Sequence record: MK562502
Source of the DNA: Shigella phage KPS64
Reading direction: 5' to 3' (one strand)
DNA: 64,000 nt
Shown: piece by piece, positions 1 to 64,000 of the stretch
Layout of the letters: each line of letters opens with the position of its first letter
How positions within the stretch are numbered: position 1 is the first letter of the stretch
Program-made: the position numbers and the translations under genes
Notes under the pieces: generated by a model
Database searches by the model: none
Told to the model about the DNA's origin: nothing
The model's input: only the letters and a program-made list of their open reading frames with translations

Positions 1-717
1 TACGTAGTTTACTCAGGTACTGATGCTCACACTCTGAACAGTATCTACTTCAGCCTTAATGATGAGCAAGATATCTTGACTTGTCGTGCTACTCAGGATG
101 AGAATCTTCTTCATGAGATTAGCAAGGGACGTAAGAAAGCTAAGAATGGTATCTATGCCCTGTTGTTCGGTGCAGGGGATGAGAAGTTTGCCAAGACAAT
201 TAAAGCAGCAACTACTCAGGAAGGTGCATTGACTAAGCAGACTTACTTTGTGCGTTTGCCGAAGATTAAGAAACTGTTAGACAACTTGGAAGCTGATTTC
301 AAAGCAACTAAGAAAGCACTTGAAGAGGTGTTTGGTAAAACTGCTGCAATCTCTAAAGGTGGTTTTGTGAAGGTTGCTGGGGCTTGGCTGTGGTGTAAGT
401 CTCCACACAAACTCTTGAACTATTTGCTGATGGGTTCAGAAGCACAAGTTCAGAATGAAGCAATCAACCTTGCATGTCGTAGAGCCTATGATGAAGGGTT
501 GATGAAGCTGAATGGACGTAAGCCAGCTATTGGAGCTAGACTTCTTCTGGCATACCACGATGAAAATAGTTGGGAATGTCCAGAAAGTATGACTCAAGAG
601 GTTAAAGCTATCACTGACTGGATGTACGGGCAGGCTTCTAAAAACCTTGGTCTAAGAAAAGAAACTATGGTTACAGGTACTGGTAAGGTTGGTAAGAGCT
701 GGTTGGAAGTGCATTGA
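1..717 (+). CDS. DNA polymerase, family A (T7-like), C-terminal fragment; 5' end lies outside the window
   Basis: Frame-1 reading frame is open from base 1 to the stop at 717; motifs LLFGAGDEKFAK, SPHKLLNYLLMGSEA and C-terminal GKVGKSWLEVH resemble the C-terminal region of T7 gp5-type polymerases (from memory, not searched). Confidence 0.55.
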   Translation, partial: YVVYSGTDAHTLNSIYFSLNDEQDILTCRATQDENLLHEISKGRKKAKNGIYALLFGAGDEKFAKTIKAATTQEGALTKQTYFVRLPKIKKLLDNLEADFKATKKALEEVFGKTAAISKGGFVKVAGAWLWCKSPHKLLNYLLMGSEAQVQNEAINLACRRAYDEGLMKLNGRKPAIGARLLLAYHDENSWECPESMTQEVKAITDWMYGQASKNLGLRKETMVTGTGKVGKSWLEVH

Positions 718-727
718 TGGTGTTGAA

Positions 728-1240
728 ATGATTACAGAAATTCGTTTAAAGGAGCTTTTAGAGTACGACCCCGATACAGGGGTCTTTACTTGGAAATTTA
801 GAGAAGGTAATGCAAACTTTAACTCTAGATTTGGAGGTAAGAGGGCTGGAAACTATAGAACAAACACTGATGGTCACAAGTCTGTCCAATTGCTGATTGA
901 TGGAAGGAGTTACCAAGCAAATCGTTTAGTTATCTTGTATATGGATGGATACCTACCTGATAAAACCTTACAGGTTGACCACAAGAATTGTGATGGTTGG
1001 GATAATAGATATTTGAATTTGAGGGTTTGTACGGCTTCACAAAACTCTTGCAATCGGTCTAGAAAGTCCATATCAGGTTTACCAAAAGGTGTACAGAAGA
1101 TAGGGAAAAGGTTTAGGGCAGTGATTCGTTTACAAGGTAATAATTACCATCTTGGGATGTATGACACACCTGAAGAAGCCCACGAAGCTTACTGTGAAGC
1201 TGCTATAAAACTCCACGGAGATTTTGCAAAACTTAGTTGA
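728..1240 (+). CDS. HNH homing endonuclease with C-terminal AP2-like DNA-binding domain
   Basis: HNH signature QVDHKNCDGWDNRYLNLRVCTASQN plus AP2-like tail GVQKIGKRFRAVIRLQGNNYHLGMYDTPEEAHEAY; start moved to internal ATG at 728. Confidence 0.6.
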   Translation: MITEIRLKELLEYDPDTGVFTWKFREGNANFNSRFGGKRAGNYRTNTDGHKSVQLLIDGRSYQANRLVILYMDGYLPDKTLQVDHKNCDGWDNRYLNLRVCTASQNSCNRSRKSISGLPKGVQKIGKRFRAVIRLQGNNYHLGMYDTPEEAHEAYCEAAIKLHGDFAKLS

Positions 1241-1292
1241 CAAGGTGCTCATGGAAGAGTACCTTATACTATATATTGTATAGGAGACTTGT

Positions 1293-1493
1293 ATGACTAT
1301 TTCAGAAATTGAAGTTCAACTGCAATGTGCTGGATATTCTCAAAGTGAGATTGAGGCTATGTGCATCATCATTTGCAGTAGCCATAAGCACCTCAAGCTT
1401 TCTAATGAAAATCTTCGCAAGGTTGATATTTTTATTGCTGGAGGTAAGATTATCAAGGATAAGACAGGCTACCTTAAAGGTGAACATCTATGA
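1293..1493 (+). CDS. hypothetical small protein (66 aa)
   Basis: ORF in a tightly packed plus-strand gene series; no recognisable motif. Confidence 0.3.
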   Translation: MTISEIEVQLQCAGYSQSEIEAMCIIICSSHKHLKLSNENLRKVDIFIAGGKIIKDKTGYLKGEHL

Positions 1494-1699
1494 GTCACCG
1501 TGGAAGAACTCATCTCGCCATGATGCAAGGTGCTTCAAAAGAGACTATCAAGAATCGGAAGAAAACTCTTTTTGACAGAATGAATAGACTCATTGATAAT
1601 GCAAGCCTACCTAACTCTGAAAAGGTTTTCTTGAAAGGAAATATAAAGAGTATTGCACAGGAACTTATTGACATTGAATTTTGGAGACACCAAAAATGA
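1490..1699 (+). CDS. hypothetical small protein (69 aa)
   Basis: ORF with start overlapping the upstream stop; no recognisable motif. Confidence 0.3.
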   Translation: MSHRGRTHLAMMQGASKETIKNRKKTLFDRMNRLIDNASLPNSEKVFLKGNIKSIAQELIDIEFWRHQK

Positions 1700-1887
1700 C
1701 ATACGAAGAAGCTCTTGAAGCTATGAAACAGGGCAAGAAAGTTCGAAATGAAAATTTCACATCTGATGAGTTCTTTGAAATGAAAGATGGAAAGGTTGTA
1801 TGTGAAATGGGTTACCCAATGGCTGCATGGTACAAGGGGGAACCTTGGCAGAAAACTGGATGGAGTATCTTTAATGAAACTCTATAG
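1696..1887 (+). CDS. small phage protein, DUF2829-like (MTYEEALEAMKQGKKVR motif)
   Basis: ATG at 1696 preceded by GGAGA; N-terminal motif typical of a widespread small phage protein family (recalled, not searched). Confidence 0.45.
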   Translation: MTYEEALEAMKQGKKVRNENFTSDEFFEMKDGKVVCEMGYPMAAWYKGEPWQKTGWSIFNETL

Positions 1888-2017
1888 CATTTGGGGAAGA
1901 GTTGGTGAAGGTTATGACTGGACTCTTCTTAAAACAAATGTTAAAAGTAACGAGATAGCTTACTACAAAGTCTATTACCATAAAACTTTTAGAGAGGTAG
2001 AGTATCGTGAGCAATAA
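1874..2017 (+). CDS. hypothetical small protein (47 aa)
   Basis: Internal ATG of track ORF 1787..2017, just upstream of the preceding stop; weak. Confidence 0.2.
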   Translation: MKLYSIWGRVGEGYDWTLLKTNVKSNEIAYYKVYYHKTFREVEYREQ

Positions 2018-2258
2018 AGAGCAAGAATCTTTATCAATTTTCAAGAATGAAGACAAATCAATAGCTTTTGTCTCAGAGGCTTGGTGCAGAGATTTGGGAT
2101 ATGATTGGTATCTTTTCTTATGCGCTAAGAAAGATGTTAAACCAGTTGATGAAACCCGATTCAAAGAACTGTATAATATCTGCCAAGAGGGTTATGAAGA
2201 ACATTACGAAGGTTCTTTGAATCCTGTAAATTCAAAAGCTTCAGACTTATTTTATTGA
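2007..2258 (+). CDS. hypothetical protein (83 aa)
   Basis: ORF, no motif. Confidence 0.35.
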   Translation: MSNKEQESLSIFKNEDKSIAFVSEAWCRDLGYDWYLFLCAKKDVKPVDETRFKELYNICQEGYEEHYEGSLNPVNSKASDLFY

Positions 2259-2268
2259 GAGGTTTAAA

Positions 2269-2514
2269 ATGTTAAAATTATTGATACCAGCTTTAGTAGT
2301 CTTACTGGTGGGGTGCAACCCTTCTTATGAGAATAAGGATGCCTCTTACAGACTTCCTCCAGAAATGCAAGACTGCAAGATTTATAAGCTTAATGGTGAT
2401 GCCATTAGCAGGGATGTTATTGTAGTTCGCTGCCCAAATTCTCAGACTACAACTTCTTACAAGTATGGGAAGAATAGTCAGTCACACACCACAGTTTTTG
2501 ATGGAGGATATTGA
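2269..2514 (+). CDS. putative lipoprotein (81 aa)
   Basis: N-terminal hydrophobic stretch ending in lipobox-like LLVGC. Confidence 0.4.
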   Translation: MLKLLIPALVVLLVGCNPSYENKDASYRLPPEMQDCKIYKLNGDAISRDVIVVRCPNSQTTTSYKYGKNSQSHTTVFDGGY

Positions 2515-2515
2515 T

Positions 2516-2722
2516 ATGCAGGTTCTGGTAAATTTTATCTATAAGTATGACGTTGTTCACTCAACTACAACTGTAGCACAACGTAACCCAATAGTGCCAC
2601 GAGAAGGTGAATGGGTAAGGATTGATGGTTGGACTTACACTGTAGAGAATATCATTCATAAGTTTGATGTTTGTGGAGACACACAAGTTATTGATGTAGA
2701 AATTGGTGGGAAACGTAAATGA
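2516..2722 (+). CDS. hypothetical small protein (68 aa)
   Basis: ATG at 2516 preceded by GGAGGA; track ORF 2465..2722 trimmed to remove overlap. Confidence 0.35.
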   Translation: MQVLVNFIYKYDVVHSTTTVAQRNPIVPREGEWVRIDGWTYTVENIIHKFDVCGDTQVIDVEIGGKRK

Positions 2723-3819
2723 CAATTCTGTACAAACAAAATAAAGATGGTTCTTTCAACGTCTGGTCATGTGTTGCTGTAGGTGATAAAGTCGTCACAA
2801 CTTATGGTAAAGAAAATGGCAAGATGATGTTTGAAGAGTACACAGCAGAACCTAAGAACATCGGTAAAAAGAATGAGCGTAATGCTGAACAGCAAGCTCT
2901 CTTTGAAGTTGCTGCTAAGTACAAGAGGCAGGTTGACCGTAAAGGATATGCTTACACAAAATCTGAAGCAGAGAATGTTGAGAAGGTTGGTGTACAGCTT
3001 GCTCAGGATGCTTCCAAGATAAGTCACAAGAAGTATCTGGTATTCCCTGCCGATGCTCAACCTAAACTTGATGGTGTTCGTTGCAGGATTTCAAGAGATG
3101 TTGACTCAGAAAGTTTTACGGCATATTCTCGTGAGAACACGGTATACAACATTCCTGTAGAGTTGATTCCTGATGTTCTTCTTATGCTGAAACTGCACAA
3201 AGATGTTGAGGATTTCGACGGGGAGATTTATGCTCATGGTTGGGACTTGGAAGATATTGTATCTATGATTAAGAATGCTGACAATCCAGACCGTCACCTT
3301 CTTAAATTCTACTGGTATGATATCTGTGACAAGACTAAATCTTGGCCTGAGCGTCGTGAAGTTATTGATAATTCACCAATCGTTGAACTCGGTGATGCTT
3401 GCAGGGTTGTACCTGTTCAGACAATCCGTGTTAACTCTTGGGAAGAATTTGATAATGCTCATGACAACTGGGTTAAACTCAAGTTTGAAGGGGCAATGTA
3501 TCGGTCAATCTCACCAGATTCGTTCTATGAGTGTGGTCATCGCTCTTACTTCCTGATTAAGCACAAGAAGATGCACACACAGGAATTTAAAGTAACTGGT
3601 GTAAAGACTGATAAACGTGGTCATGGTAAGTTCGTTGTAGAGACTCTTCCTAACGTCTTTGTAGATGTTTCATGGAAAACTACACACGAGAAGAAAAAGT
3701 ATCTTGCTGAACATCCTGAAGAGTTTATCGGGAAGCCTTTAACGGTTCAGTTCCAGAAGATGACTCGTAAGGGGTCTTTACAGTTCCCTGTTGGGCTTGT
3801 TATACGAGATTATGAATAG
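2719..3819 (+). CDS. ATP-dependent DNA ligase
   Basis: Adenylation motif around PKLDGVRC (KxDG active-site lysine) and typical 366-aa length. Confidence 0.7.
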   Translation: MTILYKQNKDGSFNVWSCVAVGDKVVTTYGKENGKMMFEEYTAEPKNIGKKNERNAEQQALFEVAAKYKRQVDRKGYAYTKSEAENVEKVGVQLAQDASKISHKKYLVFPADAQPKLDGVRCRISRDVDSESFTAYSRENTVYNIPVELIPDVLLMLKLHKDVEDFDGEIYAHGWDLEDIVSMIKNADNPDRHLLKFYWYDICDKTKSWPERREVIDNSPIVELGDACRVVPVQTIRVNSWEEFDNAHDNWVKLKFEGAMYRSISPDSFYECGHRSYFLIKHKKMHTQEFKVTGVKTDKRGHGKFVVETLPNVFVDVSWKTTHEKKKYLAEHPEEFIGKPLTVQFQKMTRKGSLQFPVGLVIRDYE

Positions 3820-3982
3820 AGGTTAGCATGTTTAGCGCAATTATCCTGTTTGTTTTTGTTGTTTTATCATTATCTTACTTCATAAGTAAACTGTTAAGCA
3901 TAACATACAAATCAGCCTTAGCCCTTACTCTGTTATCATTTGTAGTAAATGCAGTAGTCAGAGAATTTTTAATATAAAGTTG

Positions 3983-4010
3983 TTGACATAGAAAATTTGG
4001 TGAGTATACT
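3983..4010 (+). promoter_or_regulatory. sigma70-like promoter (TTGACA, 16-nt spacer, TATACT)
   Basis: Near-consensus -35 and -10 hexamers read directly at 3983-3988 and 4005-4010. Confidence 0.5.
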
Positions 4011-4040
4011 GAGCAGCATAAACCAACGGGTACTCACCAG

Positions 4041-4079
4041 CATCACTTAAGAGTCTTTTAAGAGGGTTTTTAAGTGATG
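4041..4079. repeat. 39-bp palindromic element CATCACTTAAGAGTCTTTTAAGAGGGTTTTTAAGTGATG (copy 1)
   Basis: 10-bp perfect inverted repeat arms; second copy at 5600-5640. Confidence 0.6.
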
Positions 4080-4082
4080 CTC

Positions 4083-4154
4083 GGTAAGGTTCGGTTGGGT
4101 GTGGTATGGTCTGGTATGGCTGGGTTGGGTCTGGTCCGGTTTGGTGAGGGTAGT
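4083..4154 (+). repeat. pentameric (GGTNN)n tract 1, about 14 units
   Basis: Splitting into 5-mers gives ggtaa ggttc ggttg ggtgt ggtat ggtct ggtat ggctg ggttg ggtct ggtcc ggttt ggtga gggta. Confidence 0.7.
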
Positions 4155-4156
4155 TA

Positions 4157-4182
4157 GTCTCAGCTACATTAAAATGAGACTC
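4157..4182 (+). other. hairpin with conserved loop GCTACATTAAAA (family member 1)
   Basis: Stem agtctca/tgagact; loop shared with hairpins at 4292, 5572, 5705. Confidence 0.5.
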
Positions 4183-4229
4183 ACCTTTTTAAAAGGTCTT
4201 TAAAAGGGTCTTTTAATGAGGTTTCGCTA

Positions 4230-4299
4230 GGTAGGGTAGTGTCCGGTTGGGTCTGGTAAGGTCAGGTTAGGTAAAGTGAGGTAAGGGTGGATGGTAGTA
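4230..4299 (+). repeat. pentameric (GGTNN)n tract 2
   Basis: ggtag ggtag tgtcc ggttg ggtct ggtaa ggtca ggtta ggtaa agtga ggtaa gggtg. Confidence 0.65.
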
Positions 4300-4319
4300 G
4301 CCACGTTAAAAATCTACCA
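4292..4319 (+). other. hairpin with conserved loop TAGCCACGTTAAAAAT (family member 2)
   Basis: Stem tggtag/ctacca; covaries with tggcag/ctgcca in copy at 5705. Confidence 0.5.
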
Positions 4320-4376
4320 AGTTTCTAAAGAGTCTTCTGTTGAGGGTTCTTTATAAACAACTTAACAATAAACTAA

Positions 4377-4982
<606 letters not shown>

Positions 4983-4984
4983 TT

Positions 4985-5425
4985 ATGAATACAAAAGCAT
5001 TAGCAGCAAAGTTTAGTTACGGTGATACTGTATCACACTCTGAGATGGACACCTTCTTAGGTATTGTGAAGCCGACTTATCAAGGTGACATTGTTAAGTA
5101 CGAAGATGAAATGAAGGCTTACGCACTTACACGCCTAAATCGACTTGAGAAGTTTATTGAGAAGCTTCTTAAAGAAGAGAAGATTTATCTGGTTACTTCA
5201 ATGGGTGTTGGTTATCGTGTGGTGGAACCTAAACATCAAGCAACTATTGCAAAACGTAAAATGTCTAGTAAGATTGGTCGTGCTTTAAAACAAGCCACTC
5301 AAGCGATTGAGAATGTGAACACTATGGCACTTAGTCATCAAGAACGTTCACGACTGATTGAACAGCAAAACCATTTAGCTGCTATGAAAGCTAACATTAA
5401 CAAGCAACGTAGAAAACCTTTCTAA
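4985..5425 (+). CDS. hypothetical protein (146 aa)
   Basis: ORF followed by an intrinsic terminator. Confidence 0.45.
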   Translation: MNTKALAAKFSYGDTVSHSEMDTFLGIVKPTYQGDIVKYEDEMKAYALTRLNRLEKFIEKLLKEEKIYLVTSMGVGYRVVEPKHQATIAKRKMSSKIGRALKQATQAIENVNTMALSHQERSRLIEQQNHLAAMKANINKQRRKPF

Positions 5426-5434
5426 GTTGACTAG

Positions 5435-5460
5435 GCAGCCTCTTCGGAGGCTCCTTTTTA
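5435..5460 (+). terminator. rho-independent terminator
   Basis: agcctc-ttcg-gaggct hairpin followed by a T-run. Confidence 0.6.
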
Positions 5461-5499
5461 AAAGGTCTTCAAAGAGGGTCTTTTAATGAGGTCTGTCAT

Positions 5500-5570
5500 G
5501 GTGATGTTTGGTAGGGTTTGGCAAGGTTCAGTCAGGTAAAGTGTGGTCTAGTAAGGTAGGGTGTGGGTAG
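5500..5570 (+). repeat. pentameric (GGTNN)n tract 3
   Basis: ggtga tgttt ggtag ggttt ggcaa ggttc agtca ggtaa agtgt ggtct agtaa ggtag ggtgt gggta. Confidence 0.65.
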
Positions 5571-5571
5571 T

Positions 5572-5599
5572 TAATCGGAGCTACATAAAAATTCGATTA
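5572..5599 (+). other. hairpin with conserved loop GAGCTACATAAAAAT (family member 3)
   Basis: Stem taatcg/cgatta. Confidence 0.5.
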
Positions 5600-5640
5600 C
5601 ATCACTTAAGAGTCTTCTAAGAGGGTTTTTAAGTGATGTT
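5600..5640. repeat. 39-bp palindromic element (copy 2)
   Basis: ACATCACTTAAGAGTCTTCTAAGAGGGTTTTTAAGTGATGT, near-identical to 4041-4079. Confidence 0.6.
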
Positions 5641-5641
5641 T

Positions 5642-5709
5642 GGTGGTGGTTTGGTAATGTGAGGTAAGATGTGGTATAGTAAGGCGGGGTTTGGTATGGA
5701 AGGATGGCA
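5642..5709 (+). repeat. pentameric (GGTNN)n tract 4
   Basis: G/T-rich tract with GGT-type triplets at roughly 5-nt period. Confidence 0.55.
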
Positions 5710-5732
5710 GTAGCCTTATAAAAAATCTGCCA
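5705..5732 (+). other. hairpin with conserved loop TAGCCTTATAAAAAAT (family member 4)
   Basis: Stem tggcag/ctgcca. Confidence 0.5.
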
Positions 5733-5750
5733 AATAAGCTATAAAATCTG

Positions 5751-5785
5751 TTGACAAGTCAGGTGTTATAGCTTATTTTTATACT
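5751..5785 (+). promoter_or_regulatory. candidate sigma70-like promoter
   Basis: TTGACA at 5751-5756 with TATTTT (17-nt spacer) and TATACT further downstream; exact -10 unclear. Confidence 0.35.
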
Positions 5786-5819
5786 CAAATATATACAAAA
5801 TTTTATATAGGAGATAGTT

Positions 5820-6200
5820 ATGAAAAAGTTACTTGTTGGTGTCCTTGCTATTGGTATGAGTTTTAGTGCAGCAGCTATGAAGATGCCTGAAGCAAACTTT
5901 AATGGTGTCGCTTTAGAATCTTGTAAGATTGTACAGAAAATCGCTTCAAATGCTGGAGAGTTGACTAAACCGTTGTCTGCTCAGACTGTTCAAGAAATGA
6001 CTGATAAGATGGTTGACTACAACTACCATTTTATGGGAGATTACTATGACAGATTAGCAGATGAGATGGTTACTCAGAACGTTGACCTTCTTGATAGTAA
6101 AGGTATCGAAACTGTAGAAGATGTGAAAGATAATTTTATGCGTGAGTCTTTCAAAGGTGTTCAATACTTTATTGAAAATCGTCACTGCACGGGTTTATAA
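5820..6200 (+). CDS. putative secreted protein (126 aa)
   Basis: N-terminal signal-peptide-like MKKLLVGVLAIGMSFSAAA. Confidence 0.45.
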   Translation: MKKLLVGVLAIGMSFSAAAMKMPEANFNGVALESCKIVQKIASNAGELTKPLSAQTVQEMTDKMVDYNYHFMGDYYDRLADEMVTQNVDLLDSKGIETVEDVKDNFMRESFKGVQYFIENRHCTGL

Positions 6201-6202
6201 TC

Positions 6203-6406
6203 ATGAAGAAGAACATCTGTAGAACAGACTATGGTGAAGTAGTCAATGATGACGGAGTAGTTATTTACAGAGTTTGGGCAAGTGATTACTCAACCGTTGT
6301 AGAGTCTTTAGATAACTACATCAATGGGACTCGTGAAAACGTCAGAGCAACTAATCTTGATTCGTTAATAGACACTTCTCGAAAACGGAGAAAGAAAGAT
6401 GAATGA
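6203..6406 (+). CDS. hypothetical small protein (67 aa)
   Basis: ORF, no motif. Confidence 0.35.
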   Translation: MKKNICRTDYGEVVNDDGVVIYRVWASDYSTVVESLDNYINGTRENVRATNLDSLIDTSRKRRKKDE

Positions 6407-6698
6407 AGTCTTTGACCCTTATGCACCTCAAGATTCTTGGGAGGCTGATAGAGAGGCTGAAATGGAGAGTTATATCTGTCCAATGGATATAGAAGAGATG
6501 AAAGATTTTGTATCTTTCAGATTCTCTAAAGAGATTGAGAAGCTAAAACTTTCTCAGGCTCAAGTAGCAACTGTTTGTGAAATCTCACAGAGTCGTGTGT
6601 CAAATATCATTAACGACCCTCAAAAGATTTCTTTAGAGTACATGCTTAATGCTTGTACAAAACTTGGTGTAAATTTTAACTTAAGGCTGGCAGATTAA
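6399..6698 (+). CDS. putative helix-turn-helix DNA-binding protein (99 aa)
   Basis: LSQAQVATVCEISQSRVSNIIN resembles an HTH motif. Confidence 0.4.
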   Translation: MNEVFDPYAPQDSWEADREAEMESYICPMDIEEMKDFVSFRFSKEIEKLKLSQAQVATVCEISQSRVSNIINDPQKISLEYMLNACTKLGVNFNLRLAD

Positions 6699-6699
6699 T

Positions 6700-7059
6700 A
6701 TGAAACGTGAAAATGCAATCTTTAACGATAACTTTGCAATTGGCTTCTATGGTAAACCAACTCCAGCAGAGAAACTTTATGGTAATGCAATTCTGGAGAC
6801 CTTGAAAGAGGTTTACACAACTGGTGGTATGAAGCATACTGAAGCAAACCGTGTAAGAGGTTATATGGCAATTGGCTCTGCAATCTCTAACATCAAACTT
6901 GAAACTACAAGTGCTAAAAAGGTACGAGACCACTTCATCAAAGAGTTGTCAGAGAACCTAGATGGTGTTGATGTTAAGGCTGTCTGGTTAGATGTTGATG
7001 GTCACAACTACACAACTTTTGTGTTTAAAAATGAGGATATCAAATGTCTCTTCCCTTAA
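6700..7059 (+). CDS. hypothetical protein (119 aa)
   Basis: ORF, no motif. Confidence 0.4.
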   Translation: MKRENAIFNDNFAIGFYGKPTPAEKLYGNAILETLKEVYTTGGMKHTEANRVRGYMAIGSAISNIKLETTSAKKVRDHFIKELSENLDGVDVKAVWLDVDGHNYTTFVFKNEDIKCLFP

Positions 7060-7547
7060 AACTCGATTTATACTTTGGGTACAGTGTATTGCAAGGCAGC
7101 ATACTGTCACTACCAAAGTCAGATTATCGTTGTGATTTAGGTTCTGTGAAACGTGCATCACACTTTAACAACAACATCTTAGGCTTGCAGACACTTCACA
7201 GGTGGCTTGAGGAAGATGGACGGTTGAATGAATATCTTCACCAACTAGAACTAGCCAAAGAAGAAGGGCATATGGGTTGGAATTTACTACCCCATCTGTA
7301 CAAACCTGCAAGTCCTATGGAGATACGCTATAACGAACAAGCAATTGATAGCTATAACAAATATAATATAACTATTGGCTCAAGACCTTGGAAGGAGTAT
7401 GGAAAGCTCCGTGAAATCATTATACAGACCATTGGAAAGCGTGTAGCAAAAGGTATTGCTTATGATGAAAAGGTTGACTGGAATACACAAAAGTGTATAA
7501 AATTCTTCAAGTACGATAATGACAAAGATACTTTTGTAGAGGTTTAA
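7044..7547 (+). CDS. hypothetical protein (167 aa)
   Basis: ORF, no motif. Confidence 0.4.
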   Translation: MSLPLKLDLYFGYSVLQGSILSLPKSDYRCDLGSVKRASHFNNNILGLQTLHRWLEEDGRLNEYLHQLELAKEEGHMGWNLLPHLYKPASPMEIRYNEQAIDSYNKYNITIGSRPWKEYGKLREIIIQTIGKRVAKGIAYDEKVDWNTQKCIKFFKYDNDKDTFVEV

Positions 7548-7548
7548 C

Positions 7549-8064
7549 ATGAAAATTGGAATTACCCTTTGCCAGCCTGAAGCAGAGTTCTTGAAATCAA
7601 TGTTGTCTGAGCATATGAAGTCCACAAATCATACTGAGAAGACATTCTTGATTGACACTAACTATGATGCAGGAACTATTGAGTTCATTGATGAAGACAC
7701 TGCTGACTCTCTGTGTGTTCTTCCTGCTCACTTATTTACTCCAGAGCTACGGGATAGTCGTTCTATTGAAGTTAATCTGGAGCCAAGTATCGAACTGTAC
7801 TCAGATACACAGTATCCAAGAAGCTTTAAAGCATTGCTAAACATCTTTATAGCTGATATTGTAGAGATTGTTAAGCAGACTGAAGGTGGTCATGTAGTAA
7901 CTGCTGAGTGTGAACAAGGCACTATCAAACTGACAGGTGACTTTGGTTCTATGAGTTTCTTAGACTTTGTTCCAAAACACTTTGAAGATTTCCTGTCAAG
8001 TGAAGTTGATGACCTTGATTTCATACTAAAATTTGAACGCACTTTTAAGGTAAACAAAAAATGA
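7549..8064 (+). CDS. hypothetical protein (171 aa)
   Basis: ORF, no motif. Confidence 0.4.
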   Translation: MKIGITLCQPEAEFLKSMLSEHMKSTNHTEKTFLIDTNYDAGTIEFIDEDTADSLCVLPAHLFTPELRDSRSIEVNLEPSIELYSDTQYPRSFKALLNIFIADIVEIVKQTEGGHVVTAECEQGTIKLTGDFGSMSFLDFVPKHFEDFLSSEVDDLDFILKFERTFKVNKK

Positions 8065-8333
8065 AAATCTTAAGCGGAGTATCACAGTGTTACATGAATA
8101 ATGGTGAGCCAGTTAAATGCTGCCATTGTGGAGGTGAGAACTTCCAAGGTGAAGTTTCAGAGATTGTCTCTGGCAATATCGCTGAAGAGTACACCCGTTG
8201 CTGTGGATGTGGAAAGATTTTATCTTTTTGGGCTTATGGAAGTTATGAACCACAACCTCACCTTATTTACCATCCAAACAGGATTGTGAAGCGTGTTCTG
8301 AACTGGTTCATTATCAAAGGATTTACAAAATGA
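8061..8333 (+). CDS. Cys-rich putative zinc-binding small protein (90 aa)
   Basis: CCHCGG ... CCGCGK cysteine clusters. Confidence 0.35.
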   Translation: MKILSGVSQCYMNNGEPVKCCHCGGENFQGEVSEIVSGNIAEEYTRCCGCGKILSFWAYGSYEPQPHLIYHPNRIVKRVLNWFIIKGFTK

Positions 8334-8875
8334 TTAAGTTAATTTTTGCAAGTGGTATTAACGGGGAGTTTGGCACAGCTACTGGAATGCCTTGGCCTCG
8401 TAATAAACAAGATATGGCAGAGTTTAAGAAGCAGACTGTTAACCAGTTAGTCTTGATGGGTAGCGAAACTTGGAAGACTCTTGGGAGCAAGCCTTTGCCA
8501 AACCGTGAGAACCTTGTCTTGACAAACTCTCTTGACTTTTATGGTCTGGATTTTAAAGATGACTCTTATTGTAAAGCAAGAGTTAAGCCTGAAGCTTTTG
8601 GGGCTTTCCTGAAGTATATTGATAGCTCTATTGATGAAGATGTTTTAGTAATCGGTGGAGCCAATATCTTAATCTCAGCTTTGCCGTATGCTGACGTAGT
8701 TTTCCACAGTGTTATTAAGGAAGTTACTGAAGAGGCTACTGTCAAGCTACCTTATGAGGGTTTCTTCCAGTACTTGTATGACACAGAATTATTTGCTAAA
8801 GTACAGTCCAAACCCTCAGAAGATAAGTCTGTGGTTTTTGATACCTATGTTCCACAAGTAAGAGGACGTTTCTAA
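8330..8875 (+). CDS. folA: dihydrofolate reductase
   Basis: N-terminal IFA...GMPW and LVLMGSETW motifs; sits immediately upstream of thymidylate synthase. Confidence 0.7.
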   Translation: MIKLIFASGINGEFGTATGMPWPRNKQDMAEFKKQTVNQLVLMGSETWKTLGSKPLPNRENLVLTNSLDFYGLDFKDDSYCKARVKPEAFGAFLKYIDSSIDEDVLVIGGANILISALPYADVVFHSVIKEVTEEATVKLPYEGFFQYLYDTELFAKVQSKPSEDKSVVFDTYVPQVRGRF

Positions 8876-8876
8876 T

Positions 8877-9776
8877 ATGTCACAAGCAGATGTAAGCTAC
8901 AAAGCTATTTTAAACCATGTTTTATCAGTTGGTGAGTTGCGTAAAACCAGAACTGGCTCAGTGATTTCGACCTTTGCTCCACCTGAGTTCCGTTTTGATA
9001 TGCGTAGTGGATTTCCATTAATCACCTCAAAACAAACATTTATGCGTCAAGTCCTCGGTGAAGCATTATGGTTCATGAACGGTGAAAACCAACTAGGCCA
9101 TTTGCGTTACAGAACTTGGGGAGAGAACGACGGAGAGCGTTGGACTATCTGGACAGATGATTTTAAACGTTGGTTGAAAACAACCTATGCTACAGAGAAT
9201 GATTGGCTGGAGGACGCTGGAGGAAGAATCTATGGAGTCCAATGGAGAGCCTACGAAGGTCATGGTGGCGTTGTTGTAGACCAGTTGAGTAATCTTGTAG
9301 AGAAGATGAGAAAGTCTCCTACAGACCGTTACATGCTCGTTAACGCATGGAATGCAGCAGATATCTCAAGTAACTCTATGGCATTAGCACCTTGTCATGT
9401 ACTTTTTCAGATTTATATCTCGAACACTAATGAGGTGGATTTGAAATGGTATCAGCGCTCTTGTGATACATTCTTAGGGTTACCATTTAACATTGCTTCC
9501 TATGCCTTTATCTTGGAGGTGTTGTGTAAACTGACGGGATATACACCGCGATATCTGGTAGGGACTTATGGTGATACTCAAATCTATCAGAACCATATGT
9601 CGCAGGTTTTTCAGCTTCTTGGCAATGAAGAGTTTCCAGCACCTAAGTTTGAAATTCATCAAGATTTAAAGTCTCTTGAAGATTTGAGACATATGACAGC
9701 AGATGACTTCCTAGGTGGGTTGAAAGGGTATAAACATGCTGGTAAGATTGAAGCACCTTTATCAGTAGGTAAGTAG
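8877..9776 (+). CDS. thyA: thymidylate synthase
   Basis: Active-site region ALAPCHVLFQIY and LPFNIASYAFILEV. Confidence 0.8.
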   Translation: MSQADVSYKAILNHVLSVGELRKTRTGSVISTFAPPEFRFDMRSGFPLITSKQTFMRQVLGEALWFMNGENQLGHLRYRTWGENDGERWTIWTDDFKRWLKTTYATENDWLEDAGGRIYGVQWRAYEGHGGVVVDQLSNLVEKMRKSPTDRYMLVNAWNAADISSNSMALAPCHVLFQIYISNTNEVDLKWYQRSCDTFLGLPFNIASYAFILEVLCKLTGYTPRYLVGTYGDTQIYQNHMSQVFQLLGNEEFPAPKFEIHQDLKSLEDLRHMTADDFLGGLKGYKHAGKIEAPLSVGK

Positions 9777-9782
9777 AAACAA

Positions 9783-9810
9783 AAAAGGCTCCCGTAAAAA
9801 GGAGCCTTAG
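9783..9810. terminator. bidirectional intrinsic terminator between convergent genes
   Basis: A-run, aggctcc-loop-ggagcct hairpin, T/A run on both strands. Confidence 0.55.
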
Positions 9811-9812
9811 AA

Positions 9813-10187
9813 TTATTTCTTTTTAGTGCTTTGGGTATTTTGTTCTGTAATTGCTTGCAAAGCTGATACAGATTGTGCTAAGTTGTTAACACTGTCAGAG
9901 AACTTATCAAGGGTCTTAGTCAACTTAGCGTTTTCTCCCTTAACATTCTCTAGCTGAACTTTCTGGTTCTCCATCCCTAATTGTAGGAGCTTCATATCAG
10001 ATTGTAAGTCACGAATAGCTGAATAGTTACCTTTTGAGTAACCATCCAACTGCTGTAACTTATTTGTGATAGACACTTCCTGTTTACCATCAGAGACCTG
10101 CATTGTAGTGTACATACCAATTACACTGAAAATACCTACAACGATTGCACCAATATTATTCTTAAAAGCATCTTCAAGCCACTTCAT
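9813..10187 (-). CDS. membrane-anchored coiled-coil protein (124 aa)
   Basis: N-terminal hydrophobic segment IGAIVVGIFSVIGMY followed by heptad-like Q/L-rich region. Confidence 0.4.
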   Translation of the reverse strand: MKWLEDAFKNNIGAIVVGIFSVIGMYTTMQVSDGKQEVSITNKLQQLDGYSKGNYSAIRDLQSDMKLLQLGMENQKVQLENVKGENAKLTKTLDKFSDSVNNLAQSVSALQAITEQNTQSTKKK

Positions 10188-10381
10188 TATTTCTCACCTT
10201 TAAAAGCCTTTTCCAAGGTATCTACAAATTCATCATCAATAGGTGTATCTGTTTTACTCGCAAGGTATCTTGCAAGCTTAAAGAACACTTTTTCAATCAT
10301 GTATTCACTGAGAAGAGAAAAAAGAAGCTTCCAAAAGAATGCCCCAAGGTTTTTCATGAGGATTGCTAGAATGGTTGGCAT
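10187..10381 (-). CDS. small hydrophobic protein (64 aa)
   Basis: Hydrophobic N-terminus; function unknown. Confidence 0.3.
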   Translation of the reverse strand: MPTILAILMKNLGAFFWKLLFSLLSEYMIEKVFFKLARYLASKTDTPIDDEFVDTLEKAFKGEK

Positions 10382-10467
10382 TTAATCACCTTACTTCTTG
10401 AGCCAAGATGGTGAGAATACCTACTAAGAAATATTAACACCATCTTGACAGTTAGTCAACAAGGTAA

Positions 10468-12846
10468 TTATGCAGTTCTTACCCAAGCCATTAATTTAAT
10501 GTAAGTGTTAAGAACACTGAATGCTGCACCAGAACCAGTTGCACCAGTGTTACCACTGAATGTGTGGTTGTGAGCACCAATACCTACACCGTGACCGTGA
10601 GCACCTACCCAACTTGTTCTCCCTGTCCAAGTTCTTGATGCGTAGAAGTTGACAGGTGTACCATAAGTGAATTGTGAACCAGTATAACCCCTAGAGGCTT
10701 GTGAACCTGAGATAGCGAATGCCCCACTTGCTGTATAAAAGCTATTTGAGTCACTTCTGAAGAAACCAAAGTCACCAGAGATTTCCATGTTACCTCTGTC
10801 ATGGTCGTGAGCACCTTGAGCGTCTGTGTACTTAGTACCATAATCAAAGGTAGTGGTTGTTCCAGAGAAGCTGTGAGTGTGCGCAGGGATATGACCAACA
10901 CTTAATGCAACTGTATCAGCACCACCAAGCCCTTTCACATCGGAACCATTTGCAGAACCGATTCTAATAGTTCTGTTTGCACCCTCTGTCAAGTAAGTCC
11001 AAGTAGTGCCTGGGAAAGCTGTATTTGGGTTGACATTAGAAGCAAAGAACGTCACAATACCAACTGGATACACTTTCTTAAGGTCTGTAGAATCAGTTAC
11101 AGCGGAAGCAATACGTTGGTCTACTTCAGCCTTGGTGTAAGCACCAAGTTCAGAGGGTGTAGGTTTGTCTTGGTCTGTGTAGATTTTAGCCCAAACCTCT
11201 TCAAAACCAAATCCATCCCTTGCTGTTCTATAATAGATTCCAGTATTCTTGTAGTTAAATTTAAACTGTGCAGTCGGTGTAGATGTACCAACTCCAAGGT
11301 GCATTTGGTAAACTAAGTGAGTAGACCCACCAGTTGAATTTGTAACACTGTACAAACCTGTTTTTGCATTCCAAGCAATACCTGTTGCATCACCGACTTC
11401 GGTTCCAGTTCCAGATACACCAGACAACATATATCTTGAGTTTGCAGCAGACTGTGTGTAGTATCTTGAGTCAAAGTTTGACCAATCTGTAGGCTGAACC
11501 TGACCAGTTACTGATACGCTTCTGTTGAACATGAAAGTGTCAGCAATTTCTAACTGTACACCACCACTTGAATAGTTGTACAGGAACAGAGAATTTGGCC
11601 TACTGCCTTCACCGTTACCAATATACCAACGTCTGTTGCCGTCTGCATTAGCGCCAACAATATACAGTGATGAATTAGCTGTCCCACTTTGCAATGTGAA
11701 AGCAGCATCTGTAGTAACAATAGTTTGTGGGTTAGTAAAAACGTTTGCAGCATTAGTTCTTGCAAGCACGTTCGTTAAAGAGCTTGGAACATATCTTGTA
11801 TCAAAGTTTGCGAAGTCACTTGGTTTTACCTGACCAGATACATTAATAGCTTTGTTAAATGAAAACTCTGTAGCAATTTTCAAGTTAACATTTGTCATCT
11901 GGTTTGCTAAAACAATCTCAGACTGCGTACCATCTGGTTGACCCACATACCAAGCACCTGTCCCAGCACTGTTGTAACCACGCATAAATAATGCAGCATT
12001 CTCTGAAGCCGCTCTTAAGTTAAGTGCATTACTATCTGCAATAACATAAGTCTTCCCGTTGAAGTTGTTAACCCCAACAAAGTTATTACTTGCATTAAGT
12101 CTTGCAAATCTCTGGTCAGCAGCAGTCTGTGTAAAGAATCTTGCATCAAGGTTATTCCAGTTATTAGGCTGAACCTGACCATTGATTTCAAAGTTCTTAT
12201 CAACACTAACAGAGTTTGTACCAAGAGTCAACGTAGCACCTTTGCTGTTAACTAATGTAACATCAGTACCAGAAGTCAAGTTACCAACTGTGAATCTCAA
12301 AGCATTATTTGAGTCTCTTGCTTCAATATATGCTCCACCATCTGGTAAGATACTTTTAAGTGTTAAACCAACACCGTTGATATTAATGATTTGTCTTGCC
12401 AAGAAAGTATTTTCAGTTTCCTTCATAGCATATCTTGCATCATTTTCAGTGTTAGTTCTCATACCTAATTCATTAGGAGATGGTTTATTAAGTGTGTGAT
12501 AAACTGTTGCAGACCTTGTGGCATCATTTACAGTTAATCTTAAAGCACTTGCATTAATTCTAAAGGTCTTGGCAGTGTCACCGAGAATAACTTCAGAAGA
12601 ACCTGTTGGGTCTAATAAGTCTTTTCCACCGTATCTTAATTTAACGATGCCAAGATTCCCTGTCATATCCCCACCAGTTAGTTGTAAGAATCTTTCTAGT
12701 TTGAAAGAGGCAAGGAAATTTGCATAGGTCATTTTACGGTCTTCATCACCTAGCATATCAGACCTTTTGATAATTCTTAGGTGAAGTAAATCTTCTGAGC
12801 GAACTGTATCAATACTGTTTAGCTCACTTAGCTTATATTCAGCCAT
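10468..12846 (-). CDS. tail fiber protein (792 aa) with C-terminal HxH repeats
   Basis: Repetitive N/T/S-rich fiber-like sequence; C-terminal HTHSFSG, GAHDHD, GAHGHGVGIGAHNHTFSG motifs as in metal-binding fiber tips. Confidence 0.65.
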   Translation of the reverse strand: MAEYKLSELNSIDTVRSEDLLHLRIIKRSDMLGDEDRKMTYANFLASFKLERFLQLTGGDMTGNLGIVKLRYGGKDLLDPTGSSEVILGDTAKTFRINASALRLTVNDATRSATVYHTLNKPSPNELGMRTNTENDARYAMKETENTFLARQIININGVGLTLKSILPDGGAYIEARDSNNALRFTVGNLTSGTDVTLVNSKGATLTLGTNSVSVDKNFEINGQVQPNNWNNLDARFFTQTAADQRFARLNASNNFVGVNNFNGKTYVIADSNALNLRAASENAALFMRGYNSAGTGAWYVGQPDGTQSEIVLANQMTNVNLKIATEFSFNKAINVSGQVKPSDFANFDTRYVPSSLTNVLARTNAANVFTNPQTIVTTDAAFTLQSGTANSSLYIVGANADGNRRWYIGNGEGSRPNSLFLYNYSSGGVQLEIADTFMFNRSVSVTGQVQPTDWSNFDSRYYTQSAANSRYMLSGVSGTGTEVGDATGIAWNAKTGLYSVTNSTGGSTHLVYQMHLGVGTSTPTAQFKFNYKNTGIYYRTARDGFGFEEVWAKIYTDQDKPTPSELGAYTKAEVDQRIASAVTDSTDLKKVYPVGIVTFFASNVNPNTAFPGTTWTYLTEGANRTIRIGSANGSDVKGLGGADTVALSVGHIPAHTHSFSGTTTTFDYGTKYTDAQGAHDHDRGNMEISGDFGFFRSDSNSFYTASGAFAISGSQASRGYTGSQFTYGTPVNFYASRTWTGRTSWVGAHGHGVGIGAHNHTFSGNTGATGSGAAFSVLNTYIKLMAWVRTA

Positions 12847-12891
12847 TTATAAATCCTCTTTCTAGGGGCTGTGTAGCCCCTTATAAAATAA

Positions 12892-14067
12892 TTACGCAGT
12901 TCTCTTCCAAACATATACAACATAAGAAGGTTGCTCAATATTAAATGCTTGTCCAGCACCAAATGCACCAGTTGTACCTGAGTGAGTGTGCTCAGAAGAT
13001 TGAACTGTCACAGTACCTGAGTGTCCATGTGAACCAATTGCAACGCTGTGTCCATGTGCTCCGATATACACACTGTGAGAGTGGTTACCACCAACTGAAG
13101 AGTTAACATTGAAGGTATGTGTGTGAACCCCATCAAAGTCTGTATATGACGCATTCCCAACACCTGCATCAGCCGTTGCCGTAATAGCATTCACACCACC
13201 CCTGTCAGAACCCCTCAATGGAATCCTGTGGCTGTGACTACCAGCACTGCTTACAGAACCATTAACGTTATGAGCGTGGCTTCCAGATTCGTTTGTGGCC
13301 TTAGAACCGTAATCAAAACTTGATGTGCTCTTAGTCCCATAGTCAAAGCTAGAAATTACTACTGTTGCATTATGGGAGTGTCCACCACCAGTTAACAATA
13401 CAGAGTGTGTGTGGCTTGGAATGTTATTTTGTGTAAGTGTTACAGTAGCAGAACCAAATACTGATTCTACAGGTCTTGTATCTGTGTCATAACCGACAAG
13501 AGACCTTCCTTTAGAAACTAACTCCCAAGTACCACCACAAAGTAAATATGTAGATGGGTTTGCAGGGTTAACTGACAAATGAATAGTACCAATCGGATAG
13601 CTATTCTGGATAGCCCTGTATAAAGCATTCACAGCTTTTGCAGTAGCATACTTATCAGCATCTTCAGAGTAAGAGTTTGAATATGTCCAGTTTTGAATAT
13701 TAGACAAACCTACTTGAATCTTGTTAGTGTTGTGAGGGTTATTCTTGTCATTAATGTGATTCTGGATAAGAGCATTAACTTCATCACTTGATAGAATATT
13801 AAGGTTCTGCCTAGCCTCTTCAACACTAACCACGTCTGACAAGTTATTAGCAGCCACTAATTGGAGTGCGTTAACAACATTACCAAGTTCTACGTGAACC
13901 TTTGTAACACCGTGTGGGTTATTTCTTAAAGATGCGTGTGGAGCAAGTAATTGCTCAAGTGTGCATCGTTTATCCTCAATACCTTGCTTAAGGTGAAAGA
14001 TATCACTTAAATCAATAGGCAACGAGGCTTGAGGTAATGCACTAATTTGAATTTCACCGACTGGCAT
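12892..14067 (-). CDS. tail fiber protein (391 aa) with HxH repeats
   Basis: Multiple HTHS, GHSHN, SHAHN, HTHTF, NHSHS, AHGHS, SHGHS motifs. Confidence 0.6.
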   Translation of the reverse strand: MPVGEIQISALPQASLPIDLSDIFHLKQGIEDKRCTLEQLLAPHASLRNNPHGVTKVHVELGNVVNALQLVAANNLSDVVSVEEARQNLNILSSDEVNALIQNHINDKNNPHNTNKIQVGLSNIQNWTYSNSYSEDADKYATAKAVNALYRAIQNSYPIGTIHLSVNPANPSTYLLCGGTWELVSKGRSLVGYDTDTRPVESVFGSATVTLTQNNIPSHTHSVLLTGGGHSHNATVVISSFDYGTKSTSSFDYGSKATNESGSHAHNVNGSVSSAGSHSHRIPLRGSDRGGVNAITATADAGVGNASYTDFDGVHTHTFNVNSSVGGNHSHSVYIGAHGHSVAIGSHGHSGTVTVQSSEHTHSGTTGAFGAGQAFNIEQPSYVVYVWKRTA

Positions 14068-14069
14068 TA

Positions 14070-14369
14070 TTAGCTCCCTTTATATTCGTATGTGTAAAGG
14101 TTAGTCGTGCTAGTGGGTGCAGTTCCTGTTACTGTGTCAATTAATTCCCAACCATTGGAAACTAAATCAGGTTGCTCCATAGCAAATGAACGAACCTCTC
14201 CAACCGTACCATTTACTTTGTTAAGCAAATAGTTGATAATATAGTTAAACCACTGACGACCCATAGGCTCACCCCTTAATAGGCCAGTGGCTTGAATTTC
14301 TGGAGGTGGTAAAACTTTAAGCTGGTTACCATCAGCATCAACTGTATCTGTAGACCATGAAAGAGACAT
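14070..14369 (-). CDS. tail/baseplate-associated small protein (99 aa)
   Basis: Position between fiber and baseplate genes only. Confidence 0.3.
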
Positions 14370-15265
14370 TATGAACTTCCTTCTTGTTGAGATTTATCTT
14401 TTCTGCCTTTGACGATTTGGGCGACTTCTGCCATAATCCCATAATCACCACCTGCTACTGTTTCTTTACCAGCAATGAAATAGTCGTTGCTATTGTTTGT
14501 TTTGCTGACTTTTAAATAATCTTTACTGGTACTTCCACCAGTTTTATCCACTCTTACATAACCATCTCTTACACCTGCATCTGCAAAACTACCTAATTTA
14601 TTTGCTTCTAGAGAGCCACCTGTGTTGTTCGTAATAAGACCCTTGTTAGTGTTTGTTACAAACCAGTTATTGTTCTCATCAGTAATTGCCAGAGATGAAT
14701 CGGCAACCTCTACAGGAGTCCAAGCAGTACCATTTAAGGTAACATCTCTAAGGATAACTGCTGAACCAATAGTTGTTGCAGCAATCTTAGAAAGTGTGTA
14801 TGCTGTATCTAACACGTTATTACGAGTGTTTACACGGATAACAATTCCACCAGTCATTGGCGTAATGTGCTCAAAAATCTGACTGAATGATGCGTTGTAA
14901 AGGGTCATAACAGCCCTTTGTAAGAAGCTTGGTGTGGTGTCAGAACGTCTTAAGAAAATTTGAATGTAGAGGATAGCTCTGTAAGTGTCATCATCAGCAC
15001 CAATAGGTCTAGGGACTTTAATCAAAGCCCCGATGTTATCAAGTTGTGTGCCAACACCTACACGAATATTTCTTTCAGTATATAACTGATTACTGATATC
15101 CTCTAATAATTGTAACTCATCTGTGATAGATTTCAATAGACTCGTGTAAATAAACTTATCTTTGAATTGAGTTACAGTTCTTTCGTCCAATGTTTTCTCA
15201 TAAAAGTTTTCAATCTTTTTAAACATTGTTACTCCTTGGTAATTGTATACTGTGAGCTTTCCCAA
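14369..15265 (-). CDS. baseplate or fiber-attachment protein (298 aa)
   Basis: Position in baseplate module; product inferred from synteny. Confidence 0.4.
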
Positions 15266-16698
15266 ACAGTGTACTGGTCACCATCAATAGTGATTCTTGA
15301 GGTTGTGTACTGCCCCTCAGCAGGTGGAATTGCTTGGTTATTTGAAAGTGCAACCTTAATCTCATTAATCTCGATACCTTGAATCACATCATAGATATGT
15401 CCATAGATTCTGTTAGGGATTACATCGTTACCAACTTTCAAAGTTCTACCGTAGGCATTAATACCTTGAACAATTCTGTCATGAATATCCTGTTCAGGGA
15501 TGTTAAGAGTTTCTTCATCATAAAGAGAGTAAGTAACCTTGACAAAAACGTATTTAGGCATTGGCCTACTAAAGTAAACGTCGTGAGGGAGAGAACCTAA
15601 GTCATATGCAGTCCCAAAGATTGAACCATATGGGCGAATACCAGCAGGTTTCGTGTCCCAGATTGCCTGTGCAATATTATCATTCTGACCACCAACTACA
15701 ACAATCTTAAAAGACTTCGGAGGAAGACCATCAGAGTTTGTTGTCTCAGTATCATTTTCTACACCAGAAGCATCAGACACACCTTGAACTCTCTTGACAG
15801 CAGCTACAATAGCATCTAGAGTACCTACACCAGTAACAGCCAGAGATTCTAAGTAACGTTGTCTCAGTTCTGTGTCAGTTTCCTCATCACGACCTGTTGT
15901 CAAGTCATATCTGTTGAAAACACTATCGAGACCATCTACAGTTGTTTCAATCTCAATCAAGGTTCCTGCCAGAGTCTGGATGGCTCCAGTTTCATCTGCT
16001 ACAACGTCACTAATTGAAGTAATCTTTGTAAATGTTAAGAATGTCGTTGCGGTAACAACCATAGGGTTAGTTCTGGCAATGATATCTCCAGTGTCTTTAT
16101 AGATTCTCAGAACTGAACCATCATTAGTAACTTCAGCCTTTGCAATAATACCACCATTAATAGCATCTGCAAGTTTCTGTAGCAATGTTGTAATGGTATC
16201 AGAACTAGTCGGCTGATATGAATACTCAATGTTGTCAATGATAATAACATAGTTTGCATCTGTTCGTAAAGAGTTAACTTCTAAGTTTGCCTCTACACAG
16301 TAAGATGGAGTCAGTGTGAAAGTTGACACAGGGTAAAAGATATTACCTGCTGTGCTTCTTAATCTTGTAGTGGCTGGTACAGGAGCACCAGAATTACCAG
16401 TGAACTCAGCTTGGCCTCTTGTAGCCTGTGCCACATATCTGTATACAGCATTCAAAGCTGTTACATCATCTAAACTGAATCCTTCAGCTTTGTCAATAGT
16501 ACCACCGTCATAGATTTCTGACAAGATTTCATGAACGTCTGCAAGACCTCGGCAAACAGAAGCTAAGAATAACCCAAGTTCGCTATCTTCAGAAACATCA
16601 AGGTTTGGTGAGATATCTCTATACAGACTTGCTTTAACATCATCCAAGATTTCTTGATATCTTTTTGTTTGTAAACCTGTAGTTGTTAATCCAGCCAT
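15229..16698 (-). CDS. baseplate J-like protein (489 aa)
   Basis: Size and position upstream of a W/gp25-like gene; synteny inference. Confidence 0.45.
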
Positions 16699-17113
16699 TA
16701 AATATTTACCTCTGTATTAATTTCAACATCGTCAGCAGTTGTCGTTGCATTAAATCTTACTGACACTTTTCTCATTGCATTATCCATTGTTGAAGAGTAG
16801 TTGTAGATGTTTGTTACATCTCTCGTTTCAACAAGGTAACCTTTCATATAATTATCAAAAATAGAGGTCTTCTGCTTGAACTTAGCAAGCTGTAAATAAG
16901 GGAATCCAGCAGATGTATTAAAGAATACCTCTCCAGCCCTTAGAAGACACCTAATATGTAATCTTTGAGCTACCTGAGTAGCTTTATCGTCTTCTGGGAT
17001 AATTCTAATCTGATTACCCGTAATTTTTAAATCTCCGTGAGCAACGTATACAGAATCATTTCCTAATTTAGCTACGTAGTCACCACCAAGATTGATTGCA
17101 AAATCTGTTTTCA

Positions 17114-17114
<1 letters not shown>
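16698..17114 (-). CDS. baseplate protein, W/gp25-like (138 aa)
   Basis: Size and order typical of the P2 W / T4 gp25 family. Confidence 0.45.
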
Positions 17115-19875
<2,761 letters not shown>

Positions 19876-19876
<1 letters not shown>

Positions 19877-22113
19877 TATTCATCCTCTGGGTAGCTAGAG
19901 TTTAACAGAATATCTTCCTGACTCTTATCAGTGATATCCACCATCTTAGTAGCAATCTGCTTACCATCCAGATTAAAGGAAACGTGAAGCGTCTGCTTAG
20001 TTTGCAATGGTAGTCCAGAAGGAGTCATCATCATAGGTGTCTGGTTAAACTTGTTTGCAAAGTTATTTAGAGACTCAGACAGATTGTTCATGATAATATC
20101 CCAATTTGACAAACCATTATCAACTCTCTGAATATTTCCAGAAGTGTCTGTGGTATATTGTGCAAACTGAAGTTGTCCATTCTGGTCAAAGAACATTGGA
20201 CGTTTTGGATTAGTGATTCCTGAGATAGCTTCATTGAAAGGATTAGGTGTGTTAACCTCGTTAAATCTCTTTCCAGCATTCTTGTCAACTGAACCAGATA
20301 ACATTAATGCAGAACCACCTACACCAAGAGCCATTCTGGTTGCTGATACACCAGCCGTTGTAGCTGCTGTTTCTGCTGCTGTAGTTAATCCAAACTTCTG
20401 TGCAATCTTAGCTAAGATACCTTCTTCAAAGATACTCTTGACAAATGCTACAGTACCACCAAAGATTTTAGCGACTTTTGTAATAGCTGCAATTGAGACA
20501 CCAATAGCGGTGAACGTAGCAACTAACTCAGCAGAATCCTTGATTAGTTTCTGTTGACTAGCATCTAATTCCTTGAAATAACCCATTGAGGTGTAGTACA
20601 ATGAAGAAATGCGGTACATGATATCTGTCACGAAGTCTAGGAGGTTACTAGCACCTTTTAAAAGGTAACCAATACCTGTACCAAGCGCTTCAGATGTACC
20701 AAGGGAACCTTGCAAGAACATTGCAACTGAGTTAGAGAGTTGTGAAATACCTTCGCTAGAGTTGTTGAAGAGTGCTACAAGGGTGTTATCCCACATTGCC
20801 TTTGCTTGACCCATAGAGGTAGCTGTCTGCTTAGAAACTGCATTCATACCACCTGCTGCTTCAACAAGCTCTCTCATTTTTTCTGAGACTTTTGGTAGAA
20901 CGTCTTTTGCAAGAAGTTTACCATCTTTCATCAGCTTATCAAGTTCTTGTGGGGTTTTACCAATAGCATCAGAGAATAACTGAACAGCACCTGCCAAACG
21001 GTCACCTAACTGACCACGAAGTTCTTCAGCCTGAATCTTACCTTTAGATGCCATTTGCTGGAAAGCAACCATGATACCTTTCAAGTCTTCATCAGAAGCA
21101 CCACGAATACGTGAGAACATAGCAGCATTCTTATAGAACTCCTGAGTACCTTGGAAACCTAACTCTGGTTGAGCACCAGCAGCGAAGTTTGAGTACTGCT
21201 TCATAGTGTCTGTGTAGTTCTGACCAATCTGGTGAGAGAACGTAGCAGCGAACATTCTAGCTTGCTGTGTATCCCCTCCAAAGATAGCTGTTGAGGCTAA
21301 CTGTGCAGACTGTCTCTTTACACCTGCATCAATAGTCTTCTGAGCTAATTCCAGCATAGCATACGCTGAAACAAAACCACCTACAAGCTGTCTTAGTGAA
21401 GAGTTTGCTCTGTCTTGTAACCAAGCTGACTCTCTGACTGCCTTAAGTCTAGCATTTTCTGCAATAACCCAACGTTTGGTAGTGTCAATGAGTTTCTTGA
21501 CTTCCATCTCATACTCACCAACTTTACCACTACCTTTGTACTTATTATAGATTCCTTGTAAGCTTCCTCTGAAGGAAGTAGCCATTTGGTTACCTTGTCC
21601 ACCAATTGTTTCAAGACGACGAGTCAAACCAGAATAGAAGTTGTTATTAAACATTCTTTCCATTTGTCTTTGAGCAATATCAGGTCTAACTCTAGGTGAA
21701 CCACCACCTCCAACCGGAGGGATAGTATTACCACGGCCTCTACCAACTCCACCACGAACATTGACTTTACCTTCAACATTCATAGCTTGTCTTAGAGCCT
21801 TATTAATTTCTTTGGCTGTTTTCTTACCCTGTGTTTCTAATCTACGAAGTGATTTTACACCTTGTGAATCTAAATTCATAGCATTGTTTAGGGATTTATT
21901 GATTCTGCCTGAAGCAGTCTGAGCGTTTTTTACAAGTCTGTTTAGAGCGTCTTGTGAACTTCTATTAGGCTTCACATCAAAGGCTTTATTGATATTGCGT
22001 TCGATACGTTGAGCAGACTGCATAGCCATTTTCTCAACTCTTTGCAAACCCTTAACAACCTTTTCACTGAATCCAAGTTCAACAATAAAACTATCAACTG
22101 TATATTGTGCCAT
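19876..22113 (-). CDS. tail tape measure protein (745 aa)
   Basis: Long, helical, A/Q/K-rich protein downstream of two small chaperone-like ORFs and tube/sheath genes. Confidence 0.55.
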
Positions 22114-22340
22114 TAAATTTTACCTGCTTTTCTGAGTTCGTTGTAAGCCATTTCTTCTTTATATGACTTCTGGATTTCTAAATACTGACGTAGAGATAAT
22201 AAATCAACGAAGGTCATATCAAAAAGTTGGTTGAGTGTTTCTTTACACCCATCCATACCATAAATAGCAAGCACAAATTTCATCTCATCTGCTTCATCAT
22301 AAGTTGCCTTTACAGCCCCGTCAGTCAGCGGGGTCTGCAT
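22113..22340 (-). CDS. tail assembly chaperone-like small protein (75 aa)
   Basis: Position immediately upstream of tape measure. Confidence 0.35.
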   Translation of the reverse strand: MQTPLTDGAVKATYDEADEMKFVLAIYGMDGCKETLNQLFDMTFVDLLSLRQYLEIQKSYKEEMAYNELRKAGKI

Positions 22341-22348
22341 AGAATAAC

Positions 22349-22750
22349 TTAAGCTTCCTGCTGAGAAGTTAGGCTTTTGAAAATGCTTGCCTCGAAAAAA
22401 CTTCCGAAGTTTGCCTCCAAAGCAAAAGCTAAGAAGTCAATAAATTCACCGTAGTTCGCTTGGAAGTAACTATCAATTTTCAGTGGGAAGTCATTAACTG
22501 TTGCCCCCTGAAATAGTGTCTCTGCCATTGCATCAATATCTAGTTCATCAACCTTTTCAAAGCAAGCTTCAACGAGTTCTTTAAATGGGATTTTAGCTTC
22601 CCCATCTTTAGAGGTTAAACCAGAGAACATCTGTGCAAATGCTGGTACAACTGCTTTACCAAGTTTCATAGAGATACGAATACCATCTCTTGCTCCAAGA
22701 AGAATAATAGTTACCTTCTTGCCGTTAATCATTTTAGTTTCAGTCTTCAT
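22349..22750 (-). CDS. tail assembly chaperone-like protein (133 aa)
   Basis: Position between tube and tape measure genes. Confidence 0.4.
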   Translation of the reverse strand: MKTETKMINGKKVTIILLGARDGIRISMKLGKAVVPAFAQMFSGLTSKDGEAKIPFKELVEACFEKVDELDIDAMAETLFQGATVNDFPLKIDSYFQANYGEFIDFLAFALEANFGSFFEASIFKSLTSQQEA

Positions 22751-22826
22751 TGTGATTCCTTAAAAGTTATGCTATAAAAACACAAAAGGGGAAGACCTTT
22801 TACAGTCTCCCCCTTATTAGGATTTG

Positions 22827-23273
22827 TTAAACGCTTGACGCAGGGATTGTTGAAGTGTAGTCTAACTTCTCACAACCGAAAATCCAAGTTTTCGAGTTCT
22901 GGTCACGACCTAATTCAATCTGTGGAAGCTCTTGCAACCAAGCATTAATACCTGTTGCCAGAACTGAACCAGATGGGTCGTAAATTACAAAGTTAGATGA
23001 GATATCTTCTTCAAGTTCCATGTCATCTTGTTTAGCTTGAATTGCAGAAAGCATCTGGTTTGATAGAGAAGTCTGCATTAGCTCAATCTCAATCGTACCT
23101 GTCTTGTCTGCATTTCTTGTCAGAGCCACTTGACCACCTGCACCTACAACTTGCGTAACAAGTGGAGAGTTTCTCTGAAGACGCAAGAATGAGTCTGGTG
23201 CAAAACCTTCAATGGCAATGCCATTCCAGCTACAAACTACATCTTTAGGGGAATATTGCTGATACATAGCCAT
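22827..23273 (-). CDS. tail tube protein (148 aa)
   Basis: Small protein directly downstream of sheath gene. Confidence 0.5.
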   Translation of the reverse strand: MAMYQQYSPKDVVCSWNGIAIEGFAPDSFLRLQRNSPLVTQVVGAGGQVALTRNADKTGTIEIELMQTSLSNQMLSAIQAKQDDMELEEDISSNFVIYDPSGSVLATGINAWLQELPQIELGRDQNSKTWIFGCEKLDYTSTIPASSV

Positions 23274-23287
23274 TCCTAATTACTCCT

Positions 23288-24640
23288 TTATTCGTAAGCC
23301 ACTGTGCCTTTCAAGTCAACATCCAAGATAGCCCCTGCAAGAATACCGTGGAAGGTAATGTCTTTCAGGATACGTGCTTTCTTATCTGCCAATGCAACTT
23401 GTGAGGCTTTAGGAACAGTAACGGTGTAAGTTGACAAAAAGTTTCTGTTAACTGCTCGCTGAAGAGATGTTTCAATGACCTGACGAATACGGGTAATACC
23501 AGTATCATCATAAGTAATCTTACCACCCTTCTGATTAATTAGCAAGTCTCTCAGAGATGTTTTCAAATCAGATTCAAGCCAATCAACACCACGTACAATA
23601 TCAATCCATTCACCACCAGAAGTGATACCTCTGCGCACTACAGGAACCCCACCATCGAGGTCAATGAAGTTACAGCTACGGGTATCCAAAGCTGACTTCT
23701 GAATGCTTGTCAGTGGTCTCTGGTTAGCAGGTTGTAGGGATGCTGCAACACCAGTTAACTGAGCGTTACCCCAAGCAATTGAACCTGCATCGTATGGAGC
23801 ACCATATGCAATGTAAGCCATTTCTGGGTAGTCAAACTCGGCTGTGTGATGCCACAAGCAAACTGTACGAGTGTACTTGCTCTTAGCTAACTGTGCTGGA
23901 ACATCTGTTGCAGAGGTCAAATCAGTGCCTTGCAGAGCCTTAACGTCAGCATTAGCTGTGAAGAAAATCTTCTTACGAGCCTGAATCTCTGAAGCCATTG
24001 CTAAGACAAACTGTTGAGTTCTGTCTTCTGCTGAGATGAAGTACCAATCTGTTGAATATGTCTCAATGGATGCCAGAGCAGCGGAAGCCGTGTCAGCAGT
24101 TGTTGCTGCAATAGACGTTGTAGGTGTAATAGATGTTACTTTTACGAAGTCATTATCACCAGCTTTAGTAATAATCATCGTCGCAGAAGCACCAGTACCT
24201 GTTACACTAGCATTAACACCATCTTTAATTGTTGGGCTTGCTTCAATCTGTGATTTAAACTCATTCAAGACAATAAGTGCTGTGTCGCTTTCTTTTGCAG
24301 TGTATTGGAATGGCTGAGAAACACCACCACCGATAGCAACTGTCAATGAATATTCACTTCCTTCAGCCACTGTGTCAGGAATAGAAACAGTATATTGCAT
24401 AGTTCTTCTACCAATATACAGTTGAGTTACTTTTGGAGTTTGGCTCCATAGCTGTTTTGCAGCTTTATACGCAGCAGTACTTTCATCAAAGTCTTCAGCT
24501 ACTTCTGTTAATGAAGTATAACCACGGATTCTTTCTTCAAAGTTATCTGTTGAAGCAAGGAATAATGGTAAACCAAAACCTTCTCTTGTAGTTCCTGCTG
24601 TGTTCAATGTAATATCTACATTAACAATTGGATTCCACAT
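23288..24640 (-). CDS. contractile tail sheath protein (450 aa)
   Basis: Size and position upstream of tube gene in a baseplate-containing module. Confidence 0.55.
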   Translation of the reverse strand: MWNPIVNVDITLNTAGTTREGFGLPLFLASTDNFEERIRGYTSLTEVAEDFDESTAAYKAAKQLWSQTPKVTQLYIGRRTMQYTVSIPDTVAEGSEYSLTVAIGGGVSQPFQYTAKESDTALIVLNEFKSQIEASPTIKDGVNASVTGTGASATMIITKAGDNDFVKVTSITPTTSIAATTADTASAALASIETYSTDWYFISAEDRTQQFVLAMASEIQARKKIFFTANADVKALQGTDLTSATDVPAQLAKSKYTRTVCLWHHTAEFDYPEMAYIAYGAPYDAGSIAWGNAQLTGVAASLQPANQRPLTSIQKSALDTRSCNFIDLDGGVPVVRRGITSGGEWIDIVRGVDWLESDLKTSLRDLLINQKGGKITYDDTGITRIRQVIETSLQRAVNRNFLSTYTVTVPKASQVALADKKARILKDITFHGILAGAILDVDLKGTVAYE

Positions 24641-25240
24641 TTATTTTACCCCTTTGGAGTCTACATCTAGATGGATAGTATATTCTGGTGGCTCCTGTCC
24701 TTCCTCGTAAACCAATTCACCATCCACAATGATACGCTCGATAATACTTCCACGCTCATCTTTTAATACTGAATTTTTTACAAGGGTTACAACAAGAGGT
24801 GCAGAATTTTCAAAATCTGTGTTGAGATAAGTATAATCATTTGGGATAGCCCCTGTATCAAGTACTGAAGCACCTGTCATGTCAGCTAGATAATCTCTTG
24901 TAGTACTCATCTCTAATCTTTGTTTTAGCTCAAGCATAATACTGTGAGCACCTTTACCATTTACAGTAATCAGTACAGGAATCTGGAAAGCAATTCTGTA
25001 ACAAACTACATCATCTTCCACGAACTTATCAAGAACCCAACCATAAGGTGTGGTAGCATCTTGACAGTATACTGTAATAAAAGGCTGGTCTGGTTTTAGA
25101 CCTTTATCATTGGAATTATCTGAAGGGTAAGCCCTAATAACATTTGGTCTGTTATTCTTGTCTCTCGCTAAACGGTGACCAATAACATCAACCAAAACTC
25201 GGACAATACCTTTCTCAAGTTCTGCTGTTTCTAACTGCAT
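24641..25240 (-). CDS. head-tail joining/tail completion protein (199 aa)
   Basis: Position between capsid and sheath genes. Confidence 0.35.
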   Translation of the reverse strand: MQLETAELEKGIVRVLVDVIGHRLARDKNNRPNVIRAYPSDNSNDKGLKPDQPFITVYCQDATTPYGWVLDKFVEDDVVCYRIAFQIPVLITVNGKGAHSIMLELKQRLEMSTTRDYLADMTGASVLDTGAIPNDYTYLNTDFENSAPLVVTLVKNSVLKDERGSIIERIIVDGELVYEEGQEPPEYTIHLDVDSKGVK

Positions 25241-25616
25241 TCATCTTATCCCTTCTAATAATGATATACTCATAATGGGATGTGTGAGCTAATTGTTCAG
25301 ACCAATCCATTGTCATAAAGACTTCGTATTCGTGTCCCTTAATCATAACAATATCAGCTTCAGTCCAATCAACATCATCAGATGTTCTTAACTCAGCTAC
25401 AGTGAAAAGGATTCTTGTATCTGTCAGTCTGATACCTTCAGGTAAAACAATCTGTGTACCATTCTTTACAGAACCCTTAATATAAGGTTGAATATTACCT
25501 TTGCAGTTAATTGATACAACATCCTGTGAAGCTACCCAATCACCATCTTCATTGTAATGACCATCTTCAGATACCTTTCTTTTAACTACAAAGCTGTGTC
25601 TATTTAAGAGTCTCAT
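25215..25616 (-). CDS. head-tail joining protein (133 aa)
   Basis: Synteny. Confidence 0.35.
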   Translation of the reverse strand: MRLLNRHSFVVKRKVSEDGHYNEDGDWVASQDVVSINCKGNIQPYIKGSVKNGTQIVLPEGIRLTDTRILFTVAELRTSDDVDWTEADIVMIKGHEYEVFMTMDWSEQLAHTSHYEYIIIRRDKMNAVRNSRT

Positions 25617-26095
25617 TTTTTAATACCTTTCTTAGTAGAAATTTTATAAGCAAGGTTATCTCGTAAATCTCCAGTTTCTACAAGAGGGGCATTGAAGCCT
25701 TTCTTTTTAACTGTAGATGGAGCGTTAGGAGGCAATATAGCCGTATTACCAAAACCTCTTTTAATTGCTTTCTGAGCACTCTTTGCAAATGCTTCTAAAG
25801 TATCTGAGGGGTCAGTATTAAGACTGTTTAATTGCTTATAGAGATTCTTCTTAGTCTGCTCTAACAAGGTCTGTCTGTGTAACATCATAGTAATTTCAAA
25901 CAACCTACGATATACTTTACCTGAAGCTGCTGGTACACCAATAACTTCATGCAAGTACATTAAAGCAGAGTAAGAAAAACCAGAGCTATGTTGACCTTGT
26001 TCCTGAAAATACCCAACTTGAGCATTAGCCGTATGCAAGTTCTTCATAGCCCCGACTAATTTAGCTCTAGCGGGGTGAATAACCCTTTTAACCAT
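25613..26095 (-). CDS. head completion/neck protein (160 aa)
   Basis: Synteny. Confidence 0.35.
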   Translation of the reverse strand: MVKRVIHPARAKLVGAMKNLHTANAQVGYFQEQGQHSSGFSYSALMYLHEVIGVPAASGKVYRRLFEITMMLHRQTLLEQTKKNLYKQLNSLNTDPSDTLEAFAKSAQKAIKRGFGNTAILPPNAPSTVKKKGFNAPLVETGDLRDNLAYKISTKKGIKK

Positions 26096-26544
26096 TATTC
26101 ATCTCGCTCGATAATAAATACACCATTGACACGTTCACAGTAATCTCTACCGTAGTACCTAACAGCATCGCCATATTCAGTATATTTCTTGACAGAGCAA
26201 GGATTTTGACGACGCATGTCAATATCACACTGGTTAATACCACCCGCATAAGGGAGGCCACTAACAGAGCTTTTAACTAGGTCGTCATAGACAGCTTTCA
26301 GAGATTTGAATCTGGAAGAGTTTCGTAAATAAACACCACCAACTTTCTCATCTCCCATCTTGGCTACTTGAAAGAGTAAATATTTAAGAGCTTTGATGGC
26401 TGCTTTCTTTTCATCCTTTCCAGATTCTTGGTAGAACCACTCTAGCACCGATTGGTCAATGAGGATTTCATTGTTGTCAGTATCGGTGCAGAGGATTCGA
26501 ACTCTATCAAGAGGGTTATTAGCGGGGTCGCCTGTATAACACAT
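26095..26544 (-). CDS. head-tail connector protein (149 aa)
   Basis: Synteny. Confidence 0.35.
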   Translation of the reverse strand: MCYTGDPANNPLDRVRILCTDTDNNEILIDQSVLEWFYQESGKDEKKAAIKALKYLLFQVAKMGDEKVGGVYLRNSSRFKSLKAVYDDLVKSSVSGLPYAGGINQCDIDMRRQNPCSVKKYTEYGDAVRYYGRDYCERVNGVFIIERDE

Positions 26545-26566
26545 TTATAACCCTCCTTTCAAGTTA

Positions 26567-27670
26567 TTACTCAGCGTCTGAACGAACGTCAACAAGCAGT
26601 TGAGGACGTGTGCAGTATGGCAGCATGTAAGAGTGGGCTTCGAAGTCAATACCTTCGTCACGGTCTTTCTCATATTCGAACACATACAGTTCCTGACCCA
26701 GAGTGTTTGCATAACCCATCTTAGGACATGGAGCGTAAGCAACTTCGAAGATGTTGTTAGCTTCACCCAACATTGCTACGTTAGGGAATGCGTGACCTAC
26801 ACCAACATTAGTATCAGATACACCGTCAATGCTAACCAGAGTATGAGTCTTACCACGCTTGTCTTTGAACTTACCGTTGTACTGTACGAATACAACACCA
26901 CCGTAGTAGAAGCGGTTCATGTGAGCCTGAACACCGTCAGTACCACCAGTTCTCAGAGAACCAGTAATCTGTTGCCAAGCCAGCGGAGTCTGCTGTGCAA
27001 GGTATGCGTCACGAATCTTAGGATGCTTGATAAGCTTGCTGAAGAAAGTTCTGTCAACAACGATGTGAATTTCTTCACCGTTGATTACAGTGCCTGTCTT
27101 AGCTTCATCTTCCATGTGCATACGCAGGTCTTCAATGTGCGCATCGATATCAGAGTTCGGGTTGTCCAAGTCGAAGTAGATAGTCTTCTTAGTTACATCG
27201 AACTGCTTGTACAGGTCTGCGTACAGAACACCGTTAGCGTCGATAACTTTACCCTTCAGAGCTTGCATAAACAAGAACTCACGAGTAATATCAAACTTGG
27301 TACGAATCTTCATCAGCTTCTTAGCACGTACAACTGCTTCAGTAGTCAGTTCATTTGCAGTGCCTGGCTGACGAACACCCTGAATCTCATCAGGAGTGAT
27401 GCTTTCAACTTCCTTGAAGTACATCATCGGGAAGCTAATCTGACGAACACGCTCAGGAGCGCTAGTCTCAGCTTTACGGCTGGTACGGTCTACCGCATCC
27501 AGTAAGCTGATATCCCAATCAGTCAAGTCCATCAGGAAAGTAGTCTGTGTTTGTGGAGCAGAACGGAACAGTCCCAGACCAGAGATATATCCGTAAGTAT
27601 TTGGAATAGACTGGACTTCACCAGTTAAGTCAGCAAGGAAAAATCTGCTTTTTTCAGAATTAGTCAACAT
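26567..27670 (-). CDS. major capsid protein (367 aa)
   Basis: Size, strong codon usage (high-expression-like), position after protease and decoration genes. Confidence 0.6.
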   Translation of the reverse strand: MLTNSEKSRFFLADLTGEVQSIPNTYGYISGLGLFRSAPQTQTTFLMDLTDWDISLLDAVDRTSRKAETSAPERVRQISFPMMYFKEVESITPDEIQGVRQPGTANELTTEAVVRAKKLMKIRTKFDITREFLFMQALKGKVIDANGVLYADLYKQFDVTKKTIYFDLDNPNSDIDAHIEDLRMHMEDEAKTGTVINGEEIHIVVDRTFFSKLIKHPKIRDAYLAQQTPLAWQQITGSLRTGGTDGVQAHMNRFYYGGVVFVQYNGKFKDKRGKTHTLVSIDGVSDTNVGVGHAFPNVAMLGEANNIFEVAYAPCPKMGYANTLGQELYVFEYEKDRDEGIDFEAHSYMLPYCTRPQLLVDVRSDAE

Positions 27671-27701
27671 TGTAAAATTCTCCAGAATGTCTTATTATTA
27701 A

Positions 27702-28079
27702 TTACAGGCCAGTTGGGACGAAATCAATACCTTTCGCCTTAAGAGCAGACTTGACAGCAGCAGCATCAACGCCACTCTCTAGCTTCAGCAAGTCTTTCAG
27801 TTCAGCGTCACGGTAGATACCAACGACTTTTAACTGACCATGATAAGACAGTTGCAGGTCTGCATAGAAATTAACGATACATACAGAATCTGCCTGAGCT
27901 TCTTGACCAGCAGCTACTTTAGAGCCGTCAGCCTTCAGAACTTCACCAACACGGTATTCTGTGCTTGCTACTGGAGCGTACTCTTTACGAGAGTGACCAG
28001 TTGGGGTAATCTGTTCCCAAAGGATAATATCGTTAAGAGGTTCTCTTTCACCTAATTTAGTAAAACCTTGATATGCCAT
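27702..28079 (-). CDS. head decoration/scaffold-associated protein (125 aa)
   Basis: Small gene between protease and capsid genes. Confidence 0.4.
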   Translation of the reverse strand: MAYQGFTKLGEREPLNDIILWEQITPTGHSRKEYAPVASTEYRVGEVLKADGSKVAAGQEAQADSVCIVNFYADLQLSYHGQLKVVGIYRDAELKDLLKLESGVDAAAVKSALKAKGIDFVPTGL

Positions 28080-28091
28080 TATTTGTGTTCC

Positions 28092-29438
28092 TTATTTGAT
28101 AAGAGTTTTCAAAGCATTCTGGAGAGCCAGTTTGCGTTGGTCAGCGTTAGCATTAGCATTTGCTTCTGGAGCGGTATCTTTACCGTCATCCACTTCTGCT
28201 TCGCCGTCATTGCCAAGTTCTTCCATAGCGTTTGAGTGTTCCAGAACAGCACCAGCAGTTTCTTTCAGCTTAGTGATTTCAGAATCCTTCTCAGACATGG
28301 CAGAAGCGTGGGACGCGATAGTTTCATTAAGTTTCTGGTTAGCACCTTCCATAGCATTCATAAACAGAACACTTAGAGGGTTGTCAAGACCAGCACCTAA
28401 AATAGCTGTTGCAGCTTCTTTTGCATCAAACCCAAAAGCTTCAGCAGATGCAGAAATCTTACCAGTTAAATCTGTAAGAACTGTTTCCTGTTCCTTAGCT
28501 TTCATTTGAGCAACCTGAAGACGCAGAGCTTCTAGTTCTTGCTTTTCTTGTTCAGTCATTTCTTCACCTGAATTGTTTGTGTTTAAACTTACAGGAGCTT
28601 CTTCAGAACCTTGTAAGTAATTTAAGAAATCATCTTGAGACATGATAGAGTTAATTAAACCAAGTTCAAGAGCTTCCTGAGCAGAATAAACATTCGCCTC
28701 AGTATTCTTTACAGCTTCTTCAGAGATATTACGTGAGTCTGCAACAAAACTAGTAAAAGTCTTGTAAGTGTCATCAATTCTCTTTTGAAGTCTATTCTTG
28801 CTTTCTTCTGATAATGCTTGGAATGGGGAACCCATACCTTTAAATTCACCAGCTTTAATAACGTTAATAGTTACGCCATTCTTTTCAAATGCTTTAGTTA
28901 ATTCTTGGTGAACCATAATCACACCAATTGAACCAACATCTGCATCTGGTGATGCAATAATTTCTTCAGCGGAAGATGCAAGAGCATATGCAGCAGAGCA
29001 AGCAAACTCATCTACATAAGCAATAATTTTCTTTTGGCCTCTTGAAGCCATGATGTGACGTGCCAACTCAAAACAACCTGACGCTTCACCACCACCTGAA
29101 TCAACGTGCAGCACGATAGTCTTAATAGACTCATCTGCTAGGGCTTCGTCAAAGCCTCTGCGTAAACCTTCATAAGAACTTAGTCCACCAGTACACATTG
29201 CATCCATGAAGGTCATACGATGTGTTAGGCCACCCATAATAGGGATGATAGCAATGTCTTCTTTAACTTTTAAAAGACTTCTTGCTTCACCTTTTGGCTT
29301 ATCGAAGTTTACTGCTGCTTGTACCTCACCTAACAAGCGGTTATTAACATAAGTCGCTGCTGAGTGGGCTAATGATTCTGTAGCTAGTAAAGGTTGGTTG
29401 AATAATCTGTCAGCAAGTCTGAAGATATTCGAACTCAT
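28092..29438 (-). CDS. prohead protease (S49/SppA-ClpP-like) with C-terminal scaffold-like tail (448 aa)
   Basis: IKTIVLHVDSGGGEASG ... IIAYVDEFACSAAYALAS ... GSIGVI motifs; acidic/coiled C-terminal half. Confidence 0.6.
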   Translation of the reverse strand: MSSNIFRLADRLFNQPLLATESLAHSAATYVNNRLLGEVQAAVNFDKPKGEARSLLKVKEDIAIIPIMGGLTHRMTFMDAMCTGGLSSYEGLRRGFDEALADESIKTIVLHVDSGGGEASGCFELARHIMASRGQKKIIAYVDEFACSAAYALASSAEEIIASPDADVGSIGVIMVHQELTKAFEKNGVTINVIKAGEFKGMGSPFQALSEESKNRLQKRIDDTYKTFTSFVADSRNISEEAVKNTEANVYSAQEALELGLINSIMSQDDFLNYLQGSEEAPVSLNTNNSGEEMTEQEKQELEALRLQVAQMKAKEQETVLTDLTGKISASAEAFGFDAKEAATAILGAGLDNPLSVLFMNAMEGANQKLNETIASHASAMSEKDSEITKLKETAGAVLEHSNAMEELGNDGEAEVDDGKDTAPEANANANADQRKLALQNALKTLIK

Positions 29439-29449
29439 TTTTACTCACC

Positions 29450-29782
29450 CTATTTATTTAAGTCAATGGATACTGAAGAGATAACATAAATTCCTTCTTC
29501 AGCAAAGAACTGAGGGCTACTTAGAGCACCTGTTGCCACGCACTTAGAGTTGTCATCCCATAAACTAAAATGAGAAACTGTAGCAGAAGCCGGAACAGTA
29601 ATATTAACTGTGTCTTCTGAGGCAATTAATCCATTATTAGGTTCTGAGAAGAAGATAGCCACTGGCTGAGTAACCTTGTTTGCTGTAGGGTCTGCCGTTG
29701 GGTCTACATTGTGTAATACAATAGTTGTCGGGGTTAGTGTGGCTAGGATTTTATTCTTACCATCAATCGTTAATGTTCCCAT
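29450..29782 (-). CDS. hypothetical virion-module protein (110 aa)
   Basis: ORF between portal and protease. Confidence 0.35.
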   Translation of the reverse strand: MGTLTIDGKNKILATLTPTTIVLHNVDPTADPTANKVTQPVAIFFSEPNNGLIASEDTVNITVPASATVSHFSLWDDNSKCVATGALSSPQFFAEEGIYVISSVSIDLNK

Positions 29783-30282
29783 TAATTAAACCTTACTTTT
29801 TGTTTAAGGATTGTTGAATGGTTACCAGATTCATCTACCACATTTACAATCATATCATAAACTTTACCTTTGACAAGTACTTTGTAATCATTTTGTGAAA
29901 AAATGTACTCAAGTCTGTTAGACTCTTTATTTACTGTCATTGGAGATTGAAATGCTGTATCAATGGTAATGAATGCAGCTTCAACACTATTAACGTTAAC
30001 ACGTTTATTCTCACAGTTATATAACTTTACACCCAAAAGGCATGAACTGTCAAATGGAATTTTAACAATTTCGTTACAATTGTTTGAAATAAACTGTTTT
30101 CCGCTCATTGGAGCATCAAGTAACCTGCAAATAGTGAAAACGTCAGAGGTTCCACCATCACTAACATACCCTGAAAGGCTGACCCTTGAGCCAGCCTCTA
30201 CAGTTAATTCATCAGTGATAATTAAGACACCTCTATAAGAATGCACTCGCGTAGCATTGGAAATAGAGATAACTTCTGCCAT
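29782..30282 (-). CDS. hypothetical virion-module protein (166 aa)
   Basis: ORF between portal and protease. Confidence 0.35.
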   Translation of the reverse strand: MAEVISISNATRVHSYRGVLIITDELTVEAGSRVSLSGYVSDGGTSDVFTICRLLDAPMSGKQFISNNCNEIVKIPFDSSCLLGVKLYNCENKRVNVNSVEAAFITIDTAFQSPMTVNKESNRLEYIFSQNDYKVLVKGKVYDMIVNVVDESGNHSTILKQKVRFN

Positions 30283-31748
30283 TATTTGTTTGCCTTATTA
30301 GCTGTGCTTGGGTCTCTAGCTGAAGGAGTATTAGCAGTCCCTTCTCCAGCAGTTTGATAACCATCACCAGAACGACTTTGAGTGTTTGGAGATAGTTTCT
30401 CAGATACTGGTTTAGACTCATCAGCAGGTTCAAGGTCAAGATATTCTCTAAGCTTGTCAGACAATGGCTTATCAACTTCCAGAGCACCAACTGCAACTGT
30501 CTTCTGAATGAATGATGCAATAGCTTCAAGGTCTGGTGTCTCAATATCATCATACACAATTTCTACGTGTTCTTCATCATCCCACATATTTAGTGCATAA
30601 GTCTGAGCAACCAAATCACGGTTAATTACATTCTTCACTTGCTTCAGAAGAATATCAACTGACATTGCCAGTAAGCTTGTCTTAGAATCTGCCAGAGAGA
30701 ATGAGCCATACTTTGACTGTCCCATAGCAAGAACATCAGACATAAACGCCATCATAATTTGCTTAGAGTATCTATCAATGATAGAACCTGTATCATAAGC
30801 TTTAGCACCCTGTCGAGAAACTAATGAGAACTCAAAGATATCTTCTTTAGTTTCTGGGTCGATAAATCTAGGCCAAATTAAACCTGCTCTGTCATTAGCA
30901 ATTAAATCATTTACTACTTCTTGGCAGTATTTAACAAAAGCTTTCTTTTCAGGTTCTGCATCTTCACCTAAGTAATCAGGTGGAAGACCAATCTTTGGCA
31001 TACCTACTAAGTCTCTGGAAACACCAACTGCTTCAAACTCTTCAATTTGAACTTTGTATTTCCAAGGAACATAAGCATTAAGTAATGGTGAACGTCCCTC
31101 TGGGTTACCGTATTCATCGTCATACTTGAACAATAAGAATTTACTTCTAGGAAGCTTTCTTGTCAATGGTTGTTCACCAAGATTAATTGCTCCTGCAATA
31201 TGGGAAACATTACGCAGGTTCTGTCTAACACCAATAACTTTTCTATAGTCAGAGTCAAAGTACCATTTATCTAATGTAGTCTGATTACGGATTGGTAATT
31301 TAGCCCAACCAATTAAACCATCATTATATTTTGAAGGGTACTTACCTTTCTTACCTTGACGTTTCTTATAAACTTTCTCGTTTACACAGAAACCGTAAGT
31401 ACAGAATGACATTACAGAGTTAATAAAGTCAGCCCAATCGTGCTCCATGTCATTCATTAGTGAGTTAAAGAAATTAGCCCTTTCAATCATTTTGGCATCT
31501 TTCTCTTTTCCCTTCGGTGGTACGAATCTCCAGTTAACCTTTCTGACAAACATCTTAATAATATTTACAGAGGCTGCTACTGAAGGGTCTCTCATCATAA
31601 GTTGGAAAGTCTTAATACTTTCTGGGAATCTTAAAGCCTGTCTAGGTTCTTCATAGATTCTTCCTGAGCGAACTTTAAGGCCAAGACTCCCAACCTCACC
31701 CATCCTGAATGGAGGAAGGCTTTCTTGTGTTTCTGTGATATCTGCCAT
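30282..31748 (-). CDS. portal protein (488 aa)
   Basis: Size and position directly downstream of large terminase. Confidence 0.55.
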   Translation of the reverse strand: MADITETQESLPPFRMGEVGSLGLKVRSGRIYEEPRQALRFPESIKTFQLMMRDPSVAASVNIIKMFVRKVNWRFVPPKGKEKDAKMIERANFFNSLMNDMEHDWADFINSVMSFCTYGFCVNEKVYKKRQGKKGKYPSKYNDGLIGWAKLPIRNQTTLDKWYFDSDYRKVIGVRQNLRNVSHIAGAINLGEQPLTRKLPRSKFLLFKYDDEYGNPEGRSPLLNAYVPWKYKVQIEEFEAVGVSRDLVGMPKIGLPPDYLGEDAEPEKKAFVKYCQEVVNDLIANDRAGLIWPRFIDPETKEDIFEFSLVSRQGAKAYDTGSIIDRYSKQIMMAFMSDVLAMGQSKYGSFSLADSKTSLLAMSVDILLKQVKNVINRDLVAQTYALNMWDDEEHVEIVYDDIETPDLEAIASFIQKTVAVGALEVDKPLSDKLREYLDLEPADESKPVSEKLSPNTQSRSGDGYQTAGEGTANTPSARDPSTANKANK

Positions 31749-31760
31749 TCTTTCTACCTA

Positions 31761-33377
31761 TTAGCGTCTTAGCCCCTGATATGGATTACTCTTCATAATA
31801 TCTGTATGAGCACCCATTGAAGGTGGCTTGAATAGTTTAACTTCGTTTAGACTGTTGAAAGCATCACTGGTAGCATCCACTTGGTCATCCTTAGTACGAC
31901 CATCACCACAAAAACCTTCTAGTTCTTGGAAATATGCTTCATTCCAAGAGCCTCTAACAATTTTGACAAGTCCTGCCTCAGAAGCAGCAGAGAAACCCGC
32001 AAAACGGGTGACTTTATCTTTATTTGTTGGTTTAGCTCTTGCTCGGAAACCTTTCTCAGCAAGTTTTCTAATAAGGGAGGTTGCGTAGGATTTACCAGCA
32101 GCGCCGGGGTCTTGAGGGATAAAAATACCTGTGCGCTTACCATCACCTTCAGCAGTTTGGTTAATTTGTGTTTCAACTCCAGAAGGTCTATCTCTAAATC
32201 TTACTACGTTAATCACATAATAGCAACCATCTTTTTTAGATTTACCCATTTTAACACCTGCTGTCCAGTCAGGGTTAGGGTTAACCTCAGAAGGTAATGT
32301 TGCTGCTAAGTCCCATGCTCTTACGTCAAATACATCTGCTGGAACACTATCAACAATTTCACACCATTGTCTTTGCCAGTAGTTTGAACCTTCAGCACGA
32401 GCTTTCCAGTTACCAAAACGTAAACGTGCAACGTTAACTGGTGTGTTGTTTTCTAATTTACCACGATACTTAGGTTCAAGGAAGTCTAGAATAGGGTTGT
32501 CATCAATTGTACCGGAAATAAAAGTATATGTTTGAGGAATCTCAAGAGGGAACATTTCAAGAATTTTATCTCTATCCCAATCAGAAACCATGACACCATC
32601 ATTCATAACATACCAACGAATCCTACCGCACTTCTCTGGGTCTGGATATCCAGCATCATCTAGGAAAGGTTCTACCCAATCATAAATAAAGTGGTCTCTA
32701 TCTGGGTTCATTGAGATTTTCATATATGAGTCACCTTCAGCACCAGAACGTAAACGTGTCTGAAGATATGAAATCTGTGAAGCCGAGAAGTGTGTACCTT
32801 CGTCGAAATAAATAGCTGAGTATTCGATACCTTGGTGACCTTCTGAGTGTTTCTCAAGTTCCAAATAAGTAAACTTGATAGTTGCTCCAGAAGGGAAAGT
32901 AATAGTCATTTTCTGTTCATGTGGAACTCCACCAAACTTACCAAATAACTTCTTAGCCGCAGGCCACAGACCACCTTGTAACTGTGTTGTATTTCGACGG
33001 AAATAAACAGCGTTATAGTTTGGGTCTTCAATAAACCTTAGTGAGTCCATTAAAAGGGCAGCAGTCTTACCAGCACCAGCAGCACCACCATATAGTACCA
33101 AGTCAGCATTAGTGTTCAAGAATACCTCTTGAGAGCCAGGCTGTGGAGCTACATAGTTCTTGTCAGTCATCAATTTAAAGATGAGTCTTACTTGGTCTGG
33201 GGTGTATCTTAATAAAGTCAGAATTTGAGTTGGAAGGAATTTAGAGGGGTCTTTACCAAAGGATTTGATAATATCTTTTACTTCTTCAGAAAGCCCCAAC
33301 TCACCTGCTAGGACTTTCCTTACATCTTCCACTCGCTTCTGCTTAATAACATTTAAGTCCATTAAGCACCTCTGCAA
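31761..33377 (-). CDS. terminase large subunit (538 aa)
   Basis: Walker A LYGGAAGAGKTAAL near N-terminus; nuclease-like C-terminal half. Confidence 0.7.
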   Translation of the reverse strand: MQRCLMDLNVIKQKRVEDVRKVLAGELGLSEEVKDIIKSFGKDPSKFLPTQILTLLRYTPDQVRLIFKLMTDKNYVAPQPGSQEVFLNTNADLVLYGGAAGAGKTAALLMDSLRFIEDPNYNAVYFRRNTTQLQGGLWPAAKKLFGKFGGVPHEQKMTITFPSGATIKFTYLELEKHSEGHQGIEYSAIYFDEGTHFSASQISYLQTRLRSGAEGDSYMKISMNPDRDHFIYDWVEPFLDDAGYPDPEKCGRIRWYVMNDGVMVSDWDRDKILEMFPLEIPQTYTFISGTIDDNPILDFLEPKYRGKLENNTPVNVARLRFGNWKARAEGSNYWQRQWCEIVDSVPADVFDVRAWDLAATLPSEVNPNPDWTAGVKMGKSKKDGCYYVINVVRFRDRPSGVETQINQTAEGDGKRTGIFIPQDPGAAGKSYATSLIRKLAEKGFRARAKPTNKDKVTRFAGFSAASEAGLVKIVRGSWNEAYFQELEGFCGDGRTKDDQVDATSDAFNSLNEVKLFKPPSMGAHTDIMKSNPYQGLRR

Positions 33378-33383
33378 ATAGAA

Positions 33384-33590
33384 TTATTCAGAAACTTCTT
33401 CAGATTCCTGTTTAGGTTCTACACCAAACTTTTCATCTACTAAATTAAGAAGTTTATCCATCGTTGCTTCTTGTGGGTTAATACCAGTTGCAACAATTAA
33501 ACGTTCAGCCACAGCCATTACAGTTGCCTGAAGCATCTGAGCCTGTTTCTGAGTTTCATATAGTTCTTTGTAAACATTAGTCTCGTTCAT
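33384..33590 (-). CDS. hypothetical small protein (68 aa)
   Basis: Immediately upstream of large terminase; small terminase not excluded. Confidence 0.3.
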   Translation of the reverse strand: MNETNVYKELYETQKQAQMLQATVMAVAERLIVATGINPQEATMDKLLNLVDEKFGVEPKQESEEVSE

Positions 33591-33808
33591 TGTATTTCTC
33601 CAAAATTAAAGTTATAGTGATTCTCCTGAAAAAAGACGGTGCAGAGACCGTCAAGGAGAAACCACAATGTATGCCAGAGACATACTGTATAGGTCTTCCT
33701 ATAAAGTATAACTCTATAAAAAAGCCCTGTCTAAAAATACTCTCCGGTAGCGAAAGGGAGAATACTCATAGCAGGGCATAATAACTTTGAGAGAGATATT
33801 AATATAAA

Positions 33809-33884
33809 TTGGAGTATCGGAAGGGACTCGAACCCTCATAAGCCTGTTTTGCAGACAGGAACATAACCATTTCTGACACCGACA
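33809..33884 (-). tRNA. tRNA-Cys (anticodon GCA)
   Basis: T-arm aaggg-ACTCGAA-ccctc, 7-bp acceptor, anticodon loop CTGCAAA, encoded CCA. Confidence 0.7.
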
Positions 33885-33890
33885 CATAAT

Positions 33891-33983
33891 TTGGAGGAAG
33901 ATACCAGACTTGAACTGGTACGCCGATTTCTCGGTTACTGGCAGTTTAGCAAACTGCTCCCTTACCTTTTAGGGTTAATCTTC
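33891..33983 (-). tRNA. tRNA-Ser (anticodon GCT), long variable arm
   Basis: Perfect acceptor ggaagat/atcttcc, T-arm accag/ctggt, anticodon loop TTGCTAA. Confidence 0.7.
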
Positions 33984-33985
33984 CA

Positions 33986-34783
33986 TTATTTGTTCAGAGC
34001 TTCTTTCATCTCTGGAGTTGCGATAGTATCAATCACACCAGTTTTACATGAATCATCAAACCAGCTTGGTAGAACATTCGCAAGGAAACCATTAATATTT
34101 GTTTTCAGGTATTCTGCAATCAGTGCTGCTTCATCTGCAATCATCTGAGTTACTTCATTAGCATATGCAGTAATCTTTGCAATACCATCATTAATCGCTG
34201 TAACGGCCTGTGTAGCGAGTTCAGAGATTGTATCTAGTCCTTGGTCGATTGCATCTTGCAAATCGCTTAGAACGCTATTTACAGCGTCTATGGAGGTATT
34301 AATCAAATCCATCGCTTTGTTACCGTACTCGGTAGCTACGCCCATGATACCACTAAACGGTGTACATCCAACCTGTTCACCTGCTGCTCCCATAACGTTA
34401 GAGTAACCTTTAGCTACTTGCATACGTTGTGAAAACTCATCTACAGACTTTTGTCCATACTCAGTAAGTGTACTTGTCGTTGAAGTTGTACTTCCAAGGC
34501 TTGTTGTGAAGCTTCCTAATAAGGCTGTTGTCAGTCCAGCAGCAACTAAAATCTGTTGTGTAGCTGGGTCTGTTACAGAACTAATCGAGTTAACTAATGA
34601 TTGAGAGGCAGCTACAGTACCACCAAGAACTGCTGCACCAGTAATAAGAGGGTTTGAGAAACCATTACCAGTTTTAAGGAGATTAAAAATCTCTTTACTT
34701 TGTTCTGTCATCTCTTTCATTATGCACCTATAAAGTTGGTAGCCCATCGGGATTTGAACCCTGTTCTCATGTTTTTCAGACAC
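33986..34783 (-). CDS. hypothetical A/T/S-rich protein (265 aa) embedded in the tRNA array
   Basis: ORF flanked on both sides by tRNA genes. Confidence 0.45.
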   Translation of the reverse strand: MSEKHENRVQIPMGYQLYRCIMKEMTEQSKEIFNLLKTGNGFSNPLITGAAVLGGTVAASQSLVNSISSVTDPATQQILVAAGLTTALLGSFTTSLGSTTSTTSTLTEYGQKSVDEFSQRMQVAKGYSNVMGAAGEQVGCTPFSGIMGVATEYGNKAMDLINTSIDAVNSVLSDLQDAIDQGLDTISELATQAVTAINDGIAKITAYANEVTQMIADEAALIAEYLKTNINGFLANVLPSWFDDSCKTGVIDTIATPEMKEALNK

Positions 34784-34813
34784 GCGCTTTAACCATATAA
34801 GCTAATTGAGCTA
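34737..34813 (-). tRNA. tRNA-like gene, probable tRNA-Phe (anticodon GAA), weak T-stem
   Basis: Anticodon arm cgtgt-CTGAAAA-acatg and CCA end are clean, but the T-stem has only 3 GC pairs and the D-arm is irregular. Confidence 0.4.
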
Positions 34814-34819
34814 TTAAAT

Positions 34820-34895
34820 TGGGGTGACCTACGGGAATCGAACCCGTATAGACCATGTTCACAGCATGGGTCATTATCCATTTATGATAAGGCCA
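34820..34895 (-). tRNA. tRNA-His (anticodon GTG)
   Basis: Acceptor, D-stem tcat/atga, anticodon stem ccatg/catgg, loop CTGTGAA, T-arm acggg/cccgt. Confidence 0.7.
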
Positions 34896-34927
34896 CATTT
34901 AAGGACTCTCGTAAGAACCCTTAGAAG

Positions 34928-35003
34928 TGGCAGCAGTATAAGGATTTGAACCTTAATCTTTCAGCTTCAGAGGCTGGAGCATTGCCAGTTATGCTATACT
35001 GCT
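34928..35003 (-). tRNA. tRNA-Gln (anticodon CTG)
   Basis: Perfect acceptor, D-stem gcat/atgc, loop CTCTGAA. Confidence 0.6.
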
Positions 35004-35009
35004 AATATT

Positions 35010-35088
35010 TGGTACTCCATATCGGATTCGAACCGATACATAACACAGATTTTAAATCTGGCCTCTCTGCCAATTGGAGTAATGGAGC
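35010..35088 (-). tRNA. tRNA, anticodon reads TAA (Leu?) but short variable arm
   Basis: Clean T-arm atcgg-ATTCGAA-ccgat and acceptor; anticodon register uncertain. Confidence 0.45.
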
Positions 35089-35090
35089 AT

Positions 35091-35166
35091 TGGCGGGGGA
35101 TGATGGAGTTGAACCATCTTCTTCGATTTCAAAGACCGAGGTTTTAACCGTGTAAACTAATCCCCT
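35091..35166 (-). tRNA. tRNA-Gln (anticodon TTG)
   Basis: T-arm gatgg/ccatc, D-stem gttt/aaac, loop CTTTGAA. Confidence 0.6.
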
Positions 35167-35392
35167 AACGAACTCTTGAAAGAATATATGCGTTATTACA
35201 TGTATCCTTGTTTTCTGGTAACATTGTTTCAAAGATAACTTGCTTTAGTTCTAATCCAGCAAAATTGTAGACAACTTTTCTGACTTCTAGAGGGTCAGCT
35301 TTCCAACCAACTCTGATAAAGAAAGTATCTCCAAATCTCCCTGTTTCAAGTTTGTCATCTTCTGGGTGTTTTTCAACTATAAGTCTAAACAT
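35165..35392 (-). CDS. hypothetical small protein (75 aa) within tRNA array
   Basis: ORF between tRNA genes. Confidence 0.35.
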   Translation of the reverse strand: MFRLIVEKHPEDDKLETGRFGDTFFIRVGWKADPLEVRKVVYNFAGLELKQVIFETMLPENKDTCNNAYILSRVR

Positions 35393-35410
35393 AACTCACC
35401 CCTTTAAATT

Positions 35411-35487
35411 TGGTGCAGAATAGAGGATTCGAACCCCTAACTAACAACTTCGTAGGTTGCTGCTCTGTCCATTTGAACTAATTCTGC
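35411..35487 (-). tRNA. tRNA-Arg (anticodon ACG)
   Basis: Perfect acceptor gcagaat/attctgc, loop CTACGAA. Confidence 0.65.
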
Positions 35488-35649
35488 AATATCCTTTTGA
35501 GATTCCTGTCTAGCTCTCTTCTTATCTCTTCTGAGAAAGCGTTTACGATGGTCTGTACGCCATTTGTAATAATCTTCTTCACCATCATGTGCTGCACAGC
35601 AGCCACAACTTGCAATTTCAACTTTACCATGTCTACCATAAGGCTTCAT
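35437..35649 (-). CDS. hypothetical basic Cys-rich small protein (70 aa)
   Basis: ORF whose 3' end overlaps tRNA-Arg; real start/stop uncertain. Confidence 0.25.
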   Translation of the reverse strand: MKPYGRHGKVEIASCGCCAAHDGEEDYYKWRTDHRKRFLRRDKKRARQESQKDIAELVQMDRAATYEVVS

Positions 35650-35665
35650 AGGAATCTCCTAAAAT

Positions 35666-35743
35666 TGGTGTTCCAAGACGGATTCGAACCGTCACTAATA
35701 CAAGGTTTGAGCTTGCATCCTCTGCCAATTGGGATACTGGAAC
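35666..35743 (-). tRNA. tRNA, anticodon reads CAA (Leu?) but short variable arm
   Basis: T-arm gacgg/ccgtc and acceptor clean; D-arm paralogous to the tRNA at 35010. Confidence 0.45.
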
Positions 35744-35744
35744 T

Positions 35745-35819
35745 TGGTACTCGCTGAAGGACTTGAACCTTCTTCACCAACTTGTAAGGATGGGGCTTTA
35801 CCATATAAACTAAGCGAGC
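35745..35819 (-). tRNA. tRNA-Val (anticodon TAC)
   Basis: T-arm gaagg/ccttc, loop CTTACAA. Confidence 0.6.
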
Positions 35820-35914
35820 TTTGAAGAGGTCTGAAGCTGTGCCGCTAACTCAACTCCGTGGAATTTGTTACGGTCTTCAGTTGACTCAAGCGGTCTTTCA
35901 CTTGACCTCAAAAT

Positions 35915-35991
35915 TGGTGCTGCTCACAGGACTCGAACCTGCATCTCCATCCTTACAAGGGATGTGCAATAGCCAATTATACGAAAGCAGC
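35915..35991 (-). tRNA. tRNA-Thr (anticodon TGT)
   Basis: Anticodon stem catcc/ggatg, loop CTTGTAA. Confidence 0.6.
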
Positions 35992-35997
35992 ATTATT

Positions 35998-36072
35998 TGG
36001 AGCATCCAGAGGGAATCGAACCCTCAACCTCAGTTTGGAAGACTGTAATTTTCCCATTTAAACTATGGATGC
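35998..36072 (-). tRNA. tRNA-Gly (anticodon TCC)
   Basis: Perfect acceptor gcatcca/tggatgc, loop CTTCCAA. Confidence 0.65.
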
Positions 36073-36078
36073 ACTAAT

Positions 36079-36154
36079 TGGTGGAGAAGCAGGGAATTGA
36101 ACCCTGTACTTAAGTTTGCAAAACTTACGTTTTAACCATGTAAACTACATCCCC
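36079..36154 (-). tRNA. tRNA-Ala (anticodon TGC)
   Basis: D-stem gttt/aaac, anticodon stem taagt/actta, loop TTTGCAA. Confidence 0.65.
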
Positions 36155-36160
36155 ATTGTT

Positions 36161-36236
36161 TGGTACAGGTGGAGGGAATTGAACCCATCGTCTTACTGAT
36201 TAAGAGTCAGCCGCATAACCATTTTGCTACACCTGC
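36161..36236 (-). tRNA. tRNA-Lys (anticodon CTT), weak T-stem
   Basis: Loop CTCTTAA; T-arm gggTTCAATTccc with 3 GC pairs, paralogous to the tRNA at 37640. Confidence 0.5.
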
Positions 36237-36243
36237 ATTAATT

Positions 36244-36321
36244 TGGTAGGAGACAAGGGATTCGAACCCTCAAACACCAACTTCTAAGGATGGTAGGTTT
36301 ACCAATTACCGTCAATCTCCC
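36244..36321 (-). tRNA. tRNA, anticodon reads TAG (Leu?) but short variable arm
   Basis: T-arm and CCA end clear; anticodon register uncertain. Confidence 0.4.
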
Positions 36322-36576
36322 ATTAAATCTTTGTAGAGAACTGCTAAGACGCCAAAGCAACAATGGTATCAAATGCCTTAACAATTCTCTAAAAAGACCT
36401 ATTGGCCTCTGCATAGTCTTGCTTAATCCGGTGACTAGAACCTTTGGAGAGCTTGATACTATCTCTTCTCCGTGACACCTACTAGGTGCTTTACCAGTGC
36501 CGTGTACGCCAATACACGAAGAGGAAACCTGAAACACTTGCTCGAACAAATAGTCTCAGCTTTAAATCTTATTAGG

Positions 36577-36664
36577 CGGTAGATAAAGGAGTCGAACCCT
36601 CACCGTATCTCTACAATGGCAATAGTTTTCAAGACTATTTGGCTTCCATTAGCCGCTACCTACC
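36577..36664 (-). tRNA. tRNA-Ser (anticodon TGA), long variable arm
   Basis: Acceptor ggtaggt/atctacc, anticodon stem atagt/actat, loop CTTGAAA, about 20-nt variable arm. Confidence 0.6.
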
Positions 36665-36677
36665 CCTAATAAGACTT

Positions 36678-36760
36678 TGGCATGGGACGGAGGATTCGAA
36701 CCCCTTTGAGTAAGTTTTGGAGGCTTACGCACATGCCTTAGTGTCTTAACATCGTCCCAT
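36678..36760 (-). tRNA. tRNA, possibly Trp (anticodon CCA); about 4 nt longer than standard
   Basis: Perfect acceptor atgggac/gtcccat; loop CTCCAAA candidate; extra length unexplained. Confidence 0.45.
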
Positions 36761-36925
36761 ACTATATTTCGAAGCTTACCCTGTTATCTCAACACTGTCA
36801 AGCTTCTTCTCAGATTATTTACATGTTCTGGAAAACATGAGATACAGACCACCTCCTTATGAGATTGACTCTTTCAAGTCAATGCGGAGACCCATAAAGG
36901 TCGTCATAGTAATCTGCTAACTAAT

Positions 36926-37045
36926 TGGCAGTCAAGGTAGGAGTCGAACCTACTTACTCTTGAGGGAGCTACCCTCGGCAACTTTCCGACTTTCGTTTAT
37001 CTCTTAACGCGTATCTAAGATAACTTACTCGTGTTGTCTTGACCA
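36926..37045 (-). ncRNA. 120-nt tRNA-like RNA (117 nt without CCA): terminal stem plus canonical T-arm, extra internal hairpins
   Basis: CCA end, T-arm gtagg-AGTCGAA-cctac and 7-bp terminal stem agtcaag/cttgacc are present, but about 40 nt too long for a tRNA. Confidence 0.4.
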
Positions 37046-37052
37046 TTAAAAT

Positions 37053-37128
37053 TGGCACTCCGTATAGGACTCGAACCTATATATGAACTGTTTAGAAGAC
37101 AGTTGCCTATCCTTTAGACTAACGGAGC
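37053..37128 (-). tRNA. tRNA-Arg (anticodon TCT)
   Basis: Anticodon stem actgt/acagt, loop CTTCTAA. Confidence 0.65.
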
Positions 37129-37404
37129 ATTAATATTTTAAAGAGCACTCATTGCATTTAAGCCAAGCCCCTTAAGGGATGCTCTTTAGAATATTGCCCA
37201 CTTTATTAATCATACCGTGGGCTAGTACGCCAAATTCTTTAACAGGGGGTTGGAAGACCCTGCTGGTGTTTAGCCTATTAAGCTACTGCCAGAAAAACAT
37301 TATCGTTTGCATTTATTTTTAAGTTTTTAAAATAGACGCTACGCTAACGAAAACTAAGGTTATCTTAAAGTGGTCACATCTGAATGTCAACAACTTTATG
37401 AAAT

Positions 37405-37479
37405 TGGTTGTAGGTGAGGGTATCGAACCCTCTTCTAACGGTTATCAGCCGTTTGCATTACCATTTATGCTAACCCACA
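37405..37479 (-). tRNA. tRNA-Ile (anticodon GAT)
   Basis: D-stem gcat/atgc, anticodon stem aacgg/ccgtt, loop CTGATAA. Confidence 0.7.
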
Positions 37480-37481
37480 AT

Positions 37482-37558
37482 TGGAGGTTCAGATGGGAAT
37501 CGAACCCACATTCATAGGGCTTATGAAACCCTTGCATTACCTTATCTGCGACTGAACC
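37482..37558 (-). tRNA. tRNA-Met (anticodon CAT)
   Basis: Perfect acceptor ggttcag/ctgaacc, loop TTCATAA. Confidence 0.6.
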
Positions 37559-37639
37559 ATTATAAGTTGCCCCTTTGTAGAGAACTGATTGAGTGGGTGT
37601 TTCCAGCCGCGCATGTGTTCTTCAGTTAAGGGGCGAATT

Positions 37640-37715
37640 TGGTAGAAGTGGAGGGATTCGAACCCGTCGCCTGTCAGATTAAAAGTCTGCCGCATCACCA
37701 TTCTGCTACACTTCC
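37640..37715 (-). tRNA. tRNA-Lys (anticodon TTT), weak T-stem
   Basis: Loop CTTTTAA; T-arm gggTTCGAATccc. Confidence 0.5.
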
Positions 37716-37909
37716 ATTAAATCATCTTTGCAGTAACCTACGCAAACCTTGCTAAAGGGTTTGTAGAGTCATCTCTTATAAGCTAATCTAGAATCATGCT
37801 CAAGAGACTCTTCGGCACTCATGGGACGACTGGTTAGCTCCATAAGTCACTGCAAAGAGGATTACCAGACCGTATTTATCTTAAGTGCTCCCATTACACC
37901 AACACGCCG

Positions 37910-37990
37910 TAACGTGTGAAGGAATCGAACCTTCGCCTTTTCTTTACCAGAGAAATAGATTGTTTATTGTTTGCTGTAAACGGTCTTCTG
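37910..37990 (-). pseudogene. tRNA-like remnant: T-arm and anticodon-arm (loop CTGGTAA, anticodon GGT) without a pairing acceptor stem
   Basis: T-arm gaagg-AATCGAA-ccttc and stem tttct/agaaa found; no 5' acceptor partner. Confidence 0.3.
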
Positions 37991-38139
37991 TAAAATTGTT
38001 GGAACCAGACCAAGTTTTAAATTTTTCAAATTAAATTGGCTTGAAATATTAAAATTGCTTGCTGTATTTGGTCTTCTGCTCCTTTAAAGAATACTCGTAA
38101 GAACTCTTTAAGGGAGGGGCTAAAAAGCCCTCTCAAATT

Positions 38140-38216
38140 TGGCGGTTACGAAGGGATTCGAACCCTCATCATCCTCCGTGACAGGGAGGTATTTTGACCA
38201 GTTAAACTACATAACC
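38140..38216 (-). tRNA. tRNA-Asp (anticodon GTC)
   Basis: Anticodon stem cctcc/ggagg, loop CTGTCAC. Confidence 0.65.
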
Positions 38217-38222
38217 TTTATT

Positions 38223-38307
38223 TGGTGCGCCCATCTGGACTCGAACCAGAAACCTCGAAAGGGACAGTTTTACAGACTGCTGCATTGACCATCTCTGCCA
38301 TGAACGC
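38223..38307 (-). tRNA. tRNA-Tyr (anticodon GTA), long variable arm
   Basis: 85 nt; loop CTGTAAA; variable hairpin. Confidence 0.6.
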
Positions 38308-38316
38308 ATTTAAAAT

Positions 38317-38393
38317 TGGCGGTTAGTCAGGGATTCGAACCCTGTACCATTCGGTTAACAGCCGACCGCACATGCCTTATGTGCTTCCTAACC
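38317..38393 (-). tRNA. tRNA-Asn (anticodon GTT)
   Basis: T-arm caggg/ccctg, loop CTGTTAA. Confidence 0.6.
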
Positions 38394-38476
38394 ATATTAG
38401 TATTACCAGACCGTATCTTTTCATTTTTTCCTATAAAAAATTTTAAGTGTTTGCTGTAAACGGTCTTCTGTAAATT

Positions 38477-38553
38477 TGGAGGCGGGTGTAGGAGTCGAAC
38501 CTACCGATAACATGCTAATGAGACATGTGAGACACCCTTTCTCTATACCCGCA
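38477..38553 (-). tRNA. tRNA with anticodon CAT (Met, fMet or lysidine-Ile)
   Basis: D-stem gaga/tctc, anticodon stem catgt/gcatg, loop CTCATTA. Confidence 0.55.
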
Positions 38554-38640
38554 ATTCTTAATGACCAGACCAAATCTTTTTTGGATTTCTATGCGCGAAA
38601 TTGAAAAGTTTGTTTGCTGTAATTGGTCTTCTGTCAAAAC

Positions 38641-38718
38641 TGGCATTCCCGAAGGGACTTGAACCCTCAAACCACACCTTGAAAGGGTGTTGACTTTACC
38701 TAATTTGTCTACGGGAAT
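38641..38718 (-). tRNA. tRNA-Glu (anticodon TTC)
   Basis: Perfect acceptor attcccg/cgggaat, anticodon stem acacc/ggtgt, loop CTTTCAA. Confidence 0.65.
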
Positions 38719-38724
38719 ATAATT

Positions 38725-38801
38725 TGGTCTCCATTGAAGGACTTGAACCTTCGGCCTTACCGCCCCAAACGGAACGCTCTACCAAGCTGAGCTAAATGGA
38801 G
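38725..38801 (-). tRNA. tRNA-Pro (anticodon TGG)
   Basis: Perfect acceptor, D-stem gctc/gagc, loop TTTGGGG. Confidence 0.65.
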
Positions 38802-38966
38802 ATAATCTTTTTAACAACCTATGTAACAACTATAACACTATTTTTTAGTGTCTGTCAAGAGGTTTTTTAAAATAATTTGATTTATTTCAGAAAACTTCTT
38901 TTTCGTTTCTATGTAGAACATATTAAAGGGTATTAAACACTTTGTCAATACCCTTTTTAAAACTTT

Positions 38967-40382
38967 TTACCAATCGTAGCGTTCAACCATTACTGCTTTG
39001 AGCATTACGCTGATAGGGTCAAACTTCTCACCACCAAGCAAAGCTTTTAAAGTGGCTGGAGAGAAACCAGATACCATCGCTACACCGTTATCCTTTACAG
39101 ACACTTCGCAAGTACCGTTACGGTTTGCTAAGTACCAGAATACCAGTTGTGGCATCTCATATCCAGCTTTCTTGTACTTTTCTTGAATTGCTTCAAAGTT
39201 AGTACGACCATCTGCTCCATCAACCTGATTAAACTGCATATCAGAGAAGATGATAAGCTTACTAGGCATCTCTTTCTGAGTCAAGTTGTTTTTAACACCA
39301 ATCTCAAGGATTCTTGCAAAAGCAGCTTGTAGGTCAGTTGAACCATACTCTACATGACTCTTCACTTGACGTAAGCGAGTCTGCAAATCACCACTCAATG
39401 TGATGAAGTGAGGTCTGCTAGAGTAAACCATCAATTCATCTTTAAAGCAACCTGTGTTACGTTCTGAAACGTACAGGGCTAAAGATACACCAATGTCTAG
39501 CGCTGTAACAGAACCATGTCGCTCCCAAGTCATAGAGGAAGATACATCTGCCATGCACAGAATGTTTTCACCATCTTTCATCCAGTTTGGTAAAGCTTTC
39601 CACTGTTCATTTGCAACGGTTGCATTACCGTAACCAACTGACTTTGTAATGTCATAAGGGTAGACTGCACCAGCATTAATCTTTGTCTCACCTTTAGTCA
39701 GTGCTGCAACGTATGCTGCATAACGCTCACCATCTTTACGACTGAAGAGTTTTTGATAACGTGCAGCAGCCAGTGAAGGAAGCTTGCTGTAATCAATCTC
39801 TCCAAACTCGTTTGCTGAAATCTTTTGTTCAACAGTGTCGGACAGTGCTGACAGAAGAACTCGATACTGCTTCTCTGAAAGATTTGCAAACTTACAGAAA
39901 CGACGAACAAAACGCATATGTCGTGATTTTACTCGTGGTAACCACTTTGCTGCCAGAGCCGATGTTGCAGGGTCTAACAGTGCCGATTCTAAATGCTTGA
40001 AAGCATCTGTTTCATAACGTGTACCAACAAAGATTTTAAAGTCATCATAACGACCTAAATCAGAAATCTTGTCCATGATACGTAACACTTGGAACTCATC
40101 AAGAATCCCGTCAGAGATTGCTTTAGTAAGAGTATAACGGAACGCTTTACGCTCACCCATACCTTCTCGTGCATCTCGCATATGTAACAGGATTCGAACT
40201 GCTACATCAATATCTTCTCGCATTGCCTTGTAAAACAAGTTTGGAAGAACTTCTACATTTGTTCTGCTTGAACCAGCAGCTTTGTAGAAATCTACCAGTG
40301 CAGACATTGAAGAGGTGTGGTTAACAGCACCGTTTTCAGTTAAACCTGCATGTAAATGCGAGTGCTTAAATAATTCGCTCAT
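38967..40382 (-). CDS. vWA-domain protein with MIDAS motif; possibly TROVE/Ro60-like (471 aa)
   Basis: CMADVSSSMTW matches a DxSxS MIDAS motif at about residue 280; helical N-terminal half; adjacent to tRNA array. Confidence 0.45.
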   Translation of the reverse strand: MSELFKHSHLHAGLTENGAVNHTSSMSALVDFYKAAGSSRTNVEVLPNLFYKAMREDIDVAVRILLHMRDAREGMGERKAFRYTLTKAISDGILDEFQVLRIMDKISDLGRYDDFKIFVGTRYETDAFKHLESALLDPATSALAAKWLPRVKSRHMRFVRRFCKFANLSEKQYRVLLSALSDTVEQKISANEFGEIDYSKLPSLAAARYQKLFSRKDGERYAAYVAALTKGETKINAGAVYPYDITKSVGYGNATVANEQWKALPNWMKDGENILCMADVSSSMTWERHGSVTALDIGVSLALYVSERNTGCFKDELMVYSSRPHFITLSGDLQTRLRQVKSHVEYGSTDLQAAFARILEIGVKNNLTQKEMPSKLIIFSDMQFNQVDGADGRTNFEAIQEKYKKAGYEMPQLVFWYLANRNGTCEVSVKDNGVAMVSGFSPATLKALLGGEKFDPISVMLKAVMVERYDW

Positions 40383-40458
40383 ATTAATTCTCTCTCGTTA
40401 GAATGTTTTGGTGAGACAGACTCTAACGTTTGATTTAGAACCTGTCAACACCTTTTTA

Positions 40459-40830
40459 TTATTTTTTCAGAGTTGCTACAGCAGAGAACGTTGGTTTGTT
40501 CTCCTGTGCTCCCTGTCCTCCATTTTCAGAAGGTTTTTTACTATCTGCTGCAATTGCTTTCATCTCACCTGCTGAGTGAGTCATGATGGTTTTACCAGCT
40601 TCCATCATTGACTTCAGGTTTACGTTATCAACCGTCAAACCAAACTCTGCAAGTTTTACAGGGTCTCTGGTAACAACTGCCTCAAACAGCTTTGCAGCAT
40701 ACTCTGCTGAGTTATCAATAGTCAACTGTGCCTTGACCAGTGAACTCTTGTTACGTGAGCCTTTAGGTCTACCTGATGGGTTACCAGATTGACCTTTCTT
40801 GAATTGGCCTTTGTTTGTTCGTTTCGTCAT
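40459..40830 (-). CDS. hypothetical protein with KKGQSGNPSGRPKGS motif (123 aa)
   Basis: Basic GNPSGRPKG motif common in small phage DNA-binding proteins (recalled). Confidence 0.4.
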   Translation of the reverse strand: MTKRTNKGQFKKGQSGNPSGRPKGSRNKSSLVKAQLTIDNSAEYAAKLFEAVVTRDPVKLAEFGLTVDNVNLKSMMEAGKTIMTHSAGEMKAIAADSKKPSENGGQGAQENKPTFSAVATLKK

Positions 40831-41220
40831 TCTTCACCTCTTTTAAGACCTCTTAAAAGGCTTTTAAGATAAGAGATAGATATCCAGAAAGATATCTGTT
40901 TAAATAGCCTTTTTAGAAGAGTCTTTTAAGTAATCTTCTAAGTATTTATTAGGCTACACGTTGTCAAGAGGAATGTCAAGTAAATTTTTTAGTTGCAATA
41001 CTTCTTGACTTGTTGTATGGATTACTGTACCATCTTACTAAAGCTGTAGGTCTGCCTTTATCTACAAAGGAGACTTAATGAGAAACAATTCAAAATTGAA
41101 GACAGGTAATAATACCAATCACTGTAAGGAATCAAAGCGGGTAGAATTACTCTATTACAAATCCTCTGAAATTGGTTTGTACCTATACTTTCAAAATTAT
41201 AGACGACAAGAGGATTATTT

Positions 41221-41454
41221 ATGTGTAGCTCCCAACTAGAAATCACAGATATTATTGATTTATACCAAACTGCAAAGAGTCATGGGTATATCACTTCAAT
41301 TGGAAAGAATAAGCACTATGATGCACTAACTGGTATGTATTTCAGAGCAATAGCTCAATCTAGTGAACAGGTTCTAATGGTTTCTTCCAGTGAATTTGCT
41401 TCATTTCTCTATTGCAGCAAGATTATCAATCGTAGGAGAACTGATAAATGTTAA
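41221..41454 (+). CDS. hypothetical small protein (77 aa)
   Basis: ORF, no motif. Confidence 0.3.
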   Translation: MCSSQLEITDIIDLYQTAKSHGYITSIGKNKHYDALTGMYFRAIAQSSEQVLMVSSSEFASFLYCSKIINRRRTDKC

Positions 41455-42038
41455 ACGTGAGTTTTAATTATAATGGTGATGGGTCTGTATCAATCACTTC
41501 ACCATATTCTGATGACCTTCTTAAAGAGTTGGTTAATCAATGTGAAAGAGGTATGCACTATGTACCTAATTCATTTAAACAGAAAACAATTGCAAATAAC
41601 TTGATGCGTGTTACTGTTCAGTCCATGAACCCAGATTATAGCATTGATGGTGAAAGTCCATATTCACTCATGGCTCTAGGTGCTAATAGTGAATTTAAAC
41701 TGGTATGTCATGATTCAGAAACATTCTTCAAAGTATTCTCAAATCTTATCCACAATGCTAAATACAGTTATGTGGCTGGTTCAACATCGTTCTCTCCAGC
41801 AAACTACACATGTGTTGTGATTGATAACCTCAGAGAGTCTGAAGAGGCATCCACAGAGATTTCTTTCGATGTGAACACCTCTCCAGAGTCCACTCCAAGT
41901 AATGACTTTGACATGAACTATGCGTTATCTCTGAGTAAGAAATCTGATTTCATTGAATACGTCAATGGATTTGGATTTAAGTTGGATGAGACAATGAATC
42001 TCAAAAAACTTAAAAACATGCTTAAGACTATGGCTTAA
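41448..42038 (+). CDS. hypothetical protein (196 aa)
   Basis: ORF followed by terminator. Confidence 0.4.
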   Translation: MLNVSFNYNGDGSVSITSPYSDDLLKELVNQCERGMHYVPNSFKQKTIANNLMRVTVQSMNPDYSIDGESPYSLMALGANSEFKLVCHDSETFFKVFSNLIHNAKYSYVAGSTSFSPANYTCVVIDNLRESEEASTEISFDVNTSPESTPSNDFDMNYALSLSKKSDFIEYVNGFGFKLDETMNLKKLKNMLKTMA

Positions 42039-42044
42039 GTTTTA

Positions 42045-42070
42045 TGGGGCGAAAGCCCCTTTTATTTGTT
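42045..42070 (+). terminator. rho-independent terminator
   Basis: ggggc-gaaa-gcccc hairpin then TTTTATTTG. Confidence 0.6.
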
Positions 42071-42081
42071 AAGGATAGATA

Positions 42082-42450
42082 ATGAAGGCAAAGAGTGGAA
42101 AAGACTTTTATTGCTTCCTACAATCTTATGTCCAAAGTGTTCAAGAAGGTGACAGGTATAATCTTGATGATGTACTTCCGACACCCTTAACATGGCGTGA
42201 TAGTAAATGGCCTGAAAAGGATATCAACCCTACCGAAACATACTTCGAATACACACCTAAAATTCCTCTACCCGATACTGAAGAACTTCTTTACCCGATG
42301 TTTCATATCGTCGGTCTTGGTACATTTTTGATGGATATTCAATATGTGATGGGTAAAGGCTATAAGATTGACGGAGTTGTTGTAGGTGACGTTTCACCGC
42401 AACACAAAGGTTATTTTAGACTAAACGCAAGATTAGAGGCTAAGAAATGA
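42082..42450 (+). CDS. hypothetical protein (122 aa), paralog of N-terminal domain of next gene
   Basis: Shares KxYxDFxxFVxxxVxxGKRYD ... FxMDLQY motifs with 42447..43331. Confidence 0.4.
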   Translation: MKAKSGKDFYCFLQSYVQSVQEGDRYNLDDVLPTPLTWRDSKWPEKDINPTETYFEYTPKIPLPDTEELLYPMFHIVGLGTFLMDIQYVMGKGYKIDGVVVGDVSPQHKGYFRLNARLEAKK

Positions 42451-43331
42451 TTAAAGCAAAGACATATCCAGATTTTAAAGAGTTCGTTAAAGACTTTGTA
42501 GCGAATGTTAAAGCTGGCAAAAGATACGACTTCAGAAAGTATCAAGAGGCCGTTCTGCCTCTGACATATAGCTCACCGTGGCCTGAGTCTGATATTCCAG
42601 AAGTTACTGACTTCAATTACACACCAGACTACACAGTTCCATTTAGTGAAGAACTTTTATATTCAGTTGGTGCTCAGATGAGGACTGCTGATTTCTTCAT
42701 GGACTTGCAGTATGCAATCATCAATGGAAAGGATGTTGACACAGTTTATTGTGAATGGTTGGCAAGGGTTAAACCTTTCTCCATGCTTAATGCAAAGTTG
42801 AAGGATGCAATCACACCTCCAGTTATTACACAGCAGCCAACTGACCAAACTGTTAACGAGGGTGGAACACTTACACTTTCAGTTGTTGCTACTGGTGCAA
42901 CTGGTTATCAGTGGAAGAAAGGTGCATCAAACATCTCTGGAGCAACCTCTGCAACATATACTAAGAATGGCGTAGTACCTACTGATGCTGGCGCATACAC
43001 CTGTGTAGTTTCTGGTGAAGGTGGCTCAAGTGTTAATTCCAACGCTGCCACAGTAACTGTGAATGCACTGCCTGTGATTACACAGCAACCTACTAACCAA
43101 GAGATTACAGAGGGAGATACACTCACCCTTAGCATCGTAGCCACTGGTGCAACTGGTTATCAGTGGAAGAAAGATGATGTAGATATCCCTTCAGCAACAT
43201 CTGCAACATATGAAAAGACACCGACTTCTAAAGCTGATGATGAAGGTACTTACTCTTGTGTTGTAACTGGTGTAGGTGGCTCAATCACATCCCAATCTGC
43301 CAAGGTGGTTATTAACGCAGTAGGAGGTTGA
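42447..43331 (+). CDS. protein with two tandem Ig-like repeats (294 aa)
   Basis: Two about 80-aa repeats PVITQQPT(D/N)Q...TLTLS(V/I)VATGATGYQWKK...TSATY...Y(T/S)CVV(S/T)G(E/V)GGS. Confidence 0.5.
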   Translation: MIKAKTYPDFKEFVKDFVANVKAGKRYDFRKYQEAVLPLTYSSPWPESDIPEVTDFNYTPDYTVPFSEELLYSVGAQMRTADFFMDLQYAIINGKDVDTVYCEWLARVKPFSMLNAKLKDAITPPVITQQPTDQTVNEGGTLTLSVVATGATGYQWKKGASNISGATSATYTKNGVVPTDAGAYTCVVSGEGGSSVNSNAATVTVNALPVITQQPTNQEITEGDTLTLSIVATGATGYQWKKDDVDIPSATSATYEKTPTSKADDEGTYSCVVTGVGGSITSQSAKVVINAVGG

Positions 43332-43798
43332 TAATGCAACTCTCAAGTAAAGGCTTAGAAGCCATTAAGTTCTTTGAAGGGCTTCGTTTAGAAGCCTATA
43401 AAGACTCTGCTGGAATCCCTACAATTGGTTATGGAACAATCCGTATCAACGGAAGACCTGTTACGATGGGGATGAAGATTACTGCCGAGCAAGCTGAACA
43501 ATATCTCCTTGCAGATGTTGAGAACTATGTAGGTGCAGTAAACAAAGCAATCAAGGTTCCAACTACTCAGAATGAGTTTGATGCACTTGTTGTAGAGACT
43601 TACAACATTGGTATCAATGCTATGCAGGATTCAACTTTTATCAAGCGTCACAATGCTGGTAACAAAGCTGGTTGTGCAGAAGCTATGCAGTGGTGGAACA
43701 AGATTACAGTGAATGGTCAAAAAGTAACTTCCAAGGGTCTACAAAATAGACGTAGTTTGGAAGCCAAGATTTACCTTGACGCTGTTTATCCAAAATAG
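43328..43798 (+). CDS. endolysin, T4-type lysozyme (glycoside hydrolase family 24)
   Basis: LEAIKFFEGLRLEAYKDSAGIPTIGYG catalytic-region motif. Confidence 0.75.
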   Translation: MIMQLSSKGLEAIKFFEGLRLEAYKDSAGIPTIGYGTIRINGRPVTMGMKITAEQAEQYLLADVENYVGAVNKAIKVPTTQNEFDALVVETYNIGINAMQDSTFIKRHNAGNKAGCAEAMQWWNKITVNGQKVTSKGLQNRRSLEAKIYLDAVYPK

Positions 43799-43807
43799 TA
43801 GATTAAG

Positions 43808-43836
43808 AGGCTCCTTCGGGAGCCTTTTTTATTTCT
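43808..43836 (+). terminator. rho-independent terminator
   Basis: aggctcc-ttcg-ggagcct hairpin then TTTTTTATTT. Confidence 0.6.
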
Positions 43837-44247
43837 ATGGAGAAAACTATGAAGCTTTGGGCAGATGATAATGGTACTTTCAAGTACACAAGAAGTGGTA
43901 TGAAGGTTCGTATTGCAGGAACCAAGTTGATAACGATGGGTGACAAGGTGTTCACAAAGTTTGTTATTGAGGTCATTGAACGTTCACCTATCACAATGGC
44001 TAACAAAGGTTTCTTTGCTGGTGAACTGTACAACGTTGATGACAATGGCATGTTCTCACCTTTAGGTGAAAGTTCTCTTGATATTATTTCAGAGCACCCC
44101 TTGACAAGAGAGCAGTTATCAGGTTACTATAAATTTCTACTTGAGCAGAAGAAGAAGTTACACCAGAGTGAGGCTACATACCATAACAATGAGTGTATTA
44201 AACTTCTGGATAAAATTGAGAAAGCTGAGAGAGGTTATTATGAATAA
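43837..44247 (+). CDS. hypothetical protein (136 aa)
   Basis: ORF, no motif. Confidence 0.4.
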   Translation: MEKTMKLWADDNGTFKYTRSGMKVRIAGTKLITMGDKVFTKFVIEVIERSPITMANKGFFAGELYNVDDNGMFSPLGESSLDIISEHPLTREQLSGYYKFLLEQKKKLHQSEATYHNNECIKLLDKIEKAERGYYE

Positions 44248-44620
44248 GATTGATGTATTGGTTGACACTTCAGGTCACGATGATAACGATTGCCGCGATT
44301 TTGCAAAAGCAATTATTTTCCAAGACAATGGGAAACTGAAGTTACAGTTTGAATCAGGTAGCACATTAGACCACCGAGGGGATGATGCAGATGGTTGTCC
44401 AATTTTTGGATGGTTTGACCTGAACTTTAACAAATATGCCTACCACTACCCAGATGGTCAGGAAGATTGGACTACACAGGCTATCTTTGATGAACTGAAT
44501 GGTGTACCTCTGGAAGATGAGGTTTCAGAACCAACCCTTCTAACTTTCACCTTCATCAAAGAAGAAAAAGTAGGTGATATCTCCATAACAGAAGCATTGC
44601 AAGTTACACAGGTAGTTTGA
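44240..44620 (+). CDS. hypothetical protein (126 aa)
   Basis: ATG at 44240 overlapping upstream stop (ATGAATAA). Confidence 0.35.
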   Translation: MNKIDVLVDTSGHDDNDCRDFAKAIIFQDNGKLKLQFESGSTLDHRGDDADGCPIFGWFDLNFNKYAYHYPDGQEDWTTQAIFDELNGVPLEDEVSEPTLLTFTFIKEEKVGDISITEALQVTQVV

Positions 44621-44621
44621 T

Positions 44622-44915
44622 ATGAGTAAAGTACAGGTTATCTTTCCAATTAATGACTTCAGCTATGAAGCCGAGTTTGACCTGTACGAAGAACTCACTG
44701 ATGATGTTATCTGGAGCGTGGTATCAAAGGCCATTAAGAAACTTTATGGTGGCCTTTTAAACCCTAATAACCCAAAAGTGTCAACAAAGCAAGTTTCCGA
44801 GCCATACACTAGCTATGATGCTGAAAAGAGTAAGTTCGAAATTACTTGCTATGACCTTCTGGTATCTGATAACAAAATCAACTACTTCTTCGTCAGAGAA
44901 TATGCAGATGCTTAA
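44622..44915 (+). CDS. hypothetical protein (97 aa)
   Basis: ORF, no motif. Confidence 0.4.
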   Translation: MSKVQVIFPINDFSYEAEFDLYEELTDDVIWSVVSKAIKKLYGGLLNPNNPKVSTKQVSEPYTSYDAEKSKFEITCYDLLVSDNKINYFFVREYADA

Positions 44916-45252
44916 GCTCCACATCGTTGTTTATAAGAATTTCGCAGATATACAAGAAGCCCTGTCATCAAGGCTGGACAAATGTCAGCAAAGACTATTT
45001 CTGATGTTTGATATGCTTGACTATAAACAACCTGATAAGCTTGTGTATAAGGATGGTACAGTAATCTTTAAAAGGGAAGATTCAGTGACCATTTTTGTTA
45101 AGCATGATATGCCAGCTAAAAATATAGGGATGCTTGAGTTCTACATCTACCAATCCACAGGTATGCGTGGTGAGGGCATCAAAATAGATTCGATTGAGGT
45201 CTTTGAAAAACCGAAGACACCACTTAAAAAGTATTTAGTGAGGAAGTTATAG
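44902..45252 (+). CDS. hypothetical protein (116 aa)
   Basis: Internal ATG at 44902 overlapping upstream stop. Confidence 0.35.
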   Translation: MQMLKLHIVVYKNFADIQEALSSRLDKCQQRLFLMFDMLDYKQPDKLVYKDGTVIFKREDSVTIFVKHDMPAKNIGMLEFYIYQSTGMRGEGIKIDSIEVFEKPKTPLKKYLVRKL

Positions 45253-45253
45253 T

Positions 45254-45847
45254 ATGAGTGTACACATTAAAGAAAAGGGTGGAGTTGATTCTCCACAAGT
45301 TGCATTAGTCCAACACTACGGTAATGTTCAGGGTGTGCTTGCTGCGTTCCAGCCAAACATTAACTCACCAGCAAAAGTTGCCAAATTGACTATGGATGTG
45401 AACAATATCTCTGCATGTGTCATTGAAGATGTGCAGTACTTTAAGTTCTCATCTAAAGAAGTTGATGAAGCACTTCTGAAGTATCGTTTAGACCTTGAGA
45501 AAGACATTAACCACCAAGAGGTTGTGAAACTGTTTGGTGACCTACATGATATGCTTGATAAAGTCCACAAGCGTACATATTACATGAATGGTGGTTCAGT
45601 TATCACTACGTACACTTCCCCATTCACTAAAGAGGTCATCTTAACCGATGATGAGCAGTTCTTTGTTATGACTGCTTCAAGCTCAGATTGGTGGATGAAG
45701 AACACAGGAATGAAGACGATTATTGAAGCTATTCGTCAGCATATCCCAAACTTCAGCCCTTGGAAGGGTGCTTCTGATGACTTCATAGCTATCCTTGAAG
45801 ATGTTCGAAGCAGAAAAAGTAAATTACTGCCTAGAAAATATACTTGA
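45254..45847 (+). CDS. hypothetical protein (197 aa)
   Basis: ORF, no motif. Confidence 0.4.
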   Translation: MSVHIKEKGGVDSPQVALVQHYGNVQGVLAAFQPNINSPAKVAKLTMDVNNISACVIEDVQYFKFSSKEVDEALLKYRLDLEKDINHQEVVKLFGDLHDMLDKVHKRTYYMNGGSVITTYTSPFTKEVILTDDEQFFVMTASSSDWWMKNTGMKTIIEAIRQHIPNFSPWKGASDDFIAILEDVRSRKSKLLPRKYT

Positions 45848-45873
45848 CAGTAATATCTAGAATTTTGTATGAT
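45844..45873 (+). promoter_or_regulatory. candidate sigma70-like promoter (TTGACA, about 18 nt, TATGAT)
   Basis: Hexamers read directly upstream of gene at 45918. Confidence 0.4.
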
Positions 45874-45917
45874 GGGAGCTATCGAAAGGTGGTTCCCTTT
45901 TTTATTGGAGAGATAAA

Positions 45918-46658
45918 ATGGTTAAAGTTAAAGAGACAGACACAATTTACATTTATGTAAAGGCTTCACCAGCCCAAAGAACTAAGGCATTTGTTACGTA
46001 TGTGTCTGATAGCGGGGTTGTGTACTTCCGACCTATGAAGACATTACATTTCAAGATTTATCCAGCAACATCACTTGGTCCAGAAGCACACTTATGGGCT
46101 GGTAAAGTCTATTCGACCACTGATATTGAAAACTTAACCTTTACAGGAAGCTTCAGAAAGCTTCTGGGTATTTCTTTACAAGATACTGTGGTAGGGGATG
46201 AAGAAGAAACTGAAAAGGCAACTTTTGAGGCAACTCCGACTCTGAAGAAAGAGGCAACTCCAAAGGTTAGAACGATTGATGTTACTATAGAGGCTCCTAC
46301 ACACAGACTCACAGATGTACCTGAGCAAGAGTCTCGATACCAAACTAAAGAAGATGGTCATCAAACTCTGGTTGTAGATAACGTCAGAGATTACTTCAAG
46401 TATTTCTGTGATGCAAATCCACATAGTCATGCTTGGACTACACCACAAAAGAAATTTAACTCCATGTTGACCAGCGCTTGTGAAGATGCTAAAAAGAATG
46501 TGGAAGAGTTAAAAGAAGCAATCAGTGTCACAGACCATGTGGTTAATAAGAATGACATTGAGTACACAGTAAGAATGATGTTAAAAGCTGGTTTCACACC
46601 TTATCAGATTGCTGAAGAGATTCAAAGGCAATTCTACAACGCAATGGTGAAAGAATGA
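45918..46658 (+). CDS. hypothetical protein (246 aa)
   Basis: ORF, no motif. Confidence 0.4.
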   Translation: MVKVKETDTIYIYVKASPAQRTKAFVTYVSDSGVVYFRPMKTLHFKIYPATSLGPEAHLWAGKVYSTTDIENLTFTGSFRKLLGISLQDTVVGDEEETEKATFEATPTLKKEATPKVRTIDVTIEAPTHRLTDVPEQESRYQTKEDGHQTLVVDNVRDYFKYFCDANPHSHAWTTPQKKFNSMLTSACEDAKKNVEELKEAISVTDHVVNKNDIEYTVRMMLKAGFTPYQIAEEIQRQFYNAMVKE

Positions 46659-46873
46659 AAAAGTTTACAACTTTAGGTGAATACTGGAAGCTCTCTGTTT
46701 CTGAGCAGTACAGACGAGCTAAGAAGACTAAACAGTGTTATGGCAAAATTGCCAGAGGTGATATCTTAGTATGTACTGAAGAATCACTTAAGAACGTTAC
46801 TCCCAGAGGTAAGACATTCCAGAGAATGATTGACAGAGAGTGGAATGCACGATTAAAGAGGATTGAACAATGA
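46655..46873 (+). CDS. hypothetical small protein (72 aa)
   Basis: ORF, no motif. Confidence 0.35.
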   Translation: MKKFTTLGEYWKLSVSEQYRRAKKTKQCYGKIARGDILVCTEESLKNVTPRGKTFQRMIDREWNARLKRIEQ

Positions 46874-47376
46874 TTTACGAAGATTCAAGAGACCAGATTT
46901 CTTATGAGCAATCTAAGCACCATGTATCTTTCAAGATTGTGAAAGCAAACGGTGACGCAGGAACTATTTCACACTTCGGAGGTGAAAATTGGTTTGGTAC
47001 AGGATGCTTTGAAGGTTACAGCAGAGAGTACTTGAAAGCTTTCTACAGAGACTTCTCAGCAGACTACAACGAACTTATCAATCTGGAAAATAAGCGTAGA
47101 AATGCTGAGTATAACACCAGAGGATGGGCAGGGATAGCAATTATGTTATCTGTAGTTCTTGCTATGATTTGTATCATCTCTTTTGGAAGTGTGTACATGC
47201 AAGACTTAACGTTTAACCAAGCTGAGAAGAAAATTTCTGAGATTTGGTTCTTGTATGTGATTCCAATAGTTGGTATCATCCTATCATGTTTGAGAATGAC
47301 GACTTACAAGAAGAAGATTGTAGAGTTTGAGAGTAAGTTTGAAGAGGTAAGTAAAGAATGCAACCTAAAATTTTAG
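46870..47376 (+). CDS. membrane protein, two predicted TM helices (168 aa)
   Basis: Hydrophobic segments WAGIAIMLSVVLAMICIISFGSVYM and IWFLYVIPIVGIILSCL. Confidence 0.4.
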   Translation: MIYEDSRDQISYEQSKHHVSFKIVKANGDAGTISHFGGENWFGTGCFEGYSREYLKAFYRDFSADYNELINLENKRRNAEYNTRGWAGIAIMLSVVLAMICIISFGSVYMQDLTFNQAEKKISEIWFLYVIPIVGIILSCLRMTTYKKKIVEFESKFEEVSKECNLKF

Positions 47377-47446
47377 TAATTTGTATCCGCTATGCTATTG
47401 CGGAAATGATTAACCAGAAAATCTTAAAAGATATCTCGGAGGGTAA

Positions 47447-47656
47447 ATGATTAGAACACCTGTCAAGCCTTTTGGCTTTAACACTCTGGAAGAGTTCAAA
47501 GAGTACCTTGAGAAAGGTTTCTACAACGAACAACCAGTAACAGTGATTAAGTCTGACTTAGCACAGCTTGTTGACATTGCTATTGCAGCAACTGAGCCTA
47601 AGAAGAAAGAGAAAAAGGCTTCTTCAAAGAAAGATAAAGAATCTGTTGAAGAGTAA
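47447..47656 (+). CDS. hypothetical small protein (69 aa)
   Basis: ORF, lysine-rich tail. Confidence 0.35.
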   Translation: MIRTPVKPFGFNTLEEFKEYLEKGFYNEQPVTVIKSDLAQLVDIAIAATEPKKKEKKASSKKDKESVEE

Positions 47657-47697
47657 TCTGTCAAGGGGTGTAAAAGCCCCTGTTTAGAGGAAAATCT

Positions 47698-47994
47698 ATG
47701 ACTCCACAATCCAGAGGTGTTAAAGGTATCCATCCTCCAAAGGGTGGTTGGAAAGATAACACTTTCTACATCGTTGAAGTTGCTTACAAGCCACTTAACA
47801 TGATTCATAAAGCAATGTTCTACACAGGGTTCTGCGATGATAATGGTGTACCTGCTGGTTACAACTGGCTTATGAATGGTGGTTATGAAGAACTTTGCAA
47901 TATTCAAGAAGCTTATTACTTGAAAGCTATTGCAGAGTTACCTGACGAGTTTCAAATTGAGAGAGATGAGGATTGGAAAGATGAAGAATGTTAA
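47698..47994 (+). CDS. hypothetical protein (98 aa)
   Basis: ORF, no motif. Confidence 0.4.
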   Translation: MTPQSRGVKGIHPPKGGWKDNTFYIVEVAYKPLNMIHKAMFYTGFCDDNGVPAGYNWLMNGGYEELCNIQEAYYLKAIAELPDEFQIERDEDWKDEEC

Positions 47995-48415
47995 AGATAT
48001 AGTGCGTAAAGCTTTGCTTAACAACGGAACTAAAGATGATATGTACAAAGATATCGTTGCAGAATTTGGTTGTTCAAGACATGCTGCAAAGGTTCTTCTT
48101 CATAGCTTTATCTGGGAGTGTTCAGAAGCTTACATGCAATCTGTAATAACTGAAGGGCTTGATATGTCTCTACCTGAACGCTTCAAAGAAGAGACTAAGG
48201 CTAGTTCCATAAAGCTAAACACACTCTATATTGTAGAAACCGTTGATACAGGTGAACCAGTAGGCACAATACATATTGAAAGTATGTGTGATGGTAAGTT
48301 CCTTGGTTATGGTGAAGCAAACGCATATAGTGCATTCTCAACCGCACACTGGATAGTTGAAAATGATGGGTATATTCAGGTCAATGGTAAAAACACTTTC
48401 AAACTTAAGATGTGA
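47981..48415 (+). CDS. hypothetical protein (144 aa)
   Basis: ATG at 47981 overlapping upstream stop. Confidence 0.35.
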   Translation: MKNVKDIVRKALLNNGTKDDMYKDIVAEFGCSRHAAKVLLHSFIWECSEAYMQSVITEGLDMSLPERFKEETKASSIKLNTLYIVETVDTGEPVGTIHIESMCDGKFLGYGEANAYSAFSTAHWIVENDGYIQVNGKNTFKLKM

Positions 48416-49083
48416 TTATGGGACACCTTCTGAAGAAGAGTTGGAAGAACTTAATAGATATGGTTCCCCATCTGAAGAGGAAGAGAAAGAACTCCGAGGA
48501 ATGGGAAGCAATTACTAAGAAATGTTTTAAGGATTTGATAGAGATGAAAAAGTTTGAACTTGAAAGAAAGTATCTGGTACTTAGCCTAGATGATATCAAC
48601 ACACATCTTGACGAAAGTGAGAAGTGGTCTTTAGACTTACTTGTTAATCGACTTAAGATGGAACGAGAAGATTCAGGTAAAGAGCCACTTGAAGGTGTCT
48701 TTGTCAAGAAGTCTTATCCGTTCTTTGAAGATACTTTGAAGAAACTTGAGATGTATGTTAAGCAGCAGAACCGTAAAGAGTTCTCTATGATTTCTCTTGG
48801 TGGACAACAAATGCTGGTTATGGAAGATATAAACCCTAAGAGAACCAACAAAGGTGTTTGTATCAAGGTCACAGGTAAAGAAGAATTTATTGATATTGGA
48901 CATTTTAAACATGTCAGTGAAGGTGGCTCCATTTCACTCAATGGCAACCATTATTACATACGAACATACCCGATTAAGGGTTCACAGATTATGATTACAG
49001 TCATGGATGATAGTACTGGATTCACACACTTCTTCCAAACTACAAAGCAAGCTATACAAGCAATCATTGAAGAATTGTGTTGA
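48412..49083 (+). CDS. hypothetical protein (223 aa; start may be the ATG at 48544)
   Basis: Last plus-strand ORF before terminator. Confidence 0.35.
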   Translation: MIMGHLLKKSWKNLIDMVPHLKRKRKNSEEWEAITKKCFKDLIEMKKFELERKYLVLSLDDINTHLDESEKWSLDLLVNRLKMEREDSGKEPLEGVFVKKSYPFFEDTLKKLEMYVKQQNRKEFSMISLGGQQMLVMEDINPKRTNKGVCIKVTGKEEFIDIGHFKHVSEGGSISLNGNHYYIRTYPIKGSQIMITVMDDSTGFTHFFQTTKQAIQAIIEELC

Positions 49084-49090
49084 TTAATAT

Positions 49091-49142
49091 TTAGCCCCTT
49101 AAAATGGATTCGATAGAATCTATCTCATAGGGGCTTTTTATT
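49091..49142 (+). terminator. rho-independent terminator with palindromic element in its loop
   Basis: agcccct ... aggggct stem enclosing GATAGAATCTATC, followed by TTTTTATT. Confidence 0.5.
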
Positions 49143-50719
49143 GAGTAAAATTTACGAAATTTATAATTTTTATAAAATTTGGGACTCACTCCGTTCATCT
49201 TGGGTCACCATGATATGTGATAAAATATCTATACCCTTCTAAACACCCTCTCTAAGCATCATCTCTATATAGTATTATATAGTATCTATATAGCCTCTTA
49301 GTCCCTAAATAGTGCTCTCTATATAGCCCTCTATAAAGCCTTCTAAGCCTACCATTAATCAACCCTATACAATCACCTTCCTAACCTCTTCCTAGCCCCT
49401 TAGAAGCCCCTATACTCATCTTAATCTCTAGGTTATCTGTGTTACTTAACAGTAACCCATTAGGTAAACGATAGTACCCTATATAGCAGAATCACTAGGT
49501 ATTACTAAGCCTCTATATAGACTGTTATATAACACTAAACAGGTATTCCCTGTAAAGGCTTATCCTACAAGGTCTAACACGGTACTAACAAGGTATCTTA
49601 TAAGCCTGTTAATTCCTGTTTTATATAAGATAGTGTATAGATAGTTATTCAGTTCTATAAAATTTTTATAAAATAGACTAGGTAGTGTTTGTTTAGGAGT
49701 CTTTGGAGAATCTGAAAAATATCTACAGAGGGTGTATATCTGCTTGGTAGCCCTTAACAGCCCTGTAACATCCCCTTTGCAAAATCTTAAAATATCATTA
49801 ACAATCTCTTAACAACTCTATCAAGCTCTTAACATCTCTTCAAAGTTCTTAACAGTCTCTTAACAGAACTAACAAGAGCTTAACAAGTCTGTAACATTAC
49901 TAACAAGAGTCTAACAAGTTGCTTATAAGTTGCTAAATAGTTAAATCTTAAGAGTTATTTTGTTAAGATAATTAACAAGGTGCTAACAAGTTCTAAACCT
50001 TTTTAACAAGCTATTAACATGGTCACTATCTCTTGGTCTATAGTTCCCTTCCCTTCTTAGTGATTCTCTTAAAAGCCCTCTTAAAAGCTCTCTATAGCTC
50101 TGTATAGCCTCTTCTAAGCTTCTCCCTAGTAACTACACCCCAACTACCTGTATAGCTCTTTGTAGGGCTTTCTAGGGGCTTATACAGGGACTTCAAAGTG
50201 TCTAACAAGCTCTTAACATACATCTAACAAGGATTTAACAAGGGGCTAACAAGTCTCTAATAAGCATAACTATGTTGCATTTGTTAAGATTTTGTTAAGA
50301 GAATGTAAAGGGGGCTAACTTTTACGTTACTTTTAAGCATCTTTTACGTTACTTTGAAGACTCCATAGCATACTTTAAAGTAACTAACAAGCCCCTGTTT
50401 AACTATTCACAAGATTCTATCCAGCTTATAAGCTTATACCCTTATAAGATTCTTTTAAGGCTCTAGAAAGCTCTATAAAGGGCTTTTAAGAAGTGGTTAA
50501 TATGATTGCTTAAGATGAGATGATAAGCCCGTATAGAGCGTTATAGAGCGTTTTAGGGATTGCCCTTCCCTTTCGGGTTATGGGCTTATATTTAAGTTGA
50601 TTTGATAAGAGGATATAGAGTAAGCTATAGAGTTATTGCTCTGAAGGTATGAGATAGATTCTATTGAATCAATGATATGAATCTTTATATAGGATTCGAT
50701 AGAGGACTATCTCATAGAC
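49143..50719. other. 1.6-kb gene-free, pyrimidine-skewed, repeat-dense region
   Basis: No ORF of 60 aa or more in any frame; clusters of CTATATAG palindromes, CT(T)AACA(A/G) heptamers and CTCTTAAAAG repeats. Confidence 0.6.
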
Positions 50720-50745
50720 GTAAAAAAGCCCCATCTAAGGGGCTG
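50720..50745 (-). terminator. rho-independent terminator ending the minus-strand small-gene array
   Basis: On minus strand agcccc-ttagat-ggggct hairpin followed by TTTTTT. Confidence 0.55.
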
Positions 50746-50785
50746 TAAAGGTGTCTGGGGCTATTTGCCCCGTTGCGGCGACTTG

Positions 50786-51037
50786 TTAGTTAATCACACC
50801 GAATTTTTGGTAGTAAAGCGTGATAAGAGAATCACCCCAATAGTAATAAGATACACCATCCTTTAAGACTTCCTGTTTAGTTTCTTTCCAGAATGTTTCC
50901 GATGGGTTATAGTCCTGAATAGTTGCTTTCAGACACATTTCAACCATACCGAAAGCATCACCAGTTCCAACCATATCAAATTTAACATCTAATACGTGGA
51001 AGCCAAAATTGTTAACAGTTGCGCGGATAGTAGCCAT
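50786..51037 (-). CDS. small protein (83 aa) of cassette-punctuated array
   Basis: ORF preceded by conserved hairpin plus CCTAAACTGGAGAATCT cassette. Confidence 0.45.
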   Translation of the reverse strand: MATIRATVNNFGFHVLDVKFDMVGTGDAFGMVEMCLKATIQDYNPSETFWKETKQEVLKDGVSYYYWGDSLITLYYQKFGVIN

Positions 51038-51103
51038 TTTCAGATTCTCCAGTTTAGGAATTTTGTTTTAGTGGGGAAGTCTCCCTCCCCGTTGAAAGTA
51101 ATA

Positions 51104-51367
51104 TTAATTCATTGCTGCATAAGTTGCAAGTCTTTTTTCATTGTATTTTGTAAGAATCTCACAAGATAAAACGTCATACTTTGCAACGGCTTCAGATTTA
51201 GTTAAACCAAAATGGCTTACAATTTCACCATTCATGAATCCGACTACTTCATAAGATTCTGCGATGATTTCACCGTTGAACCAATCACTTTCAATACGTT
51301 TGCAAAGTTGGATATCTTCTTTGTCAGTACCGATTTGTAACAGGATAGTGATTTCTTGATTATTCAT
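51104..51367 (-). CDS. small protein (87 aa) of array
   Basis: ORF preceded by cassette. Confidence 0.45.
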   Translation of the reverse strand: MNNQEITILLQIGTDKEDIQLCKRIESDWFNGEIIAESYEVVGFMNGEIVSHFGLTKSEAVAKYDVLSCEILTKYNEKRLATYAAMN

Positions 51368-51427
51368 TTTCTAGTCTCCAGTTTAGGATTGTTGGGGAAG
51401 GTCATTCCCTTCCCGTTGATAAGTACT

Positions 51428-51955
51428 TTACAGATTTATGATGATTTCGTCAAGGGAATTTTCTAAGTTTTTTAAAGATTGTTCGTAAAGCCTAATTCCC
51501 CTACTTAATGCTTCCCCTAACGTAATTTTAAAACTAGTTGTTGGGTAGTCACTTGTAAAGATGTTTTCCACTTCATAGAGTGGGTATTGTTGGTTACCCG
51601 TTCCCATAGCATACATGCCTGTATAGTGGATTGCAATAAAAAGATTATGGGACTTAATAGAGCGCTCATAAGCCATTTTAAAGCGGTTTAACTCGTTTTT
51701 AGTTGCCTTAATAGCCATTTCGTGAATTTCTGCGACTATAGCCATATAATCATTCAGAATAAGAGAAATAGCCCCCATAAAGTTGTTGGCTGTTACCGCT
51801 TTTACATTTGGTCGGTGTACATAAAACTTCTTATCTTCCCCTTTTGTGATAACCGCAAAAACTTTGCTCTTTAAGGTAAATTCCCAAGTATCTTTACAAG
51901 GCTTGCTCATCACTTCACGGCTACGGATTGCATTAACAGCATTAAACTTATTCAT
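51428..51955 (-). CDS. protein (175 aa) of array
   Basis: ORF preceded by cassette. Confidence 0.45.
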   Translation of the reverse strand: MNKFNAVNAIRSREVMSKPCKDTWEFTLKSKVFAVITKGEDKKFYVHRPNVKAVTANNFMGAISLILNDYMAIVAEIHEMAIKATKNELNRFKMAYERSIKSHNLFIAIHYTGMYAMGTGNQQYPLYEVENIFTSDYPTTSFKITLGEALSRGIRLYEQSLKNLENSLDEIIINL

Positions 51956-51958
51956 TCT

Positions 51959-52212
51959 AGATTCTCCAGTTTAGGAATTTTGTTTTAGTGGGGAAGTCTC
52001 CCTCCCCGTTGATGAATACTTTACTTGTTTTGATTCTGTATTGCAAGTAGTTTTTTATCAAAAAGTTTATCTGAGATTTCACCAAAGATTCTCCAGTTTA
52101 GGAATTTTGTTTTAGTGGGGAAGTCTCCCTCCCCGTTGATGAATACTTTACTTGTTTTGATTCTGTATTGCAAGTAGTTTTTTATCAAAAAGTTTATCTG
52201 AGATTTCACCAA
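51959..52212. repeat. 127-bp perfect tandem duplication (2 copies)
   Basis: 51959-52085 and 52086-52212 are identical: cassette plus 3' end of a small membrane-protein gene. Confidence 0.7.
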
Positions 52213-52280
52213 TGATGAGCATTGCTAATGGCAACACAACAGAAACAATCATACCGCAAAGGATAGGGTTTTTAATGATA
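52148..52280 (-). CDS. small membrane protein (46 aa), C-terminus ...LLAIQNQNK
   Basis: ATG at 52280 nine nt after GGAG; below the 60-aa track cutoff; paralogous C-terminus to gene 55326..55673. Confidence 0.35.
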
Positions 52281-52484
52281 TCTAACATTTAGTGATTCTC
52301 CAGTTTAGGAAGTTGCCTTTTGAAGATACTATATAGATATGATTAAACCTTTGCAAGTACTTTTTACGCTTATCTATAAAGAATCTATAAAGTTAATCCC
52401 TTTTAGATAAACCCCCTCGAACAAAGTTACACTTGTCAAGGGGCATTGTCAATAGTTTTTCAAAAGATTTTTATAAGTTGTTGA

Positions 52485-52826
52485 TTAGCTTATAAAGATT
52501 TTTTCTGGCTTAACATAGGTTAATGACTGTTTTTTAAGCAAATCAGACCAAATGAGCGCGGCAATGTGACTATATCCCTTTTCTCTTAACTCCTGCATAG
52601 CTGATTTGCGAGTTTCAAAACGTGTAGCATAGTATTCAGTGTTAAGGGTAGTTTTATTCCCTTCATTGTCAACATGTACAATCTGCATCACTTGAAAGGG
52701 GCTTACATCTTCTCCCCTGTTCCATTGCTCAAAGTACTTGAGACACTGCATAGGTTTCATTTTGTCGTTAACTTGGGTAGACCATGACGAATTTTCTTTA
52801 TCGGTGATAATTGTTACATAGGCCAT
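52485..52826 (-). CDS. protein (113 aa) of array
   Basis: ORF preceded by cassette. Confidence 0.45.
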   Translation of the reverse strand: MAYVTIITDKENSSWSTQVNDKMKPMQCLKYFEQWNRGEDVSPFQVMQIVHVDNEGNKTTLNTEYYATRFETRKSAMQELREKGYSHIAALIWSDLLKKQSLTYVKPEKIFIS

Positions 52827-52918
52827 TTTTAGATTCTCCAGTTTAGGATTGTTGGTAAAGCTCTTTATCTGGGGCTTATCTTATCTAATTATAAACCCCA
52901 TGTAAAGCACTTTATTAG

Positions 52919-53140
52919 TTATTTGTAGTAATAATATGTAAACTCATTTATCAGGCTTCCATCCTCATTATTATACTGCTTATGACTAGCCAGATAACCG
53001 CCATTAGCTAGAATTTCATCAATCAACTTTTTAGCGTCATCGTTGGGAATCCTAACAGGGTTATTAAATGGTTGTAAATAGGTACGACGAACATTTGAGA
53101 ATTTAAAATCAATGGTTTTTACGTTAAGAACTTGCAACAT
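52919..53140 (-). CDS. small protein (73 aa) of array
   Basis: ORF preceded by cassette. Confidence 0.4.
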   Translation of the reverse strand: MLQVLNVKTIDFKFSNVRRTYLQPFNNPVRIPNDDAKKLIDEILANGGYLASHKQYNNEDGSLINEFTYYYYK

Positions 53141-53225
53141 TTTTTGAATCTCCAGTTTAGGATTGTTGGGGCTTCTAACTTGCCCCGTTGATGAGTACTC
53201 TACTGGTTTGCGTTTTCAGTGTCAA

Positions 53226-53456
53226 CTACTTTTCTATAAGAATTTCATAATCACCATTCACACTATCAAAATAAATCCCGTATTCATCTTCTGATTTATA
53301 GTAACATTGGATATCATCTGATGCAGGGTAATCTTGTCTTGCTATCTGACAGGCAACAATAGCATTATTTTCGCTACCTGTAAACTCTTCTAAACCTTTA
53401 AAGTCACATTGTGAACCATTGCAGATAGATAGAATAAGATAGATTGTTGTAAGCAT
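53226..53456 (-). CDS. small Cys-containing protein (76 aa), putative signal peptide
   Basis: ORF; upstream has hairpin but no cassette. Confidence 0.4.
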   Translation of the reverse strand: MLTTIYLILSICNGSQCDFKGLEEFTGSENNAIVACQIARQDYPASDDIQCYYKSEDEYGIYFDSVNGDYEILIEK

Positions 53457-53519
53457 CTTTTAAGCCTCTTGTAAGCCCCTATGCGGGGCTTTTCTAGTGA
53501 ACTGGTATGATTCTATCGT

Positions 53520-54077
53520 TTATGCTGTCAAGTCGTTTATAGCCGTTTCTGTTACGTTACATTGCATTGTGTCAAAGATATCACAATATACATTGCTCAT
53601 CTCATCACTACGTTGGACTATTGCCGCAATGTTGCGTAATTCATCCGGTATATAACCCAAGTTCCTATTATTCAGGTTAGGGACAAAGAAAGGCGCATAC
53701 ATAGCATTAAATTCAGTTGTGTAAACCTTTTTAATCCATTCTTTATCGAAATACTCTGTAAAGCTTGCTACGTCGCTCATGTTCTCACAGCTCCAGTCAT
53801 CTTGTAATTCATCTTCTGGAATATCAAGTTCCAAGATAACAAGTTTTTGTGACTTCATTTGATAGGCTGCTGTAATGCTTGCACTGTCAAGCGCGTTTTT
53901 AATACCTTCATCTATGATTTGTTCGTCATCCAGATTTTCTACATCATAGAACTTGCTAACAGGGTAGACATAAAAACATCCATCCATATCAGAGCAATTC
54001 CAGACTCCTGATGGTTTATCACCGCCATTCATAAGGTTTACAAAGTTTTCTTGTGTAGTACCATGAAAGCATTTCAT
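53520..54077 (-). CDS. protein (185 aa) of array
   Basis: ORF preceded by cassette. Confidence 0.45.
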   Translation of the reverse strand: MKCFHGTTQENFVNLMNGGDKPSGVWNCSDMDGCFYVYPVSKFYDVENLDDEQIIDEGIKNALDSASITAAYQMKSQKLVILELDIPEDELQDDWSCENMSDVASFTEYFDKEWIKKVYTTEFNAMYAPFFVPNLNNRNLGYIPDELRNIAAIVQRSDEMSNVYCDIFDTMQCNVTETAINDLTA

Positions 54078-54161
54078 TTTAGATTCTCCAGTTTAGGATT
54101 GTTGGTAAAGCTCTTTATCTGGGGCTTATCTTATCTAATTATAAACCCCATGTAAAGCACT

Positions 54162-54410
54162 TTATTTAGTTTTCTTTGTAAAGATTAGTTTAACGGCAAC
54201 AGTTGGTAACTCTTCAATACTTGTGAACAAAGTCACTTTTTGAGTCTTGACATTATAGCCATACTTTGAACCATAAGCCGTAAAACGGTTTACAATGTAA
54301 CTGTAAGTTTTTGCAGTGTTATCTGGCATATGATATAAAAACGGCTTGCCAAGGTTATCAAGTTGTGTTAATAGTCGGCAGGTATCAGGGATATTCAACA
54401 TATTAAACAT
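54162..54410 (-). CDS. small protein (82 aa) of array
   Basis: ORF preceded by cassette. Confidence 0.45.
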   Translation of the reverse strand: MFNMLNIPDTCRLLTQLDNLGKPFLYHMPDNTAKTYSYIVNRFTAYGSKYGYNVKTQKVTLFTSIEELPTVAVKLIFTKKTK

Positions 54411-54495
54411 TTTCAGATTCTCCAGTTTAGGATTTTTGGGGCTTCTAACTTGCCCCGTTGGTGAGTACTCTACTACTATGCTTTTGCAATGTCAA

Positions 54496-54903
54496 TCAAA
54501 TCTCTGAATAAATCGCATCGCAGATTTCACGGAAAACTTCAACCGGTAAGTTACGCTGTAACCATGTTGCAAAGAAATCAGCAATTGCAAAGTTTGCATC
54601 AAAATCAACACATAGCCACACTTTAACAGCAAATCTAAACATTTTCAAGTCAAGTTCTTTATTCATTACTTTTGACTTTGACAGCATTTCCTTCATCTCA
54701 TATTGAGCACCGTCAATTATAGCCCCTGCTGCTACATCTTGCAATGATTCTTTAAGCTGTTTTGTGTCTACTACTACGCCCTGAATTTTACCGATGATAT
54801 TATGCAGTGTTTCGTCTGGCGCTGCTGATGTTACAATGTTGATGCGGTTAATGGTCAAACGTGCTTTCAAAATTGCAACTTCTTTGTGATTAACATTAGT
54901 CAT
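54496..54903 (-). CDS. protein (135 aa) of array
   Basis: ORF preceded by variant cassette. Confidence 0.45.
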   Translation of the reverse strand: MTNVNHKEVAILKARLTINRINIVTSAAPDETLHNIIGKIQGVVVDTKQLKESLQDVAAGAIIDGAQYEMKEMLSKSKVMNKELDLKMFRFAVKVWLCVDFDANFAIADFFATWLQRNLPVEVFREICDAIYSEI

Positions 54904-54993
54904 TTTTGATACTCCAGTTTAGGTTAGTTTTAGATAAATCTCTTTATCTGGGGCTTATCTTATCTAACTATAAACCCCATGTAAAGCAATTTA

Positions 54994-55266
54994 TTAGACT
55001 AAATACAATTTTTTACCGCTAACAATAATATAACTTACACCGCTATTACTATAAACATCTTGATAAATTCTGCGTAACTTTCCAAGGTATCGAACTTTCC
55101 AAGATGTAGGAATTTTCTTTCCATATCCTGTGGCGGTTTTTTGTAAACCTGCTACTTGCCAATCTAATAGGTGCTGTTCTGCTCTTAACTCTTCAAAGTT
55201 TAATACACCGTCTATATAGTGTTTTAAAGTTACGTTCAAAGTTCGACCGTCATTAGTAGTATACAT
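54994..55266 (-). CDS. small protein (90 aa) of array
   Basis: ORF preceded by cassette. Confidence 0.45.
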   Translation of the reverse strand: MYTTNDGRTLNVTLKHYIDGVLNFEELRAEQHLLDWQVAGLQKTATGYGKKIPTSWKVRYLGKLRRIYQDVYSNSGVSYIIVSGKKLYLV

Positions 55267-55325
55267 TTTCAGATTCTCCAGTTTAGGATTGTTGGGGCTT
55301 CTATCTTGCCCCGTTGATGAATACT

Positions 55326-55673
55326 TTACTTGTTTTGATTCTGCATTGCAAGCTCTTTTTTATTAATTTCTTGCGCTATCAAGATATAATAATCTTTCAG
55401 GTTTATATCTTGAATTGACTCAAGAAGTATGTCATAATCACTGATTAATTTAAAATCACCGTCTAGGATGTTATCAATCCGGTATGTTTCTGCTTTGAAT
55501 CGAAAGCTCATCTCTAAGCGTTTCAATTGTTCTAAGCTCAAACGCTCTAAAAAGCCCCGTACAAGATTTATTTTTAAATCCCTTGTAAGTGCCTTATTAG
55601 CTATACTGTGCGCTTGTAAGGCTTTATAGAGCGCCACAATAGAGATAAAAATTGCAACGTATGTGATTAACAT
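55326..55673 (-). CDS. small membrane protein (115 aa), C-terminus ...ELAMQNQNK
   Basis: N-terminal TM helix; start overlaps upstream stop (ATGTTAA). Confidence 0.45.
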   Translation of the reverse strand: MLITYVAIFISIVALYKALQAHSIANKALTRDLKINLVRGFLERLSLEQLKRLEMSFRFKAETYRIDNILDGDFKLISDYDILLESIQDINLKDYYILIAQEINKKELAMQNQNK

Positions 55674-55963
55674 TTGTTTTTACCTTTGTGGAATAGTTTA
55701 CCAGTGTGACTAATTTCATATGAATCAACCATATCTCTAGTGGTCTTAATCGATGACTTATTAGTGTTATCATAGATATCAACCTGAAGCAATGGTTTTT
55801 TGTATTCTTTACAAAAGTTCCATACACAAATTATTACTTCCTTTTTGTTAATCTTTCCATGATACCACTCTACGGCTTCAGATGTACGGCGCATAGATTC
55901 AATGAATTGAATATTACTTAATAGCTGGCTTAATTTAGTTCTAACGTTTGCGGCAATAAACAT
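55667..55963 (-). CDS. small protein (98 aa) of array
   Basis: ORF preceded by cassette. Confidence 0.45.
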   Translation of the reverse strand: MFIAANVRTKLSQLLSNIQFIESMRRTSEAVEWYHGKINKKEVIICVWNFCKEYKKPLLQVDIYDNTNKSSIKTTRDMVDSYEISHTGKLFHKGKNKC

Positions 55964-56047
55964 TTTAGATTCTCCAGTTTAGGATTGTTGGTAAAGCTCT
56001 TTATCTGGGGCTATCTTATCAACTTGATAACCCCATGTAAAGCACTT

Positions 56048-56560
56048 TTAGATATTAAAGATATTCATAACAGAATCTTTCAAGGCTTCTAAACGTTCCA
56101 TTACTTCAGATTCTCCATCGGAGTTCGACACTTCCTCTTCTAATCGTGAATCTAAATCTTCCCCGTCAAGATAACACCAATCGAAACCATAAGCAAGTGA
56201 AAAGCTATTTAATACCGTATTACCTTCTTTATCTTCTACCTTTGCAAATAGCACATAGCTGTTAGCTTCTAAATCTCTTTGTAATTCATCTTGTAAGCTC
56301 TTGTAAGCCTCTATAGATGGATTTTCGCGGCCTTGTTTAGCATAATCACTCATCAATTGTGAAAGGCTGTAATGCTGTGGAATTGCATATTTGTACCCGT
56401 TACGCTCTGGATTTTTAAGTTTGATTGTAACCCCGCCTTTGTGCTCATCTGTAAACTTCCAATTTTCCACACAATGGGATGCTTCACAAATATTAACAGC
56501 TTCATAGATGATAGTGAATTTTTCTTTTTGAACTTCAAAGGTAGCTTCAACGTATGACAT
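56048..56560 (-). CDS. protein (170 aa) of array
   Basis: ORF preceded by cassette. Confidence 0.45.
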   Translation of the reverse strand: MSYVEATFEVQKEKFTIIYEAVNICEASHCVENWKFTDEHKGGVTIKLKNPERNGYKYAIPQHYSLSQLMSDYAKQGRENPSIEAYKSLQDELQRDLEANSYVLFAKVEDKEGNTVLNSFSLAYGFDWCYLDGEDLDSRLEEEVSNSDGESEVMERLEALKDSVMNIFNI

Positions 56561-56652
56561 ATTAAGATTCTCCAGTTTAGGACTATTGGTTAGTAAAGCT
56601 CTTTATCTGGGGCTTATACTAGCAACTTATAAACCCCATGTAAAGCACTTTA

Positions 56653-56910
56653 TCAGATTAAATTGTCAGTTAATGATAAGTGCATTTTATAACCTTTCTT
56701 CGTGTAGACGTTAGTTCTACCGATTGCTTTTACACCTTTGAAAAGGTCATAGGAACTACGTTTTAAAGTAATTTCCTTATCACATTTTACGCCCCATCTT
56801 ACAGCAGATTCTTTTCCGTTGTCAACCACTTTACCATTTAATTTTTTAGCAGTTGCGCGAGCGTCATCACGAGACTTTGCAGATACAATGATGTTTTTGA
56901 TAGTAGCCAT
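56653..56910 (-). CDS. small basic protein (85 aa) of array
   Basis: ORF preceded by variant cassette. Confidence 0.45.
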   Translation of the reverse strand: MATIKNIIVSAKSRDDARATAKKLNGKVVDNGKESAVRWGVKCDKEITLKRSSYDLFKGVKAIGRTNVYTKKGYKMHLSLTDNLI

Positions 56911-57002
56911 TTTTGATACTCCAGTTTAGGTTATTGGTTTGGTAAAGCTCTTTATCTGGGGCTTATCTTATCTAATTATAAACCCCATGTAAAGGACTTT
57001 AT

Positions 57003-57383
57003 TTAGTTAATTTTGAAAACTGTAACGTAGCCGTCACTACCAATAGTTTGAGATACTCCAGCTTTCTCTACATCATACCCCATTTTATCAAGATGGTACA
57101 TTGCATCTTCATACCCATATTTACCGCCTTGATAGCGTCTTTTTTCGCATCGTATCACAGTTTTACCACGTCCTGCAATAGCATTTATGATAGCTTTTTC
57201 ACCGGATAATGTACCGTCAAGCATAGTAGCTTTGTAGTGGTTAATACGGTTACCATTAACATCATACTTAAAATTGTAAGCGTGAACAACAATTATTTTT
57301 CCTTTGAAGTTTTCTTTCATAGTTTCCTCTAAGATACTACGAAAGTTTTCTTTGTTGATAAATTTAGGCGCACGATATTTCAT
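57003..57383 (-). CDS. protein (126 aa) of array
   Basis: ORF preceded by cassette. Confidence 0.45.
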   Translation of the reverse strand: MKYRAPKFINKENFRSILEETMKENFKGKIIVVHAYNFKYDVNGNRINHYKATMLDGTLSGEKAIINAIAGRGKTVIRCEKRRYQGGKYGYEDAMYHLDKMGYDVEKAGVSQTIGSDGYVTVFKIN

Positions 57384-57467
57384 TTTAGATTCTCCAGTTT
57401 AGGATTGTTGGTAAAGCTCTTTATCTGGGGCTTAATATACTAGCTTTTAAACCCCATGTAAAGCACT

Positions 57468-57674
57468 TTAAACGTTATAATAATAAATTGCTGTATGCCT
57501 TGTAAACTGTCTTGTATGATTTGTCAAGTAACAATCTGACCTGATTGACGTATTAACATATTTATCAAAATCTTTTTCTGAGATACGTTGCCAAACATCA
57601 CAAATTAGCATATAGAAACGACGTTTATTTGTTTTGTTGTTGTCAACAATCATTAACTCACGTTGATATAACAT
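57468..57674 (-). CDS. small protein (68 aa), first gene of array
   Basis: ORF preceded by cassette and upstream promoter. Confidence 0.4.
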   Translation of the reverse strand: MLYQRELMIVDNNKTNKRRFYMLICDVWQRISEKDFDKYVNTSIRSDCYLTNHTRQFTRHTAIYYYNV

Positions 57675-57723
57675 TTTCAGATTCTCCAGTTTAGGATTGT
57701 TGGGATGTTTCCCGTTGATGCAA

Positions 57724-57752
57724 ATACTATAAGACTGGATTTATGAAGTCAA
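57724..57752 (-). promoter_or_regulatory. sigma70-like promoter for the small-gene array (TTGACT, 16-17 nt, TATAGT)
   Basis: Read on minus strand: attttgTTGACTtcataaatccagtctTATAGTat. Confidence 0.45.
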
Positions 57753-57925
57753 CAAAATTTTTAAAAATATTTTTGATGTTTCGTGAATAGAACGCACGTA
57801 TGCGGATACACTAAAACAGGAATCTAGTCAAGAATTATTTTTGAGTTCTCTACAAATTTTTATCTTGACTTTTGGGAGGAAGGGGAGTAAGAGGGGATGG
57901 TGGGGCTGGTTTCCTACAGCTACCT

Positions 57926-58118
57926 ACCTGCACAAACTGAAAATGAATTTTCCCTTTGGAGTCCAACTGCATCTGCACAGATTGAAAATGAAAAACCCCT
58001 TTGGAGTCTAAACCTGCACGTTTTGAAAATGAATTTTCCCTTTGGAGTCCAGCTAAAGAAATCTGTCCAGAGTTCTATGCAACTATACCTGCACAAATTT
58101 GAAATGAAAAAGCCCTCC
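57926..58118. repeat. about four tandem copies of a 40-42-bp unit (CCTGCACA..TGAAAATGAA..CCCTTTGGAGTC)
   Basis: Direct repeats read at 57926, 57968, 58012, 58087. Confidence 0.6.
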
Positions 58119-58178
58119 TTACCTGAGATTTAAAACTCAAACTTTGGAGGGCTTGTCTATGTCTATCTAGGTGACTTA

Positions 58179-58973
58179 TTAGTTACGTGCTTCAACATAG
58201 TTTACGTTTTCATGTGTGATATAATCTTCTGCAAACTCTTCTGTAGTCGCATTTATATATACACTTGCATCATCGCCAAACGTTACCGCTCTGTGGTGGT
58301 GGCCTTGTAACGGGTGGGTAACTTGAGCGTTACTTCGATTGTACTTCTCAACCGGAGGGTAACTGGTGTGTACCTTGCCATTACGCTTCACCTTGAGGGT
58401 AACTTTATCCTTGCCTACCACAGCAACACCATCAAAGTATTGAGGCTCACTGAAGTTCTCCCAACCAGTAACAGGGCTAGTCAACTGACTGTACATCTTA
58501 TCTTCATAGACATACATATATACGTCAACATCTTTCATGGTCTGGTTAATAATGGACAGCACAGCCATGCTATCAAGACCACCAATCCCTGCACCAATCA
58601 TCGGAAGTCCAACCTTCTTAAGTTGGTTAACTTTACAGTAGTTGTTAAGACGCTGTAAAGCTGCTTCTAAGGCGTTGTATCGTGCATCTTTGCCAGTGAT
58701 AACCTGAGTGTAAAGGTTAGCAATTCGACCCTGCTTCAAACGTGCTACAGAGATGTTACCAAGCATTAGATGCTTAGGGTTATGGTTTTCACCACCTACT
58801 GTAGCATAAACTTCAGCGTCAGTTTCATAAGCTTTTGGGTAGCGTTTAGCAATTGTTGCTGCGATACCTGCACCCATCAAGTTCATGCAGTTACAACCGT
58901 GACCAATGATATCAAACTTCTTACCATCAAAGTCTTTAAAGATATCACCTTTAATAATTTTTACGATACCCAT
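58179..58973 (-). CDS. macro-domain protein (ADP-ribose binding/processing) with C-terminal extension (264 aa)
   Basis: IIKGDIFKDFDG...IIGHGCNCMNLMGAGIAATIAKRYP and VGLPMIGAGIGGLD macro-domain motifs; start set to ATG at 58973 after GGGAG. Confidence 0.55.
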   Translation of the reverse strand: MGIVKIIKGDIFKDFDGKKFDIIGHGCNCMNLMGAGIAATIAKRYPKAYETDAEVYATVGGENHNPKHLMLGNISVARLKQGRIANLYTQVITGKDARYNALEAALQRLNNYCKVNQLKKVGLPMIGAGIGGLDSMAVLSIINQTMKDVDVYMYVYEDKMYSQLTSPVTGWENFSEPQYFDGVAVVGKDKVTLKVKRNGKVHTSYPPVEKYNRSNAQVTHPLQGHHHRAVTFGDDASVYINATTEEFAEDYITHENVNYVEARN

Positions 58974-58974
58974 A

Positions 58975-59175
58975 TTAGTAATGCTCCCAACGTTCGTTAT
59001 CTTCAGATGGTTTAACTCGGTTACCTTCATGGTCTACCCATAAAGCACCGCAACCTTCACAGATTACTGGCATTGCTGAACCAGCTTCAAATTCTGCCTT
59101 TGTAAAGAGACCTTTTAAGTCTCCTGTATCTTTTCCAAACATCTCAACAGAACACTTAGTGCAGAAATCAGCCAT
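58975..59175 (-). CDS. small zinc-ribbon protein (66 aa)
   Basis: CTKCS ... CEGCG cysteine pairs; stop 1 nt before macro-domain start. Confidence 0.4.
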   Translation of the reverse strand: MADFCTKCSVEMFGKDTGDLKGLFTKAEFEAGSAMPVICEGCGALWVDHEGNRVKPSEDNERWEHY

Positions 59176-59404
59176 TTGATATTACCTCTTGGAAGTATGT
59201 ATCACCTTCATAAGAGTAATTACACTTAAACTCTTCTAAGCTTAATCTTGTAAGCAGAGGATTCAGGTAGTGTTTAAAATCCCCTATCTTGAAGTTGTAG
59301 TGAATCAAGGGGTTCATGAATGGTATTACCTCATCCCGTCCAACAAATATAGCCCCTACTAACACTTGACGTGTAACTTTACTTCTTACCAGAATTGCTT
59401 TCAT
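59168..59404 (-). CDS. hypothetical small protein (78 aa)
   Basis: ORF, no motif. Confidence 0.35.
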   Translation of the reverse strand: MKAILVRSKVTRQVLVGAIFVGRDEVIPFMNPLIHYNFKIGDFKHYLNPLLTRLSLEEFKCNYSYEGDTYFQEVISNG

Positions 59405-59708
59405 ACATCACCTTTTCAGTTAGCTCAAACAGGTCAACATGTTCGATGCTTTCAATATGGATACCAACTTTTGCATAGCGTTCTTTAACATTCTCTGCAT
59501 TAAGCCATATCAGACACCAATGATTCTCTATGGATTCTTCAAGCTTGTCAACACAATCTTTAAAAGATTTCATATCTCCACGAGTACCAATGAATGCAAC
59601 AACCCCATAGAGAAACTCTTTACCACTGTGACAGACTTGTGCTGTACCAATTTCTTTCTCACCGTCTGAAAAGACGGCTACATAATTCTTACCATCTAGT
59701 TGCATCAC
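59379..59708 (-). CDS. hypothetical protein (109 aa)
   Basis: ORF, no motif. Confidence 0.35.
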   Translation of the reverse strand: MMQLDGKNYVAVFSDGEKEIGTAQVCHSGKEFLYGVVAFIGTRGDMKSFKDCVDKLEESIENHWCLIWLNAENVKERYAKVGIHIESIEHVDLFELTEKVMYESNSGKK

Positions 59709-59714
59709 TAAACC

Positions 59715-60167
59715 TCACTGGATAACTTCTTTGATTTGTTGGAGTAAGGCTATTGAGGCTTCTTCCCAGAGTGTTAAACCCTCTACAGAACCTACACAAC
59801 TTTCTCCAGCTTCATTGTAACGAGAATCACCATACTCTTCAATCAGTTTAAGCAATTCTTGCTTTTTATCAGTATGTGTTTCTGGTGAAATTTCACAGTT
59901 AGGTAACTCACCATGTTCTGCGAAGTATTGAAGGTAAGGTAGTAGCTCTTTTACCTGAGCTTGGTTCAGGTTCATACGTTGATTACCTACAAAATCCTTA
60001 CCTGTCAATGCGGGTATATCCAGTTCTTTCCAACCATTGCTCAGATACTTTACTGAGACTTCTTTTGCACCAAGCCAAATACGAGGCTCAAATGATGAGC
60101 TTCTTTGTAATGTGCAGATTTCACCTTTAGAATCTTTAAACTCAGTATAATATGGTTGAACTTTCAT
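59715..60167 (-). CDS. hypothetical protein (150 aa)
   Basis: ORF, no motif. Confidence 0.4.
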   Translation of the reverse strand: MKVQPYYTEFKDSKGEICTLQRSSSFEPRIWLGAKEVSVKYLSNGWKELDIPALTGKDFVGNQRMNLNQAQVKELLPYLQYFAEHGELPNCEISPETHTDKKQELLKLIEEYGDSRYNEAGESCVGSVEGLTLWEEASIALLQQIKEVIQ

Positions 60168-60170
60168 ACT

Positions 60171-60440
60171 TTATTTCCTCGTTTTAAGGACTGCATAGAT
60201 TTCTTTAGAATCTTCCCCGAACCATGTGTAGTGATTCTCGTTGATTTCAGGATGGTTGTCAACACGTATTTTGCAATCTCTTCCAACATGCTTAAGTTGT
60301 GCAGAAACACCCTGCATAAAGATGTGACAAGTTACATCATCCATAACCGTTGGCATAATGTCAAATCTCATGTAAGTGTTACTTGGTCTTGGTAACAGAA
60401 GATAACCTTCCACAAAAAATGTTTCATTCTTCTCTGTCAT
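60171..60440 (-). CDS. hypothetical small protein (89 aa)
   Basis: ORF, no motif. Confidence 0.35.
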   Translation of the reverse strand: MTEKNETFFVEGYLLLPRPSNTYMRFDIMPTVMDDVTCHIFMQGVSAQLKHVGRDCKIRVDNHPEINENHYTWFGEDSKEIYAVLKTRK

Positions 60441-60706
60441 TGCTGCTTATTCCCTAACAAAATCATATCAATTAAATTGTTTGCCTTAATAGTACATTCA
60501 TAGTAACCATCACGATAAAACTCAAGAGCACTTGCAAGGTCTTCACCTTTAGTGCCTTTAACCTCATATCGTGCTTCTTCTTGAGTGTACTTGTCACTCT
60601 CACTTACTTGGGAGTTTTTGAAGGTACTGTTCACTTTGTTCGTTGAACACCCTGACATAAGGCTCAGTAGCACAATCATTAATAAAGACTGTCTTAGTTT
60701 TTTCAT
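60437..60706 (-). CDS. lipoprotein, o-spanin-like (89 aa)
   Basis: Signal peptide with lipobox LMSGC; start lies inside the 3' end of the upstream TM-protein gene in another frame. Confidence 0.4.
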   Translation of the reverse strand: MKKLRQSLLMIVLLSLMSGCSTNKVNSTFKNSQVSESDKYTQEEARYEVKGTKGEDLASALEFYRDGYYECTIKANNLIDMILLGNKQQ

Positions 60707-60947
60707 AGTTCAATACCTCTTTGGTGTGTTTGTTTTTAGCAAGCACATCTTTCAAATCATTTTTGTAATTGGAGCTAAGATTTGATAAACCTTCTTGATA
60801 AGCATCTTTAGCAACACTTACAAGTCTCTGGTTAGTTAACTCCTTTTCATTAACTTGACTGGTCTTGTAAGTGTAACCTCCCCAAGCACCAACACCTATT
60901 AAGAAAATGATTACAAAAGCTGCTTGACAAAATTCTTTAAACGTCAT
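60600..60947 (-). CDS. N-terminal TM protein, i-spanin-like (115 aa)
   Basis: TM helix FVIIFLIGVGAWGGY then charged periplasmic-type region; overlaps lipoprotein gene. Confidence 0.35.
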   Translation of the reverse strand: MTFKEFCQAAFVIIFLIGVGAWGGYTYKTSQVNEKELTNQRLVSVAKDAYQEGLSNLSSNYKNDLKDVLAKNKHTKEVLNYEKTKTVFINDCATEPYVRVFNEQSEQYLQKLPSK

Positions 60948-60963
60948 TTAACTTCTCCTAGAA

Positions 60964-60990
60964 ATGAAAAAGGCTCCCGAAGGAGCCTCT
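60964..60990 (-). terminator. rho-independent terminator (minus strand)
   Basis: aggctcc-ttcg-ggagcct hairpin followed by TTTTT on minus strand. Confidence 0.55.
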
Positions 60991-60999
60991 ATAATAACT

Positions 61000-61464
61000 T
61001 TAACCAAGAACTTTCGCAAGGACATTTGCTGCCATTGTTGAGGCTTTTGAAGCAGCAGCTACGCCAGCCTTAATGGTATTGTCCTTAATCGCAGAAACCG
61101 TTGCAGTATCTGTGAAGAGGTAAGTGGTAGTTTGAGAACCACTTGTAAAGGAAAGCATAAGAGCAGTTTCCAGATTGAAAGAACGGTAAGGAGCACCGGA
61201 TTGTACAATCCCTTTTGCACCTAACTCTGAAGCCATACCCATATCATAGATAGTCATCAGATTTTCTTTATGAGCAGTAGTTGAACCAACACCCTTAACG
61301 TGTTTTGTGACATTCAACATTGCACGATACTCACGAATGTTACCATCAGCTTTCACGTTTACTGCACGAAAGATTTTACCATCGAAATTACTTTTGATAA
61401 TCTCACGAACTACCTGTGATTTGTTACCGGAAGCATCGATAGCTACTGTAATAATGTTTTGCAT
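61000..61464 (-). CDS. hypothetical protein (154 aa)
   Basis: ORF, no motif. Confidence 0.4.
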   Translation of the reverse strand: MQNIITVAIDASGNKSQVVREIIKSNFDGKIFRAVNVKADGNIREYRAMLNVTKHVKGVGSTTAHKENLMTIYDMGMASELGAKGIVQSGAPYRSFNLETALMLSFTSGSQTTTYLFTDTATVSAIKDNTIKAGVAAASKASTMAANVLAKVLG

Positions 61465-61475
61465 GGTTTACTCTC

Positions 61476-62171
61476 TCAGTTTTTAACAAGCATTGTTTTG
61501 ATGTGTGGTAAGATTCTTTCAACCTTTGCCACGTTCTTCACTGTATCTTCTATAAAGCATACTACATCATAGTAAGGTAGAATGCAAGACTGAAGCATAC
61601 GAACTTTCAAACTTTCTGCACTAATCTCATTGTCACCAAATCCACGCATAAACAGTAGGAAATCACTGTCTACATTCTCATTCAGGAAAAGATGTGTGAC
61701 AACTCTTTGTGATTCACCACGAGCAGTTAAGAATCCTATATCAGCATTTCTTGATATACCACACAGGATGTTAAAAACATATGTTGGCTTAGCTCTGCGA
61801 GAGTCTACCAAGTTAGTATACTGTGAGTAAGTACCGTCATCTAACAGAGTTGCATTAAGTTTCTTGTCAAAGCTTGTAAGAACACCATCAATGTCTGCTA
61901 AGACCATTTTACGTTTTTCTTCCAAGTTCTTTGCAACCAAGATAAGGCTGTTACGACCAACATATACAGTTTTACCTGTTAGCAAATCCTGACAAGGAAT
62001 CTGTGTCTTTGTTGAGTGGAAGTCTTCAAAGCTACACACAACATTTCTTGCTGTATCTGCAAAGTCAGCTTTAGCAATATCTGACCAACTTGCAGAACTG
62101 ATATCTAAATCAAGTGGCTTGATATCATAAGCATGACACAGAACCATGTCAAATTGTTTTGATTCGCTCAT
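61476..62171 (-). CDS. HAD-superfamily phosphatase/nucleotidase-like protein (231 aa)
   Basis: Motif I-like VLADIDGVLTSF (DxDGxL). Confidence 0.45.
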   Translation of the reverse strand: MSESKQFDMVLCHAYDIKPLDLDISSASWSDIAKADFADTARNVVCSFEDFHSTKTQIPCQDLLTGKTVYVGRNSLILVAKNLEEKRKMVLADIDGVLTSFDKKLNATLLDDGTYSQYTNLVDSRRAKPTYVFNILCGISRNADIGFLTARGESQRVVTHLFLNENVDSDFLLFMRGFGDNEISAESLKVRMLQSCILPYYDVVCFIEDTVKNVAKVERILPHIKTMLVKN

Positions 62172-62697
62172 ATTTTACCTTTTTAATGTTTGTTGCAAAC
62201 TCACATTGAGCCAGCAGTTTCATGTTATTGTACACATCTTGAGAGTATTGTCTAGCCTTTGGAATCTTGTATTTGTAACCAGCATTATAAGAAGCTAGGA
62301 CACGCTTCATAGAGTACTTTCCATCTGGGTTACCATGAACCTTAGTCCAGAATAATAGCTCCTTATGAGCCTCTTTCGCTGAATAATGGAAGTCACTTAC
62401 TAGCTTCTTCTTAGCAACCTTTGGAGATACCTTGTTACGCTTTACAACAGTCTTCAAGTGATTCTGGAAAACACCATAATCATGAGTCTTTTTATTTTCT
62501 AACATGACACCTAATTGTGACTCTTGTAAGGCTATAGCTGCTAAAGGGATTCCCCAACCTTTTCCCATCTGCCCTTCGCCATAGTTATATGCTTTTAACA
62601 TATTAACTTTCTGGCTGATTGTAAGCTCTGGACAGTCAGATGCTGTAGCTAAATGTGCTGTAAAGAATAAGCACAAACCTAAAACAAATTTCTTCAT
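62149..62697 (-). CDS. secreted lytic transglycosylase-like protein (about 182 aa)
   Basis: Signal peptide MKKFVLGLCLFFTAHLATA; AIALQESQLG ... YGVFQ resembles SLT-domain ES...GxxQ motif; start set to internal ATG at 62697. Confidence 0.4.
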   Translation of the reverse strand: MKKFVLGLCLFFTAHLATASDCPELTISQKVNMLKAYNYGEGQMGKGWGIPLAAIALQESQLGVMLENKKTHDYGVFQNHLKTVVKRNKVSPKVAKKKLVSDFHYSAKEAHKELLFWTKVHGNPDGKYSMKRVLASYNAGYKYKIPKARQYSQDVYNNMKLLAQCEFATNIKKVKYERIKTI

Positions 62698-62755
62698 TTG
62701 CACTCCTATTTTGTTAAACATGCAGACAATTATACACTAACCTGCACATTTTTCA

Positions 62756-62782
62756 AATAAAAAAGGCTGCCGAAGCAGCCCC
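62756..62782 (-). terminator. rho-independent terminator (minus strand)
   Basis: ggctgc-ttcg-gcagcc hairpin followed by TTTTTTATT on minus strand. Confidence 0.55.
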
Positions 62783-62798
62783 TTTAGGAATTTACTTA

Positions 62799-63920
62799 TT
62801 AAACTTCACGTTTACGCTGAGAAATCAGTTCACCAGCAGTGCCCACAACTACGTGAAGTGCTTCTGAACCATCCCACTCTTTGATGATTTCACGGCGACT
62901 ATTTACAATCGCTGCAACTTCATAACGGGAAGCTCGCATTTTCATGTCGTTGTAGTCAGTTGGTACTGAAACAACATCACGAGGATGAACACGAACTTTC
63001 AGGATAGTGTCACCAGAGAAGCTAGTTACATAATCCCAAGCACCAACGTGCAGACCCTGAGAGCAGGTTACATGACGGTTATTATCAACCATCCAACGTG
63101 GCATCTCTACAATGTTACCCAAATCATTTGGAACTTTGCAGGTGCGAGAGTCAAACAGTTTACCACCACGAGTTGTGACTTTCTTCCAGCCGATGATATA
63201 ACCTTCTTCATCAATTTCAACATCGAGGTGTGATACGAAGCCCCAAAGTTGTTCTACAGAGTCTTTTGATGGGTTTTCCATCAGTTTTTCAAAGAATGCA
63301 ATCAGTCGAACAAAACCATTATCACCTTTCTTCATCATATCCAGAATACGGTCTACCAGAGTTGAGCGCATCTGAACAGCACCGTAATACAGGTTGTCAC
63401 CTTTGATGGTTACAGCACCTTGAGTGAAGTTCTCAATAGACTTGCGAATGTTCATCAGTTCAAAAGCTTTCTTGTACTCACCTGAAACAACAGCCATTAC
63501 AATATCAGTGTAGTTAGGGTGAGTTGACTCAACAATCTCAGACTCTGCACCGAAAGTCATGATAACAGAATCACCAGTAATCATGTATTCAATCTGGCTG
63601 TTATTCTGCATTGCTTCATGCAGAGCATTTACAGGTTCTGCTTTGACTGCTTCTTTAACAGCTTTTGCAACAGGTTTCTGCTTAGATACCTTCTTGGTCG
63701 CTTTAACTTTCTTAGCACTCTTTGCAATATCTTTCAGAGTCTTTGCAGGTTTTGCTTTGGTTTTCCCTGACAGCAGCGTTGCTTCATGGCGCTCTACAGC
63801 ACGACCTACCGAACGGGTTGAAGTGTTATACTTCAGAGCGATTGCAGTTTTGGTCAGTTTACCTTCTTTAACCAGTGCATAGATTTCTGCGTCGATTTGT
63901 GCTTTAGTCTTAGTAGTCAT
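62799..63920 (-). CDS. hypothetical protein with N-terminal HTH-like region and lysine-rich linker (373 aa)
   Basis: KYNTSTRSVGRAVERH HTH-like segment; K/A-rich segment; conserved-looking C-terminal domain. Confidence 0.4.
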   Translation of the reverse strand: MTTKTKAQIDAEIYALVKEGKLTKTAIALKYNTSTRSVGRAVERHEATLLSGKTKAKPAKTLKDIAKSAKKVKATKKVSKQKPVAKAVKEAVKAEPVNALHEAMQNNSQIEYMITGDSVIMTFGAESEIVESTHPNYTDIVMAVVSGEYKKAFELMNIRKSIENFTQGAVTIKGDNLYYGAVQMRSTLVDRILDMMKKGDNGFVRLIAFFEKLMENPSKDSVEQLWGFVSHLDVEIDEEGYIIGWKKVTTRGGKLFDSRTCKVPNDLGNIVEMPRWMVDNNRHVTCSQGLHVGAWDYVTSFSGDTILKVRVHPRDVVSVPTDYNDMKMRASRYEVAAIVNSRREIIKEWDGSEALHVVVGTAGELISQRKREV

Positions 63921-64000
63921 TTCAATATCTCTCTTTGTTGTTTAAAGTTACTTAGTGGTTCGTATTCTAAGGGGCTTTTCAGCCCCTGTCAAACTATTTT

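Follow-up and report, generated by a model that had tools for sequence, protein, structure and literature searches.

Promoter, hairpin and leader cassettes repeated through a small-gene array of Shigella phage KPS64 resemble the PeSL cassettes of T4-like phages

In the 64,000-nucleotide stretch of the Shigella phage KPS64 genome (MK562502) analysed here, hereafter the window, 17 ORFs of 46-185 aa follow one another on the minus strand between 50786 and 57674. All 17 have full-length matches to PHROG families and are therefore real conserved phage genes. A sequence-only reading of the window had placed the array between a promoter and a terminator, and both were found, at 57752-57724 and 50744-50727, respectively. 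The genes and flanking elements are as follows.

58107..58152, minus: end of the upstream transcription unit, a terminator-like hairpin and T-run (GCCCTCC...GGAGGGC TTTTT) with Felix O1 t13 as its homologue
57468..57674, minus: orf1, 68 aa, phrog_5293
57003..57383, minus: orf2, 126 aa, phrog_4495
56653..56910, minus: orf3, 85 aa, phrog_5089
56048..56560, minus: orf4, 170 aa, phrog_4190, homologue of Felix O1 ORF16
55667..55963, minus: orf5, 98 aa, phrog_4401
55326..55673, minus: orf6, 115 aa, phrog_4375, no cassette
54994..55266, minus: orf7, 90 aa, phrog_3436
54496..54903, minus: orf8, 135 aa, phrog_4327
54162..54410, minus: orf9, 82 aa, phrog_9030, missing in Moogle and Felix O1
53520..54077, minus: orf10, 185 aa, phrog_3303
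53226..53456, minus: orf11, 76 aa, phrog_4640, no cassette
52919..53140, minus: orf12, 73 aa, phrog_10118, missing in Moogle, Silverhawkium and Felix O1
52485..52826, minus: orf13, 113 aa, phrog_4318
52148..52288, minus: orf14, 46 aa, phrog_7482, predicted membrane peptide (likewise in the Sf19 annotation)
51428..51955, minus: orf15, 175 aa, phrog_4725
51104..51367, minus: orf16, 87 aa, phrog_7022
50786..51037, minus: orf17, 83 aa, phrog_4559
50757..50778, minus: remnant hairpin CAACGGGGCAAATAGCCCCAGA beyond the last gene
50727..50744, minus: intrinsic terminator AGCCCCTTAGATGGGGCT plus T-run, closing the array and corresponding to Felix O1 t23

The hairpin remnant resembles class B on its 5' side and class A on its 3' side (classes defined below), lacks promoter and core, and is conserved in Felix O1 as well. 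The start of orf6 overlaps the end of orf5 and its N-terminus holds a hydrophobic segment, while orf11 has its own GAGG ribosome-binding site behind a CCCC...GGGG hairpin. The C-terminal residues of orf6 (LAMQNQNK) and orf14 (LAIQNQNK) are encoded by the promoter of the next cassette; the 3' end of orf6 contains both the -35 and the -10 of the orf7 cassette, and this -10 begins with the orf6 stop codon. The suggestion that host-takeover or anti-defence genes cluster here holds in part: orf10, with invariant residues H5, Y36 and E83, is predicted to adopt an ADP-ribosyltransferase fold, and its homologue Bas63 gp107 was reported to be conditionally essential on one host (PMC11482910), whereas the other 16 proteins offered no such function.

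Scanning the whole window revealed 16 exact copies (0 mismatches) of the 12-mer CCTAAACTGGAG, all on the minus strand between 51047 and 57695, compared to 0.25 copies expected by chance, and none of the shuffles reached 16. With up to three mismatches allowed, the window outside the array yielded only chance-level extra matches. The 12-mer lies directly upstream of 15 of the 17 ORFs, the remaining copy belonging to an empty tandem cassette; the repeated cassette ahead of the small genes, as first proposed, is confirmed. Only these 12 nt are strictly invariant, the flanks (AACAAT upstream, AATCTAAA downstream) being variable, and 8-11 A-rich nt separate them from the ATG. The Shine-Dalgarno sequence of the array is CTGGAG in 16 of 16 cases, whereas other genes mostly use AAGG or GAGG. 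Upstream of it stands CCTAAAC, which is invariant in the cassettes and has no complementarity to 16S rRNA, and the CC...GG mini-hairpin in the leader has just 2-3 bp. The cassettes are limited to this single array, their parts being absent from the rest of the window and from ~75 kb of the remaining Mordin genome. Among the relatives compared, core variants are homogenised within each genome.

Every cassette also contains a sigma70-type promoter, contrary to the sequence-only reading, which had wrongly denied a -35 and -10: a consensus scan detected TTTACA/TTGACA-N17 hexamer pairs, and TTTACA- or TTGnnn-N17-TAnnnT occurs in each copy, the promoter sitting at a fixed distance from the hairpin. 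Instead of the single hairpin with a variable loop envisaged before, there are two unrelated hairpin classes. In class A (n=7), TTTACA-N17-TAnnnT lies within a bipartite hairpin of ~20 bp; in class B (n=8), TTGnnn-N17-TAnnnT-N5-TCAAC precedes a GC hairpin ~3 nt from the predicted transcript start; and class D (n=1) has promoter and core without a hairpin. The earlier tally of 15 genes with a hairpin and ribosome-binding site stands for the core, but hairpin and core together precede 14 genes, because the orf14 core has no hairpin. The cassettes are listed by the gene that they precede.

57675..57752, minus: orf1, class B cassette 1, array head; -35 TTGACT 57747-57752, -10 57724-57729, 5' hairpin 57702-57713, core 57684-57695, predicted transcript start ~57716-57717
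57384..57469, minus: orf2, class A; -35 TTTACA 57457-57462, -10 TATATT 57434-57439, bipartite hairpin 57413-57469, core 57392-57403
56911..57000, minus: orf3, class A; -35 56988-56993, -10 TAAGAT 56965-56970, hairpin 56944-57000, core 56919-56930
56561..56651, minus: orf4, class A; -35 56639-56644, -10 TAGTAT 56616-56621, hairpin 56595-56651, core 56570-56581
55964..56048, minus: orf5, class A, 56-nt hairpin subtype; -35 56036-56041, -10 TAAGAT 56013-56018, hairpin 55993-56048, core 55972-55983
55267..55351, minus: orf7, class B; -35 TTGCAA 55346-55351, -10 TAAAGT 55323-55328, hairpin 55294-55312, core 55276-55287
54904..54992, minus: orf8, class A; -35 54980-54985, -10 54957-54962, hairpin 54936-54992, core 54912-54923
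54411..54495, minus: orf9, class B; -35 TTGACA 54490-54495, -10 TAGAGT 54467-54472, hairpin 54438-54456, core 54420-54431
54078..54163, minus: orf10, class A; -35 54151-54156, -10 54128-54133, hairpin 54107-54163, core 54086-54097, predicted transcript start ~54120-54121
53141..53225, minus: orf12, class B; -35 TTGACA 53220-53225, -10 TAGAGT 53197-53202, hairpin 53168-53186, core 53150-53161
52827..52913, minus: orf13, class A; -35 52901-52906, -10 52878-52883, hairpin 52857-52913, core 52836-52847
52289..52356, minus: orf14, class D, no hairpin; TTGCAA-N17-TATAGT (52351-52356 / 52328-52333), core 52298-52309
52091..52173, minus: empty class B, no gene behind; upstream copy of a 127-bp x 2.0 tandem duplication (51959-52216, 99% identical)
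51956..52046, minus: orf15, class B; -35 TTGCAA 52041-52046, -10 TAAAGT 52018-52023, hairpin 51990-52007, core 51964-51975
51368..51453, minus: orf16, class B; -35 TTGACG 51448-51453, -10 TAAAGT 51425-51430, hairpin 51394-51414, core 51376-51387
51038..51129, minus: orf17, class B; -35 TTGCAA 51124-51129, -10 TAATAT 51101-51106, hairpin 51073-51090, core 51047-51058

The promoters are conserved in related phages. All 41 class A cassettes from 7 genomes retain TTTACA, the 17-nt spacer and TAnnnT, with variable spacer and loop sequence, and class B, with 68 unique cassettes among 83, invariably retains TTGnnn-N17-TAnnnT exactly 5 nt before (T)CAAC-GGG. Hexamers and exact 17-nt spacing are thus kept in 109/109 unique or sampled cassettes while adjacent bases drift, and they are fixed across at least seven related genomes (Mooglevirus, Suspvirus, Felixounavirus), with a diverged form in Erwinia Kolesnikvirus.

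Class A hairpins have folding energies of -25 to -27 kcal/mol (z -3.7 to -5); RNA starting at the embedded promoter is unstructured (z +0.6), and the hairpin can form in read-through RNA only. For the 53 unique hairpins of class A, pairing holds in 94.2% of cells, compared to 34-59% with the partners slid, and four pairs show double compensatory changes. Such changes include GC to UA and UA to AU; GGGG/CCCC is replaced by GGTG/CACC in Erwinia phage phiEa104, and the outer stem of the orf8 cassette is the compensatory variant AAATTGC/GAGATTT. U.G wobbles are confined to the sense strand. The covariation score was 0.205 versus 0.079 in shuffles (0/500 reaching 0.205), a statistic that overstates significance because the rows are recombining paralogues and not independent; stronger evidence comes from the slid-partner control and from wobbles being limited to the sense strand. 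For class B, the fold leaves 3-4 nt unpaired at the 5' end in 48/48 unique segments (mean dG -11.9, mean z -5). Comparison of the aligned sequences shows that the hairpins are maintained through compensatory change on the sense strand.

Related phages differ by whole modules, one gene plus one cassette having been gained or lost each time. In all informative cases of the module table but one, the remaining gene takes the cassette class of the missing neighbour (for loss, modules i, k, m and b; for insertion, j and o); Felix O1 alone departs from this, its crossover lying in a shared -35 box. The identity switch between genomes maps within CAACAATCCTAAACTGGAGAATCT, a BLAST breakpoint with Sf19 falls at ~52827, by the orf13 cassette, and empty or fused cassettes are seen in the window, Mordin and L018. 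As judged from these alignments, related phages gained and lost genes via recombination inside cassettes, and the breakpoints show the crossovers to lie within the shared core, save for the one Felix O1 case.

The PeSL (promoter-early stem-loop) cassettes of T4-like phages consist of a sigma70 promoter, a GGGG...CCCC stem-loop and a Shine-Dalgarno sequence with ATG ahead of small ORFans, the stem-loops containing G-T pairs and occupying several positions relative to the promoter (PMC2839356). The KPS64 cassettes match them in every sequence-level feature tested, and we consider it probable that this early-gene array of a Felix O1-like myovirus is their Ounavirinae counterpart, nearly every gene having a self-contained cassette of its own. 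Each cassette would combine a promoter for host sigma70 with a GC-rich hairpin in the RNA (GGGG...CCCC) and a standard leader, and host RNA polymerase would initiate at ~16 same-direction promoters straight after infection. The functions of the hairpins we infer as follows. Class B transcripts would start ~3 nt ahead of the hairpin, which would therefore be a stem-loop at the 5' terminus, a type of structure that shields mRNA from 5'-end-dependent decay. In the ~20-bp bipartite hairpin of class A, the 5' arm would hold the -35, and the -10 would span the apical loop and 3' arm, so that the promoter's own RNA would lack the hairpin while read-through RNA from upstream would form it and present either a T7-like RNase III substrate or a 3'-stabiliser/insulator between cistrons. 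The class A start is predicted at the A of CCCC-AGA, with which the 3' internal loop begins, so the mature 5' ends from initiation and from processing would almost coincide. The invariant leader would standardise translation, and its DNA may provide the ~25-30 bp of homology that allows genes to be swapped in and out. An RT-PCR study of Felix O1 places ORFs 16, 20, 21 and 22 in the earliest group and ORFs 14, 17, 19 and 23 in a later one, in a noisy table (PMC3185647), and this mixed timing of array genes counts against an early-array explanation. In the literature we found no report of a measured transcription start, processing site, promoter activity or RNA half-life for the cassettes.

It is also conceivable, albeit unlikely, that the hairpins are mainly terminators or attenuators isolating genes expressed from their own promoters, with no role in RNA stability or processing. 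They are stable and GC-rich, and the PeSL211/210 stem-loop of RB49 reduced downstream lacZ expression (PMC2839356). However, neither class is followed by a U-run, the stems being trailed by ACCAACAAUCC or ACUAAAACAAAAUUCC instead, so the terminator function of the RB49 element cannot be assumed here; canonical terminators are located at the array ends only, and in class B the promoter precedes its hairpin, so an efficient terminator there would kill the cassette's own transcript. We regard as quite improbable a reading in which the RNA fold is incidental and a dimeric phage regulator uses the class A inverted repeats as its DNA operator to switch early promoters off. The repeats do flank the -35 and start site, relatives encode a candidate Cro/C1-type HTH regulator, Mordin_49, and temporal control is described as unknown for Felix O1 (PMC3185647), but pairing rather than sequence is kept in the substitutions above, wobbles restricted to the sense strand are meaningless for a double-stranded operator, and the palindrome is absent from class B and class D promoters.

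There is very little to be said for a phage-RNA-polymerase promoter, or for a mere RNA-processing site with all transcription from the ~57750 promoter, even though a conserved hairpin plus sequence recalls N4 or T7-type phage promoters and the class A hairpin resembles an RNase III substrate. The polymerase option of the sequence-only reading is unsupported because Felix O1 is reported to encode no RNA polymerase (PMC3185647) and the elements, throughout the 109 cassettes, fit the host sigma70 consensus. Its other two proposals fared better: a conserved translation-initiation module is part of the answer, in the form of the invariant leader, and the class A hairpin could still be an RNA-processing site. 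Reading the repeats as a selfish miniature mobile element that spread from gene to gene without regulatory role, as many near-identical and sometimes empty or fused copies might suggest, is scarcely credible given that every copy has the same orientation, ends 8-11 nt ahead of a start codon and stays within one array, that promoter and Shine-Dalgarno consensus positions are kept across genera, and that transposase, terminal repeats and target duplications are all absent.

For Felix O1, these elements had so far appeared only as uninterpreted "direct repeats". The cassette design, already known in T4-like phages, is new for the Felix O1-like group.

The early array of the window phage, a Felix O1-like myovirus of the subfamily Ounavirinae, is laid out as follows:

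58107-58152: terminator-like hairpin, upstream limit of the array
57674 (orf1) to 50786 (orf17), minus strand: 17 small ORFs of 46-185 aa
57695-51047, minus strand: range of the 12-nt leader core CCTAAACTGGAG
50727-50744: intrinsic terminator, downstream limit of the array

One array protein is 100% identical to gp116 of Shigella phage KPS64. All 17 proteins gave full-length matches to PHROG families, which have no assigned function; Pfam scans of all 17 returned nothing significant, and neither did searching PDB chains with the orf4, orf10 and orf15 sequences. The core, which contains a GGAG Shine-Dalgarno (SD) sequence, occurs in 16 exact copies, confined to the minus strand and to the range listed, where 0.25 would be expected by chance. 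In 15 of the 16 it lies 8-11 nt 5' of a start codon (core GGAG to ATG), and the remaining copy is part of a 127-bp tandem duplication (51959-52216). The repeated cassette that the sequence-only reading had placed ahead of the small early genes is borne out by these counts. Searches for the core and for the class A and class B motifs defined below found none outside the array, either in the 64-kb window or in the ~75 kb remaining of the genome of Citrobacter phage Mordin.

Alignment of the 110 nt 5' of each core revealed two unrelated upstream halves, and a single cassette of a third kind:

Class A (7 copies): AAAGTGC-TTTACA-TGGGGTTTAT...-TAAGAT-AAGCCCC-AGA-TAAAGAGCTTT-ACCAACAAT-core
Class B (8 copies): TTGACA/TTGCAA-N17-TAAAGT/TAGAGT-N5-TCAAC-GGGG...CCCC-AACAAT-core
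Class D (orf14, 1 copy): TTGCAA-N17-TATAGT plus core, with no hairpin

Because hexamer pairs are present in all three kinds of cassette and were also flagged by an independent promoter consensus scan, the earlier statement that the cassette has no sigma70 -35/-10 is wrong. We compared the homologous arrays of Mordin, Sf19, phiSUSP1, Silverhawkium, Moogle and Felix O1, with extra Felixounavirus contigs from IMG/VR for the cassette comparison. All 41 class A cassettes carry an invariant TTTACA, a 17-nt spacer and a TAnnnT -10 box (TAAGAT in 27, TAGTAT in 5, TATCTT in 4, others in 5), and their spacer and loop letters drift between relatives while the hexamers stay. The 68 unique class B cassettes (83 copies) read TTGnnn-N17-TAnnnT without exception, with exactly 5 nt from the -10 box to (T)CAAC-GGG. 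A pattern in which only the bases read by sigma70 are retained, with their spacing fixed, is at the level of sequence the hallmark of working promoters. The upstream gene has its stop codon at the base of the stem in class A and within the promoter in class B.

A phage-polymerase promoter is rejected on the strength of these conserved hexamers and of the statement in the Felix O1 genome paper that this phage has no RNA polymerase of its own (Whichard et al. 2010; PMC3185647). The same paper lists the cassette halves merely as 57-bp and 39-bp "direct repeats", recognizes them neither as promoters nor as hairpins or recombination sites, omits the cassettes from its own promoter list, places few promoters in the early region and calls temporal regulation unknown (PMC3185647). 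By our comparison, the 57-bp repeat (CTTTACATGGGG...GAGCTTTACCACT) corresponds to class A and the 39-bp repeat (TTGACA...CATCAAC) to the class B promoter; in the Mordin record the core is annotated as a 14-bp repeat_region. The literature was searched for mapped transcription starts and RNA-seq of Felix O1-like phages; no transcript-mapping study was found, nor any reporter measurement of promoter or attenuator activity for the cassettes.

Two further elements may touch on early regulation. Mordin_49 (45397-45696 of the Mordin locus L127; 60096-60395 of the record), located among replication genes, is a Cro/C1-type HTH "transcriptional regulatory protein", and proteins of this type are candidate regulators of the early promoters. 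In the ~500 bp without coding sequence that separate the first early promoter from the terminator upstream of it, window positions 57926-58129 hold four direct repeats of ~43 nt (ACCTGCACnnnnTGAAAATGAAtttTCCCTTTGGAGTC on the plus strand; 60-100% identical, 41-75 nt apart), followed by a C-rich tract (~57850-57905) and conserved in Felix O1; iterons, regulator-binding sites and a series of weak terminators are all candidate identities.

The class A hairpin is intercistronic and comprises an outer stem (10/11 pairs), a 3x3 internal loop, a 9-bp inner stem and an apical loop of 10-11 nt (-25 to -27 kcal/mol, z -3.7 to -5). With ~20 pairs in total, conserved by covariation, it has the structure of an RNase III site of the T7 early type; RNA begun at the embedded promoter is predicted to be unstructured (z +0.6). 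Among 53 distinct class A hairpins, 94.2% of cells form standard pairs, compared to 34-59% after the 3' partners have been shifted by 1-3 columns, and four pairs show two-sided changes (GC/UA at 4-54, UA/AU at 21-37, AU/UA at 22-36 and UA/AU/CG/UG at 23-35). The covariation score of this set is 0.205 compared to 0.079 for shuffled alignments, with none of 500 shuffles scoring as high, although such statistics are generous because the cassettes recombine as paralogues. At 5-53 and 19-39, U.G pairs are frequent; read from the opposite strand they would turn into A.C mismatches, which argues for sense-strand RNA and against a DNA cruciform or a protein operator, alternatives also disfavored by changes that preserve pairing. 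These substitution patterns lead us to conclude that selection acts on the hairpins as sense-strand RNA.

In class B, all 48 distinct leaders are predicted to form a GC hairpin of 4-8 bp (mean dG -11.9, mean z -5), built from several different stem sequences and preceded by 3-4 unpaired nt when the start site is deduced from the -10 position. Hairpin placement therefore differs between the classes, class A enclosing the spacer and -10 box and class B following the start site, and one Silverhawkium copy has its hairpin between -35 and -10. A known RNA family is rejected, as an Rfam 15 scan at E<=1 gave only three sub-threshold chance matches, to eukaryotic snoRNA and miRNA models.

Two other hairpins were noted on the minus strand. 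The one at 50757-50778 (CAACGGGGCAAATAGCCCCAGA), 3' of the last array gene and just ahead of the true terminator, resembles class B on its 5' side and class A on its 3' side, has neither promoter nor core, is conserved in Felix O1, and may be a decayed cassette or a 3'-end stabilizer. The orf10/orf11 gap (53470-53495) contains a GC hairpin of opposite polarity, GCCCC-GCATA-GGGGC, with no T-run; since orf11 follows this hairpin and has its own GAGG rather than the cassette as ribosome-binding site, orf10 and orf11 behave as a two-gene module.

The leader core was considered in terms of pairing. Its longest complementarity to E. coli 16S rRNA is 6-7 nt for the main core and the Erwinia leaders, and 9 nt for the Felix leader when G.U is allowed, in each case no better than for shuffled sequences, and a role as rRNA-pairing enhancer is rejected on this ground. 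A mini-hairpin, UCC-UAAACU-GGA, is enriched in the array (10/13 vs 3/55), and its CC...GG form is kept in all three core variants, including that of Felix (CCU...AGG), and in the Erwinia version; it amounts to merely 2-3 bp and some copies have lost the closing U-A pair, so that we did not adopt it as an SD-sequestering device. The segment CCTAAAC, 5' of the SD, is invariant. No antisense copy of the core able to pair with the leaders was found elsewhere in the window.

Next to the promoters and hairpins stands a third property of the cassettes, their association with gene gain and loss. Across seven genomes gene order is collinear, with single genes gained or lost, and where a gene is absent the next gene carries the cassette class of its missing neighbor, as listed here.

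Cassette class carried by array genes whose upstream neighbor is absent
orf2: class B in Silverhawkium, where orf1 is absent
orf10: class B in Moogle, where orf9 is absent
orf13: class B in Moogle, Silverhawkium and Felix O1, where orf12 is absent
orf15: class D in SUSP1 and Moogle, where orf14 is absent

Additional genes are accompanied by the opposite shift (genes q/j of Mordin and r/o of Silverhawkium). Such shifts are what would be produced by crossovers in the leader core, the only segment common to A, B and D cassettes. Resolved to single bases, the junctions in Moogle show identity passing from one window cassette to the next within CAACAATCCTAAACTGGAGAATCT; the exception is Felix O1, where orf14 was lost via a shared CTTGCAA -35 box. 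The nearest relatives of the window phage are Shigella phages Sf19, Sf13 and ESh20 (~96-97% identity across window 52827-57800), and a BLAST breakpoint with Sf19, at ~52827, coincides with a cassette. Recombination footprints comprise an empty tandem cassette in the window, a fused double class A cassette in Mordin and two cassettes joined directly in a further related locus (L018). Core variants are homogenized within genomes, CCTTAAACTAGGAG being present in 8/8 cassettes of the related locus L033 and CCTAAACTGGAG in all Moogle- and Susp-type copies. Judged from these junctions and class shifts, the cassettes are the joints for gene exchange.

The tandem duplication at 51959-52216 (127 bp, 2.0 copies, 99% identity) repeats the 3' end of orf14 and a complete class B cassette; it is not found in Sf19, Mordin or SUSP1, and its junction displays a short GAATCT / GAAATCT similarity. 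Class B promoters extend into upstream coding sequence, which explains why orf6 and orf14, otherwise unrelated, share the C-terminus LA(M/I)QNQNK. Both encode small membrane-type proteins that end in the class B promoter segment CTTGCAAT.CAGAATCAAAACAAGTAAAGT (minus strand, 55326-55351 for orf6 and 52148-52173 for orf14), the stop codon forming the first three bases of the -10 box.

The architecture extends to more distant phages. Erwinia phage phiEa104 (Kolesnikvirus; FQ482083.1, 8263-18811) has a homologous array with an orf10 homologue of ~32% identity and cassettes that have diverged and are still recognizable: class A has GGTG/CACC in place of the otherwise invariant GGGG/CCCC, class B-like copies carry the hairpin 5' of ATCAAC instead of 3', and the leader core is CCTTAnAnAGGAAT, with AGGA as SD. 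In Pseudomonas phage PAK_P1 (KC862297.1, 58123-66626) the orf10 homologue lies amid small genes, each with a TTGACA-N17-TAGAAT promoter and several of these with GC-rich inverted repeats inside or right after it; there is no shared invariant leader, and we regard this array as a looser version of the cassette architecture. The orf10 product itself is predicted to adopt an ADP-ribosyltransferase (ART) beta-sandwich fold with a conserved triad of the H/R - Y/S - E type. Directly upstream of the array, a 283-aa ORF (58179-59030, minus strand) is the counterpart of macro-domain (ADP-ribose-binding) proteins annotated in Sf19 (gp119), Mordin (127), Moogle (116) and Silverhawkium (gp125), and its position adjoining an array with an ART-fold protein suggests an ADP-ribosylation writer/eraser pair.

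The closest known counterparts are the promoter-early stem-loops (PeSLs) of the T4-like phages RB49/phi1, T4/PST and KVP40/nt-1, which are defined by a sigma70-like promoter with an AT-rich upstream region in which the preceding gene ends, a stem-loop (GGGG...CCCC, with G-T pairs) whose placement falls into five subclasses, and then an SD and start codon (Arbiol et al. 2010, PMC2839356; Comeau et al. 2014, PMC4122927). PeSLs lie among ORFans, where they bound indels, with crossovers between the -10 box and the ATG (PMC2839356; PMC4122927). The cassettes described here share the sigma70-like -35/-10 boxes with consensus spacing, the stable GGGG...CCCC stem-loop with G-T pairs (over the -10 box, between the boxes or after -10), the start at or near an AT-rich upstream stop codon, the end in an SD and downstream ATG, the concentration among small ORFans of a plastic early region and the cassette-bounded indels between relatives (module table of seven genomes, base-level junctions and BLAST breakpoint). 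They differ in lineage, Ounavirinae instead of Straboviridae / T4-like, and in three properties: a leader core invariant across genera, a class A outer stem that places the entire promoter inside a ~20-bp bipartite hairpin, and hairpins with no U-tract. As a U-tract is absent after both hairpin classes, terminator activity, demonstrated for one RB49 PeSL (PMC2839356), cannot be assumed. The experimental hallmarks of PeSLs are promoter and terminator/attenuator activity in reporter fusions and mini-circles excised when cassettes recombine; the tandem and empty cassettes seen here would be at most indirect footprints of the latter. Every sequence-level feature of PeSLs is present in the cassettes, and since the comparison is one of architecture and the host phage belongs to the Ounavirinae, we class them as an analogue of the PeSL kind, not a homologue. 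A literature search on the term PeSL returned nothing concerning Felix O1-like phages.

Three other systems offer partial parallels. The T7 early RNase III sites (R0.3-R1.3) are intercistronic hairpins of about two helical turns with an internal loop, in a transcript made by the host polymerase; the cut falls on the loop's 3' side, so that the upstream mRNA keeps a protective hairpin at its 3' end. Class A is a similarly interrupted intercistronic hairpin, but the T7 sites have no promoters, and cleavage of class A is proposed by analogy. Stabilizing 5'-terminal stem-loops such as that of the ompA leader, reportedly described by Emory, Bouvet and Belasco in 1992, place a stable hairpin ~2-4 nt from the mRNA 5' end, which is the geometry predicted for class B. 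Finally, GGAG Shine-Dalgarno sequences of T4 early mRNAs are cut by the RegB endoribonuclease, and the array resembles this set, purely by analogy, in that its SD is CTGGAG in 16/16 uses, AAGG or GAGG being the usual choice of the window's other genes.

From the composition, conservation and covariation of the cassettes, their confinement to a single array and the module exchange, we infer the following scheme. Some 16 co-directional promoters of host type would fire early. Class B transcripts would bear a protective 5'-terminal hairpin, and the class A hairpin would form only in read-through RNA, serving as an RNase III-like site of the T7 type or as a 3' stabilizer or insulator. The 3' internal loop of class A opens with the A of CCCC-AGA (e.g. 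~54120), the predicted start, and for that reason mRNA begun at the promoter and mRNA cut from read-through RNA would share one 5' end and leader. A bolder reading, which we consider rather unlikely, takes the cassette beyond a promoter and ribosome-binding site: it would mature mRNA by two routes and allow the array to be controlled as a whole. On this reading the core, which is present at all cassette-bearing array genes and at no other gene, is invariant across genera and is not explained by 16S pairing, could be recognized by a phage or host RNA-binding repressor or nuclease that switches off the entire array in the manner of RegA/RegB. If true, and combined with core-mediated exchange, this would turn the array into an integron-like platform for capturing and expressing genes without an integrase.

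With these results a transcription map, hitherto missing, can be predicted for the early genes of Felix O1-type phages, a group in wide use for typing, biocontrol and therapy of Salmonella, E. coli and Shigella. The analysis indicates that the PeSL design, in which promoter, hairpin and ribosome-binding site form a portable unit doubling as a recombination linker, is not peculiar to T4-like phages. It also yields a testable rule for the exchange of accessory early genes, one gene with one cassette and a crossover in the 25-30-bp leader; the genes so exchanged are likely to act in host takeover or anti-defense, the predicted ADP-ribosyltransferase among them, and for phage engineering the cassettes may offer ready-made insertion points with an insulated expression context.

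Follow-up and report, generated by a model that had tools for sequence, protein, structure and literature searches.

A conserved four-copy repeat motif fused to a t13-like terminator in Shigella phage KPS64, a putative protein-docking array

The lambda origin of replication contains four iterons and an adjacent asymmetric A+T-rich stretch, and iteron arrays in general, those of iteron plasmids included, consist of 3-5 non-coding direct repeats of ~19-22 bp, which are bipartite, have a sequence-free spacer and lie alongside an A+T-rich or strand-asymmetric stretch. In T4, terminator/promoter modules, the 'promoter-early stem-loop' cassettes, are repeated in the early small-gene region. Overlap between terminators and promoters is reported to be widespread in bacteria (Fletcher et al. 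2026 preprint, 10.64898/2026.08.19.745784). In T5, the first-step-transfer DNA is the leftmost 7.9% of the genome and stops at a conserved region of non-coding repeats that includes DnaA boxes (Davison, bioRxiv 10.1101/866236). For Felix O1, Table 2 of the genome paper lists a terminator named t13 (Whichard et al. 2010, PMC3185647).

Felix O1 and its relatives find wide use in diagnostics and therapy, and their transcription programme, replication origin and early-gene control are essentially undescribed; the genome paper of Felix O1 states that neither the passage of transcription through the many terminators nor its timing is understood (PMC3185647). We analysed a stretch of 64,000 nucleotides from Shigella phage KPS64 (sequence record MK562502), referred to below as the window, in which a homologue of t13 is fused to an array of four direct repeats. 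The terminator has already been published as t13; the four-copy motif is new, and our literature search returned no description of these repeats and no Ounavirinae transcriptome or binding data. The array is one of the few concrete cis-acting handles on these aspects of Felix-O1-type biology, and knowing what binds it would probably lead to either the early/middle switch factor or the replication initiator of the subfamily.

The terminator, the repeat units and their surroundings

The macro-domain gene, which belongs to a co-directional block on the minus strand, ends at 58179 and is followed by a hairpin that starts at 58154 and extends over 58110..58154. In the outer stem, AAGCCCTCC (58110-58118) pairs over 9 bp with GGAGGGCTT (58146-58154), with 27 nt between the two arms. 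The earlier note had described a 9-bp stem with a 27-nt loop; the stem and the interval are as it stated, but the loop is not open, since in the minus-strand RNA a second helix of 6 bp, set off from the outer stem by an internal loop, joins 58136-58141 with 58122-58127. This RNA has a folding energy of -21.4 kcal/mol and consists of the GC-rich stem and the inner helix, followed by UUUUUCAUUU; the U-tract, TTTTTCATTT, occupies 58111..58102 on the minus strand. Among relatives the hairpin folds at -20 to -29 kcal/mol on the minus strand and at -10 to -21 kcal/mol on the plus strand, and owing to G-U pairs the minus-strand fold is 5-15 kcal/mol stronger than its plus-strand counterpart in most Felixounaviruses. 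Compensatory changes in both hairpin arms were observed in Si3 and L048, with the stem kept.

The homologous hairpin of Felix O1 was picked up by a terminator scan, with 17 pairs. Like t13, which directly follows the macro-domain ('phosphatase') gene, the hairpin in the window stands immediately behind that gene and has the same 3' arm and U-tract (AGGTAAGGAGGGCTTTTTCATTT). In contrast, the 5' arm differs in Mooglevirus, so that the hairpin is interrupted (9 bp + 6 bp) rather than a continuous stem of 16-17 bp. The hairpin is the positional and sequence homologue of Felix O1 t13, and we are confident that 58110-58154 is the minus-strand Rho-independent terminator that closes the rIIA-to-macro-domain operon. 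What had been taken for an element upstream of the next promoter is, on this evidence, the intrinsic terminator of the preceding operon, with its U-tract fused to the fourth repeat.

Tandem Repeats Finder, which had been proposed as a check, detected repeats at 57926-58051 (period 45, 3.0 copies, 75% matches, score 139), and a repeat search placed four 43-nt copies at starts 57926, 57971, 58012 and 58087 (plus-strand coordinates), with 60-88% identity to the reference. The start-to-start spacing is 45, 41 and 75 bp; that is, three units are contiguous and the fourth is set off by an insert of ~35 bp. The four direct repeats previously described at about 40-42 bp are real and non-coding, but unevenly spaced. 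Read on the minus strand, the core motif is W5-TCATTTY-N6/7-GTGCAG(G/A)T, which is bipartite, ~19 bp long and has an A5 or T5 tract ahead; the 21-nt core pattern has 4 occurrences in the 64-kb window and 0 in 100 shuffles.

All units lie on the minus strand. The first in the direction of transcription, U4 (58087..58112, CTTTTTCATTTCAAATTTGTGCAGGT), has its T-tract in common with the terminator and is overlapped by a sigma70-like sequence, TTTTCA-17-TATAGT (58110..58082, minus strand, 9/12). It is followed by the U4-U3 linker (58038..58086, placed by alignment), which in Felix O1 holds three TAGAG motifs ~10 bp apart, and then by U3 (58012..58037, AAAATTCATTTTCAAAACGTGCAGGT), U2 (57971..57996, GTTTTTCATTTTCAATCTGTGCAGAT), with a very weak mini-hairpin ahead, and U1 (57926..57951, AAAATTCATTTTCAGTTTGTGCAGGT). 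The units are not palindromic, and a search for intrinsic curvature of the array DNA found no consistent 10-11-bp phasing of A-tracts. A CRISPR-like array, with repeats of 28-37 nt and unique spacers of similar length, was rejected: the period is 37-45 bp, and the 13-21-nt 'spacers' are homologous between phages.

The array belongs to a conserved non-coding island of ~500 bp in a gene-dense genome. At its far end, 57675..57790 on the minus strand holds an AT-rich upstream block, promoter P1 (TTGACT-17-TAGTAT, 57752..57724, minus strand, 9/12) and the 5' UTR of the first small early gene, of 68 aa (57674..57468). Felix O1 has a counterpart of P1, TTGACA-17-TACTAT (10/12), at the homologous place. 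The earlier note correctly put the repeats ahead of P1, the first promoter in the small-gene array, as read on the minus strand. The repeats are, however, 175-390 bp away from P1 with other conserved blocks in between, and a role as an enhancer of P1 is therefore not indicated. A conserved inverted repeat at 57826..57870, AGTCAAGA-N29-TCTTGACT, was read from the sequence and is conserved in the alignment; it is readable either as a back-to-back pair of TTGACT -35 hexamers, whose -10 partners are poor, or as a putative dimer binding site. Next to it, at 57874..57909, there is a purine/pyrimidine-asymmetric tract with four G-runs, G-rich on the plus strand and C-rich on the minus strand. The Felix O1, Moogle, Susp and Erwinia lineages have this tract; the EC6/ESCO50 group has another sequence in its place, with the G-rich side on the opposite strand.

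The motif recurs at a second locus (62729..62780, minus strand), where a terminator hairpin, GGCTGCTTCGGCAGCC (62780..62765), is followed by a solitary fifth unit, TTATTTGAAAAATGTGCAG (62760..62742), and by a strong sigma70-like promoter, TTGAAA-16-TATAAT (62756..62729), which at 11/12 is among the best matches of the region. The solitary copy lies 4.6 kb from the array and overlaps the -35 region of this promoter. The whole arrangement of terminator, unit and promoter is conserved in UAB_Phi87; no solitary copy was found in the Erwinia phage phiEa21-4. Both in the complete 87.6-kb genome of UAB_Phi87 and in the 64-kb window, the exact motif has 5 sites at two loci, all on the same strand, and both loci adjoin a terminator. 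With just these 5 exact sites at two loci in a whole-genome motif scan, a phage-specific class of middle or late promoters was rejected.

Conservation of the array among relatives

The core was aligned across 19 non-redundant relatives. The columns TTTTT.ATTT and GTGCAG are invariant in each of the four units, and the N6/7 spacer and the inter-unit linkers vary freely in sequence. Felixounavirus, Mooglevirus and Suspvirus agree in the number, order and spacing of the copies, the spacings being 73-77 bp (83 in SflM004), 39-41 bp and 45 bp. The 21-nt U2-U1 linker is of unrelated sequence and identical length in different lineages; such a replacement at constant length points to a constraint on geometry rather than on sequence. 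When the window is compared with Felix O1, identity is 73-75% for the intergenic DNA and 67-68% for the flanking genes; in this comparison the array is at least as conserved as the genes around it. The earlier note had considered that the repeats might be absent from relatives; the opposite was observed, as essentially every relative, over 255 records, retains them.

The array is kept in number, order and spacing from phages of Escherichia, Salmonella and Citrobacter to phages of Erwinia. The Erwinia phage phiEa21-4, in which the adjacent macro protein has 35% identity, shows the same layout of terminator, four units of the form TTTTTCATTTT-N6-GTGCATAG at 37, 37 and 39 bp, and then a C-rich tract; a third lineage, L060, carries TCATTTTAAAAACGTGCATAGG units after the macro gene. 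The half-site is GTGCAGGT in the phages of E. coli, Salmonella and Citrobacter and GTGCATAG in the Erwinia and L060 lineages, and from this lineage specificity we infer a co-evolving phage factor rather than a universal host factor. Pakpunavirus, considered for comparison because transcriptomes are published for it, has no non-coding gap after the macro gene.

Two database records, EC106 and Andreotti, start inside the intergenic gap. EC106 is short of ~200 bp and Andreotti ends in an inverted duplication, and both therefore look like assembly breaks, which leaves two database genomes broken within this intergenic region.

A putative protein-docking array and its alternatives

Neither a terminal repeat nor a general class of promoter nor a gene accounts for the array. 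We favour the reading that it is a set of putative protein-binding sites, acting at the DNA level, where the rIIA-to-macro operon meets the immediate-early small-gene cluster; we give it a probability of roughly 0.4. In its favour are the invariant core, the fixed geometry, the depth of conservation and its excess over the neighbouring genes, the lineage-specific half-site, the confinement of the exact motif to two loci beside terminators, and the lack of coding capacity and of RNA structure. The four units would dock one sequence-specific DNA-binding protein, more likely encoded by the phage than by the host. The occupied sites, together with the terminator, may insulate and regulate the junction between the upstream delayed-early/middle operon and the downstream multi-promoter immediate-early cluster, and the same candidate protein could act on the solitary copy over the -35 region of the promoter at 62756..62729. 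Among the functions suggested before (iterons, an enhancer array or transcription-factor sites), iterons or transcription-factor sites are still the best class of explanation, whereas an enhancer of P1 drops out.

Several observations count against this reading. Pfam and PHROGs identified no recognisable DNA-binding domain in the ten neighbouring proteins, the macro domain being the sole domain recognised, and unit spacings of 37-45 bp are unusual for operators or iterons. The early cluster has ~14 promoters, one of them near the array, so the array alone cannot shut the cluster off. The TCATTT half resembles the U-tract common to terminators t2, t5 and t13 of the phage, and the units could thus be relics of terminator duplication that were kept for another reason. 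Host-factor sites were compared by eye against consensus sequences, and none of those for IHF, Fis, Fur, PhoB, LexA, CRP and sigma54 fits the units. For the DnaA box, with TGTGNAWAA as the consensus, the Erwinia units match at 8/9 positions and those of the window at 5-7/9; as a chance match is expected at a few percent per 25-nt unit, this is a weak lead.

The repeats could instead form a replication origin, with the four units as iterons for a putative phage initiator and with the asymmetric tract and the AT-rich promoter region providing transcription-activated unwinding or R-loop priming. No origin has been described in Felix-O1-like phages, and the Felix O1 paper does not mention one. Four direct repeats of fixed spacing, with bipartite cores of ~19 bp and a sequence-free spacer, within the non-coding island resemble the iteron arrays of lambda and of plasmids, also in the strand-asymmetric tract alongside, which is present in most lineages, Erwinia included, and in the AT-rich block and several promoter-like sites nearby. 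However, the spacing here is 37-45 and 73-77 bp instead of ~22 bp, and an extra copy stands alone inside a promoter 4.6 kb off. Among the ten neighbouring proteins none has a recognisable initiator domain of the Rep, O or DnaA type, although an initiator of a novel type could be present. As an A+T-rich unwinding element there is the AT-rich block (57745-57790), which coincides with the upstream region of P1, or the asymmetric tract, which is G+C-rich and missing from some lineages. Also against an origin, this tract is replaced or inverted in the EC6/ESCO50 group, the A-tracts have no helical phasing, the GC skew follows gene orientation with no independent switch at the array, and the DnaA-box matches in the window are those given above. 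Taking these points into consideration, we find an origin unlikely, though worth keeping in mind.

Somewhat more doubtful still is the possibility that the units are relics or working copies of promoter-coupled terminators, whose T-tract also serves as the upstream portion of a restart promoter; the array would then be a series of weak tandem sense promoters (joined by antisense ones in some lineages) that need no binding protein of their own. A terminator T-tract is indeed followed by promoter-like hexamers at U4 and the solitary copy, as in the elements of Fletcher et al.: U4 overlaps TTTTCA-17-TATAGT and in most relatives has a TAnnnT hexamer immediately after GTGCAGG, and the solitary copy is located within TTGAAA-16-TATAAT (11/12). 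In phiEa21-4 two units give the antisense promoter matches TTGCCA-17-TAAAAT and TTGCCA-17-GAAAAT, and the upstream halves of the units (CTCCAAAGRG) look like decayed terminator arms. Against this, the invariant GTGCAG and TCATTT are not bases read by sigma70, nor are the conserved bases determinants of promoters or terminators as in promoter-coupled terminators or the T4 cassettes, and the register of the motif differs by 6 nt between the promoter readings at U4 and at the solitary copy. When each unit was tested for a sigma70 promoter (spacer of 16-18 bp; A2 and T6 in the -10 hexamer), U4 alone passed in the window, at 9/12; usable -10 hexamers are missing from U1-U3 in most lineages, and a promoter scan of the Felix O1 array found none. 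Ahead of the T-tract, U2 has a G-U-rich mini-stem of 3-7 pairs and U1 and U3 have none in most lineages; lacking a stable hairpin, U1-U3 are not terminators, and three of the four units thus have neither hairpin nor -10. Finally, relics would not hold their number and spacing constant across genera, and here both are fixed rather than shuffled as in the T4 cassettes.

The invariant bases could also be recognised in RNA, the 3-4 copies of UCAUUUY-N-GUGCAG binding or titrating a putative RNA-binding protein as an antitermination element or a sponge. Such an RNA would arise by read-through, by initiation at U4 on the minus strand, or as an antisense transcript. In favour, the five copies all point the same way with respect to transcription, the motif is rich in U and lacks structure, and Felix O1 'ORF14', in the gap, was positive by RT-PCR with a maximum at 25 min, though from its description this RT-PCR was not strand-specific (PMC3185647). 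Nevertheless, we hold an RNA element to be improbable: the array stands downstream of a strong terminator, it has neither a conserved fold nor covariation, and a conserved linker length is more typical of a constraint on DNA geometry than on RNA. A structured RNA was rejected. A scan of 56500-59500 with Rfam 15 gave no match at or near the gathering score (the sole match within 57724-58152 reached 17.3 bits, where the gathering score is 150). With RNAalifold, an alignment of 19 sequences showed no helix with covariation over the units, and the fold z-scores of -1.97 and -1.24 are unremarkable.

Felix-O1-like phages have fixed genome ends with direct terminal repeats (DTR) of ~0.6 kb (PMC4837284, PMC8303462). 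As the EC106 and Andreotti records start in the gap, a terminal repeat or pac site was suspected at the array, and this was rejected from the SpeI map, which puts the ends ~5-7 kb away: the terminal SpeI fragments of UAB_Phi87 (4322 + 2819 bp) fit map fragment 13014-19582 only, and the array (~22150-22330) is in the 40-kb SpeI fragment. If the DTR lies at ~15260-15833, the array begins 6.9 kb from the left end, at ~7.8% of the genome, close to the 7.9% of T5. By analogy with the T5 injection stop signal, and provided that this end is the first to enter, the array might then mark the inner edge of the end-proximal ~7 kb, where it would hold up the incoming genome or anchor the DNA, here in a myovirus whose terminal repeats are short. 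As in T5, the repeats are conserved, non-coding and better kept than the neighbouring genes, would lie ~8% of the genome from a fixed end, and in some lineages contain DnaA-box-like 9-mers (8/9 in the Erwinia units); from the inferred left end up to the array, ~7 kb hold only small sigma70-driven early genes, transcribed in the direction of that end. The T5 region, by contrast, measures ~1.2 kb, contains nested palindromes together with eight paired DnaA boxes and is part of a 10-kb terminal repeat, whereas here there are four simple direct repeats, with no T5-like palindromes, no paired boxes and poor DnaA-box matches in the window (5-7/9), and the 0.6-kb DTR is elsewhere. Furthermore, no two-step entry is known from these phages, an alternative placement of the DTR gives 6.1%, and the figure of 7.8% may be coincidence. 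We consider a checkpoint of DNA entry very improbable.

That the plus-strand ORF at 57897..58133 (78 aa, a mechanical reading frame) encodes a small repeat-containing protein is scarcely credible: the frame is open and has a purine-rich stretch ahead of its ATG, and hypothetical proteins are annotated at the array in several records (Mordin_126, 63 aa; Silverhawkium gp124, 118 aa; ESh21, 98 aa), but the start codon is missing in Felix O1, the annotated products differ in length and frame, several frames are open on both strands simply because the repeat has no stop codons, and ORF14 has been dropped from the Felix O1 RefSeq record. The frame shifts between units (45, 41 bp) and is broken between genera by changes in spacing (41 vs 39; 75 vs 73, 77 and 83 bp), with the nucleotide core kept, which identifies the ORF as an artefact, as the earlier note had proposed; a conserved small protein, the outcome that would have spoken against it, does not appear, given that neither reading frame nor start codon is conserved in relatives. 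Several GenBank records accordingly carry spurious ORF annotations across the repeats.

The repeat array and its terminator

The window phage is a Felix-O1-type myovirus (subfamily Ounavirinae, genus Mooglevirus), with the minus strand as the coding strand of every gene from 64000 down to ~50700. The repeats and the hairpin occupy a 504-bp gap between two minus-strand genes, the macro-domain gene upstream (58179..59030, Pfam Macro) and a 68-aa gene downstream (57674..57468), the first of a long small-gene series; synteny in Felix O1 is the same, ORF13 ('phosphatase'), gap, ORF15. Over 57600-58300, identity is 96-98% to Shigella phages Henu11 and Sf13-Sf19, ~94% to Citrobacter phages Michonne and Mordin, and ~75% to Felix O1 and ~220 other Felixounavirus records.

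A repeat search found four copies, starting at 57926 (U1), 57971 (U2), 58012 (U3) and 58087 (U4) with spacings of 45, 41 and 75 bp, each reading W5-TCATTTY-N6/7-GTGCAG(G/A)T on the minus strand; the 21-nt core pattern matches four times in the window and never in 100 shuffles. An earlier note had described four tandem 40-42-bp repeats and a long-loop hairpin, and Tandem Repeats Finder indeed detects the array (57926-58051, period 45 bp, 3 copies, score 139). The description is correct apart from the fourth copy, which a 35-bp linker separates from the other three and which joins directly onto the hairpin.

The arms of this hairpin, AAGCCCTCC and GGAGGGCTT, lie at 58110-58118 and 58146-58154; the 27 nt between them, taken in the same note for a loop, are not open but enclose a 6-bp helix. 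On the transcribed minus strand the hairpin starts 25 nt past the macro-gene stop codon and is followed by TTTTTCATTT. Its Felix O1 homologue is terminator t13 (7947..7994, -21.8 kcal/mol; PMC3185647 Table 2), and ASO1B is among the records that annotate the homologous hairpin as a terminator. The purine-rich 3' arm, AGGTAAGGAGGGC, hardly varies among 19 non-redundant relatives, while the 5' arm is lineage-variable with pairing always kept; in the Si3 and L048 group both arms are altered. Across relatives the folding energy is -20 to -29 kcal/mol for the minus-strand RNA versus -10 to -21 for the plus strand (-25 versus -11 in most Felixounaviruses, owing to several G-U pairs in the minus-strand stem). 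The arm changes that keep the pairing and the strength of the minus-strand fold settle that 58110-58154 is a terminator working on the minus strand.

Three early-region terminators (60969-60990, 62765-62780 and 58110-58154) have a near-identical U-tract, TTTTT[C/T]ATTT. One half of the repeat core has this sequence too, which hints that the units arose from a terminator tail. From a weak match in U2 (58009..57993, within the array) to 50744, the terminator scan found no strong minus-strand terminator. Terminator t13 itself is already published; no description of the array was found in the literature searched, and the Felix O1 paper, which covers only direct repeats of at least 24 bp, leaves the array's repeats unmentioned (PMC3185647).

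Conservation of the array

Alignments and unit tables of relatives show that in every unit of every phage aligned TCATTT and GTGCAG vary little or not at all, that the intervening spacer is free in sequence but constant in length, and that the order of the W5 tracts (T5, A4T, T5, A5) is kept, while the sequence 5' of each core is lineage-specific. For the 21-nt U2-U1 linker the window has ATGCAGTTGGACTCCAAAGGG, Felix O1 ACCCCGCTCAGGTCGGGCAAG and ESCO50 AGAAAAATCAGGTCGGGCAAG, unrelated or half-related sequences of identical length. All four-unit genomes have start-to-start spacings of 73-77 (83 in SflM004 alone), 39-41 and 45 bp, and a three-unit array occurs only in the Si3 group. Between the window and Felix O1, terminator plus array are 73% identical, the remaining gap 73-75%, the macro gene 68% and the 68-aa gene 67%.

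Erwinia phage phiEa21-4 (Kolesnikvirus), whose macro protein is 34.6% identical, has the architecture of the window 3' of its macro gene: a terminator, four units of the form GG..TTTTTCATTTT-N6-(T/C)GTGCATA(G/A) spaced 37, 37 and 39 bp, and then CCCACCCTCCCCTCTACC. The 88-kb IMG/VR contig L060 (UViG_3300045988_063805), a distant relative with protein-level synteny to window 58.5-62.6 kb, carries a short macro gene followed by AAATTCATTTTAAAAACGTGCATAGG-form units and a TTAACA repeat block of ~11-bp period. Because both have corresponding units after the macro gene, the array is an old, subfamily-wide element. The core shared across lineages is TYATTTT-N6-GTGCA, followed by GGT or TAG according to the lineage group; the more distant Pakpunavirus, which also has a macro gene, shows no comparable gap after it. 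In L060 (reverse strand 5200-5800) ~150 bp of TTAACA repeats directly abut the units, ~770 bp from the contig end. This suggests that the TTAACA-type repeat region, which in the window lies 7 kb from the array, can sit next to it.

The solitary copy and neighbouring promoters

A motif scan located a solitary unit, TTATTTGAAAAATGTGCAGG, at 62760..62742 on the minus strand, 3' of hairpin GGCTGCTTCGGCAGCC, the homologue of Felix O1 terminator t2, and in the same register to it as U4 to t13. TATAAT lies 7 nt past its GTGCAG, so that at this locus (62729-62780) the rIIB-proximal terminator is followed by a unit overlapping the near-consensus TTGAAA-16-TATAAT, among the top promoter matches of the region, of which the motif covers ~-38 to -20; the arrangement is kept in UAB_Phi87. 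The promoter-like pair overlapping the motif at U4, TTTTCA-17-TATAGT, is weaker, and its register relative to the motif differs by 6 nt from that at the solitary site. Since both copies overlap promoter-like pairs after hairpins, the motif is associated with terminator-promoter junctions, but its invariant bases differ from those that sigma70 reads. A general promoter class is ruled out, as the exact motif is confined to the array and the solitary site, whether in the window or in the complete genome of UAB_Phi87.

The sigma70-like promoter reported earlier was recovered by the promoter scan at 57752..57724 (minus strand) as TTGACT-17-TAGTAT, and Felix O1 has TTGACA-17-TACTAT at the homologous position. 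The same scan gave ~12 sigma70-like promoters in the small-gene series. Between 52800 and 57500 (e.g., 56586-56650, 56945-56993, 57400-57462) a recurrent module precedes small genes, consisting of TTTACA, a GGGGCTT...AAGCCCC hairpin across the spacer, a TAAGAT-type -10 and the common leader CCAACAATCCTAAACTGGAGAATCT, and recalls the 'promoter-early stem-loop' cassettes of T4. A 127-bp unit tandemly duplicated at 51959-52216 (99% identity) holds a 5'-UTR/promoter-type module (AGATTCTCCAGTTTAGGA...) of a type recurring ahead of many small early genes. At 57826-57870 the perfect 8-bp inverted repeat AGTCAAGA-N29-TCTTGACT, kept across genera, allows two readings, a pair of divergent TTGACT -35 hexamers whose -10 partners are poor, or a possible dimeric-protein site. 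The tract at 57874-57909, G-rich on the plus strand, has four G-runs compatible with a G-quadruplex pattern; it has counterparts in Felix O1 and phiEa21-4, and the EC6/ESCO50/SflM004 group has in its place a sequence G-rich on the other strand.

Readings of the array

The best explanation, to which we give a probability of roughly 0.4, is that the array would act at the DNA level as a set of sites for one sequence-specific protein. The bipartite core with a sequence-free spacer of fixed length, the inter-site distances kept though linkers are replaced, the single orientation, the confinement to two intergenic loci and the lineage-specific half-site variant all point to this reading; domain searches of neighbouring proteins gave no nameable candidate binder. 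Its likely role would be control at the junction of the upstream rIIA-to-macro block and the downstream small-gene cluster. In Felix O1 most tested ORFs of the former peak at 10-25 min, with ORF13 (5 min) the exception, and in the latter ORFs 16 and 20-22 peak at 5 min and ORFs 17, 19 and 23 at 25 min (PMC3185647). We file the array as a conserved cis-acting set of putative direct-repeat binding sites.

The main rival, a replication origin, is unlikely: although the four direct repeats adjoin the strongly strand-asymmetric tract, with an AT-rich, promoter-dense stretch alongside, and no Felix-O1-type origin has been described, there is no recognisable initiator, the tract varies between lineages, A-tract phasing is absent and the solitary copy sits within a promoter. 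Slightly less likely still, the units could be promoter-coupled terminator modules, a concept described for bacteria (10.64898/2026.08.19.745784), or relics thereof, which would account for U4 and the solitary copy but leaves unexplained the invariant bases and the fixed number and spacing of U1-U3. A role at the RNA level is improbable, and a known or evident structured RNA is ruled out for the array.

The genome ends of Felix-O1-like phages are fixed and carry direct terminal repeats (DTR) of ~0.6 kb, 608 bp in UAB_Phi87 by run-off sequencing and 581 bp in Pr103Blw by PhageTerm (PMC4837284, PMC8303462). The only map fragment that the Bal31-sensitive SpeI fragments of UAB_Phi87 (4322 and 2819 bp) fit is 13014-19582 (6568 bp); the array is on the adjoining 40-kb fragment and is thus not the terminal repeat. 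Within fragment 13014-19582 is the homologue of window 49100-50700, a large non-coding region rich in repeats, and the SpeI map places the physical ends and the ~0.6-kb DTR in or beside it. In the window this 1.6-kb non-coding region, where convergent gene blocks meet, is rich in short repeats (CTTGTTAG/TGTTAAGAG of ~11-bp period, GCTATAGAG-type and 31-bp) and is kept in 293 phage records, those of Erwinia and Hafnia phages included.

The linear genome inferred from UAB_Phi87 has its left end within the repeat-rich region, and the next ~6-7 kb hold nothing but the small early genes, whose transcription all runs towards that end. By analogy with T5, whose leftmost 7.9% enters first and halts where conserved non-coding repeats with many DnaA boxes lie (10.1101/866236), the array, likewise of conserved non-coding repeats, might be a stop point of stepwise genome entry, which we consider highly improbable. 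It would start 6.9 kb, or ~7.8% of the genome, from the left end if the DTR is 15260-15833, but an alternative placement puts it at 6.1% and the agreement may be chance; Erwinia-type units match a relaxed DnaA box at 8/9 positions but window units at only 5-7/9, and Felix-O1-like phages show no sign of such entry.

A coding role is close to nil, given that the frame differs between units and between genera, that the ATG of the window ORF, rightly called an artefact in the earlier note, is absent in Felix O1, and that database annotations over the array conflict over both frame and length; the repeat has no stop codons and for that reason alone leaves several frames open on both strands.

Two GenBank 'complete genomes' begin inside the gap between the macro and 68-aa genes, EC106 (ON210138), without ~200 bp between the first small gene's leader and the G-rich tract, and Andreotti (MN850610), with a chimeric-looking start and an inverted duplication at its end; these breaks are probably assembly artefacts.

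What the first reader, a model, noticed from the sequence alone, without database searches (positions are those of the whole stretch)
58179..58973. Macro-domain protein: candidate ADP-ribosylation reversal or nucleotide-signal interference factor
The N-terminal 170 aa carry the two glycine-rich signature segments of macro domains, followed by a 100-aa extension of unknown function. Macro domains bind or hydrolyse ADP-ribose adducts; in a phage this is a plausible counter to host ADP-ribosylating defences such as DarT-type toxins, or a way to degrade ADP-ribose-derived signals.
Basis: partly seen in the sequence, partly recalled or inferred. Interest (0 to 1): 0.6.

Follow-up and report, generated by a model that had tools for sequence, protein, structure and literature searches.

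The report
Phage macrodomain enzyme, likely anti-DarT
This gene of a FelixO1-like phage really does encode a macrodomain (ADP-ribose-removing) enzyme; it is a relative of a T4 protein recently shown to protect that phage from the bacterial DarTG2 defence, and it carries an extra tail domain of unknown function.

Summary
Window 58179-58973 (minus strand) is a 264-aa gene. Residues 1-157 form a macrodomain: Pfam Macro scores above its curated cut-off, the AlphaFold model has pLDDT 91, and TM-scores are 0.88 to TARG1 and 0.84 to DarG.

The window belongs to a Mooglevirus/Ounavirinae phage. The gene is already annotated in relatives as 'phosphatase' or 'macro domain-containing protein'.

The domain belongs to the TARG1/DarG/Poa1p (ALC1-like) class. 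An invariant glutamine (NLYTQ90) sits where TARG1 and DarG have their catalytic lysine. The same is true of Streptomyces SCO6735, which removes ADP-ribose from thymidine in DNA, and of T4 Tk.4.

Tk.4 is 40% identical to this protein (E 9e-20). A 2025 preprint names it AdfM and shows genetically that T4 needs it to resist DarTG2.

My best explanation is an orphan DarG-like DNA ADP-ribosyl-glycohydrolase that counters DarT2. This rests on homology and is untested in this lineage.

The C-terminal ~105 aa form a beta-rich domain found only in Ounavirinae-type macro proteins. It has no fold or sequence relatives and evolves 2-3 times faster than the macrodomain. Its role is unknown.

Verdict: an ordinary, essentially known kind with one lineage-specific twist, of modest interest.

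The parts
58179..58973 (-). Coding sequence of the 264-aa two-domain protein (stop codon 58179-58181)
   Evidence: ORF list. Start chosen from the RBS, the homologue N-termini and the Michonne gp097 annotation. PHROG 335 matches over residues 1-263, E 4e-107.
58984..58988 (-). Shine-Dalgarno GGGAG, 10 nt before the ATG. It lies inside the end of the upstream gene (stop 58975-58977, 1 nt before the ATG), so translational coupling is likely.
   Evidence: Read directly from the sequence. An RBS is annotated at the equivalent place in Michonne.
58503..58973 (-). Macrodomain, residues 1-157 (ALC1-like / TARG1-DarG-Poa1p class)
   Evidence: Pfam Macro, PDB profile hits, the AF2 model and Foldseek TM 0.84-0.88.
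58860..58901 (-). H25-G-C-N28-C-M-N-L-M-G-A-G-I-A38: catalytic-loop His/Asn and the first Gly-rich (phosphate-binding) loop
   Evidence: H25, G26, N28, G36 and A38 are invariant in 33 homologues. By numbering and spacing, N28 corresponds to the Asn whose mutation reduces or nearly abolishes activity in SCO6735 (N27S) and PhiKZ AdfM (N23A).
58704..58718 (-). N86-L-Y-T-Q90 motif. Q90 occupies the position of catalytic Lys84 of TARG1 and Lys80 of DarG.
   Evidence: N86, T89 and Q90 are invariant. The HMM alignment puts NLYTQ on TARG1 YLITK. T4 Tk.4 carries the identical NLYTQ. SCO6735 has Gln85 at this position and Q85A is dead.
58572..58604 (-). P124-M-I-G-A-G-I-G-G-L-D134: second Gly-rich (diphosphate-binding) loop
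   Evidence: P124, G127 and G129 are invariant. It aligns with TARG1 PRIGCGLDRL, PhiKZ PPLGCANGGLD and T4 PRIGAGIGKGN.
58182..58502 (-). C-terminal orphan domain, residues 158-264: six or seven beta-strands plus one helix, function unknown
58105..58154 (-). Intrinsic-terminator-like hairpin (AAGCCCUCC...GGAGGGCUU followed by UUUUU) about 25 nt after the stop. It probably ends the transcription unit.
   Evidence: RNA fold gives -22.6 kcal/mol, z -3.4 against shuffles. The simple scan missed it because of its long interrupted loop.

Best explanation
The gene encodes an 'orphan antitoxin'-type macrodomain ADP-ribosyl-glycohydrolase of the AdfM (T4 Tk.4) family.

Proposed mechanism:
1. When the host's DarT2 toxin is unleashed by infection, it attaches ADP-ribose to N3 of thymidines in TNTC motifs of single-stranded phage DNA. 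This blocks replication.
2. The phage macrodomain binds the ADP-ribose through its two glycine-rich loops.
3. N28 holds Q90 in place. Q90 positions the distal ribose, and a water-mediated, SCO6735-like mechanism (not the lysine mechanism) cleaves the ribose-thymine bond.
4. Intact DNA is restored and free ADP-ribose is released.

What is shown here: macro fold, class, conserved active-site residues, homology to Tk.4, no adjacent toxin, no DarG-like C-terminal domain.

What is inferred: the substrate (T-ADPr in ssDNA) and the biological role (anti-DarTG2).

The C-terminal domain of about 105 aa is specific to the Ounavirinae lineage and its role is unknown. It may be a fast-evolving partner-binding or stabilising module.
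For: - The macro fold and family are established.
- The best defence-related models are DarG: NCBIfam NF048014 at E 9e-15 and PADLOC DarG at 3.9e-15, in both cases over the macro part only.
- BLASTP to T4 Tk.4 gives 40% identity over 136 aa, E 9e-20, with identical HGCNC, NLYTQ and P-x-IGAGIG motifs. Both proteins fall in PHROG 335.
- In a transposon screen, tk.4 is the single T4 gene that becomes essential on DarTG2. A clean knockout sensitises T4, and the gene was named adfM (preprint 10.1101/2025.11.20.689424).
- This protein scores higher on the DarG model (54.7 bits) than Tk.4 does (30.3 bits).
- A glutamine at the catalytic-lysine position is compatible with DNA de-ADP-ribosylation. SCO6735 (Gln85) efficiently cleaves T-linked ADPr-ssDNA and protects against DarT; Q85A is dead and N27S nearly dead (PMC9411070; also PMC12879935).
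- H25, N28 and Q90 are invariant in all 33 homologues.
- A second, lysine-type phage macrodomain (PhiKZ gp104) also removes DarT2 marks (PMC13309987). The strategy therefore recurs in phages.
- None of the ten neighbouring genes tested, five on each side, hit any Pfam family, so no toxin was detected. This fits an orphan antitoxin.
Against: - There is no experiment on this protein or on any Ounavirinae homologue in the searched literature.
- The T4 evidence is genetic only and comes from a preprint. Identity to Tk.4 is 40%, and macrodomains are notoriously promiscuous in substrate.
- The top Foldseek hit is Poa1p, an ADP-ribose-1''-phosphate phosphatase, and public annotation says 'phosphatase'.
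- The catalytic lysine of DarG and TARG1 is absent.
- I could not print the alignment to SCO6735 itself. The Q90 = Gln85 equivalence is transitive, through TARG1 K84 (plus the statement in PMC9411070). MAFFT and BLASTP alignments to PhiKZ gp104 are shifted by one residue at this motif.
- The gene appears co-transcribed with the spanin genes (tight packing from 60947 to 58179 between two terminators). Expression timing is therefore unknown and might be late.
- The extra C-terminal domain has no counterpart in Tk.4.
Confidence: 0.6

Rival explanations
1. It is a small-molecule ADP-ribose-1''-phosphate phosphatase (Poa1p-like) or O-acetyl-ADP-ribose deacetylase. This is what the public annotations say. 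In this reading it clears by-products of RNA repair or NAD metabolism during infection.
For: Poa1p is the best Foldseek hit (E 7e-11) and the best single-sequence PDB hit (E 2e-5), and it shares the H-x-C-N-C motif. Sources name cluster members 'phosphatase', 'Poa1p_like' or 'O-acetyl-ADP-ribose deacetylase'. A HAD-type polynucleotide kinase lies 2.5 kb upstream, and this synteny is kept in distant relatives.
Against: Those names are transferred from the domain, not tested. The Poa1p match is strong only at the N-terminus. Poa1p has Ser where this family has the invariant Gln (alignment: lfts against lytq), and its S30 aligns with L32 here. No KptA/Tpt1 or 2H phosphoesterase was seen among the neighbours. 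The homologue T4 Tk.4 has a defence-specific phenotype.
Confidence: 0.12
2. It removes ADP-ribose from proteins or RNA rather than DNA. Possible targets are marks laid by host defence ADP-ribosyltransferases such as the mRNA-modifying CmdT, or marks that regulate host enzymes.
For: TARG1 and SCO6735, both close structural relatives, also de-modify proteins. Macrodomains act on the whole range of 1''-linked ADPr conjugates (PMC9503650).
Against: There is no specific evidence for this. The nearest functionally tested phage homologues (T4 Tk.4, PhiKZ gp104) act against DarT2, a DNA modifier. No ART gene was found beside it.
Confidence: 0.13
3. It interferes with ADP-ribose-derived immune signals (Thoeris gcADPR or His-ADPR, or other TIR products) by hydrolysing or sequestering them.
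For: Macrodomains associated with TIR systems have been predicted to act on cADPR-type molecules (PMC9503650). The ADP-ribose-binding loops are intact.
Against: The searched literature holds no homology-based or experimental link between this ALC1-like/Tk.4 family and signal degradation. The T4 screen hit for tk.4 was specific to DarTG2.
Confidence: 0.08
4. It is a non-catalytic ADP-ribose reader. The loss of the catalytic lysine marks an inactive binding module that the C-terminal domain couples to some other function.
For: The Lys-to-Gln change sits at the TARG1/DarG catalytic position. An unexplained extra domain is present.
Against: SCO6735, with the same Gln, is a highly active hydrolase and needs that Gln. 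H25, N28 and Q90 are invariant across 33 diverse homologues, including single-domain ones. This points to selection on catalysis.
Confidence: 0.05

Closest known systems
T4 Tk.4 = AdfM (anti-DarT factor, macrodomain), preprint 10.1101/2025.11.20.689424
   Same: Single-gene phage macrodomain with no adjacent toxin. It is 40% identical over 136 aa (E 9e-20), carries identical HGCNC, NLYTQ and P-x-IGAGIG motifs, and falls in the same PHROG 335.
   Different: Tk.4 is 155 aa and macro-only. The window protein adds a C-terminal domain of about 105 aa and has GGLD rather than GKGNWD after the second Gly loop. It sits in a different genomic neighbourhood and phage subfamily. Its function is untested here.
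Streptomyces coelicolor SCO6735 (PDB 5E3B), a Gln-type ALC1-like macrodomain hydrolase of thymidine-linked ADPr-DNA
   Same: Same macrodomain class (profile E 9e-14). It has His/Asn/Gln where this protein has H25/N28/Q90, and it is a stand-alone antidote to DarT without being a DarG.
   Different: It is a bacterial chromosomal gene. The DNA-positioning lysines K34 and K89 are not conserved at the corresponding spacing here (A35 and G94 by spacing, which is inference). It has no C-terminal domain. A direct residue-by-residue alignment could not be printed.
DarG antitoxin of DarTG2 (NCBIfam NF048014; PDB 5M31, 5M3E, 5M3I)
   Same: The macrodomain is homologous (54.7 bits, E 9e-15; TM 0.84). The catalytic-loop Asn and the G-x-G-x-GGLD loop are shared.
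   Different: The score is far below the equivalog cut-off of 250. Only model positions 2-153 of 338 match. Lys80 is replaced by Gln, there is no DarT-binding C-terminal domain, and there is no adjacent darT.
PhiKZ gp104 AdfM (PMC13309987)
   Same: A phage-encoded orphan macrodomain, shown biochemically to erase DarT2 marks. It is in the same PHROG.
   Different: It is a lysine-type enzyme (FPTKDNWR) and a close DarG relative (137.8 bits on the DarG model). It is only 23% identical to the window protein. It is imported into the phage nucleus.
Human TARG1/OARD1 and yeast Poa1p
   Same: These are the best structural matches (TM 0.88 and 0.77). The H-x-C-N-C motif is shared with Poa1p.
   Different: The TARG1 Lys84/Asp125 dyad is absent (Q90 and G131). 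The Poa1p residues Ser30 and the Ser at the Q90 position are not conserved. Both are eukaryotic housekeeping enzymes.

Membership tests
Macro domain (Pfam PF01661) | Profile score above the curated gathering threshold | tested here: met
   33.9 bits against a cut-off of 22, E 3.4e-8, residues 25-141 covering profile positions 2-117 of 118.
Macro domain (Pfam PF01661) | Three-layer alpha/beta/alpha macro fold | tested here: met
   AF2 pLDDT 91.1. Foldseek TM is 0.88 to TARG1, 0.84 to DarG and 0.77 to Poa1p, with 246 PDB hits at E<=1e-3, the top 50 all macrodomains or macrodomain-scaffold designs.
Macro domain (Pfam PF01661) | Two glycine-rich ADP-ribose/diphosphate-binding loops | tested here: met
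   MGAGIA (33-38) and PMIGAGIGG (124-132). G36, A38, P124, G127 and G129 are invariant in 33 sequences.
ALC1-like class, TARG1/DarG lysine-type hydrolases | Closest sequence and structure relatives are TARG1, DarG and Poa1p | tested here: met
ALC1-like class, TARG1/DarG lysine-type hydrolases | Catalytic lysine (TARG1 K84 / DarG K80) | tested here: not met
   The HMM alignment places invariant Q90 on K84. TARG1 D125 aligns with G131.
Gln-type ALC1-like DNA-ADPr hydrolases (SCO6735-like) | Gln at the lysine position, held by the catalytic-loop Asn, with a nearby His | tested here: met
   H25, N28 and Q90 are invariant. Equivalence to SCO6735 H24/N27/Q85 rests on identical spacing, on TARG1 as the bridge and on the paper's statement. 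A direct alignment was not displayed.
Gln-type ALC1-like DNA-ADPr hydrolases (SCO6735-like) | Hydrolysis of thymidine-linked ADP-ribose on ssDNA | not testable with these tools
   Needs a biochemical assay.
DarG antitoxin (NCBIfam NF048014 equivalog) | Full-length match above the cut-off, including the C-terminal DarT-binding domain | tested here: not met
   54.7 bits against a cut-off of 250. Only model positions 2-153 of 338 are matched. The C-terminal domain has no relatives outside its own family.
DarG antitoxin (NCBIfam NF048014 equivalog) | Adjacent darT toxin gene | tested here: not met
   The ten flanking ORFs have no Pfam hits at all and belong to unknown-function PHROGs. The setting is a phage genome.
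AdfM (T4 Tk.4-type phage anti-DarTG2 macrodomain) | Significant homology to Tk.4 with the same active-site motifs | tested here: met
   40% identity, E 9e-20. HGCNC, NLYTQ and P-x-IGAGIG are shared, and both are in PHROG 335.
AdfM (T4 Tk.4-type phage anti-DarTG2 macrodomain) | Phage-encoded, stand-alone (orphan) gene | tested here: met
AdfM (T4 Tk.4-type phage anti-DarTG2 macrodomain) | Required for phage growth on a DarTG2 host, or neutralises DarT2 | not testable with these tools
   Needs genetics. No paper in the library tests an Ounavirinae homologue.

The most novel reading that the evidence does not exclude
The fast-evolving, lineage-restricted C-terminal domain may be a second, non-enzymatic counter-defence module. 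One possibility is that it binds and blocks DarT2 directly, which would make it a convergent analogue of DarG's C-terminal domain or of ICP1 AdfB. Another is that it tethers the enzyme to the phage replisome or to ssDNA. Either way, Ounavirinae would have independently rebuilt a complete two-pronged 'DarG' from an orphan macrodomain plus a new fold.
Probability: 0.15. Interest if true: 0.55.

Novelty: new variant of a known kind. Interest (0 to 1): 0.33.

Why it matters
If confirmed, AdfM-type anti-DarTG2 activity would extend from T-even and nucleus-forming jumbo phages to the FelixO1-like phages. These are widely used against Salmonella, E. coli, Shigella and Citrobacter. It would help predict their host range on DarTG2-carrying strains.

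It would also add a second natural example, after SCO6735, of the glutamine-type mechanism for DNA de-ADP-ribosylation.

The orphan C-terminal domain is the only really open question. As a whole, though, the finding is an expected and already annotated class of phage gene: about 41% of myoviruses encode a macrodomain (PMC9503650).

Tried and rejected
- **Exhaustive profile search of the C-terminal domain** (1.84 billion representatives). The only true hits were macro fusions and one fragment. Weak multi-repeat hits (E 1e-10 to 1e-3) turned out to be PQQ/BamB-type beta-propeller blades. I read this as motif-level beta-hairpin resemblance, not homology.
- **Charge analysis of the C-terminal domain**. 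Net charge ranges from -5 to +6 among homologues. There is no consistent signature of DNA binding or of a DNA mimic, so neither idea is supported.
- **Neighbouring genes.** All belong to unknown-function PHROGs with no Pfam hits, so context gives no functional clue. Ten large ORFs elsewhere in the window are structural or nucleotide-metabolism genes, with no NAD-salvage genes among them.
- **Longer start at 59030.** Rejected because of the poor RBS, the overlap with the upstream gene and the homologue N-termini.
- **Printing an SCO6735 alignment.** I tried through PDB searches with this protein, the family profile and Tk.4. It was never among the five alignments shown.
- **Literature on Ounavirinae macro proteins or DarTG versus Felixounavirus.** Nothing relevant was found.
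- **DarG membership.** Rejected: no lysine, no C-terminal DarT-binding domain, no darT.

Full report
**1. The observation**

The window is a FelixO1-like myovirus of the Ounavirinae, genus Mooglevirus. A 3.5-kb stretch around the finding is 96% identical to Shigella phage ESh20 and 92% identical to Citrobacter phages Michonne, Mordin and Maleficent.

The finding lies on the minus strand. The mechanical ORF is 58179..59030, 283 aa. The reasons are:
- GGGAG lies 10 nt upstream (read).
- The upstream gene stops 1 nt before this ATG.
- All homologues start M-[GAS]-I-V-K.
- Michonne gp097 is annotated with exactly this length.

The gene is the last of eight tightly packed minus-strand genes (60947 down to 58179). 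That block starts with the two spanin genes. It is bounded by a terminator-like hairpin upstream at 60990-60969 and another downstream at 58154-58105 (-22.6 kcal/mol, z -3.4).

**2. It is a macrodomain**

- Pfam Macro scores 33.9 bits against a curated cut-off of 22 (E 3.4e-8), over residues 25-141.
- A profile of 33 homologues against PDB sequences finds TARG1 (5e-17), M. tuberculosis DarG (2e-15), Poa1p (1e-14), BT1257 and SCO6735 (9e-14).
- The AlphaFold2 model built on that alignment has pLDDT 91.1 and pTM 0.88.
- Foldseek against PDB gives Poa1p at E 7e-11, TARG1 at TM 0.88 and T. aquaticus DarG at TM 0.84. In each case only the N-terminal ~160 residues align.

**3. Which kind of macrodomain**

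All close relatives belong to the ALC1-like class (TARG1, DarG, Poa1p, SCO6735). The invariant residues of the phage family are H25, G26, N28, G36, A38, N86, T89, Q90, P124, G127 and G129.

The HMM alignment puts NLYTQ90 on TARG1 YLITK84. The catalytic lysine of TARG1 and DarG is therefore replaced by an invariant glutamine, and TARG1 Asp125 aligns with a glycine.

This does not mean the enzyme is inactive. SCO6735 of Streptomyces coelicolor has Gln85 'equivalent to Lys84 in TARG1 and Lys80 in DarG'. It cleaves thymidine-linked ADP-ribose from ssDNA faster than DarG and protects cells from DarT. Q85A or Q85E kills it, and N27S nearly does (PMC9411070). PMC12879935 confirms the activity with synthetic substrates.

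The window protein has His/Asn/Gln at the same spacing (H25/N28 against H24/N27).

One caveat applies. I could not get the tool to print the SCO6735 alignment itself, so the equivalence is transitive through TARG1. In addition, plain BLASTP and MAFFT alignments to the lysine-type PhiKZ protein are shifted by one residue at this motif.

**4. Relation to known phage counter-defence proteins**

A tblastn search of 50,697 phage records finds homologues of the macro part in 2,791 records. Only 255 of these cover at least 80% of the query, that is, include the C-terminal domain.

Among the macro-only hits is T4 tk.4. Its product is 40% identical to the window protein over 136 aa (E 9e-20) and has the same HGCNC, NLYTQ and P-x-IGAGIG motifs.

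The HIDEN-SEQ preprint (10.1101/2025.11.20.689424) reports three things about tk.4. It is the single T4 gene that becomes essential on a DarTG2 host. A clean knockout sensitises T4. The gene is named adfM, 'anti-DarT factor macrodomain'.

Independently, PhiKZ gp104, also called AdfM, removes DarT2-installed ADP-ribose from DNA in vitro and rescues DarT2 toxicity (PMC13309987). That protein is lysine-type (FPTKDNWR) and only 23% identical to ours.

All three proteins fall in PHROG 335. On NCBI's DarG model the scores are 137.8 bits for PhiKZ, 54.7 for the window protein and 30.3 for T4 Tk.4. All match the macro half only and lie far below the equivalog cut-off of 250. PADLOC's DarG model gives E 3.9e-15.

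None of the ten flanking ORFs hits any Pfam family, so no adjacent toxin was detected. The gene is thus an 'orphan antitoxin'-like enzyme. The same logic has been described for the NADAR protein AdfN against DarTG1 (PMC11825919).

**5. The C-terminal domain**

Residues 158-264 fold confidently into six or seven strands plus a helix. pLDDT is 80-92 in the full model and 79.5 when modelled alone. Nothing known matches it:
- Pfam gives no hit.
- Foldseek against viral predicted structures returns only its own family, in phage SUSP2.
- An exhaustive profile search of 1.84 billion representatives returns only macro fusions and one fragment. It also returns weak repeat hits to PQQ-type propeller blades, which I regard as hairpin-motif resemblance.

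The divergent two-domain homologues lie in ~86-kb and 32-kb contigs with the same synteny: a lysozyme-like gene, a HAD polynucleotide kinase, several small genes, then the macro gene. The architecture is therefore confined to Ounavirinae-like phages.

The domain diverges 2-3 times faster than the macrodomain. Identities for macro versus C-terminal parts are 90 vs 66%, 50 vs 25% and 52 vs 13%. Only one Pro and one Gly are invariant. Net charge varies from -5 to +6, which argues against a conserved DNA-binding or DNA-mimic surface. Its function is open.

**6. Most likely mechanism**

The steps, with their basis, are:
1. The protein binds ADP-ribose through the two Gly loops. This is shown by homology and conservation.
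2. N28 fixes Q90, which positions the distal ribose for water-mediated cleavage. This is inferred from SCO6735.
3. The substrate is ADP-ribose on thymidine N3 in ssDNA, installed by DarT2. This is inferred from T4 Tk.4 genetics and from SCO6735 and PhiKZ biochemistry.
4. Removing the mark restores replication of phage DNA.

I put this at 0.6. The rivals are:
- Appr-1''-p phosphatase or OAADPr deacetylase, the public annotation (0.12).
- Protein or RNA de-ADP-ribosylation (0.13).
- Interference with ADPr-derived signals (0.08).
- A non-catalytic reader (0.05).

Expression timing is a point against. The gene seems to share a transcription unit with the spanins, and an anti-DarT enzyme should be present during replication.

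**7. Novelty and verdict**

Phage macrodomains are common: 41% of myoviruses carry one (PMC9503650). This very protein family is already annotated in GenBank as 'macro domain-containing protein', 'phosphatase', 'Poa1p-like' or 'O-acetyl-ADP-ribose deacetylase'.

The anti-DarTG2 role of the family has been published for T4 (as a preprint) and for PhiKZ. Not described in the library I could search are (a) any test of the Ounavirinae proteins and (b) their extra orphan domain.

I file it as a new variant of a known kind, with modest interest (0.33).

Noticed in passing
window 57926-58051 (extending to about 58100), between the macro gene's terminator and the next minus-strand gene: Three good copies, plus a degenerate fourth, of a ~45-nt tandem repeat (CTGCACAAAnTGAAAATGAAnnnnCCCTTTGGAGTC). 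It occurs nowhere else in the window (0 expected by chance). Mordin annotates a repeat_region under the matched stretch, and Michonne annotates a small plus-strand CDS in this interval. Function unknown.
   Followed up: partly
window 58975-59175 (-): A 66-aa ORF immediately upstream of the macro gene, with its stop 1 nt before the macro start. It has two Cys pairs (CTKC ... CEGC), suggesting a small zinc ribbon. It belongs to PHROG 2210 (unknown function) and has no Pfam hit. It is probably translationally coupled to the macro gene.
   Followed up: partly
related proteins P0063, P0008, P0036, P0077: Some Ounavirinae-like contigs carry damaged alleles. P0063 is an in-frame deletion joining the first Gly loop to the second (NLMGAGI|GGLD); it removes the macro core but keeps the C-terminal domain. 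P0008 is frameshifted after the macrodomain. P0036 and P0077 are C-terminal fragments. The gene may be dispensable, the C-terminal domain may be kept on its own, or these may be assembly errors.
   Followed up: no
window 58182-58502 (-), residues about 170-215: The first half of the C-terminal domain (SEPQYFDGVAVVGKDKVTLKVKRNGKVHTSY) weakly resembles single blades of PQQ/BamB-type beta-propellers (SSPAVANGVVYVGSDDGNVYALNAATGAKLWSY). The E-values of 1e-10 to 1e-3 are inflated by multiple repeats in the targets.
   Followed up: partly
window 60364-60336, 60262-60234, 59551-59523 (-): Three promoter-like sites with a perfect TTGACA -35 box and 17-nt spacing lie inside the coding regions of the operon upstream of the macro gene. 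They could be internal promoters that uncouple it from the spanin genes. The excess over shuffles is modest (16 found against 10.5 +/- 3.4).
   Followed up: no
window 61476-62171 (-) and loci L003, L005: A HAD-type polynucleotide kinase/phosphatase, preceded by a lysozyme-like gene, stays in conserved synteny 2-3 kb upstream of the macro gene even in homologues only ~50% identical. This may hint at an RNA-repair link, or it may simply be a conserved gene order.
   Followed up: partly
window 38967-40382 (-): A 471-aa protein with DUF2828 and DUF7788 domains (E 9e-27 and 6e-44). It is an uncharacterised conserved protein in the phage and unrelated to this finding.
   Followed up: no
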